A DNA stretch of 26,359 bases. Origin: Phycisphaerales bacterium (GTDB taxonomy: Bacteria; Planctomycetota; Phycisphaerae; Phycisphaerales; UBA1924). This document shows positions 1 through 26,359 of the stretch, piece by piece (position 1 is the stretch's first letter; every line of letters starts with the position of its first letter). The notes under the pieces were generated by a model. That model saw nothing but the letters and a program-made list of their open reading frames with translations. It was not told the origin of the DNA and made no database searches. The position numbers and the translations under genes were made by a program. The stretch spans positions 1 through 26,359 of the forward strand of contig JBGTSD010000035.1 of the NCBI GenBank assembly GCA_041940385.1, in the 5' to 3' direction.

Positions 1-398
1 TCCTCGGCGCGATGGATGACCGCGCGGCTGGCGCCGATCATCTCGACGCCGAGGCGCTCGAGCGAGCCGTCGTCCCAGAGTTTGCACGCGCAGTTGAGCG
101 CGGTCTGCCCGCCGAGCGTCGGCAGGAGCGCGTCGATCGGATCGCCGAGCTCGCGCTCCTTCTCGATGATCTTGCGCACGGCGTCCGGCGTGATCGGCTC
201 GATGTAGGTCCGGTCGCTGAACGCCGGGTCCGTCATGATCGTCGCGGGATTGGAGTTGACGAGGACGACTCGATACCCCTCGCTGCGCAGCGCCTTGCAC
301 GCCTGCGCGCCGGAGTAATCGAACTCGCAGCCCTGACCGATCACGATCGGCCCCGAGCCCACGATGAGGATGGTCCTGATGTCCTCGCGCTTCGGCAT
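1..398 (-). CDS. carB: Carbamoyl-phosphate synthase large subunit, N-terminal fragment (the gene continues beyond the window start)
   Basis: Reverse-strand translation from ATG at 398 reads [74 protein letters not shown]..., the hallmark CarB N-terminus (ATP-grasp, GxGPIx[21 protein letters not shown]). It is absent from the ORF track because it runs off the window edge. Confidence 0.85.
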
Positions 399-594
399 CC
401 TGGCTCCGCGGCGGCCTGGCCGCACTGGCAAAATCAGTCGGGCGCGCCGCCGATCGTCACCGTCGCGGGCGCCCGGCCGGCGCAAAGTCGGACCACCCTA
501 GCCGACCCGGCCCCGAAGGCAACCGGAGGGGGGCTGGAGGGCCCGGCGGGGGGTTGGCGCACGCCTGCCTAGCGATGGCTAACATCCCGTCCCC

Positions 595-1386
595 GTGCCG
601 GTCCTCTGGGTCATCGCCGGCCTCGCCGTCTACGCCCTCTGGGTGGCCGTCGCGACGTGGATCCGGCGGGCCGTGGACGACTCGGAGGACGCCGAGGGCG
701 CATTCATCATCCGCGTGTTCCAGATCTATGCCTCGATCGTGCACCACTTGCGCGTGGACGGGCGGCGGCACATCCAGGGGCGCGGGCACGGGCCGCTGAT
801 CATCGTGGCGAATCACACCGCGGGCGTGGACCCGGTCCTGATCCAGAGCGTGTGTCCGTTCCGCATCCGCTGGCTGATGGCCGAGGACATGAAGGCGGAG
901 GTGCTGACGCCCTTCTGGGAGCTGGGCCAGGTGATCCTGGTGGATCGCCGGCGCGGGGAGACGATCGGCTTGCGCGAGGCGTTGCGTCATTTGAAGCGCG
1001 GCGGGGTCATCGGCGTCTTTCCCGAGGGTCACCTTGAGCGCCCGCCGCGGCAGGTGCTGCCGTTTCTGCCGGGCGTGGGGATGCTGGTGGCGCGGAGCGG
1101 CGCGCCGGTGCAGATGGTGACGGTGGACGGCACGCCGCAGGTCGACCCCGCGTGGTCGAGCTTGTGGCGCGCGAGCCGTTCGCGGGTGCGTTTCCATCCG
1201 CCGATCCGGTACGAGAACGCGTCGGCGCGCGACATTCCGGGTGATCTTCGTCGCCGGTTCATGGAGGCGACGGGCTGGCCGGCGAACGAGGTCGTGCCGC
1301 GGCTGGTGAACGGGCGCTGGATGCAGGTGGACATCGAGGGTCGCTGGCGGACGATCGAGGATCCGGCGCGGGTGGGGATTTACTGA
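595..1386 (+). CDS. 1-acyl-sn-glycerol-3-phosphate (lysophospholipid) acyltransferase, PlsC family. GTG start.
   Basis: N-terminal TM helix; HxxxxD acyltransferase motif (VANHTAGVD); FPEG motif (GVFPEGH). Length is 263 aa. Start codon is uncertain: GTG at 595. Confidence 0.75.
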   Translation: MPVLWVIAGLAVYALWVAVATWIRRAVDDSEDAEGAFIIRVFQIYASIVHHLRVDGRRHIQGRGHGPLIIVANHTAGVDPVLIQSVCPFRIRWLMAEDMKAEVLTPFWELGQVILVDRRRGETIGLREALRHLKRGGVIGVFPEGHLERPPRQVLPFLPGVGMLVARSGAPVQMVTVDGTPQVDPAWSSLWRASRSRVRFHPPIRYENASARDIPGDLRRRFMEATGWPANEVVPRLVNGRWMQVDIEGRWRTIEDPARVGIY

Positions 1387-1393
1387 TCGCGCG

Positions 1394-2455
1394 TCACTCG
1401 CACGGCTGGTTGAACCGCCCGAGCAGGATGTTGAGGTCGGCAAAGTCCACGCGCTGGTCGCCGTTGAAGTCGGCGCCGAGACCGGGGGCTTCGGTGCGGA
1501 ATTGATTGAGGGTGATGGAGAGGTCGTCGAAGTCGACGTCAGAGTCGCCATCGGCGTCGCCGTCGCAGAGCTGGAGGACGCCGGAGGCGGTGAGGTTGTC
1601 GAAGTAAACCGGGCTGCCTGCGCTAAGGAACGTGCCGTTCGCCTGAACAGAATCGAACGGCGCCCATGCGCCTCGCCACAGTTCGCCGACGAGGTAGGGC
1701 CCATTGCCATCCATGAGATCAAGGTAGAAGCGGTGGTATGCATCCGGACTCAGCTCGATCCGCAGGCGACACCAGGCGCCGAGGGGCGCCAAGGCCGGAT
1801 CATCCAGTTGCACACCGACAGGCGCCGACTCGAGGTAGCGGAGCAGATGAAATGAAGGGCAGGTCGCACAGGAGGGATGCGGCGCAAAGCCGACGATCAT
1901 CGGCGCGGCGACGCCCGCTGGCAGTCCAAGCATGTCGCAGTGGCCGCTCGGCGAGTTGAGATCGGCGTACGCGTCGCAAGGCCCACCGATCAACGCCCGC
2001 GCGACAAATCCCTGATTGACAGCGTTCGTCGCGGCCAGTTCCCATGTCGAGGCGGCGCTGGTCACGAATACTTCCGCCTCGATCCACGCCGATACTTCGA
2101 GTCCCGCCGCCAGCACGGCGCGTCGCGGTGGCGAATTGTGCGTCAACAGTTCGGCCCGCCAGCCGAACGAGTAAGCGCCGATCGGCGAGACGCTGTCGAG
2201 CTTCGCCTTGACCGACCCGTTGCCGCCGATCGCGTCCGTCGCGAACTCCGCGGCTCGCCCCGGCGCGGTCGTGCCGCGCCAGAGGGTGAGCCCGGTGATC
2301 CGCGGGTCGCTCCACAGCGGCGCGGTCGTCTGGCCGTTGATCGCGCCGGGCGATGCGGACTCGAGGGAGTCCGTCACGGTGACGAGCGTTCCGCCGGCGA
2401 ACGCGGCGTGAGCGCCGAAGGCCAGAATCGCGGCCTTCGGGAGCGATCGGCGCAT
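1394..2455 (-). CDS. Secreted hypothetical protein with C-terminal Cys-bracketed dockerin-like (EF-hand-like Ca-binding) module; paralog A
   Basis: ORF 1394..2476 begins at GTG; an internal ATG at 2455 is preceded by AAGGAGAGG and gives signal peptide MRRSLPKAAILAFGAHAAFA. C-terminus reads CDGDADGDSDVDFDDLNITLNQF...DFNGDQRVDFADLNILLGRFNQPCE, i.e. two DxDxDGxVDxxDL dockerin-type loops. Confidence 0.8.
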   Translation of the reverse strand: MRRSLPKAAILAFGAHAAFAGGTLVTVTDSLESASPGAINGQTTAPLWSDPRITGLTLWRGTTAPGRAAEFATDAIGGNGSVKAKLDSVSPIGAYSFGWRAELLTHNSPPRRAVLAAGLEVSAWIEAEVFVTSAASTWELAATNAVNQGFVARALIGGPCDAYADLNSPSGHCDMLGLPAGVAAPMIVGFAPHPSCATCPSFHLLRYLESAPVGVQLDDPALAPLGAWCRLRIELSPDAYHRFYLDLMDGNGPYLVGELWRGAWAPFDSVQANGTFLSAGSPVYFDNLTASGVLQLCDGDADGDSDVDFDDLSITLNQFRTEAPGLGADFNGDQRVDFADLNILLGRFNQPCE

Positions 2456-2466
2456 CGCGCCTCTCC

Positions 2467-3450
2467 TTATTCGCACGGCTGGTTGAACCGTCCGAGCATG
2501 ACGTTCAGGTCGGCGAAGTCGATGCGCTCATCGAGGTTGAGGTCGGCGCCGGGGCAGAGTCCGGGCGTGGTGTTGAACGCGCCGAGGAGTTGATTGAGGT
2601 CGGCGAAGTTGACGTTGCCGTCGCCGTCGAGGTCGCCGCAGCCGGGCCGGAGGTTGCGAACGGTGAGGTTCTCGAAGTGCACGGTGACGGCGAGTGATTC
2701 GAGGTAGGCCATGAAGCGCCAGGCGTCGGTCCCGGTGAGATTGGTCATGAGCGTGCCGCTGTGGATCAGGAACCGCCCCTGTCCGTCGAGGTAGTTGATG
2801 TAGACGCGCATGTCGCGGTCGAGGTCGTGCTCGATGCTGAGGCGGAACCACTCGTTGACGGGCGTGGGGACGACGTCGCCGACGCTGGCGCCCGCGGGCG
2901 CCGAGCCGACGTAGCGCGCCTCCACGTATCCCGCGTTGGTCGCCACGCGGAAGGTGTCGACGAACTGGCCGTTGCCGATGTCGAAGCCGCCCCAGCCGAC
3001 GCGCGCCAGCGGCGCCTCGCCGACGTCCCACGTCCAGCCCGAGAGCAGCGACTGGACGAAGACCTCGGTCTCGTAGCGCACCAGCCCGTCGCTCGCCGGC
3101 GTCATGACGTCCGGGAACTCGACGCGCGCGCCGATGAAGGGGATGTTGCCCGCCGAGACATTCGTCACCCGACCGCGCAGCGTCTGGGATGCGTTGCCGC
3201 CGATGGGCTGGAGCGTGTTGTTCGAGATCGCGGCCCGATCGGGGATCGAGGGGAGCGCGAGCCAGGTGTTGACCCAGTTGTCATCGATGATCGTTGTCTG
3301 GTTGTGCAGTGGGGCGGGGAGCGGCTCGAGGGTCTCGAAATCGTCGATGAAGCCGACGACGGTTCCGCCGCAGGTGATGACGCCGGTCTGCGCGCAGAGG
3401 GGCGCGGCGCTCGCGGCGAGGATGGCGAACGCAAGGGTGCAACGTTGCAT
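2467..3450 (-). CDS. Secreted hypothetical protein with C-terminal dockerin-like module; paralog B
   Basis: ATG at 3450 is preceded by GGAGAC. Signal peptide MQRCTLAFAILAASAAPLCAQ. C-terminus reads GCGDLDGDGNVNFADLNQLLGAFN...ADLNLDERIDFADLNVMLGRFNQPCE. The central region aligns with paralogs A and C. Confidence 0.8.
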   Translation of the reverse strand: MQRCTLAFAILAASAAPLCAQTGVITCGGTVVGFIDDFETLEPLPAPLHNQTTIIDDNWVNTWLALPSIPDRAAISNNTLQPIGGNASQTLRGRVTNVSAGNIPFIGARVEFPDVMTPASDGLVRYETEVFVQSLLSGWTWDVGEAPLARVGWGGFDIGNGQFVDTFRVATNAGYVEARYVGSAPAGASVGDVVPTPVNEWFRLSIEHDLDRDMRVYINYLDGQGRFLIHSGTLMTNLTGTDAWRFMAYLESLAVTVHFENLTVRNLRPGCGDLDGDGNVNFADLNQLLGAFNTTPGLCPGADLNLDERIDFADLNVMLGRFNQPCE

Positions 3451-3476
3451 AGGAATGTCTCCAGAATGAGGGGAAT

Positions 3477-4547
3477 TCACTCGCACGGCTGATTGAACCG
3501 TCCGAGCAGGATGTTGAGGTCGGTGAAGTCCACGCGGAGATCGCCGTTGAAGTCTCCGCCGAGGCCGGGCCCCTGCGTGGAGTACTGGCTAATCGTGATG
3601 TTCAGATCATTGAAATCGACGTCGCCATCGCCGTCGGCGTCGCCGTCGCAGATCGAGAGCAGGCCGGAGACGAGCACGTCGTCCATGTAGTACGGCGCAC
3701 CGGTCACGAGGAACGAGCCGTTGACGCCCATGGAGTCGACGATCGTCGCGGGCGTATAGCCCTGCAACTCGCGGAGCAGGAATTCGCCCTCGCCGTTGAG
3801 GTAGTCCGCGTAGATGCGGATCACGCCCGCGCCGTCGCGCTCGAAGATGAGCCGCACCCACGAGCCGAACGGCGTGGGCGCGTAGTCGCCGATCTCGAAG
3901 CCCTGCGGCGCCGCGGTTTGGAACGACAGCGGCATGAAGTCGGGAATGCAGATCGAGCAAGGCATGTACCCGAGCGCCTGGAGGATCGGCATGGGGTCGC
4001 CGGGGAGCAGGCCGACGTCGTCGCACTCGAACGGGCTGCTGCCGTAGGAATTCAGGACACAAGGCCCGCCGAGCATCGCCCGGTCCATGATGAAGTTCTG
4101 CGAGATGGATCCGGGCTCGAGCGTCCACAGCGCCGTGATCTCGTTGGTGAAGACCGTTGCCTCGGCGCGGATGACGGTGGTCGCGTCGGCCATGAACCGG
4201 GCGCGCCGGGCGGGCGCATTGTGCGTGTAGAATTCCGAGCGGAAGCCGAAGAAGAAATCGCCCGCGGGCGGCGCCGTGATCGACTCCGCCGACGCTTTCC
4301 ACGACGTGTTCCCGGCGACGGGGTCGGTTGTGAAGTACGCCGTGCGGCCCGCGGCCGTTGTGCCGCGCCAGGTCGTCAGGCCGGTGATGCGGGAATCGCT
4401 CCAGAGGGGAGTGGTCAACTGTCCGTTGACCGCGCCCGCCGATGCGGACTCCATCGACTCCTTAACGGAGACAAAGACGGGGCCGGCTTGGGACAGGTTG
4501 GTCCAGAGCGCGAGGACGAGGGACGCCGCGAGCAACACTCGCTGCAT
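3477..4547 (-). CDS. Secreted hypothetical protein with C-terminal dockerin-like module; paralog C
   Basis: ATG at 4547 is preceded by GGGAGG. Signal peptide MQRVLLAASLVLALWTNLSQA. The N-terminal region ESASAGAVNGQLTTPLWSDSRITGLTTWRGTTAAGR matches paralog A closely. C-terminus reads CDGDADGDGDVDFNDLNITISQY...DFNGDLRVDFTDLNILLGRFNQPCE. Confidence 0.8.
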   Translation of the reverse strand: MQRVLLAASLVLALWTNLSQAGPVFVSVKESMESASAGAVNGQLTTPLWSDSRITGLTTWRGTTAAGRTAYFTTDPVAGNTSWKASAESITAPPAGDFFFGFRSEFYTHNAPARRARFMADATTVIRAEATVFTNEITALWTLEPGSISQNFIMDRAMLGGPCVLNSYGSSPFECDDVGLLPGDPMPILQALGYMPCSICIPDFMPLSFQTAAPQGFEIGDYAPTPFGSWVRLIFERDGAGVIRIYADYLNGEGEFLLRELQGYTPATIVDSMGVNGSFLVTGAPYYMDDVLVSGLLSICDGDADGDGDVDFNDLNITISQYSTQGPGLGGDFNGDLRVDFTDLNILLGRFNQPCE

Positions 4548-4693
4548 GGGAGGCCTCCCGAAATGCCTCACCCTCCAGAGCGGGCAGGCCCCCGACGCAC
4601 AGGGGCCGATCCAATCAAAATGACGCCCGGATGAGCCGCAGTCAAGAATGATCGACCGATATTCGTCTTGACGACCGGCGTCGGCCCCGGACA

Positions 4694-5359
4694 ATGGCCG
4701 CCATGAAGACCGCTTTGTCCGTGATCGCGATGTTCGGCCTTGCCTTGGGCGCTTCGGGCGCAAGCTCGATCGATCCTGCGCATAAGTTCGCGTGGGGCGA
4801 GAACATCGGCTGGACGAACTGGCGCGACGCCGACGGCGGCGACGCCGGCGCGCGCGTGGAACGCACGTTTCTGTCAGGATTCGTCTGGGGTGAGAACGTC
4901 GGGTGGATCAACCTCGGCGCGGGCCCCGCGAATTGCGCTCAGTACGCGAACACCACCGGCGCGGACTTCGGCGTCAACGTTCTGCCGAACGGCGACCTCG
5001 CCGGCCTCGCGTGGGGCGAGAACATCGGCTGGATCAACTTTGACACGGCGTCATCGCTGAGCGCGTTCGGGCAGCAGGCGCGCTTCGACGCGTCCGCCGG
5101 CCGCTTCCGCGGCTACGCGTGGGGCGAGAACGTCGGCTGGATCAACCTCGACGACAGCGCGCACTACGTCGGCTCGAGCATCCCGTGCCCCGCGGACGTG
5201 GACGGCGACGGCTTCATGGGATTCGCCGATCTCAACATCATCCTCTCCGCGTTCAACCAGATCGGTCCGTGTCTCGAGGGCGATCTCAACGGCGACGGCC
5301 AGGTCGGCTTCTCCGACCTGAACCTCGTGGTGTCGTTCTTCAATTCGAATTGCCCGTAA
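4694..5359 (+). CDS. Secreted repeat protein: four WGEN[IV]GW[IT]N repeats plus a C-terminal Cys-bracketed dockerin-like module
   Basis: Signal peptide MKTALSVIAMFGLALGASGA. Repeats AWGENIGWTNW / VWGENVGWINL / AWGENIGWINF / AWGENVGWINL at a spacing of about 32-42 aa. C-terminus reads CPADVDGDGFMGFADLNIILSAFNQ...DLNGDGQVGFSDLNLVVSFFNSNCP. Transcribed divergently from paralog C. Confidence 0.8.
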   Translation: MAAMKTALSVIAMFGLALGASGASSIDPAHKFAWGENIGWTNWRDADGGDAGARVERTFLSGFVWGENVGWINLGAGPANCAQYANTTGADFGVNVLPNGDLAGLAWGENIGWINFDTASSLSAFGQQARFDASAGRFRGYAWGENVGWINLDDSAHYVGSSIPCPADVDGDGFMGFADLNIILSAFNQIGPCLEGDLNGDGQVGFSDLNLVVSFFNSNCP

Positions 5360-5362
5360 CGC

Positions 5363-5908
5363 TCAGCGCTGCGGCGACTCGGCCGGCGCATCCTCGCTCG
5401 GCGCGTCCTCGATCGGCGCCGACTCGGGCTCCAGCGCGGGCGTCGGCTCGACGTCCGCGGGCGGTTCGTCCATGACTGGAGTCTCGGGCGGAGTTTCGGG
5501 GAGCGGTGGGGGCGGGAGCATGGCGCGGACCTCGCGGCCGCGATCGATCGCGCCCTGCGCATCGTCCGGCGAGGGCTCGAGCGTGAAGTGCCAGCGCACA
5601 TCGTTCTTGAAACGCACCGGCAGCGCCATCGCGACGAGATCGATGCCGGGCCACTCGTGCACCGGCGCGTCGGCCTTCTGGCTGGTCGCGAGCGGCTCGT
5701 AGCCGTCCTTGGAGAGGCGCACGTCGTACGTGCCGTACCACTCGAAGTCGACCTCGACGGGCGTGCGCCCGACGTCGACGTCGTTGAGCCGCACGATCGC
5801 ACCGGGCGGATCGGAGGTGATGTAGAGCCGGCGCTCGAGGCAGCCGGTCAGCGCGCCGAGGGCGCCGGCGGCGAAGGCGAGCGCGGGGATGGTGCGGGTG
5901 CGGCGCAT
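5363..5908 (-). CDS. PEGA-domain lipoprotein with a Pro/Glu-rich C-terminal tail
   Basis: From ATG 5908: MRRTRTIPALAFAAGALGALTGC (lipobox LTGC), then the PEGA signature PPGAIVRLNDVDVGRTPVEV, then a low-complexity PETPPETPVMDEPPADVEPTPALEPESAPIEDAPSEDAP tail. Lies 14 bp downstream of the lptB stop. Confidence 0.7.
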   Translation of the reverse strand: MRRTRTIPALAFAAGALGALTGCLERRLYITSDPPGAIVRLNDVDVGRTPVEVDFEWYGTYDVRLSKDGYEPLATSQKADAPVHEWPGIDLVAMALPVRFKNDVRWHFTLEPSPDDAQGAIDRGREVRAMLPPPPLPETPPETPVMDEPPADVEPTPALEPESAPIEDAPSEDAPAESPQR

Positions 5909-5921
5909 CGTGTGCAACAGA

Positions 5922-6716
5922 TTACCGCGGCGGCGCGGCGGAGGCCGCGGGGGACGCCGGCGCCGTCGAGACGGGGTGATCATCGAACTCATCGCCCCGG
6001 AACATGGACCCGATGTAGTGCCGCTTCACCAGCTCGTTGTTGATGAGCTCGCGCGGCGTGCCCTCGGTCAGCACCTTGCCCTCGTTGATGATGTACGCCC
6101 GGTCGCACACGCGCAGCGTCTGCTGCACGTTGTGGTCGGTGATCAGCACGGCGATGCCCATGGCCTCGAGCCGGCGGATCTCGTGCTGCAGGTCCTCGAC
6201 AGCGAGGGGATCGACGCCACTGAACGGCTCGTCGAGCAGGATCAGGCGCGGCTCGGTGACCAGCGCGCGGGCGATCTCGAGCTTGCGGCGTTCGCCGCCG
6301 GAGCAGGTGCGCGCCTGGTGCTTGGCCTTGTGCGTCAGGTGGAACTGCTCGAGCAGCTCCTGGCATCGCGCCCGCTGCTGGCGTCGTGAGAGGCGGGTGA
6401 CCTCGAGGATCGCGAGCAGGTTCTCCTCGACGGTGAGGCGGGTGAAGCAGGAGGGCTCCTGGCTCAGGTACCCCATGCCCATCCGGGCGCGCCGGTACAT
6501 CGGCAGGTTGGAGATGTCGCGCCCGTCGAAGGTCACGCGCCCGCCGTCGGCGTCGATCATGCCGATGGTGATGCGGAACGAGGTCGTCTTGCCCGCGCCG
6601 TTGCGCCCGAGCAGGCCGACGATCTCCGCCTTCTCCACGTGGAACGACACGCCGTCCACCACAGTGCGGCCGGCGTAACGCTTCACCAGGTTGTTGGCCT
6701 CCAGCAGGGGCGCCAT
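5922..6716 (-). CDS. lptB: LPS export ABC transporter ATP-binding protein LptB
   Basis: MAPLLEANNLVKRYAGRTVVDGVSF...GLLGRNGAGKTT (Walker A), GYLSQE, ABC signature CSGGERRKLEIARAL, Walker B LLDEPFSGVD, H-loop TDHN. Length is 264 aa. Confidence 0.9.
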   Translation of the reverse strand: MAPLLEANNLVKRYAGRTVVDGVSFHVEKAEIVGLLGRNGAGKTTSFRITIGMIDADGGRVTFDGRDISNLPMYRRARMGMGYLSQEPSCFTRLTVEENLLAILEVTRLSRRQQRARCQELLEQFHLTHKAKHQARTCSGGERRKLEIARALVTEPRLILLDEPFSGVDPLAVEDLQHEIRRLEAMGIAVLITDHNVQQTLRVCDRAYIINEGKVLTEGTPRELINNELVKRHYIGSMFRGDEFDDHPVSTAPASPAASAAPPR

Positions 6717-6834
6717 GGGCCCAGTGTAGTGCCGCGGCGGCGCGGGGCGTCCCGCGCGCCGCAGGTTGAAGGGGAGCGGCGCCGGCCCCTACCCTTGCCC
6801 CCCGACCTTCGCACCCTTCGGAGAGGTAATCGCC

Positions 6835-7854
6835 ATGGCCATCCGCGTCGGCATCAACGGTTTCGGTCGCATCGGCCGGCTCGTCTATCGCATCGGCTTC
6901 GACCAGGGCGTCGAGGTGGTCGCCGTGAACGACCTGGTTCCGGCGGACAACCTCGGCTACCTGCTCAAGTACGACACGATGCACGGGCAGTTCCGTCACG
7001 ACATCTCCGCGACGGAGAACTCGTTCACTGTCGATGGGCGCGTGACCAAGACCTTCGCCGAGAAGGACCCGAGCAAGATCGCGTGGAAGGACCTGGGCGT
7101 GCAGTACGTGCTGGAGTCCACCGGGCTCTTCACGGACCACGAGAGCGCGGGCAAGCACCTAGCCGCGGGCGCCAAGCGCGTGCTCATCTCCGCGCCGACC
7201 AAGAGCCCCGAGCAGGTGCCGACGATCTGCTACAAGGTCAACGACGAGGTCTACGACCCCGCCAAGCACATGATCGTGTCGAACGCGTCGTGCACGACCA
7301 ACTGCCTCGCGCCCGTCGCCAAGGTGATCCAGGACAACTTCGGGCTTGAAGAGGGCCTGATGACGACGGTCCACGCCGCGACGGCCACGCAGCCGACGCA
7401 GGACGGCCCGAGCAAGAAGGACTGGCGCGGCGGGCGCAACGCCTACATGAACATCATCCCCGCGAGCACCGGCGCCGCGAAGGCCGTGGCGCTGTGCATC
7501 CCCGCGCTCAAGGGCAAGCTCACGGGCATGGCCTTCCGCGTGCCGACGGCGGATGTGTCGTGCGTGGACCTGACGTTCCGCACCGCCAAGGCGACGACGC
7601 TCTCGGAGATCCACGCGGCCATGAAGAAGGCCAGCGAGGGCTCGATGATGGGCGTGCTCGGCTACACCGACGAGGAGGTCGTCAGCAGCGACTTCGTCGG
7701 CGACCGGCGCTCGTCGATCTACGACTCGCTCGCGTGCATCGAGCTGAACAAGAACTTCTTCAAGATCGTGTCCTGGTACGACAACGAGGCCGGCTACGCG
7801 GCGCGCTGCGTGGACATGATCAAGATGATGGCGAAGAAGGACGGGGTGGGCTGA
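6835..7854 (+). CDS. gap: Glyceraldehyde-3-phosphate dehydrogenase (type I)
   Basis: [15 protein letters not shown] (NAD-binding), catalytic [17 protein letters not shown] near the C-terminus. GGAGAGG sits 7 nt upstream of ATG 6835. Confidence 0.93.
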
Positions 7855-7913
7855 GCCGGATCGAAGCCGACCTCCGAGGAGTCCTCGACGAAGAGTCGGA
7901 TGTGCTGGGGTGG

Positions 7914-7944
7914 CACGACTGTGCGGTTCCTCCGCACAGTCGTG
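7914..7944 (+). terminator. Perfect 13-bp stem / 5-nt loop hairpin 60 nt downstream of gap, with no U-tract; possible intrinsic terminator or protein-binding palindrome
   Basis: CACGACTGTGCGG-ttcct-CCGCACAGTCGTG read directly from the sequence. No T-run follows it. Confidence 0.3.
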
Positions 7945-8029
7945 GCGATGGACATTGGGCGCAGTTCCCACGTCTTTACTGTCGCGCCGGGGAATCGTGG
8001 CGTCCCACTCGCGGCGCCGCCTAGCCAGG

Positions 8030-8103
8030 ACGCCCCGGAGGGGCGTGTCCCGGCGCGCCGGGATAGCCGGGGGTGCAGGCCGCAACGCGGCCGAAACCCC
8101 CGG
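8030..8103 (+). promoter_or_regulatory. Cluster of three adjacent GC-rich hairpins/palindromes in the leader of the FGE-domain gene
   Basis: ACGCCCC-gga-GGGGCGT at 8030-8046; perfect palindrome CCCGGCGCGCCGGG at 8049-8062; nested CCGGGGG...GGCCGC-aac-GCGGCC...CCCCCGG at 8067-8103. About 95 nt upstream of ATG 8199. Confidence 0.3.
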
Positions 8104-8198
8104 ACGCGAGACCTGAGGGAAATCCTCTTGCGTTTCCCGCGCCCCGTGCGAGACTGGTCGGAGCACAGGCCTCGCAGTCCAAGTCCGGGAACTCTGCC

Positions 8199-9236
8199 AT
8201 GCTGAACCTGCGTATCGCCGCGTCCGTCGTGTGTGCGCAGATCGCGTGCGCGCCCGCAATCGCCGCGCCGAAGGTCTCCACCGAGTTCGGCATCGACTTC
8301 GTCACCATCGGCCGTCCCGGCAACCGTGGCGCCTTTCCCGAGGAGCGCTTCTACAACAACCCGCACTATCAGAACCTCGGCAGCGTCAACTACCGGTACC
8401 GTCTGAGCCGGACCGAGATCACCTCGGAGCAATGGGTCGACTTCGCAAACGCGTATGAGCCGTACTGGGCGGCGGCGGGCGGGAGCCGCATCAACCCCGG
8501 TTTCACTGGCGGGTGGCTCAATCCGCAGACCCTCAATCCCAACCTCCCGGCGAATTACTCGATCGCCGCCGGCGCCGAGCTGCTCGCTGTGCAGGTGCAA
8601 TGGCGCGTCGCCGCGATCTTCTGCAACTGGCTGCACAACGGGAAGGTCAACGAGGCGTGGGCGTTCCAGTCGGGCGCGTACGACGTCAGCACCTTTGGCT
8701 CGGACCCCAACGGCGGTTACACCGATCAGGAGTCCCGCTCACCCGGGGCGCGCTTCTGGATCCCCAGTGTCGACGAATGGACGAAGGGCGCGCATTACGA
8801 CCCGAACCGCTACGGCGAGGGCATGGAGGGCTACTGGCTGCGCATGGGAAGCCAGAACGAGCCGCTGATTCCTGGCTTGCCGGAGAACGGGGGACAGACG
8901 AGCTCGGGCGATTTCCTGCCTGGATTCGATGAACAATTCATCCCGGTAGGCTCCTACGCGCACGTTCCGGGCCCCTGGGGCGTGCTCGACACGTCGGGCG
9001 GCGTGCAGGAATGGACCGAGACGATCCGCTCTGGTTTCGATCTGCGGTTCGCCCGCGGCTCAGGCACGAATAACACCCAGTACGCCAACTTCGATGTGAT
9101 CGACTGGTACTCGACGCTTGGCGGTCCCGATCACGCGCGTAACGGCATGCGGCTGGCATCGGCAGTTCCGTCCGCGCCGCTGCCCGCCATGCTTCTCGGA
9201 GCGATCGGCGCCGCGGGTGCGCGCCGGAGGTGTTGA
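8199..9236 (+). CDS. Secreted FGE-sulfatase (SUMF1/formylglycine-generating enzyme) family domain protein with a PEP-CTERM-like C-terminal sorting tail
   Basis: Signal peptide MLNLRIAASVVCAQIACAPAIAA. FGE-like motifs YRLSRTEITSEQWVDFANA, RFWIPSVDEWTKGAHYD, GVQEWTETI, RFARGSG. C-terminal VPSAPLPAMLLGAIGAAGARRRC follows the pattern Pro-rich, hydrophobic helix, Arg cluster. Confidence 0.75.
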   Translation: MLNLRIAASVVCAQIACAPAIAAPKVSTEFGIDFVTIGRPGNRGAFPEERFYNNPHYQNLGSVNYRYRLSRTEITSEQWVDFANAYEPYWAAAGGSRINPGFTGGWLNPQTLNPNLPANYSIAAGAELLAVQVQWRVAAIFCNWLHNGKVNEAWAFQSGAYDVSTFGSDPNGGYTDQESRSPGARFWIPSVDEWTKGAHYDPNRYGEGMEGYWLRMGSQNEPLIPGLPENGGQTSSGDFLPGFDEQFIPVGSYAHVPGPWGVLDTSGGVQEWTETIRSGFDLRFARGSGTNNTQYANFDVIDWYSTLGGPDHARNGMRLASAVPSAPLPAMLLGAIGAAGARRRC

Positions 9237-9248
9237 GCCAGGCGTTCA

Positions 9249-10724
9249 CTACGCGTTCTGCGCCCGCCCGAAGAGCAAGTGCACGTACCCCTCATCGCCC
9301 GGCGCGGCGAGGACGTAGACGTGGTCGCCCGGGCGCAGCACCGTGGCGCCGCGCGGGGCGATGACGTCGCCCTCGCGCACCACGAGGATCACCGCGGAGT
9401 CCTGAGGAAACGGGATCTTCGAGAGCGCGACGTTGGCGACGGCGAGCGTCTCGTCCACGAAGAACGAGACTACCTTGCCGCGCAGGGGCTGCATCGAGTT
9501 GATCTCGAGGGCCGCGGCGGGCGTGGGCGGCTCGGGCTCGGCGAGCCCGAGGCGTCGCGTCAGCCAGTGGACGGTCGCGCCGGGGATGATCGCGTTGACG
9601 ACGACGATGATGAAGACGGTGTTGAAGATGCGGTGCTCGGGATCGACCTGCGCGAGGACGGGGATGGTCGCGAGGATGATCGGCACGGCGCCGCGCAAAC
9701 CGACCCAGCCGGCGTAGCCGATCTCGCGCCGGTTGAACCCGAAGGGCGCGAGGCAGAGGGCGGTCGCCAACGGGCGCGCGAAGAAGGCGAGCGCGAGTCC
9801 CAGCGCGACGCCGGGCCATAGGACCTCGAGCAGTTCGGAGGGGAAGACGAGGAGGCCCAGCGTGAGAAACATCGCGATCTGCGCGAGCCAGGCGATGGAG
9901 TCGTGGATGCGCCGGAGAACGCCGAGGGCGGGGACGGAGGAGTTGCCGATGATGAACGCGACGACGAAAACGGCGAGGAAGCCGCTGCCGTTGACGAGCG
10001 TCGCGACGCCGAACGCCGCGAGCGCGCCGGCGAGACTCACCGCGGGGAAGAGCCCGCTCGACGCCAGGCGCACGCGCTGGAGGGCGATGCGCATGAGGTA
10101 GCCGAACGCGAGCCCGACGGCGAGACCGATCAGGAGCTGGAGCGGGATGTCGAGCAGCAGCCGCCAGCCCAGCGGCGCCGCGTCGCCCGCGAGCGACGCG
10201 GTGAACGCCGTGACGAGGATGACGGCGACGGGGTCGTTCAGGCCGGATTCCAGCTCGAGCGTGGAGGCGACGCGCGGGCGCAGGTGCAGCCGCCCGCCGC
10301 GCAGCACGCCGAACACGGCCGCGGCGTCCGTGGAGGAGACGATGGCGCCGATCAGGAGCGCTTCGGGCCAGTCAAAGCCGATCAGGCGCGCCACGAGCGC
10401 GACAACGCCCGCCGCGCCGAGCACGCCGACGGTTGCGAGGACCGACGCCGGCGCGAGGCCCGAGCGCAGCGCGCTGGGCGTGGTGTTCAGGCCGCCGTCG
10501 AAGAGGATCACGATGAGCGCGAAGGTGCCGAGGCGGAAGGCGAGCAGGTGATCGTCGAACGCGACGCCGCCCGGGCCCTCCGAGCCGGCGAGCATGCCGA
10601 GCACGAGGAAGAGCAGCGCAAACGGCACGCCGCGACGCGCCAGCGGCCCGGCGAACACCGCGCTGACGGCGAGGAGCACGCCGAAGACCAGGAGCAGCAG
10701 GGATGTCGCGAGGGGCTCTGCCAT
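9249..10724 (-). CDS. nhaP2: K+/H+ (monovalent cation:proton) antiporter, CPA1/NhaP2 type, with C-terminal TrkA-C domain
   Basis: About 12 TM helices; LNDPVAVIL and GLRGAVPIILA motifs typical of NhaP. C-terminal soluble domain ...VILVVREGDVIAPRGATVLRPGDHVYVLA is TrkA_C-like. Confidence 0.85.
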   Translation of the reverse strand: MAEPLATSLLLLVFGVLLAVSAVFAGPLARRGVPFALLFLVLGMLAGSEGPGGVAFDDHLLAFRLGTFALIVILFDGGLNTTPSALRSGLAPASVLATVGVLGAAGVVALVARLIGFDWPEALLIGAIVSSTDAAAVFGVLRGGRLHLRPRVASTLELESGLNDPVAVILVTAFTASLAGDAAPLGWRLLLDIPLQLLIGLAVGLAFGYLMRIALQRVRLASSGLFPAVSLAGALAAFGVATLVNGSGFLAVFVVAFIIGNSSVPALGVLRRIHDSIAWLAQIAMFLTLGLLVFPSELLEVLWPGVALGLALAFFARPLATALCLAPFGFNRREIGYAGWVGLRGAVPIILATIPVLAQVDPEHRIFNTVFIIVVVNAIIPGATVHWLTRRLGLAEPEPPTPAAALEINSMQPLRGKVVSFFVDETLAVANVALSKIPFPQDSAVILVVREGDVIAPRGATVLRPGDHVYVLAAPGDEGYVHLLFGRAQNA

Positions 10725-10842
10725 GCGTTGCGGCGACAGTAGGAGCGATCTGTTCGGGAAATCGCGGGGCTGCGATGCCCATCAAGTATGCTGAGGTGAA
10801 TCCCGGCGGGTGGCCGGGGAGCCCCCAGTGGGAGTGGGAACC

Positions 10843-12444
10843 ATGATGCAGATCTTTCTTCTTCTCGTCGCGGTCGGTGTCGTTCTCGGCGTCGTCGCGG
10901 TGCTCCGTCAGCGTCCCGAGGCGCGCTCCGCGGGCGCGATCGTGGCGATCACCGCGGTCGTCGTGATCGCGTCGCTGCTCGTGCTCTCGTCGCTGCGCCA
11001 CGTCGGCGCGGACGAGGTCGGCGTGGTCACGAAGAACATCGGATCCAAACGGCTTCCCGCCGGCGCGATCCTGGCGACGGCGGGCGAGACCGGCCCGCAG
11101 GCCGCGACGCTCAGCCCCGGCTGGCACATGTGGTTGTGGCCGGTGGTCTACGACGTCCGAACGTTCCCGGTGCTCGAGATCCGCGACGACGAGGTCGGCA
11201 TCCTGACGACGGCCGATGGTCAGCCGTTGCCGCCGGGCGAGGTCTTCGCGCCCGAATGGCCGGCCGAGGATCTCGGCAAGATGCTCGATGCGCAGCAATT
11301 CCTGACGTCCACGAGCGGCTACAAGGGGCCGCAGACCACGGTGCTCACGCCCGGCCGGTATCGCATCAATCCGCGTCTGTTCACGGTGGAGAAGGTTCCG
11401 GTGACGAACGTGTCGCCGGCGACGGTGGCGGTGGTGAAGTCCAACGTCGGGCCGCAGGTCGCGACGGGCGGCAAGGGCGAGGCGGAGGTGGTGGACGTCG
11501 GCGAGCGAGGCATCTGGCGCGTGCCGTTCGGTCCGCAGAAGCTGTACCTGAACACGAACGCGTACGAGGTGACGCAGATCTCGACGGCGAAGCGGGTGCT
11601 GGACTTCTCCGTCGCCGCGGCGGCCGCGGCCGGTGGCGACCAGGGCGAGCGCGACATCATGGTGCGTTCGTCGGACGGCTTCACCTTCCCGGTGGACGTG
11701 CGCGTCGAGTACCAGATCCTTCCCGAGGATGCGCCGCTGGTCGTCGCGCACCTGGGCAACGACCGCGATGCGCTCCGCGCGCCGCTGACGTCCGCCGTGC
11801 GCGCGATCTTCCGCAACAATGCGGAGCGCGTGAAGGCGCTGGACTACGTCCGCGAGCGATCCGCGCAGGAGGCGCAGTCGCTCCGCATGCTCGCGGAGGA
11901 GATGCGCAAGCTCGGCGTGTCGATCACCGCCGTGCGCATCGGCAGCGTCGGTGACCAGCAGACGCTCGGCCAACTCCTCAAGACGCAGACCGACCGCGAG
12001 ATCGCGCTCCAGGAGCAGGTGACGTTCCAGGAGCAGCAGCGCGCGGCGGAGCAGAAGAAGTCGCTCTCCCGCACCGAGCAGGAGGCCGAGGAGGAGCGTC
12101 GCCTCGCGACGGCGCAGTACCAGGTGAAGATCGCCGAGGAGGAGAAGCAGCAGCGCGTCATCGGCGCCGAGGCGGAGGCCGAGACCATCCGCATCAAGGC
12201 CGAGGCGCAGGCCAAGGCGTTCGAGGCGATCACGGCGCAGGTCGGCTCGCAGAACGCGGCCCTGCTCGAGATGCTGCGTATCGTCGGCGCCGAGAACATT
12301 CTCATTACGCCGCGCGTGATGATGTCCGGCGGTCAGCCCGCCGGCGCGGGCGCCGAGAACGCGGCGCTCGTCGGCACGATGCTCGATCTGATGATCGACC
12401 GCGAAGAGAGCAAGCCCCGCGCGACGCCCGCGTCGCAGCCGTAA
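10843..12444 (+). CDS. Flotillin-like SPFH/band-7 family membrane protein
   Basis: Two N-terminal TM helices, an SPFH domain, then a long Glu/Ala/Gln-rich coiled coil (EQQRAAEQKKSLSRTEQEAEEERRLATAQYQVKIAEEEKQQRVIGAEAEAETIRIKAEAQAKAFEA) typical of flotillin FloT/YuaG. Start is either ATG 10843 (after GGGAGTGGGAA) or 10810. Confidence 0.82.
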   Translation: MMQIFLLLVAVGVVLGVVAVLRQRPEARSAGAIVAITAVVVIASLLVLSSLRHVGADEVGVVTKNIGSKRLPAGAILATAGETGPQAATLSPGWHMWLWPVVYDVRTFPVLEIRDDEVGILTTADGQPLPPGEVFAPEWPAEDLGKMLDAQQFLTSTSGYKGPQTTVLTPGRYRINPRLFTVEKVPVTNVSPATVAVVKSNVGPQVATGGKGEAEVVDVGERGIWRVPFGPQKLYLNTNAYEVTQISTAKRVLDFSVAAAAAAGGDQGERDIMVRSSDGFTFPVDVRVEYQILPEDAPLVVAHLGNDRDALRAPLTSAVRAIFRNNAERVKALDYVRERSAQEAQSLRMLAEEMRKLGVSITAVRIGSVGDQQTLGQLLKTQTDREIALQEQVTFQEQQRAAEQKKSLSRTEQEAEEERRLATAQYQVKIAEEEKQQRVIGAEAEAETIRIKAEAQAKAFEAITAQVGSQNAALLEMLRIVGAENILITPRVMMSGGQPAGAGAENAALVGTMLDLMIDREESKPRATPASQP

Positions 12445-13374
12445 CTAGCCGGCGCGCCGGATGGCGTGGATCAGTTCGCCGACGTAGTCGCGCAGGCCAA
12501 GATCGCTGCGCGACTGCTCGACGCCCAGCGCCTCGCGCGTCGCCGCTTTGTCGAATATGTTCTTCGCCGGCGGTCCGGTGTCCGGCTCGACCATCGATGG
12601 ATCGAGCCCGAGCAGCGCCGCGGCGTGCTCGCCGAAGCGCGTGTACTTCGCGTAGCAGTCGGCGAGGTGAAACGCGCGCCCGGAGACATTCTCCAGCTCA
12701 GCGCGCTCGACCGCGCGGCAGACCGCCATCGCCACATCCTGCACGTGCACGAACTTTCCGCCGCCGGGGAAGTCGCGCCTGTTGACGCGTTCGCCGCGGA
12801 GCAGACGGCGCACCTGCTCTTCACCGTGGCTGCGTTCGAGGCGCACGGGCTCGACGCCGTAGACCGCGGCGGGACGGAGCGCGGCCGTGTGCATGCCGAG
12901 CCGGAACTTCGCATCCCAGAGGTGTGCTTCGACCGCGGCCTTTGCGGCGCCATAGAGCGAGCCCGGACGCAGCGGGTGATCTTCATCCACGAGGCCCCCC
13001 CAAGAGGGGCTGATGTCGTGGTGCGCGGCGACGCTGGAGAGGTAGATGAATCGGGAGACACCCGCCCGGTGGGCGGCGTGGAGGAGCTGAACGGCCCCAG
13101 CAACGTTGGAATGCAGGTGCCGGGTGAGGTCACCCGAACGGAGTGCGTCCCAGTCGAAGCTGTTGTGGACGACGGCGTCCGCCCCGGCCAGAAGGTCCGG
13201 CCAGGCCGAGGCATCCGCCTGGTCGGCCCGGACGTATCGGGAAATGACCGGGTCCAGATGGCCGGTGGCCGACGTCGGCCGCACCAGCCCAACGACCTCA
13301 TGCCCCCGGTCGCGCAGAACTCGCGCGGAAAACGTGCCGATGAAGCCCGAGGCGCCCGTTAACACAATCCGCAT
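12445..13374 (-). CDS. NAD(P)-dependent epimerase/dehydratase (extended SDR family)
   Basis: MRIVLTGASGFIG Rossmann motif and YGAAK catalytic YxxxK. Its stop codon directly abuts the flotillin stop, a convergent pair with 0-bp spacer. Confidence 0.85.
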   Translation of the reverse strand: MRIVLTGASGFIGTFSARVLRDRGHEVVGLVRPTSATGHLDPVISRYVRADQADASAWPDLLAGADAVVHNSFDWDALRSGDLTRHLHSNVAGAVQLLHAAHRAGVSRFIYLSSVAAHHDISPSWGGLVDEDHPLRPGSLYGAAKAAVEAHLWDAKFRLGMHTAALRPAAVYGVEPVRLERSHGEEQVRRLLRGERVNRRDFPGGGKFVHVQDVAMAVCRAVERAELENVSGRAFHLADCYAKYTRFGEHAAALLGLDPSMVEPDTGPPAKNIFDKAATREALGVEQSRSDLGLRDYVGELIHAIRRAG

Positions 13375-13438
13375 CCAAGCGCCCTCCGACCCGCGTGCAC
13401 TCGCAAATGGCGCGGCGAAGCCTGCCTCGAACGGCTCA

Positions 13439-13467
13439 TTGACACCCCACGAGGGCGTTCATAGTTT
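13439..13467 (+). promoter_or_regulatory. Candidate sigma70-type promoter for the kinase gene
   Basis: TTGACA (13439-13444), a 17-nt spacer, then TAGTTT (13462-13467). It lies 47 nt upstream of ATG 13514 in the 139-bp divergent intergenic region. Confidence 0.3.
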
Positions 13468-13513
13468 AGGCGATTCCGCGCGGCCTGCTTCGCCCTCGCG
13501 GGCCCCGAGCACG

Positions 13514-14896
13514 ATGAGCGGACCGACGAATCATTACGGCAGCGACGACTCGGACAAGCTCCGCATGCCGTCTGACGATCCGCGCCGCGCCGGCGCGGCG
13601 ACGGCCGGCGACACGCGCTCCGGGACCAAGTCGGGCACCAAGTCCGGCTCGAAGTCGCCTGCCGATCTGGACGCGATCCTGGCGCGCGTGGTCGTCGAGC
13701 ACGGCCTGGCCTCGATGGACGAGGTGCAGCAGTGCCTGCGCACCCGCAACGAGCAGTCGCGCGCCGGCGGCGATCCCGGCCAGTCCTCGCTGGCGCAGCT
13801 CCTGGTCGACAACGATCTGGTCACCAAGCGTCAGCTCGAGCGCCTCAAGAGCGCGATCGAGGCCGAGCGCTCCGGCCAGCACATCCCCGGCTACACCGTG
13901 CTCGGCAAGCTCGGCGCCGGCGCGATGGCGACGGTCTTCAAGGCGCGCCAGGTGTCGCTCGACCGGCTGGTCGCGATCAAGATCCTTCCGCGCAAGTTCA
14001 CCAGCGACCCGCAGTTCATCGAGCGCTTCTACGCCGAGGGGCGGGCCGCGGCGCAGCTCAATCACCCGCACATCGTGCAGGCGTACGACGTCGGCAAGGC
14101 CGGCGAGTACCACTACTTCGTGATGGAGTACGTGGAGGGCTCGACGGTCTACGACCAGATCGTCGCGAAGAAGCGGTATGCGGAGGCGGAGGCCGTCGAG
14201 ATCATCATCCAGGTCGCGCTCGCGCTCGAGCACGCGCACGACAAGGGCCTGATCCACCGCGACGTGAAGCCCAAGAACATCATGATCTCCAAGGAGAGCG
14301 TGGTGAAGCTGGCCGACATGGGCCTGGCCCGCGCCATCTCCGATCGAGAGGCCGCCGAGGCCGAGGCCGGCAAGGCGTTCGGCACGCCGTACTACATCAG
14401 CCCCGAGCAGATCCGCGGCGAGCGCGACGTCGCGGCGCCGGCCGACATCTATTCGCTCGGCTGCACGCTCTACCACATGGTCACCGGGCGCGTGCCCTTC
14501 GAGGGCAAGGACCCCTCCGAGGTGATGAAGAAGCACCTCAAGGCGGCGCCGATCCCGCCGGATCAGATCAATCCGAAGCTCTCCGCGGGTCTCTGCGAGG
14601 TCATCGAGATGATGATGGCCAAGCGCCGCGAGGACCGCTACCAGAACTGCCGCGACCTCATCACCGATCTCCGGGCGGTCCAGAAGGGCGAAAAGCCCGC
14701 GATCGCCCACAAGCCGATCACCGGCGCCGCGCCCGAGGCGCTCTCCCAGCTCCTCGTCGAGGAGCAGGCCCGTCCGGCGGAGATCGCCGTCGACCGCACG
14801 CGAACGCCCTCGCCCTTCAGCCACCTGATCGTGCAGATCATGCTGGCCCTGCTCATCCTGAGCGTCGCGGCGAACTTCGTGATGCTGTTCCGCTAG
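13514..14896 (+). CDS. Ser/Thr protein kinase with N-terminal GspE-N/MshEN-like tandem motif region and C-terminal tail-anchor TM helix
   Basis: Kinase subdomains are present: LGKLGAGAMATVFKA, AIKIL (Lys), HRDVKPKNIM, DMGLA (a DFG variant), GTPYYISPE. N-terminus has KSGTKSGTKSGSKS, then LARVVVEHGLASMDEVQQCL and LAQLLVDNDLVTKRQLERL repeats. C-terminus LIVQIMLALLILSVAANFVMLFR is hydrophobic. Confidence 0.85.
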   Translation: MSGPTNHYGSDDSDKLRMPSDDPRRAGAATAGDTRSGTKSGTKSGSKSPADLDAILARVVVEHGLASMDEVQQCLRTRNEQSRAGGDPGQSSLAQLLVDNDLVTKRQLERLKSAIEAERSGQHIPGYTVLGKLGAGAMATVFKARQVSLDRLVAIKILPRKFTSDPQFIERFYAEGRAAAQLNHPHIVQAYDVGKAGEYHYFVMEYVEGSTVYDQIVAKKRYAEAEAVEIIIQVALALEHAHDKGLIHRDVKPKNIMISKESVVKLADMGLARAISDREAAEAEAGKAFGTPYYISPEQIRGERDVAAPADIYSLGCTLYHMVTGRVPFEGKDPSEVMKKHLKAAPIPPDQINPKLSAGLCEVIEMMMAKRREDRYQNCRDLITDLRAVQKGEKPAIAHKPITGAAPEALSQLLVEEQARPAEIAVDRTRTPSPFSHLIVQIMLALLILSVAANFVMLFR

Positions 14897-14963
14897 GCGA
14901 CGCCCGGTCCACTACACTCTGCGCGCCACGACCTTTTCGCACCCTCTGCGACGGAGCGACGCG

Positions 14964-15611
14964 ATGGAGCTGTACATCGACACGGCGAATCTCGACGAGA
15001 TCAAGCAGGCCGCGGACCTGGGCGTCCTCGACGGCGTCACCACGAATCCCTCGCTGATCGCGAAGGAGAAGACGGACTACGCCAAGCGGCTCGCCGAGAT
15101 CTGCGAGGTCGTGGAGGGCCCCGTCTCCGCCGAGGTCATCGCGACCGACTTCGACGGCATGATGAAGGAAGGGCGCAAGCACGCGAAGATCGCCGACAAC
15201 ATCGTCGTCAAGCTCCCCTGCACCGTGGACGGCCTGCGCGCGTGCAAGGCGTTCACCGACGAGGGCGTGCGCACCAATCTCACGCTCTGCTTCCAGCCGC
15301 TCCAGGCGCTCATGGTCGCGAAGGCGGGCGCCTATCTCGTCAGCCCCTTCCTCGGGCGCGTCGACGACATCGCCGGCGACGGCATGGAGCTGATCCATCA
15401 GATCCGCCAGATCTACGACAACTACGGCTACGAGACCAAGCTCCTCGCGGCGTCGATCCGACACTCCAAGCACCTGGTCGATTGCGCGCTCGCCGGCGCC
15501 GACGTGTGCACCGTGCCGTTCTCGGTGATCCAGTCGATGCTCAAGCACCCGCTGACCGACACCGGCCTCGAGAAGTTCGTCGCCGACTACAAGAAGGCCT
15601 TCGGCTCGTAA
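14964..15611 (+). CDS. tal: Transaldolase / fructose-6-phosphate aldolase (short type 3B)
   Basis: MELYIDTANLDEIKQAADLGVLDGVTTNPSLIAK... with the Schiff-base lysine in IVVKLPCT. Length is 215 aa. GGAG lies upstream. Confidence 0.9.
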   Translation: MELYIDTANLDEIKQAADLGVLDGVTTNPSLIAKEKTDYAKRLAEICEVVEGPVSAEVIATDFDGMMKEGRKHAKIADNIVVKLPCTVDGLRACKAFTDEGVRTNLTLCFQPLQALMVAKAGAYLVSPFLGRVDDIAGDGMELIHQIRQIYDNYGYETKLLAASIRHSKHLVDCALAGADVCTVPFSVIQSMLKHPLTDTGLEKFVADYKKAFGS

Positions 15612-15624
15612 CGAGCCGCGCGCA

Positions 15625-16089
15625 TCACTCGACTTCGAAGAGGAACTCGACCTCCACCGGCGCGCCCAGCGGCAGGTCGATGGAGCCCACCGCCGCGCGC
15701 ACGTGCCGGCCCGCCTCGCCGAAGACTTCCACCATCAGCTCGCTGGCGCCGTTCGCGACGCCCGGCTGGCCGTGGAATCCCCGCTCCGAGGTCACCCACA
15801 CGCCGAGGCGGACAACGCGCTTGATGCGGTCGATCGAGCCGAGCGCGGCGTTGGCGGCCGCGAGGCCGTTGATGGCGCACTGTCGGGCGCACTGCTTGGC
15901 GAGCTCCGGCGTGACCTGGGTCGGGACGGATCCGGAGGCGACGAGGGTGCCGTCGCGCAGCGGGATCTGGCCGCTGACGTAGAGGAGGTTCCCGGCGCGG
16001 ACAGTGGGGATGTACGCCGCGACGGGCTTGGCGGGCTCGGGGAGGTGGATGCCGAGAGCTTCGAGCTTGCCGGATGGTGTTTGGTCCAT
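15625..16089 (-). CDS. ridA: RidA/YjgF family reactive-intermediate deaminase
   Basis: From ATG 16089: MDQTPSGKLEALGIHLPEPAKPVAAYIPTVRAGNLLYVSGQIPL...APVEVEFLFEVE, a typical 154-aa RidA fold sequence. The longer ORF reaching 16311 has an implausible N-terminal extension. Confidence 0.85.
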   Translation of the reverse strand: MDQTPSGKLEALGIHLPEPAKPVAAYIPTVRAGNLLYVSGQIPLRDGTLVASGSVPTQVTPELAKQCARQCAINGLAAANAALGSIDRIKRVVRLGVWVTSERGFHGQPGVANGASELMVEVFGEAGRHVRAAVGSIDLPLGAPVEVEFLFEVE

Positions 16090-16522
16090 GTTCGGTCTCG
16101 CCTTCCGAGGAACCGTCCGGAATTGACATGCGTATCTGAAAGCGTAACGATCCCCTGCCTTTCTGGTCGCAGCGATCCCCCACATACCCTGATCATGCAC
16201 TGATGGGCGGCTCTGGCCGCCGAGTGATTCCCGGGCGGGTCCACGCGAACCGACATCTCGAAGCCGATCCGCGGCGCCGACGCGACCTGGCGTGTGCGCT
16301 GCGCTCGACATTGATCGGCGTTCCGTCGTTCGCGGCCACGGAGCCGCACCGGCGCGGATTCTTCAGCGGCGCTCCACGATGGCCCATGCGTCGAGCCGCA
16401 CAATCCGCCCCCTGCGAAGCGCGAGCGATGGAGGTTCCCGGTTCCACCGGCGGCGCGATGCGCCCGACCGGACTCGCTCGGATACACCCATGTCAAAACG
16501 CAACTTCACTTTTGGAGGTCTC

Positions 16523-17626
16523 ATGACCCGCAACACCAGCAAGCGTGCATTCACGCTGATCGAGCTGCTCGTGGTCGTTTCGATCATCGGCCTGCTCATC
16601 GGCATCCTGCTGCCGGCGCTCGGCCGGGCGAAGAAGAACGCCCAGCAGATCAAGTGCGCCTCGCAGCTTCGCGAAGTCCACCGCGGCTTCACGACGTTCG
16701 CGCAGAGCAACCGCGACCGTTACCCGACCCCGTCCGCGCTCGACAAGCTCAACTACACCGAGACGGCCGGCGGCGCCCCCGGCATGGTCGATCAGAACAT
16801 CGCCCCCGCCGAGCGTCTCAAGAACCGCACCGGCGCGGTGCTCTCCTTCCTGATCTACCAGGGCTTCTTCCCGCCGGAGCTCGTGGTCACCCCCGCCGAG
16901 GCCGAAGGCCTGATCCACAAGGATCCGGACTTCGAGCAGGGCGAAGTCAGCACCGCGCAGGAGCCCGGCCGCGCGCTGTGGGACCCGGCGTTCGTCGGCA
17001 CCCCCTCGCCCAACGACTACCTGCCCCCGAACGTCTCTCAGGACGAGCAGAACCCGCCGGACATCGCGGTTCCCGGTCAGGGCGGCAACAACTCCTACGC
17101 CATGGTCCCGCTCTGGGGTGAGCGTCACCGCCTGTACTACGGCCTGACCTACTCCTCGAACGAGCCGCTCATCGGCAACCGTGGCCCGCGCTACACGACT
17201 CCGTCGGCCCCGTCCGGCGGCACCACGGTCGTCTACGACCTCCTCGGCGGTCAGGGCGCCTCCGCGCTCCAGGGCGTGAACTCCACGACCCTCCTCATCC
17301 ACGGCGGCAAGCGCACGTGGGAAGGCAACCTCGCCTACAACGACGGCCACGTCTCCTTCGAGGGCAACCCCACCCCGACCAACGTCCGCATGCTCTTCCT
17401 CCAGAGCGGCGGCACCGAGGCCCAGATCTCGGACAACATCTTCGTTGACGAGGACTTCGAGTACGACCAGGACACCGACGCGCCCTATCGCAGCAACGTC
17501 CTGCTGCGCATGTGGCCCGCGAACGAGTCCCGCGGCCTCGCGTTCTCCGACACGACGGTCCAGGAGATCGATCAGACCTACGCCACCTGGGACGCCAAGC
17601 CCGGTGACTGGGGCACGGGCTTCTGA
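16523..17626 (+). CDS. Prepilin-type N-terminal cleavage/methylation domain protein, DUF1559 (Planctomycete H-X9-DG pseudopilin-like) family
   Basis: MTRNTSKRAFTLIELLVVVSIIGLLIGILLPALGRAKKNAQQIKCASQLREV is a class-III signal peptide plus conserved DUF1559 N-terminal region. C-terminal HGGKRTWEGNLAYNDGHVSFEG resembles the H..DG motif. GGAGG sits 4 nt upstream of ATG 16523. Confidence 0.88.
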   Translation: MTRNTSKRAFTLIELLVVVSIIGLLIGILLPALGRAKKNAQQIKCASQLREVHRGFTTFAQSNRDRYPTPSALDKLNYTETAGGAPGMVDQNIAPAERLKNRTGAVLSFLIYQGFFPPELVVTPAEAEGLIHKDPDFEQGEVSTAQEPGRALWDPAFVGTPSPNDYLPPNVSQDEQNPPDIAVPGQGGNNSYAMVPLWGERHRLYYGLTYSSNEPLIGNRGPRYTTPSAPSGGTTVVYDLLGGQGASALQGVNSTTLLIHGGKRTWEGNLAYNDGHVSFEGNPTPTNVRMLFLQSGGTEAQISDNIFVDEDFEYDQDTDAPYRSNVLLRMWPANESRGLAFSDTTVQEIDQTYATWDAKPGDWGTGF

Positions 17627-17660
17627 TCCCGATTTTCCCGTTGCTTTGATCGCATGATCC

Positions 17661-17697
17661 ACGCCCGCCCCGCCTCGTGCGGGGCGGGCGTCTTTTT
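17661..17697 (+). terminator. Rho-independent terminator downstream of the DUF1559 gene
   Basis: ACGCCCGCCCCGC-ctcgt-GCGGGGCGGGCGT (13-bp perfect stem) followed by CTTTTTG. Confidence 0.75.
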
Positions 17698-17739
17698 GAT
17701 CCTCGCCTCCCCGAATCCACCCCGTAGAATCGCCCCCTC

Positions 17740-19443
17740 ATGGCCGCGCGCACCGTCTACATCGAGACCTTCGGCTGCCAGATGAACGAGCTGGACAGCG
17801 AGCTGGTCGTCGGCGCGCTCCGGGCTTTGGGCTACCGCTTCGTCGCCGAGCCCGACAGCGCCGACGTGGTGCTCTACAACACCTGCTCCGTCCGTGACCA
17901 CGCGGAGCACAAGGTCCGCTCCCGCCTCGGCGAGGTCCGCCAGCGCAAGGAGCGCGAGCCCCACGTCGTCGTCGGCGTCCTCGGCTGCATGGCCGAACGC
18001 GACGGCGAGGACCTCATCCGGCGCATGCCGGTGGTCGACGTGCTCTGCGGCCCGGGCGAGCTCGACAAGCTTCCGGCGCTCCTCGACAACGCCGTCCGCA
18101 CCCGGTCGTCCATGCTCGCCGACGAGGGCGACGCGTCGCTCGGCCAGCGTCCGCGCCTGCGCTCGGCGCGGCAGGTGGCGCTCCAGGGCGGATCGTCGCG
18201 ACGCTCGGCGACGCTCGCCGCGGCCCAGGACAATCTCGAGCTTCTCGACCTGTCCCGGAGCGTGTCGCCGACCGATCACGACGGCTCGGCGTACGTGCGG
18301 ATCACCCGCGGTTGCAACAAGTTCTGCACCTACTGCGTCGTGCCCCACACCCGCGGCGCCGAGGTGCACCGCCCGCCGGACCACATCGTCGAGGAGTGCC
18401 GGCGCCTCGCCGACGCCGGCGTGCTCGAGGTCACGCTGCTCGGCCAGACGGTCAATCACTACCGATTCGAGCACGGCGCCTCGGTGACGGTGGGGGGCGT
18501 GGTCCAGCCGCAGAAGGGCCGTTCGTACCTCGGCGGGCATCGGCGCGACCCCTTCGGGGGCGAGCGCGTGACGACCTTCGCCGACCTGCTTCGGCGCATT
18601 CACGACGAGGCGCCGGGGATCCAGCGGCTTCGCTTCGTCACCTCGTATCCGCGGGATTTCGGCGACGATGTCCTCGAGGTCATCCGCGATCACCCGCGCA
18701 TCTGCCGCTACCTGCACGTCCCGGCGCAGTCCGGCTCCGACCGGATGCTCAAGGCGATGAACCGCGGTTACACGATCGCCGAGTACGAGGAGTTCCTCGC
18801 GCGGGCGCGCCAGCATCTGCACGAGCCCGAGAAGGGCCGGCCGCTGATGGTCGCGGGCGACATGATCGTCGGGTTCTGCGGCGAGACCGAGGACGATCAC
18901 GAGGCGTCGATGCGACTGCTGGAGCGCACACGCTACAAGAACGCGTTCATCTTCAAGTACTCGCCGCGCCCCGGAACGACGGCGTTTGATCGGATGAAGG
19001 ACGACGTCCCCGACGAGGTGAAGCGCCGGCGCAACAACGAGATGCTCGCGCTCCAGGCGAAGATCTCGAACGAGGTGCTCGCCGAGCTGGTCGGGCGCAC
19101 CTGGCGCGTGCTCGTCGAGGGCGTCAGCGAACGGGCGCGGAAGCAGAGCGAAGCGCCATCCGCGCCGGGTTTGACGGGCCTGACGGTGTCGGCGAAGGCA
19201 CGTCCGAGGGCGGCCGAGCGCGAGGTGGTCCAGATGACCGGGCGCACCGACGGCGACGTCATCGTGCATTTCCCGGTGGACGCCGCGAGCGCGGCGGACT
19301 GGATCGGCCGCTTGGTGGATGTGCGGGTCGATCGGGCGCCTGGGCTGAGTTTGTTCGGGACGGCCTCGACGCGCGACGCCGATCGTGCGGGCCTCCGTCC
19401 GGAAACAGATGGCGTTTCCCCGGTCGGGCTTGCGCTTCCCTAA
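17740..19443 (+). CDS. miaB: tRNA-i6A37 methylthiotransferase MiaB (radical SAM), with unusual insertions and a C-terminal extension
   Basis: YIETFGCQMNELDSE (MTTase N-terminal Cys), LYNTCSVRDHAE, GCMAE; radical-SAM ITRGCNKFCTYCVVP; TRAM-like C-terminus. At 567 aa it is longer than typical MiaB (about 440-480 aa). The extra segments are Arg/Ser/Ala-rich. Confidence 0.88.
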   Translation: MAARTVYIETFGCQMNELDSELVVGALRALGYRFVAEPDSADVVLYNTCSVRDHAEHKVRSRLGEVRQRKEREPHVVVGVLGCMAERDGEDLIRRMPVVDVLCGPGELDKLPALLDNAVRTRSSMLADEGDASLGQRPRLRSARQVALQGGSSRRSATLAAAQDNLELLDLSRSVSPTDHDGSAYVRITRGCNKFCTYCVVPHTRGAEVHRPPDHIVEECRRLADAGVLEVTLLGQTVNHYRFEHGASVTVGGVVQPQKGRSYLGGHRRDPFGGERVTTFADLLRRIHDEAPGIQRLRFVTSYPRDFGDDVLEVIRDHPRICRYLHVPAQSGSDRMLKAMNRGYTIAEYEEFLARARQHLHEPEKGRPLMVAGDMIVGFCGETEDDHEASMRLLERTRYKNAFIFKYSPRPGTTAFDRMKDDVPDEVKRRRNNEMLALQAKISNEVLAELVGRTWRVLVEGVSERARKQSEAPSAPGLTGLTVSAKARPRAAEREVVQMTGRTDGDVIVHFPVDAASAADWIGRLVDVRVDRAPGLSLFGTASTRDADRAGLRPETDGVSPVGLALP

Positions 19444-19671
19444 CGCGGCAAACTGAATCCTTCATAATCCTCCAAAAAGGGGTGTTCCGATTCTTGCAAT
19501 CGGTCCTCGGTGGGCTACATTGTGTCCGAGCCCCCGCACAGGGCTTGTTGGAGTCGAGGCTCAGTCCTCAGACATGTCTGGAGATCGTCGCGGAGCCGGT
19601 GGGAGTCCGCGTCACGCTTGAGAACTGTCCCTTTGGGCCGCACACCCGGGGGACCGGAGGAGTCGATCAAA

Positions 19672-20355
19672 ATGAGAATGAGAAACGCGATGTCGTTGGC
19701 GGGCGGACTTGCCCTCGCCACAGTGGCCAGCGCAGGCATCGACCTGGGCACGGTCTTCTTCACGTACGACGACCCGAACGGCCCGCCGCGCGAGCTGATG
19801 TACACCGCCGGCAACGCCAACCAGCAGGGTCATATCTCCTACTTCAGCGCGACGCCGTTCGACCTGGTGGTCGACGCGAGCGAGCCGGGCTGGGGCGTGG
19901 TGACCTACGCGGCGACGATTTCGATGGACGTCACCGTCGGCCAGGCCACGCAGATGGGCAACGTGTTCTTCGCTCCGGTCTCGGGTGGCTTCAATGTTAC
20001 CGTCGGCGGCGACACCGTCCTCACGGGCGTGCTGAACAACGGCGCCTTCCTGACCTTCGGCACCACGGGCAATCTCAGCGCGAACACCGCGACCGCCTCG
20101 GTCACGATGTCCGTCAGCGGCGACCTGCTCGCGCAGTTCGGCGGCAACCAGATCCAGCCCGACTTCAACGTCTCCTGGTCGCTTTCCGACTACCTGCCCA
20201 GCTCTCCCAGCATCAATCAGTTCGGCTACCTGACCTCGTTCATGGCGAACACCGCGTTCGTCGGCAGTGCGAACGTCGTCCGCGTGCCGACGCCCGGCTC
20301 TGCGGCCCTGCTGGGCATCGCTGGTCTGATCAGCCTGCCCCGTCGCCGGTCCTGA
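19672..20355 (+). CDS. Secreted PEP-CTERM-like sorting-tail protein, paralog 1
   Basis: GGAGGAG sits 9 nt upstream of ATG 19672. Signal peptide MRMRNAMSLAGGLALATVASAG. Conserved core VFFTYDDPNGPPRELMYTAGNAN...DLVVDASEPGWGVVTY...LTFGTTGN...LAQFGGNQ. C-terminus reads VPTPGSAALLGIAGLISLPRRRS. Confidence 0.8.
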   Translation: MRMRNAMSLAGGLALATVASAGIDLGTVFFTYDDPNGPPRELMYTAGNANQQGHISYFSATPFDLVVDASEPGWGVVTYAATISMDVTVGQATQMGNVFFAPVSGGFNVTVGGDTVLTGVLNNGAFLTFGTTGNLSANTATASVTMSVSGDLLAQFGGNQIQPDFNVSWSLSDYLPSSPSINQFGYLTSFMANTAFVGSANVVRVPTPGSAALLGIAGLISLPRRRS

Positions 20356-20409
20356 TCGAAATCGATGATCGTGCCCGTGCTGCGGGCACATCAATGTGAA
20401 CACTTCACA

Positions 20410-20438
20410 CCCCTCGGCGAAGGCCGGGGGGTGTTTTC
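20410..20438 (+). terminator. Rho-independent terminator after PEP-CTERM paralog 1
   Basis: CCCCTCGGC-gaag-GCCGGGGGG (9-bp stem with one G.U pair) followed by TGTTTTCGTT. Confidence 0.6.
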
Positions 20439-20668
20439 GTTCACGCTTCGTTCCGGTTGGCGCACGCCGCGAAAGAATCGTCGGGAACGCGCCGATTCCA
20501 TTGCTTGATGCGGCGTCGATGCTATATTTGACGCCACGAGAGGCCGCACACCTCTCGGAATGAGTCGCATCGCGGAGCGCCCGGCGGCACACCGGAGCGT
20601 CGTCCGAGAACCACAGGGAATCGATCGGAGCGCGTTCGCGCGACCGACTGGAAGAGAGGAGTTCGGAC

Positions 20669-21355
20669 ATGAAGCGTTCTGTTCTTGCGCTGAGTCTGCT
20701 TGCGGGGGCTCTCGGCACGTCGGCCGCGAACGCGGCGATCTACTTCACGTTCGATGATCCGAGCACGCCGCTCGAGTTGACGTACGTCGCCGGGACCGGC
20801 GGCGGCAGCGGCTCGGTGACGTACTCGAGCGCGGCGCGCGTCGATCTCGTCGTCGACGGGACCGAGGACGGCTTCGGCATCACGACCTATTCCGCGCGTT
20901 TGACGATGGACCTGGCCGTGGCGCCGGTGTTCGCGCCGCCGATCCCGATCGCGGTCACCACCGGAACGTTCACGTTCGCGATCGATGACGGGTTCGGTGG
21001 TTTCACCGACATTCTGCATGGCGACGCCGGCGAGATCGGCGGCGCGATGTTCGCCATCGGCTTCTCCGGCTCGATCAGCTTCTCCAACGATGGAGACGAG
21101 GACCCCGTGCTGTTCAATTGGACGGCGATGAACGATCTGCTGGCGTTCCTCGGCGGCAATCAGCTCATCGGCGCGCAGAGTGCGTCATTCTCGCTCGCGG
21201 CGCTGACGCCGCCCGTGCTCGGCGTGAACGTCGAGGGCTACATCCCGTCGTTCACCGCGAACGCCGCGTTCGTCGGGCACGGCGAGATCCCGGCGCCCGG
21301 CCCCACGGCCCTGTTCGGGCTCGCCGGCCTGGTGATGGCCCGCCGACGCCGCTGA
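20669..21355 (+). CDS. Secreted PEP-CTERM-like sorting-tail protein, paralog 2 (most divergent)
   Basis: GAGAGGAG sits 7 nt upstream of the ATG. Signal peptide MKRSVLALSLLAGALGTSAANA. Core IYFTFDDPSTPLELTYVAG...VDLVVDGTEDGFGITTY. C-terminus reads IPAPGPTALFGLAGLVMARRRR. Confidence 0.8.
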   Translation: MKRSVLALSLLAGALGTSAANAAIYFTFDDPSTPLELTYVAGTGGGSGSVTYSSAARVDLVVDGTEDGFGITTYSARLTMDLAVAPVFAPPIPIAVTTGTFTFAIDDGFGGFTDILHGDAGEIGGAMFAIGFSGSISFSNDGDEDPVLFNWTAMNDLLAFLGGNQLIGAQSASFSLAALTPPVLGVNVEGYIPSFTANAAFVGHGEIPAPGPTALFGLAGLVMARRRR

Positions 21356-21392
21356 TCACTCCGCGATTTCCTCGAATTTAGTGCCGACTATC

Positions 21393-21441
21393 CCGCCCAC
21401 GGGGCCGCGAATCGACGCGGCGTGTGGGCGGTTTTTCTTTT
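21393..21441 (+). terminator. Compound rho-independent terminator after PEP-CTERM paralog 2
   Basis: Outer stem CCGCCCAC...GTGGGCGG encloses an inner hairpin GCCGCG-aatcga-CGCGGC, followed by TTTTTCTTTT. Confidence 0.65.
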
Positions 21442-21658
21442 CCGGCCCGATTCAGCATTAGGCCTTGGAGATCGTCGCCCGGGGTGGTACCTTTTGGGGG
21501 TACGCGGGGCCCGCACAGCCCCGTGTTGAACATCCTCAACGGAAACCGTCACCGACCGCGGCGCCATTGGGCGCGGTCGACTGATGGCGAACGTCGTGGG
21601 TGCTCTTGGTTCTGAGCACAGGGTAAGCACAGGGAGAGAATCGAAAGGAGTCCGGATC

Positions 21659-22330
21659 ATGAAATGGGCAGCGTCTCTCATCATGGCGCTCTCGAGTTCG
21701 GCGGCCGCGGTCGCGGGGCTGTCGGGGACGGTGTTCTTCACGTATGACGACCCGGAGGGCACCCCGCGCGAGTTCATGTACACCGCGGGCAATGCGAACA
21801 ACGACGGGACGATCACGTTCAACACCTCGTCGCAGCTCGACCTGGTGGTGGACGCGCAGGAGCCGGGCTTCGGCGTCGTCACCTACGTTGTCACGCTCTC
21901 GCTCGACATGACGGTCGGTCAGGCGACGCTGGTCAGCCCGGGCGTGTGGCAGGCGCCGGTGGACGGGTCGTTCGCGTTCAACGACGGCGTGGACGACATC
22001 CTGACGGGCACCGTCATGGACGGCGCGTTCCTGACCTTCGGCACGACCGGCAACGTCAACGCGAGCAGCTCGACGCTGTCGCTGATGATGACGGCGAGCG
22101 GCCAGCTCCTCGCGCAGTTCGGCGGCGCGCAGCTCTCCGAGGCGTTCGACGCTTCGTGGTCTCTCGCGGACTTCCTGCCGGGCGCCCCGAGCGTCAACAG
22201 CAGCGGCTATCTGCAGTCGTTCGTGGCGAACTCGGCGTTCGTGGGCAGCGCGTTCATCGTGCCCGCCCCCGGCGGCGCCGCGCTCCTCGGCCTGGCGGGC
22301 CTGGTGGCCCTCCCGCGTCGTCGGTCCTGA
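21659..22330 (+). CDS. Secreted PEP-CTERM-like sorting-tail protein, paralog 3
   Basis: AAGGAG sits 8 nt upstream of ATG 21659. Signal peptide MKWAASLIMALSSSAAAVAG. Core VFFTYDDPEGTPREFMYTAGNAN...DLVVDAQEPGFGVVTY...LTFGTTGN...LAQFGGAQ. C-terminus reads VPAPGGAALLGLAGLVALPRRRS. Confidence 0.8.
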   Translation: MKWAASLIMALSSSAAAVAGLSGTVFFTYDDPEGTPREFMYTAGNANNDGTITFNTSSQLDLVVDAQEPGFGVVTYVVTLSLDMTVGQATLVSPGVWQAPVDGSFAFNDGVDDILTGTVMDGAFLTFGTTGNVNASSSTLSLMMTASGQLLAQFGGAQLSEAFDASWSLADFLPGAPSVNSSGYLQSFVANSAFVGSAFIVPAPGGAALLGLAGLVALPRRRS

Positions 22331-22357
22331 GTTCTGGCGAACAATTTCAAGCCATAC

Positions 22358-22396
22358 ACAACGCCCCCGGCCAGCGGCCGGGGGCGTTGTCGTTTG
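22358..22396. terminator. Bidirectional intrinsic terminator between the convergent PEP-CTERM paralog 3 and dacB
   Basis: Perfect 15-bp stem ACAACGCCCCCGGCC-agc-GGCCGGGGGCGTTGT with T-containing runs on both sides (CGTTTGC on +, TTGAAATTGTT on -). Confidence 0.6.
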
Positions 22397-22417
22397 CTCC
22401 AGATTCGAGGCGGCGCT

Positions 22418-23902
22418 TCAGCCGCCGAGGTTCGTCCGGCCGGCGCGCTTCATCAGGGCGTCGTGGGCCAGCAGCGCGACCGCCTCCTGGAAGTCCTTCA
22501 CCGACTTCAGGGGCGTCTTCGCGGAGAAGTCGTTCACGATCACCGAGAACACCAGGCGGCGCCCGCTGGCCGAGTCGGTGACGTAGCCCGAGAGCGACGA
22601 GACCTGGCGCAGGTAGCCGGTCTTGGCGCGGATCTCGGCCTGCAGATCGCGCCCGGCGAAGCGGGCCTTCATGCTGCCGTCCTCGCGCGCGACGGGCAGA
22701 CTCGCGATGAACTGCTCGCCCACGCGCTGGTCGTGATGGAACGACACCAGCCACCGGGACAGCGCCTCGGCGGTGACCTGGTTCTCGCGGCTCATGCCCG
22801 AGCCGTCGGCGATGACGACCTTGGACGCGCGCTCCGGGCCGAGGCGCTTGAGCGCCGCCATGCGGATGACGGCCGCGCCGTTCTCCCAGGAGCCGGGCTG
22901 GCCGGTGACCTTCTGGCCGACGCGCTTGAGGAGCGCCTCGGCGTAGAGGTTGTGTGAGTTGATGTTGGTCCGGCGCAGGACGACCTCGAGCGGCGTGCGG
23001 ATCAGCGCGACGGTGTCGCCGGCGGGGAGCAGCTCCATCGGCTCGGCGAGCTGCACGTCCACGCGGCTTCCCGCCCTGGCCTCGAGGCGATCGGCGAGCA
23101 CGCGCCCGAAAAAGCGGGCCGGCTCGTGCACGGAGATCTCGAGCGGCTCGGGCAGCGTCCAGCGCACGGCGCCGTGGAGGGTCATCGCGTTGCCGCCCAG
23201 GGCGCGGGCGCCCCAGAGGGTGTTGGCGCCGGTGTTGGTGGACTTGGCGCGGTTGGAAAGGTCCAGCCAGTCGGCGCGGGGTTCGATCGAGATGCGCGGG
23301 GCGTCGCCCGGCTTGGCGGGGGAGGCGAAGACGGAGATGACGTTGGTGTGGAAATTGAAGCCGGAGACCTCGGCGCAGTACCAGCGGTTGAGCTGGTCGG
23401 CGGGCCAGGAGGGGTGGATGAGATTGCGGTCGAAGATGCGGTCGTCGACGATCAGCCGGCGGATGGCCGGGCCCTCGTTGCGCGTGGCCGCGTCGACCCA
23501 GTGGGTGAGCAGGCCCTCGACGTCCATCCCCATCTCCTTGAGGAGGACGGGGTCGGCGAGCGCGGGGTCGCCGGCGCCGACGAGGATCAGCGTGTCGCCG
23601 GCGCGGACGAGCTCGGTCTCGAAGACGAAGTCCGGGCCGAGGTAGTCGATCGCGGCGCCGCTCGAGAGCAGCTTCATGTTCGATGCGGGGATGAGCTGGG
23701 CCGCGGCGTTGATCTCGCCGAGGACCTCGCCGGTGTCGGCGTCCATCACGGAGACGCCGACCTTGGCGTCGCGGAGCGCGTGCTTGTCGATGAGGGAGCG
23801 GACCTCCGGATTGAGCGACTGAGCGACGGCGACCGCGCAGCAGAGGGTCCAGAGAAGAAGTCCGCCGAGAAGTCCGTGGCGCTGCTCGTGTCGCGTGGTC
23901 AT
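22418..23902 (-). CDS. dacB: D-alanyl-D-alanine carboxypeptidase/endopeptidase, PBP4 (peptidase S13) family
   Basis: Signal peptide MTTRHEQRHGLLGGLLLWTLCCAVAVAQS. SxxK (ASNMKL), SxN-like (SGMSREN) and KTG (RAKTGYL) motifs in PBP4 order and spacing. ATG 23902 is preceded by GGAGGA; an in-frame ATG at 23923 is an alternative start. Confidence 0.82.
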   Translation of the reverse strand: MTTRHEQRHGLLGGLLLWTLCCAVAVAQSLNPEVRSLIDKHALRDAKVGVSVMDADTGEVLGEINAAAQLIPASNMKLLSSGAAIDYLGPDFVFETELVRAGDTLILVGAGDPALADPVLLKEMGMDVEGLLTHWVDAATRNEGPAIRRLIVDDRIFDRNLIHPSWPADQLNRWYCAEVSGFNFHTNVISVFASPAKPGDAPRISIEPRADWLDLSNRAKSTNTGANTLWGARALGGNAMTLHGAVRWTLPEPLEISVHEPARFFGRVLADRLEARAGSRVDVQLAEPMELLPAGDTVALIRTPLEVVLRRTNINSHNLYAEALLKRVGQKVTGQPGSWENGAAVIRMAALKRLGPERASKVVIADGSGMSRENQVTAEALSRWLVSFHHDQRVGEQFIASLPVAREDGSMKARFAGRDLQAEIRAKTGYLRQVSSLSGYVTDSASGRRLVFSVIVNDFSAKTPLKSVKDFQEAVALLAHDALMKRAGRTNLGG

Positions 23903-24117
23903 CCGATCCTCCGTGAGACGCATTGTTGGTGCGGACCCGGCTCCGCGGCACTGGGTATCGGCGACAATCTGCGTCCACCTGCAACACGGGAGTCACATGG
24001 GGGGCGCCGGTTTGCGCATCGGGCGTGGCGACCTACACTGGCCGGTGTTTCCCGGACGAACGCCGACGCGGTTCGGTGGGTGTCCGAGTCCGACAAGTCC
24101 GAGCAGGAGAGCGTCCC

Positions 24118-24486
24118 TTGGCCGAGCCGAAGCCCCAGATCGCGTTCGATGACTTCGCCCGCGTGGACCTGCGCGTGGCGCGGATCGTGCAGGCGGAGAA
24201 CCACCCCTCGGCGGACCGGCTGCTGCGGCTGCAGGTGGACGACGGGTCGGGGACGCCGCGCCAGATCTGCGCGGGGATCAAGGGGCATTACGAGCCGGAG
24301 CAGCTTGTCGGGAAGCTGATCGTGATCGTTGCGAACCTGGCGCCGCGGGTGATCCGCGGGGAAGAGAGCCGCGGCATGCTGCTGGCGGCGAGCGATGCGC
24401 CCAAGAGCGACGATCCGAATGCGGTGCGGAACGTGATCCTGCTGACGCCGATGAGCGAGATCGGGCCGGGGGCGATCGTAAGCTGA
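24118..24486 (+). CDS. CsaA-like tRNA-binding (Myf/EMAP-type OB-fold) protein; TTG start
   Basis: [90 protein letters not shown] is the canonical tRNA-binding-domain pattern (DL/KVG.I, HPNADKL, ANL.PRKI.G..S.GM). AGGAGA sits 7 nt upstream of TTG 24118. The longer ORF from 23923 has a non-homologous N-terminus. Confidence 0.7.
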
Positions 24487-24517
24487 GGTGATCGGCGTGG
24501 AGCAGTTGGGGGCGTGA

Positions 24518-24553
24518 ACGCAGAGGTCGCAGAGCGCGCAGAGGACGCAGAAA
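24518..24553 (+). repeat. Four tandem copies of a 9-nt unit (nCGCAGAGn) in a purine-rich intergenic stretch
   Basis: ACGCAGAGG TCGCAGAGC GCGCAGAGG ACGCAGAAA read directly; followed by AGGAAGGGGGGGG. Confidence 0.5.
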
Positions 24554-24655
24554 TAGGAAGGGGGGGGTGGCACACTGCGGCGTTTCGCCGCGGTGTGGGT
24601 CTGGGGGGAGTGAACACGAAGGACGCGAAGGGGAAGAGAGGTCGGGATACTCCGA

Positions 24656-24741
24656 CCGAGCCCCGAGCGCAAGCGAGTGGGTTGGGGACGCCATCGCCTG
24701 CGAGGGCCCGCTCGCTGGCGCTCGGGGCTCGGAAGGGTTTT
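24656..24741 (+). other. Long stem-loop (15-bp perfect inverted repeat plus inner AGCGAG/CTCGCT extension) followed by GGTTTTG; candidate structured RNA element or terminator-like structure
   Basis: CCGAGCCCCGAGCGC (24656-24670) ... GCGCTCGGGGCTCGG (24718-24732), then GAAGGGTTTTGCG. A second hairpin CACTGCGGCG-ttt-CGCCGCGGTG lies at 24573-24595. Confidence 0.35.
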
Positions 24742-24803
24742 GCGACGAGGGTGCGCCGGAGAGAGCACGCTTCCTTACGGGCGCGTCTCGCAATCGTGGG
24801 ATC

Positions 24804-25619
24804 TCAGCGCTTGGTCGCGACGACGATGGTGATGCGGCCCATGAGGGCGTCGCGGGTGAGCATCCAGCGGATGTGGCGCCGGTAGAGGTCGTGCATCTTC
24901 GCGTGGCGCGGCTTGAGGAGCTTGCGCTTGAGCGCGAAGGAGAGGAGGGGCCAGGTGAGCATGGGGAGGTAGGAGCCGCGGCGGATGCGGTTGGTGGCGA
25001 CGTTGGCGACGTCGCCGCCGTAGCGCTCGACGAGGTAGAGCATTTGGGGGAGCGCGATGGGGTTGATGTGCTGGTTGTGCTGGTCGGGCTTGAAAGGATC
25101 GAGAGGGCGCGGGGCGCAGTCGTTATAGCCGTAGAGGAAGAAGTGCATGCGCGAGGAGAGACTCGCGACGTTGGGCGTGGTGATGATGACCGTGCCGCCG
25201 GGCTTCGCGAGGCGCATCAGCTCGCGCACGAAGCGGAAGTGGTCCTCCATGTGCTCGATGACCTCGATCGCGACGACGACGTCGTACGACGCGTCGGAGA
25301 GCGGGACGCCCTCACTGAGATCGGCGCGGTGGAACGGCACGTGCGGCATGCGGAACTGCTCGGCGGAGTAGTCGCATGCCTCGATCGTGCGCCCATCCTC
25401 CACGGCGAGCTTGCAGAAGTAGCCCTCGCCGGCGCCGACGTCGAGGATGCGCAGTGATTTGTCGGCGGGCAGGAGGGAGAGGACTCTGGGGTAGATGTCG
25501 GGCTGGAAGGTGATGGCGCGCGGGCCGTCTCCGGCGGGGCGCGCAGCGAGGGGCGAGGCCCAGTCGGCAGAGGACTCGGGTCGCGCATCGTGCGCGGGCT
25601 TGGCGGCGGGCGCGGTCAT
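24804..25619 (-). CDS. Class I SAM-dependent methyltransferase
   Basis: Motif I ILDVGAGEGYF, acidic post-I residue, motif II/III region VVVAIEVIEHMED. ATG 25619 lies 10 nt after the upstream gene's stop; an alternative start at 25655 would overlap it. Confidence 0.8.
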   Translation of the reverse strand: MTAPAAKPAHDARPESSADWASPLAARPAGDGPRAITFQPDIYPRVLSLLPADKSLRILDVGAGEGYFCKLAVEDGRTIEACDYSAEQFRMPHVPFHRADLSEGVPLSDASYDVVVAIEVIEHMEDHFRFVRELMRLAKPGGTVIITTPNVASLSSRMHFFLYGYNDCAPRPLDPFKPDQHNQHINPIALPQMLYLVERYGGDVANVATNRIRRGSYLPMLTWPLLSFALKRKLLKPRHAKMHDLYRRHIRWMLTRDALMGRITIVVATKR

Positions 25620-25629
25620 GGCGCGCACG

Positions 25630-26217
25630 CTACTCGTCGGTCGTGCCGGCGGCAACCGGCGCGCCGGGCTCGTCGGCCTGAGCCGCGGCGAGGGCGACGC
25701 GCATGCACCAGGTGGGGGCCGCGAAGTAGCGGCCGTCGACGCGTCCGCTGGTCATGCCGAAGAGACTCTTCTGCTTGACGTCGCTGAAGCGGTCCCAGGG
25801 GATGCTGATGGTCTTCGCGCCGGTCACGCGCATGATGCCGGGCGCGATGAGGTGCAGGTGGTCGGCGTCGGCGGCGATGTGGACGAAGTTGTTGATGCGC
25901 GAAACGGGCCCGAACGCCAGCGACTGATACAGGCGCACGACGGCGTCCTTGCTCTGCGGGCGCGCGGGGAAGCGGCGCGCGTGCGGCGCCCACATGATCT
26001 GCGTGATCAGGCCGAAGAGGACGAAGGGGAAGCCGGTGATCATGAGCAGCACGATGGGGATGATGTGCGGCCCCATCACGCTCATGAGCGTGATCAGCAC
26101 GACCAGCTCCATCGCGATCAGCACGACGATGAGGTGGCCCAGGTTGACGCCCTTGGCGTTCGCGAGTCGATCGCGGACGTCGGTGACGTAGCCCTCGGGC
26201 GGCGGGTCGTGACGCAT
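25630..26217 (-). CDS. Membrane protein: two TM helices plus a cytoplasmic bacterial-PH-like domain (hypothetical)
   Basis: TM helices LIVVLIAMELVVLITLMSVM and IIPIVLLMITGFPFVLFGLI, followed by an approximately 110-aa soluble domain. No catalytic motifs recognised. Confidence 0.65.
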   Translation of the reverse strand: MRHDPPPEGYVTDVRDRLANAKGVNLGHLIVVLIAMELVVLITLMSVMGPHIIPIVLLMITGFPFVLFGLITQIMWAPHARRFPARPQSKDAVVRLYQSLAFGPVSRINNFVHIAADADHLHLIAPGIMRVTGAKTISIPWDRFSDVKQKSLFGMTSGRVDGRYFAAPTWCMRVALAAAQADEPGAPVAAGTTDE

Positions 26218-26249
26218 ATCACGTCATTGTGGGCGGGCGCGCGGGGATT

Positions 26250-26357
26250 TCAACCGGCGGCGCGGCGCCGGCCGCGGGCGGGGACGCCGAGGATGGGCGC
26301 GAGGTACTGGCCGGTGTAGGAGGCCTTGACCTTGGCGACGTCTTCGGTCGACGGGAT
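26250..26357 (-). CDS. 3' end (last 35 codons) of an unidentified gene that continues beyond the window; first gene of a three-gene minus-strand operon
   Basis: Reverse translation gives ...IPSTEDVAKVKASYTGQYLAPILGVPARGRRRAAG* with TGA at 26250-26252. It lies 32 nt upstream of the next gene's ATG (26217). Confidence 0.4.
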   Translation of the reverse strand: MPSTEDVAKVKASYTGQYLAPILGVPARGRRRAAG

Positions 26358-26359
26358 GT

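Follow-up and report, generated by a model that had tools for sequence, protein, structure and literature searches.

The locus analysed here raises the question of why four neighbouring and apparently secreted proteins, one of them with an unrelated body, should all end in the same short module. It lies in a 26,359-nucleotide stretch of DNA from a Phycisphaerales bacterium, which we refer to as the window. Open reading frames were found exactly where an earlier note had placed the four genes, called A to D here:

Gene A, 1394-2455, minus strand: 353 amino acids (aa); predicted signal peptide, predicted ConA-like body and dockerin; identical to public protein P0003.
Gene B, 2467-3450, minus strand: 327 aa; predicted signal peptide, divergent predicted ConA-like body and dockerin.
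Gene C, 3477-4547, minus strand: 356 aa; predicted signal peptide, predicted ConA-like body and dockerin.
C-D divergent intergenic region, 4548-4693, no strand: a sigma-70-like match at 4668-4695; synteny with L007, L008 and L009.
Gene D, 4694-5359, plus strand: 221 aa; predicted signal peptide, predicted beta-barrel and dockerin.

The spacers are 11 bp between A and B and 26 bp between B and C; C and D are divergently transcribed with 146 bp between them, and D possibly starts at 4703, three codons downstream, as in its public gene call (P0013). At the C-D intergenic position the relatives L007, L008 and L009 carry one or two beta-helix genes. All four proteins have the signal-peptide-like N-termini previously claimed for them, read from the sequence as a basic residue, a hydrophobic stretch and an Ala-x-Ala-like site, and are best explained as Sec-exported proteins of this Phycisphaerae bacterium. 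The features of PEP-CTERM and exosortase substrates (a C-terminal PEP motif, a transmembrane helix and a basic tail) are absent from A to D, whose C-termini are formed by the dockerin and carry no hydrophobic tail. Other genes of the same window are tandem paralogs with PEP-CTERM-like tails.

The shared C-terminal module spans 56 residues from Cys to Cys in each protein:

A dockerin, 1400-1567, minus strand: Cys297 to Cys352; NCBIfam NF041540 at 25.4 bits, profile positions 1-67; Pfam Dockerin_1 at 14.4 bits.
B dockerin, 2473-2640, minus strand: Cys271 to Cys326, with an extra linker Cys299; NF041540 at 23.5 bits; Dockerin_1 and EF-hand_1 matches.
C dockerin, 3483-3650, minus strand: Cys300 to Cys355; NF041540 at 20.6 bits; predicted helices at residues 312-320 and 341-351.
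D dockerin, 5186-5353, plus strand: Cys165 to Cys220, with linker Cys193; NF041540 at 21.7 bits, profile positions 1-67.

The module runs from a first loop (D-x-D-x-D-G...D) through a helix (DLN..L..F), a short linker, a second loop and a second helix to ...FN-x-x-C-x-stop. Its first Cys lies one or two residues upstream of a conserved Gly or Ala that precedes loop 1, and its last is the penultimate residue. The earlier note had described a Cys-bracketed, dockerin-like module in all four genes, with one Cys immediately before the first loop and another in penultimate position, and both the sequence and the dockerin HMM matches bear this out; its length of roughly 65 aa was slightly too long, but the description otherwise needs no correction. 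A third Cys, present in the linker of B and D, did not feature in it.

The likeness of the four modules is not a matter of chance, because a BLASTP comparison of the D and A tails gives an E of 1e-10 and the same dockerin HMMs match A to D across the full module. NF041540 aligns A, C and D at profile positions 1-67, exactly Cys to Cys, and B from position 4 (E 1e-5 to 4e-4). Pfam Dockerin_1 (PF00404), put forward earlier as a check on the C-termini, also matches all four, though below threshold (14.0-17.1 bits against a gathering threshold of 22.9); some D-family and neighbouring proteins elsewhere pass that threshold. A search with the A/B/C family profile recovers the solved type I dockerin 2y3n_B (E 8e-4, C residues 300-351), and two duplicated segments of Ca loop plus helix are present in each of A to D. 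The module is thus a dockerin, with the dockerin three-dimensional fold. A canonical dockerin loop has 12 residues with Asp or Asn at positions 1, 3, 5, 9 and 12; A, B and C follow this pattern, and both loops of D have Gly, not Asp or Asn, at position 9. In one other genome (L002) the DxDxDG motif has been lost from loop 1. The module would be expected to bind Ca2+, and these departures indicate that it does so non-uniformly.

This type of module is already in the NCBI catalogue, a point that had been missed: the window modules are a divergent subtype of NF041540, the 'GC-type dockerin domain-anchored protein'. They resemble it in their C-terminal position, in the 67 profile positions that span first to last Cys and in their Phycisphaerae lineage. 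They differ in ending ...FNQPCE (A, B and C) or ...FNSNCP (D) rather than ...GC or ...GCP, a terminal Gly-Cys criterion that we take from the name of the family and its members with such ends, and in helices that read DLN..L..F, nearer to classical type I dockerins. Their scores (20.6-25.4 bits) lie below the curated cutoff of 29 bits. The D orthologs P0082, P0105 and P0035 exceed it with 44-58 bits, P0082 bears the family name at NCBI, the model matches 60 of 76 D-family members, and many orthologs end in GC or GCP. NF041540 is a database model, and we found no paper on this module type.

Cellulosome assembly relies on dockerins as its classic plug. With cellulosomal type I dockerins (PF00404; C. 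thermocellum Xyn10B and CelS, B. cellulosolvens Cel48), the window modules share two roughly 22-residue F-hand segments of Ca loop plus helix, internal two-fold symmetry and a clasp joining the termini (PMC3821032), as well as sequences particular to the species or genome, with specificity concentrated at positions 10 and 11 (PMC8063739). Unlike those dockerins, they score under the Pfam threshold, occur in an aerobic or facultative, non-cellulolytic planctomycete lineage, carry cargo other than cellulases and have no cohesin in the window, and their clasp would be a covalent disulfide, not an aromatic or electrostatic one.

The known intramolecular clasp of dockerins involves positions -3 to -1 and the C-terminus, and the bracket Cys positions coincide with the clasp positions of solved dockerins (PMC3821032). 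Among 120 D-family proteins, 117 have a terminal Cys within the last 1-4 residues and 101 have a second Cys 48-72 residues upstream of it; the upstream partner is also present in every ConA-like family member with a terminal Cys (33/33). Some members without the upstream Cys have a single compensating Cys in the body, and in D the linker Cys193 co-occurs with body Cys81. Mature B has four Cys (27, 271, 299 and 326), all kept in P0134, its closest relative in searches and probable ortholog. Cys parity in mature D-family proteins, 75 even versus 37 odd, counts against a disulfide. The clasp-like placement and the conservation of the bracket Cys point, indirectly, to a pair that may be a disulfide version of the dockerin clasp.

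The same terminal Cys, near-invariant within the last 1-4 residues, would also suit a different role, in which a Phycisphaerae-specific export or attachment machinery reads the module and the Cys is where the protein is processed or covalently attached, much as with PEP-CTERM or T9SS C-terminal domains. The module is found only at the C-terminus, the NCBI family name contains 'anchored', and PEP-CTERM-like tails occur on other tandem paralogs of this genome. However, sorting signals are normally kept between species, whereas the module is 35% identical between genomes and the D body 56-70%; the terminal Cys is usually paired, which fits an internal disulfide and not a free reactive thiol; and the module has neither a transmembrane nor a basic tail. 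We regard a sorting or processing tag as quite unlikely.

The bodies attached to the module are of two kinds, represented by:

Gene A body, about aa 21-292, minus strand: predicted ConA-like beta-sandwich, 41.6% identical to the C body.
D beta-barrel body, 4769-5176, plus strand: aa 26-161, with repeats KFAWGENIGWTNW, GFVWGENVGWINL, GLAWGENIGWINF and GYAWGENVGWINL; predicted strands; conserved columns in a 76-sequence alignment.

A had been called clearly similar to C, with B more divergent, and this holds: A and C are 41.6% identical (E 5e-64), and B is about 27% identical to A and C (E 1e-10 to 1e-12). Their body family is rare, with 39 representatives among 1.84 billion proteins, and is almost always fused to this dockerin. 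The bodies match no Pfam or NCBIfam model; a structure model of moderate confidence only (pLDDT 64) shows a ConA-like beta-sandwich with a beta-jelly-roll fold, and the bodies are only 6-12% identical to proteins of the ConA-like lectin/glucanase fold (PL7 and PL14 alginate lyases, GH16, the ERGIC-53/VIP36 lectins). Across 30 family members the conserved columns are W49, N80, E144, R156, W159-G-G, P214, W230, E236, D248, D251-G and D289-N290. Both the GH16 ExDxxE motif and the PL7 Arg/Gln/His/Tyr set are missing from these columns. The A, B and C bodies are probably glycan-binding.

The D body had been described as completely different; it is indeed unrelated, and we found no relation to the A, B or C bodies. 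Its four WGENxGWxN beta-hairpin repeats form a predicted eight-stranded barrel. D is a widespread Phycisphaerae protein that combines this barrel with the dockerin, shows 50-75% full-length identity to a family that includes P0082, P0105 and P0035, and is the conserved gene of the locus, which the earlier note had overlooked. Other cargo found on such dockerins includes FG-GAP/VCBS, di-haem peroxidase, M12B reprolysin, PhoX-like, Ig-like and beta-helix domains. Cargo diversity is typical of docking systems, and these varied, non-cellulolytic domains fit the earlier suggestion that the modules are partner-docked and not classically cellulosomal.

The modules have a further feature, absent from the earlier description: the dockerin sequences are genome-specific, and the specificity is concentrated at recognition positions. 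A comparison of 155 C-terminal modules drawn from 60 genomes gives identities of 0.66 within a locus, 0.68 between contigs of the same genome and 0.35 between genomes, and in 95 of 132 cases a module has its nearest neighbour in its own genome. Between D orthologs the body is 56-70% identical and the dockerin only 19-55%, whereas the D dockerin is 45-78% identical to those of unrelated proteins of its own genome. Gene conversion could contribute to this similarity, with third-codon-position identity of 0.71-0.84 in the modules versus 0.55 in the A to C bodies; it accounts for copies staying alike, not for partner binding. Genomes are told apart best by segment positions 10, 11, 13, 14 and 21 of both repeats, and positions 10 and 11 are established determinants of cohesin recognition and specificity (PMC8063739, PMC3413522). 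The module halves are 70% identical on average (116 modules) versus 25% after shuffling, and 50-55% identical in A to D. Such half-to-half symmetry is a hallmark of dual-binding-mode dockerins.

The best-conserved part of the module between genomes is its Ca-loop residues, as would suit an appendage that has no specific protein partner and acts as a Ca2+-dependent stabiliser or binds glycan or the envelope. Dockerin-like modules without detectable cohesins are widespread beyond cellulosome-producing bacteria. A pure stabiliser, however, needs neither helix surface positions homogenised across a genome nor a retained two-fold symmetry, and we consider this reading very unlikely. The internal symmetry of each module and the likeness of all dockerins in one genome might instead reflect dockerin-dockerin binding, which would build mixed-cargo oligomers or a lattice and make a separate receptor unnecessary; the clusters have no conserved receptor gene in their vicinity. 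We know of no solved dockerin that functions through self-association, however. The genome-specific positions are also those that contact cohesin in classical systems (PMC8063739), and self-docking appears unlikely.

We favour, with a probability of about 60%, the explanation that differing cargo share a common C-terminal address module that docks onto a genome-specific receptor. Such a cognate receptor is predicted in each genome from the genome-specific recognition positions together with the retained two-fold symmetry. Each of A to D pairs a different cargo domain with the same address module, in which a helix follows each of the two F-hand Ca2+-binding loops and a disulfide from the pre-loop-1 Cys to the penultimate Cys would close the ends. 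Folding with Ca2+ outside the cytoplasm, the module would dock through its two-helix face onto the receptor, which may be cohesin-like or other and whose gene presumably lies outside the window. The docked cargo domains would be held together in one extracytoplasmic assembly, most likely at the cell surface, and all dockerins of one genome would co-evolve with that receptor. We infer the existence and nature of the receptor, and likewise the surface location. No cohesin was found in the 26-kb window, and the earlier statement that no cohesin or scaffoldin partner is visible there was correct; near the clusters, the only conserved non-dockerin neighbours found were genes for beta-helix proteins, ECF-sigma factors and kinases.

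For another Phycisphaerae family, the Nemodlikiaceae, an earlier study put forward a cohesin/dockerin 'planctosome' (Andrei et al. 2019, PMC6461901). Our locus resembles it in its dockerin-bearing secreted Phycisphaerae proteins with no link to cellulose, and related loci encode M12B reprolysin peptidases with such dockerins. The planctosome model, however, relies on detectable cohesin domains in large anchoring or adaptor proteins, of which this 26-kb window has none, and the account includes neither the Cys bracket nor the genome-specific code nor the D family (PMC6461901). Our boldest suggestion, which we hold to be doubtful, is that the Phycisphaerae possess a lineage-wide extracellular assembly system based on disulfide-clasped dockerins, with a recognition surface that is written anew from genome to genome. 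At its core would stand the widely conserved D together with the tandem beta-helix genes usually found ahead of it. Its receptor would not be a recognisable cohesin, and the whole would be a surface machine resembling the planctosome, with a docking code that evolves fast, possibly serving self/non-self discrimination or evasion.

The module class tags many unrelated secreted proteins across a whole class of Planctomycetota, and, with a cognate receptor predicted, offers experimenters a defined bait with which to search for that receptor. Docking of this kind, if confirmed, would offer insight into how poorly understood bacteria organise their surface proteins and a possible source of orthogonal, redox-stabilised docking pairs for protein engineering. 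A to D are themselves ordinary members of this wider Phycisphaerae dockerin pattern.

A to D are four neighbouring genes for secreted-type proteins in which a cargo domain (the body) precedes a C-terminal dockerin (the module). ORF calling recovered all four where the earlier note had positioned them:

1394-2455, minus strand: A, ORF of 353 aa, the same as public protein P0003 of this contig
2467-3450, minus strand: B, ORF of 327 aa
3477-4547, minus strand: C, ORF of 356 aa, matching public protein P0001 of this contig
4694-5359, plus strand: D, ORF of 221 aa, matching public protein P0013 of this contig, whose call begins at 4703

The spacing of A, B and C is as tight as had been claimed (11 and 26 bp), and C and D diverge, with 146 bp separating their starts. 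A sigma-70-like promoter match at 4668-4695 (plus strand) overlaps the proposed ATG of D at 4694 and, as the public call begins at 4703, the true start may lie there, three codons downstream. G+C content of the window is about 68%, and housekeeping genes flank A-D (a PlsC-type acyltransferase, a PEGA protein, an LptB-like ABC ATPase and GAPDH). Read from the sequences, the N-termini of A-D pass from a basic stretch through a hydrophobic leader to an Ala-rich cleavage-like site. Sequence comparison upheld the relationships that had been described among the bodies: A and C share 41.6% identity (E 5e-64), B shares about 27% with each of them (E 1e-10 to 1e-12) and D is unrelated to all three.

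The common tail reported for the four proteins is real, but it spans 56 residues from Cys to Cys rather than the roughly 65 first estimated. It contains two D-x-[DN]-x-D...D loops with DLN..L..F after each, and the tails of D and A align at E 1e-10. All four match Pfam Dockerin_1 (PF00404), the check that the note had suggested, but at 14-17 bits against a threshold of 22.9. With the NCBIfam model NF041540, "GC-type dockerin domain-anchored protein", all 67 profile positions span A, C and D exactly from first to last Cys, and the alignment of B begins at profile position 4. The scores of 20.6-25.4 bits fall below the cutoff of 29 because C-termini in this lineage end ...FN-x-x-C-x, without Gly; D orthologues ending ...GC or ...GCP reach 44-58 bits, 60 of 76 D-family members match the model and one member, P0082, carries its name at NCBI. 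Additionally, the A/B/C family profile matches the B. cellulosolvens Cel48 dockerin structure (2y3n_B, E 8e-4) across both repeats, and other type I dockerins more weakly. Such dockerin-specific sequence and structure matches rule out both chance similarity and a generic EF-hand identity, and the Cys-to-Cys alignment together with the 2y3n_B match bears out the dockerin reading. The module is a genuine dockerin, and within the GC-type class the window copies form a divergent subtype that scores below threshold. NCBIfam already lists the type, yet it is unpublished and uncharacterised; literature searches on GC-type dockerins and NF041540 found no paper.

The main new result is a putative genome-specific docking code. 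Modules of unrelated proteins are alike inside one genome and sharply different across genomes: in a set of 155 modules drawn from 60 genomes, identity averaged 0.66 within a locus, 0.68 between contigs of the same genome and 0.35 across genomes, and the nearest neighbour came from the same genome in 95 of 132 cases. D orthologues whose barrels are 56-70% identical have dockerins that are only 19-55% identical, whereas the D dockerin is 45-78% identical to those of unrelated genomic neighbours. The window subtype is DLN..L..FN..C and that of CP060234.1 is LDLADI..FV..F..GCP; others include DDFF.YLDLF..GC, NT.D...FLN.W..GC, NFFDVSAFL..FNAGCP and GFVNGDDYD.FAS.FE.GC. D orthologues usually have further GC-type dockerin genes around them: at least two such genes occur in 41 of the 66 D loci with a detected module, to a maximum of eight. 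Segment positions 10, 11, 13, 14 and 21 are the most diagnostic of a genome, symmetrically in both repeats, and neither the Ca ligands nor the two Cys vary. In classical dockerins, positions 10 and 11 are established as determining cohesin recognition and specificity (PMC8063739, PMC3413522). Module halves are about 70% identical, against 25% in shuffled controls, and thereby keep the signature of dual-binding-mode dockerins. Genome specificity, diagnostic positions and half symmetry together form the pattern that sequences would be expected to show after co-evolution with one genome-specific partner. Third-codon-position identity (0.71-0.84 in modules, 0.55 in A-C bodies) hints that gene conversion contributes to the likeness of module copies, a test that is suggestive only, given small n and high GC3. 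In the CP060234.1 locus (L002, 451-8648), four of the five clustered dockerins lack DxDxDG in loop 1 (AADIAEPFGILDLAD) and have an intact loop 2; these may be single-calcium dockerins.

The best-supported reading, to which we assign a probability of roughly 0.6, is that A-D would be exported through the Sec pathway, that the module would fold with Ca2+ and form a disulfide clasp, and that its two-helix face would dock onto a genome-specific receptor encoded elsewhere. Docking would gather varied cargo into a single assembly outside the cytoplasm, probably at the surface; in the window and its relatives, the cargo includes ConA-like, beta-barrel, FG-GAP/VCBS, M12B reprolysin, PhoX-like, Ig-like, beta-helix and di-haem peroxidase domains. 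The overall interpretation of the earlier note is supported, and among published ideas the cohesin/dockerin "planctosome" proposed for Nemodlikiaceae (PMC6461901) comes closest. A search of all 26,359 nt confirmed that the window holds no cohesin, and clustering of 80 related loci found no conserved candidate receptor adjoining the dockerin clusters. Homotypic dockerin-dockerin assembly is a rival to docking on such a receptor. The module could alternatively be a sorting or attachment tag using its terminal Cys, or a Ca-dependent stabiliser or glycan binder that has no partner, but fast between-genome divergence at the recognition positions weighs against a conserved sorting signal and against a mere stabiliser. 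Homotypic binding is compatible with that divergence. With a genome-specific code, a putative covalent clasp and a putative receptor, the docking system is a reasonable experimental target.

The Cys bracket was found as described: the first Cys stands at -1/-2 from the Gly/Ala that precedes loop 1, and the last is the penultimate residue. The intramolecular clasp of dockerins occupies these positions; one study saw it in every intact dockerin structure that it examined and showed that it stabilises the Ca-bound fold (PMC3821032). The terminal Cys occurs in 117 of 120 D-family proteins, and 101 have a Cys 48-72 residues upstream of it. Members without the upstream Cys may in several cases compensate with a lone Cys elsewhere: C134 in P0057, P0068 and P0071, an N-terminal Cys in P0072 and P0114, or a loop Cys in P0053, P0060 and P0062. 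Whole-protein Cys parity in the family (75 even, 37 odd) is moderately skewed and weakly informative as a disulfide test; in many members a barrel repeat buries one additional Cys. The pattern is consistent, indirectly, with a disulfide clasp between the bracket Cys. B and its closest relative found, the probable orthologue P0134, have an identical set of four mature Cys, including an N-terminal and a linker Cys, which suggests that a second disulfide may tie the dockerin of B to its body. In D, linker Cys193 co-occurs with body Cys81 only among the closest relatives. Some D-family subtypes lack the pre-loop Cys and have a Cys pair inside each half (FQ.CFNGPNRP....C), and others have six Cys per module (C..DCNGDG....DFGCFQT.F..GCP). 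Such alternative layouts (P0026, P0038, P0039, P0044, P0094; P0046, P0048, P0077) suggest different disulfide topologies on the same scaffold.

Besides dockerin/EF-hand, the bodies of A/B/C and D have no match in Pfam or NCBIfam. The A/B/C body, a ConA-like beta-sandwich, belongs to a rare, unnamed family: when 1.84 billion representative proteins were searched exhaustively with a profile, only 39 relatives turned up, many of them about 900 aa long. The upstream bracket Cys is present in 33 of 33 family members that have the terminal Cys, so body and dockerin travel together. Conserved residues are W49, N80, E144, R156, W159-G-G, W230, E236, D248, D251-G and D289-N290; as these include no GH16 or PL7 catalytic pattern, we tentatively favour a binding, lectin-like role. 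P0135-P0146 (about 900-950 aa, with no Pfam domain) carry the ConA-like domain at the head and a terminal dockerin with an extended second loop (PDADGDGVADDAVVNF...).

The family of D is very common in Phycisphaerae, with at least 554 relatives in GTDB species genomes, and D is an ordinary member of it; the best 120 matches of D are mostly about 210-245 aa (E < 1e-56). An outer-membrane beta-barrel was rejected: the predicted strands are short (3-10 residues), with charged and polar residues alternating on both faces, which argues for a soluble barrel. In the 80 GTDB loci (L010-L089), one to seven tandem NosD-like beta-helix genes immediately precede D, in the same orientation, in 48 of the 66 cases that could be evaluated. 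The arrangement is a widely conserved operon in Phycisphaerae, noted also in these loci:

L001 5720-6796: beta-helix gene(s)
L002 6610-7980: beta-helix gene(s)
L003 6894-7958: beta-helix gene(s)
L005 6062-9949: beta-helix gene(s)
L007 242-2665: beta-helix gene(s)

The beta-helix proteins have a common N-terminal motif, GPLxPPxGPVxxTGKTLxEVEPR, and most end NF[TSA]Y or similar; none of the 112 in the 80 loci carries a dockerin. Divergently upstream there is often an ECF sigma factor (17 loci) and a Ser/Thr-kinase-WD40 gene (26 loci). When all genes of the 80 loci were clustered, beta-helix, ECF-sigma and Ser/Thr-kinase were the only recurrent neighbour families of D; none contains a dockerin and none adjoins D in the window. 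In close relatives the order, complete in L007, is acyltransferase, ConA-dockerin gene(s) and then, divergently, one or two beta-helix genes and the D orthologue, and L008 and L009 show its ConA-dockerin and beta-helix part. The acyltransferase is retained in the window, next to three ConA-like paralogues, and the beta-helix genes are missing. As a small cluster, A-D typifies a widespread pattern, and nothing in the window is exceptional. L060 (RHKP01000018.1, labelled Cyanobacteria bacterium CYA) has a D orthologue and seven more GC-type dockerin genes of one subtype; the contig probably belongs to Phycisphaerae and was mis-binned into a cyanobacterial MAG.

Elsewhere in the window, three tandem paralogues encode secreted, beta-rich proteins that are 37-41% identical:

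19672-20355, plus strand: first paralogue
20669-21355, plus strand: second paralogue
21656-22330, plus strand: third paralogue

Their tails are PEP-CTERM-like (VPxPG, a hydrophobic stretch, RRR), and NCBIfam gave weak C-terminal sorting-tail matches only. No Pfam or PDB relative was found, and a role as cohesin-like receptor is unsupported, the PDB profile search returning noise (ribosomal protein S1, E 0.06). As these PEP-CTERM-like proteins coexist with dockerin proteins, the genome uses two different C-terminal address modules. The gene at 8073-9236 (plus strand) encodes a protein with an FGE-sulfatase (formylglycine-generating-enzyme-like) domain, whose C-terminus is again PEP-CTERM-like, a hydrophobic stretch and then RRRC. 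The product of 16292-17626 (plus strand) combines a prepilin-type methylation motif at the N-terminus (PF07963) with a long body that has no annotation, and is typical of planctomycete pseudopilin-like proteins.

Follow-up and report, generated by a model that had tools for sequence, protein, structure and literature searches.

Gene anatomy and expression signals of the array

The stretch of DNA analyzed here (the window; 26,359 nucleotides) carries three paralogs, g1, g2 and g3, on its plus strand within positions 19672-22330. A preliminary description of the locus had announced three same-strand genes of about 225 aa, and these were indeed present, with lengths of 227, 228 and 223 aa. The first gene, g1 (paralog type A, 19672-20355), encodes a signal peptide (approximately residues 1-21), a predicted beta-barrel core and a tail, VPTPGSAALLGIAGLISLPRRRS, at 20284-20352. 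It is followed by g2 (type B, 20669-21355; tail IPAPGPTALFGLAGLVMARRRR at 21287-21352) and by g3 (type A', 21659-22330; tail VPAPGGAALLGLAGLVALPRRRS at 22259-22327). In their coding frames, the three genes have GC3 values of 0.85-0.88. Pairwise identity is 60% between g1 and g3 versus 37% between g1 and g2, in agreement with the earlier view that the first and third paralogs are close and the second is diverged. In related assemblies the array of three is conserved between the same neighbors, a MiaB-like gene and PBP4. Since the array and its flanking genes recur, the array is no chance feature. The conserved neighbors gave no hint of a partner enzyme in the related loci that we compared.

Every gene is preceded by promoter-like boxes on the plus strand: TTGCAA (19494-19499) and TACATT (19516-19521), separated by a 16-nt spacer, for g1 (19494-19521); TTGCTT (20501-20506) and TATATT (20523-20528), also with a 16-nt spacer, for g2 (20501-20528); and TTGGAG (21465-21470) and TACCTT (21488-21493), with a 17-nt spacer, for g3 (21465-21493). 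The g1 blocks are kept in orthologous leaders (GCTTGC...ACTACATT) with a variable spacer, and the g1 boxes fell below the threshold of a strict sigma-70 scan. Proteobacterial PEP-CTERM genes have a sigma-54 promoter upstream. Control by sigma-54 was rejected for the present array, as the leaders of g1, g2 and g3 contain no such site and counts across the window are at chance level. Ribosome-binding sites could be read from the sequence as GGAGGAG (19656-19662), 9 nt before the ATG of g1, GAGAGGAG (20654-20661), 7 nt before that of g2, and AAGGAG (21645-21650), 8 nt before that of g3.

Downstream of the coding regions, again on the plus strand, we found an intrinsic terminator for g1 (20407-20444), in which a 12-bp GC-rich stem is followed by UUUUCGUU (dG -33.5 kcal/mol; z-score against shuffles -6.9), and one for g2 (21393-21441), with a stem at 21393-21431 followed by UUUUUCUUUU (-31.1 kcal/mol; z-score -4.4 against shuffles). 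The terminator hairpin of g3 (22353-22396) has a 17-bp GC-rich stem (-35.2 kcal/mol; z-score -6.3 against shuffles). The tracts after the g1 and g2 hairpins are U-rich and that of g3, GUCGUUUGC, is weaker. A strict terminator scan recovered the g1 terminator only. The transcripts of g1, g2 and g3 are predicted to end after positions 20434, 21431 and 22390, respectively.

The gaps 5' of g1, g2 and g3 measure 228, 313 and 303 nt and contain the upstream terminator (where one exists) and the promoter-like boxes in addition to a 5' UTR predicted at ~135-160 nt. The strong ribosome-binding site and terminator that had been assigned to each gene were thus recovered, but the leader of about 300 bp was not, as these gaps are not all leader. 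The proposal of independent transcription units is in accordance with the promoter-like boxes and the terminator hairpin found for each gene, and these sequence signals support the prediction that g1, g2 and g3 are separately transcribed. According to Haft et al. (2006; PMC1569441), most PEP-CTERM genes stand alone in operons of one gene, with large intergenic regions in front of them, and the three genes share this trait with their own promoter-like boxes, terminators and upstream gaps. Because the trait is already described for PEP-CTERM genes, the monocistronic layout is typical rather than special.

CCGCACA stem-loops in the leaders

Each leader contains a stem-loop in which the loop, CCGCACA, is invariant whereas the stem covaries, and this element was seen only upstream of the present beta-barrel family. 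All copies lie on the plus strand. The leader of g1 has two: a distal hairpin (19527-19547), located where the mRNA is predicted to begin, which matched the covariance model with 29.0 bits (E = 4e-4) and forms in the minimum-energy structure of the UTR, and a proximal hairpin (19630-19652; 24.6 bits, E = 0.006), which ends 3 nt before the ribosome-binding site. The best match to the covariance model was the g2 hairpin (20537-20557; CGAGAGG[CCGCACA]CCUCUCG; 30.2 bits, E = 1.8e-4). Its arms resemble the ribosome-binding site of g2 and the complement of that site, and in the minimum-energy fold of g2 the 3' arm pairs alternatively with the ribosome-binding site. The g3 hairpin (21502-21526) combines a 9-bp stem with the same loop, scored 28.5 bits (E = 5e-4) and is seen in the minimum-energy fold. 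Like the distal g1 hairpin, those of g2 and g3 fall at the 5' ends predicted for their mRNAs, with putative start sites at about 19527-19531 (g1), 20535-20537 (g2) and 21500-21502 (g3). These hairpins are absent from the preliminary description.

A search of Rfam returned no family matching the leaders of g1, g2 or g3. Extended similarity was absent from the leader-to-leader alignment of the three genes, and whole-UTR folds were no more stable than shuffles. Conservation is confined to the local hairpins. The hairpin is previously undescribed, and we consider it a candidate for a new cis-regulatory RNA element.

The core domain and its C-terminal tail

By inspection, g1, g2 and g3 start with signal-peptide-like N-termini, composed of a basic region, a hydrophobic region and ASA-G, ANA-A or AVA-G, and with 223-228 aa they fit their description as small secreted proteins. 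The core of ~175 aa is acidic (pI ~4), has no Lys and no Cys, and contains all of the core motifs listed for the three paralogs. Searches of Pfam and NCBIfam gave nothing for the core beyond the tail matches, and the core profile retrieved spurious importin matches alone from PDB sequences (E ~0.01). The earlier placement of the core outside any named family was therefore upheld. In a search of 1.84 billion representatives, the core profile found 95 clusters at 50% identity. A match of the profile to P0082 (6660 aa), a cadherin-repeat protein, was rejected as spurious. Nearly all family members consist of a single domain, measure 210-260 aa and share one architecture. The five genome matches were to MAGs, of which four bear the name Phycisphaerales or Phycisphaeraceae, and the assignment to the Planctomycetota was borne out by these Phycisphaerales relatives. 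We conclude that g1, g2 and g3 belong to an unnamed Phycisphaerales protein family. An AlphaFold2 model of g3 (pLDDT 91.2, pTM 0.82) is an all-beta barrel, and the core can be predicted with confidence as an eight-stranded beta-barrel of the closed, up-and-down kind, which is a generic fold.

The tail occupies the last 22-23 residues, in line with the PEP-CTERM domain of about 24 residues at the very C-terminus, and runs from [IV]P[TA]PG through a hydrophobic helix to RRR. As had been claimed, the three tails start with VPTPG, IPAPG and VPAPG and end in RRR[RS]. The helix comprises ~14 residues and precedes the Arg cluster, as in GAALLGLAGLVALP followed by RRRS, a layout kept in the 95 tails that were matched by pattern among the members examined. 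The Glu in the Pro-Glu-Pro motif of PEP-CTERM signals is described as near-invariant. Neither g1, g2 and g3, with PTP, PAP and PAP, nor any of the 95 family tails contains this motif (PTP in 40, PAP in 33, PSP in 17, PGP in 3, PLP in 2 and PEP in 0 of 95). Gly directly follows the motif in 78/95 tails.

Full-length g1, g2 and g3 did not match TIGR02595 or PF07589. When the tails were used in isolation, g2 scored 17.3 bits against TIGR02595 (curated cut-off 16 bits), g3 scored 13.8 bits and g1 gave no match. The isolated tails of P0009 and P0010 reached 17.5 and 16.5 bits, and P0010 is named a PEP-CTERM sorting domain-containing protein by NCBI. Roughly, the cut-off was reached by ~42/95 isolated family tails (E <= 0.015, roughly 16 bits), and PF07589 matched 4 of 99 family members. 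Many full-length PEP-CTERM families likewise align with the tails at their C-termini. The PEP-CTERM match suggested initially thus stands for the layout, P[TAS]PG taking the position of PEP, and is borderline for HMM membership, as the isolated g2 tail alone passes among the three. We regard the tails of g1, g2 and g3 as a lineage-specific motif variant of the known PEP-CTERM class.

Models of other sorting signals matched the isolated tails as well: MYXO-CTERM 64/95 and GC_trans_RRR 54/95, with occasional matches to GlyGly-CTERM, PGAP-CTERM and PGF-CTERM. Since MYXO-CTERM models match the helix and Arg part as often as PEP-CTERM models do, this part is generic. The isolated g2 tail scored 21.9 bits against MYXO-CTERM (cut-off 20) over model positions 14-33 of 34 alone. 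Neither a whole-model score nor the Cys motif of MYXO-CTERM (TIGR03901 / TIGR03382) was found, and tails and cores lack Cys altogether. The Gly-Gly motif of GlyGly-CTERM (rhombosortase) was absent from the tails, of which only 7/95 matched the related MprA_tail model, a GlyGly-CTERM form, at E <= 0.015.

The tail behaves as a module that ends unrelated proteins. Four proteins encoded in the 26-kb window bear the tail, namely g1, g2, g3 and an FGE-sulfatase protein at 8073-9236, and locus L011 has two more tails on unrelated ORFs. In two family members, P0091 and P0100, the tail is swapped for an Asp-rich C-terminus, which appears dockerin-like by eye and had no Pfam match.

No exosortase was found in the window, nor in related loci (~194 kb) or metagenome loci (184 kb). 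The tblastn queries, which gave no match in any of the related loci, were XrtA from plasmid pDV of Desulfovibrio and three exosortases from plasmids of Planctomycetota. Exosortases are encoded in other Planctomycetota. A large-database search returned Isosphaeraceae-like enzymes only among its best 120 matches and is for this reason uninformative on the Phycisphaerales. Literature searches on Phycisphaerae with PEP-CTERM or exosortase yielded nothing useful. Because HMM membership is borderline and neither the window nor the related loci encode an exosortase, we go no further than to infer from the sequences that g1, g2 and g3 are putative exosortase substrates.

Possible function and relation to known systems

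We favor, with a probability of about 0.62, a reading in which g1, g2 and g3, paralogs of an unnamed Phycisphaerales family, are each transcribed on their own and encode an exported barrel, with a tail read by an exosortase-family enzyme and with shared control by the hairpins. After Sec export, the barrel would stay at the inner membrane, held by the tail helix, and the Arg cluster would lie on the cytoplasmic side. The PxPG motif would then be recognized at the outer face by an exosortase-family enzyme, which would cleave the protein, and the barrel might be released or transferred to the cell envelope or the extracellular matrix. The paralogs g1, g2 and g3 could supply variant subunits. The hairpins may provide shared post-transcriptional control, through mRNA stabilization or binding of a factor. 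More tentatively, and with considerable doubt on our part, the tails might constitute a distinct Phycisphaerales [IV]P[TAS]PG-CTERM signal, recognized by a dedicated exosortase subtype or some other enzyme, and the barrel family might form a regulon in which CCGCACA acts as an RNA operator bound by a putative RNA-binding regulator. The operator of such a regulon would be the hairpin at the 5' end of the mRNA and beside the ribosome-binding site.

A simpler explanation, which we consider unlikely, is that the tail serves only as a C-terminal membrane anchor, so that the barrel, never processed, would remain attached to the cytoplasmic membrane on its outer face. A generic hydrophobic-plus-Arg segment to which several unrelated sorting models match equally would be compatible with this, as would the failure to find a processing enzyme in the window and related loci. 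However, among proteins of only ~30% identity no part of the tail is better conserved than [IV]-P-x-P-G, and this motif recurs on unrelated proteins, which favors recognition by a partner over mere anchoring. The replacement of the tail by a different C-terminal module in two members also argues against a simple anchor. Quite unlikely, in our view, is a sorting signal for a non-exosortase, be it a rhombosortase-like enzyme, a CPBP-type intramembrane protease or an undescribed enzyme. The motif never contains Glu and the tails match MYXO-CTERM, GC_trans_RRR and further models, as such a signal might, but these matches span the helix and Arg part only, the tails have neither Cys nor Gly-Gly, and the spacing and position of Pro-x-Pro fit PEP-CTERM, whose cut-off 42/95 tails reach. 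Very improbable is a small outer-membrane barrel of the OmpA, OmpW, NspA or PagL type inserted by BAM, as the fold match is generic and g1, g2 and g3 end in a helix and RRR[RS] and not in the C-terminal beta-signal with terminal aromatic residue of BAM substrates.

The family offers a compact and confidently modeled cargo domain. PEP-CTERM/exosortase sorting is widespread in environmental bacteria and its biochemistry is poorly understood. A clean motif variant, without Glu and with a conserved Gly, could help to define recognition by exosortase subtypes. RNA-level control is very poorly understood in Planctomycetota, and the short hairpin, with its strong covariation and strict family association, provides a handle on the co-regulation of surface proteins in this group.

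The closest known system is PEP-CTERM (TIGR02595 / PF07589; PMC1569441). Common features are the signal peptide, a core without recognized domain, Pro-x-Pro, the ~14-residue helix and the Arg cluster, as well as the presence of several copies in a genome, operons of a single gene preceded by long intergenic regions and the occurrence in Planctomycetota. In contrast to PEP-CTERM, the middle position of the motif never holds Glu but Thr, Ala or Ser, with Pro and a conserved Gly after it ([IV]P[TAS]PG). Furthermore, full-length g1, g2 and g3 stay below both HMMs, have no sigma-54 site upstream and no linked exosortase. Several NCBIfam PEP-CTERM families, namely NF033554 (PepA flocculation protein), NF041927 (XDP1), NF038125 (THxN), NF041538 (EDSAP-1) and NF038129, resemble the present proteins in size (~200 aa), layout and weak C-terminal alignments. 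Yet, these matches reach ~11-25 bits versus cut-offs of 65-125, those of the isolated tails cover the tail only, and the cores are unrelated by sequence. NCBIfam calls PepA "flocculation-associated", which suggests by analogy that small PEP-CTERM proteins may act in the extracellular matrix.

The barrel resembles soluble eight-stranded barrels (DUF3224-like 2q03, UPF0311, allene oxide cyclase, dirigent proteins, Diels-Alderases, avidins) and those of the outer membrane (PagL, NspA, OmpA, OmpW). As sequence identity is 3-10% and no common motif or active-site residue was identified, this likeness is at the level of the fold only. Precedents for variant motifs before the same helix-plus-Arg module are PGF-CTERM with archaeosortase A and VPLPA-, VPDSG-, VPEID- and IPTL-CTERM, which are read by lineage-specific exosortase/archaeosortase subtypes. 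The Pro-Gly of g1, g2 and g3 recalls PGF, although the motif differs from those of PGF-CTERM and the other exosortase-family signals, and 2-3/95 tails reach those models. What is new, in conclusion, is an unnamed protein family that belongs to the known PEP-CTERM class and carries a lineage-specific variant of its motif, together with a candidate regulatory RNA hairpin. These findings extend the class and do not overturn its current understanding.

Organization and transcription of the gene array

The three paralogs g1 (19672-20355, 227 aa), g2 (20669-21355, 228 aa) and g3 (21659-22330, 223 aa) lie in tandem on the + strand, and the GC3 of their reading frames (0.85-0.88) is similar to that of the remaining window genes (window GC 66-72%). 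The preliminary description had regarded the first and third paralogs as close and the second as diverged, which is borne out by identities of 60% for g1 and g3, 37% for g1 and g2 and ~42% for g2 and g3. Tree reconstruction resolved four orthogroups. The paralog types are ordered A-B-A' in the window, A-B-B' in relatives and A-A' on one short contig, and tandem pairs or triplets occur again in distant members (e.g. loci L023, L027, L028 and L030). We therefore conclude that gene birth and death shape the evolution of the arrays. In several related assemblies the three-gene array lies between MiaB-like and PBP4 genes; throughout the wider family no neighbor gene is conserved. Just 5' of the MiaB-like gene, 16292-17626 (+) encodes a protein with a prepilin-type N-terminal methylation motif (PF07963), which related contigs keep at the same position.

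Each gene had been described as an apparently independent, monocistronic unit with a strong RBS, and both points were supported. The RBS reads GGAGGAG (g1), GAGAGGAG (g2) and AAGGAG (g3), with the ATG 7-9 nt downstream. A GC-rich, very stable hairpin follows each gene (dG -33.5, -31.1 and -35.2 kcal/mol; z-scores -6.9, -4.4 and -6.3 for g1, g2 and g3, respectively), with a U-rich tract after the g1 and g2 hairpins and a weaker one after that of g3. Of the three terminators, a strict consensus scan reported that of g1 alone, and it reported no promoter. Alignment of orthologous leaders from related assemblies revealed two conserved blocks, GCTTGC and ACTACATT, while the 16-17 nt between them vary, as would be expected for -35 and -10 boxes. 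The corresponding promoter-like boxes are TTGCAA (19494-19499) and TACATT (19516-19521) for g1, TTGCTT (20501-20506) and TATATT (20523-20528) for g2, both with a 16-nt spacer, and TTGGAG (21465-21470) and TACCTT (21488-21493) for g3, with a 17-nt spacer. No sigma-54 site was found in the leaders. Because these boxes lie inside the gaps upstream of g1, g2 and g3 (228, 313 and 303 nt), the gaps are not leaders of about 300 nt, as had been proposed; they hold the predicted promoter, a 5' UTR of only ~135-160 nt and, where a family gene precedes, its terminator.

Protein core and putative sorting tail

All core and tail motifs quoted in the preliminary description were found in the g1-g3 proteins, which consist of a signal-peptide-like N-terminus, a core of ~175 residues and the tail. 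The core contains no Lys or Cys and at most two Arg, has a pI near 4 and is rich in Ser, Thr, Gly, Ala and Asn (together ~47%). Searches of Pfam, NCBIfam and PDB sequences gave no match to it, in line with the earlier failure to name it. AlphaFold2, using a 99-sequence alignment, predicted a closed all-beta barrel followed by a C-terminal helix (pLDDT 91.2, pTM 0.82). A word-indexed search returned just 10 close relatives. An exhaustive search with a profile restricted to the core yielded 95 clusters at 50% identity (E <= 1e-10 for 81 of them), nearly all with 210-260 aa and the same layout. Named genome matches are Phycisphaerales or Phycisphaeraceae MAGs. We judged one match spurious, the giant eukaryotic-type cadherin-repeat protein P0082 (6660 aa; 19 matching stretches, E 1e-13), because a 'VVDA.D.G'-like repeat motif causes it. 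In P0091 and P0100, family members with the same barrel core, an Asp-rich repeated C-terminus (e.g. GDLDANGHVNVIDFGLFAADFG) replaces the sorting tail; these C-termini have no Pfam match, though they look dockerin-like by eye.

The family tail reads [IV]-P-[TAS]-P-G-[AS]-x-A-L, followed by a hydrophobic stretch and a final RRRR. In the family members examined, the pattern matched 95 tails, of which 40 have PTP, 33 PAP, 17 PSP, 3 PGP and 2 PLP, and none has PEP. The proposed PEP-CTERM assignment was recovered in part. Full-length g1, g2 and g3 matched neither TIGR02595 nor PF07589. As isolated tails, g2 scored 17.3 bits against TIGR02595 (cut-off 16 bits) and g3 13.8, with no match for g1; the relatives P0009 and P0010 reached 17.5 and 16.5 bits, and ~42 of the 95 family tails, likewise isolated, attained roughly the cut-off level. 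P0010 is already annotated by NCBI as a PEP-CTERM sorting domain-containing protein.

The same tail class also occurs on proteins with unrelated cores. An FGE-sulfatase (SUMF1-like) domain protein of the window (8073-9236, +, 387 aa) ends in VPSAPLPAMLLGAIGAAGARRRC, and two ORFs of L011, a locus from a Phycisphaeraceae MAG (12891-13862 and 17635-18645, both on the - strand), end in LPTPAGAAALGLALVSLSRRRRA and VPTPGAASLLALAGVVSIRRRR (LPTPAG... and VPTPGA...). Since the tail is carried by unrelated proteins and is swapped for an Asp-rich end in two family members, it is thus a modular signal. The Glu-less form is lineage-wide and not peculiar to the g1-g3 family.

Exosortase queries from one Desulfovibrio and three Planctomycetota plasmids gave no match in 194 kb of related loci, nor in the 184 kb of metagenome loci that surround members of the family. 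The remaining window genes are housekeeping genes, with a Na+/H+ exchanger as the only multi-pass membrane protein. Several long high-GC3 ORFs at 1394-4763 (-) and 4694-5359 (+) have no Pfam match. A large-database search returned solely Isosphaeraceae-type enzymes among the matches listed; exosortases are hence present in the phylum, which has no bearing on the source genome.

A leader hairpin with a CCGCACA loop

Every window leader contains a feature absent from the preliminary description, a stem-loop with the 7-nt loop CCGCACA that begins 5-12 nt 3' of the -10 box (+ strand; g1, 19527-19547; g2, 20537-20557; g3, 21502-21526). The g1 leader has a second, proximal hairpin (19630-19652, +) ending 3 nt upstream of the RBS. 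The CCGCACA hairpin is also found in leaders of orthologs and of distant members with merely 30-45% protein identity (L001, L003, L006, L008, L010, L011, L013 and L021-L024), either ~105-135 nt 5' of the start or adjoining the RBS. No such hairpin lies upstream of the FGE-sulfatase gene (8073-9236).

In non-redundant loci, 22 CCGCACA copies lie within 300 nt upstream of family genes, and 15 of these are enclosed by an uninterrupted stem of 5 bp or more, compared to none of 48 occurrences elsewhere on both strands. Among 19 unique instances, selected solely for containing CCGCACA, 88% of cells are paired versus 47.7% in shuffles, and all seven stem pairs show both-sided changes. None of 500 shuffles attained the covariation score of 0.94 (0.26 in shuffles), and in slid registers pairing falls to 34-51%. 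A covariance model run over both strands of 296.5 kb gave 22 matches at E < 0.01, 21 of them in sense orientation in family-gene leaders; the exception is antisense within a PBP4 coding region. No Rfam family matches the leaders or the hairpin, and the stability of whole-UTR folds is not unusual. That the loop is invariant while the arms covary freely argues that the element is recognized in folded, single-stranded form as RNA, and not as a palindromic DNA operator.

B-type hairpins (window 20537-20557; L001 2949-2965; L008 6095-6111; L021 2242-2258; L022 760-776) have the arms GGAGG/CCUCC or GAGAGG/CCUCUC, resembling an RBS and its complement. In the minimum-energy fold the g2 RBS pairs with the 3' hairpin arm, hinting at a possible translational switch. 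A ACAGGGAA or CACAGGG box recurs between distal hairpin and RBS (window 20617-20625 and 21619-21637; in L001, L003, L008 and L022 just 5' of the proximal hairpin) and is similar to the loop and 3' arm (CGCACAGGG) of A-type hairpins.

Relation to PEP-CTERM proteins

Our best reading is that g1-g3 belong to a new family, so far without a name, whose members are secreted beta-barrel proteins with a PEP-CTERM-class tail of lineage-specific motif, and that the genes are expressed from independent units that have a 5' hairpin element in common. The proteins would be exported by Sec and transiently anchored by the tail, which an exosortase-family enzyme would cleave, and the mature protein may have a surface or extracellular-matrix role. 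The short CCGCACA hairpin, the most original element, might stabilize the mRNA or serve an RNA-binding factor as its operator.

Matches to MYXO-CTERM models are equally frequent among the tails, yet confined to the helix and Arg part, and the family tails differ from MYXO-CTERM in having no Cys. Single-gene operons with large upstream intergenic regions are usual for PEP-CTERM genes (Haft et al., 2006; PMC1569441), so the g1-g3 layout is typical for the class. About half of the tails (~42/95) already fit the existing model. The proteins form a new member family of this known class, and the motif variant, in which Glu never occurs and Gly is conserved, is a modest extension of it.
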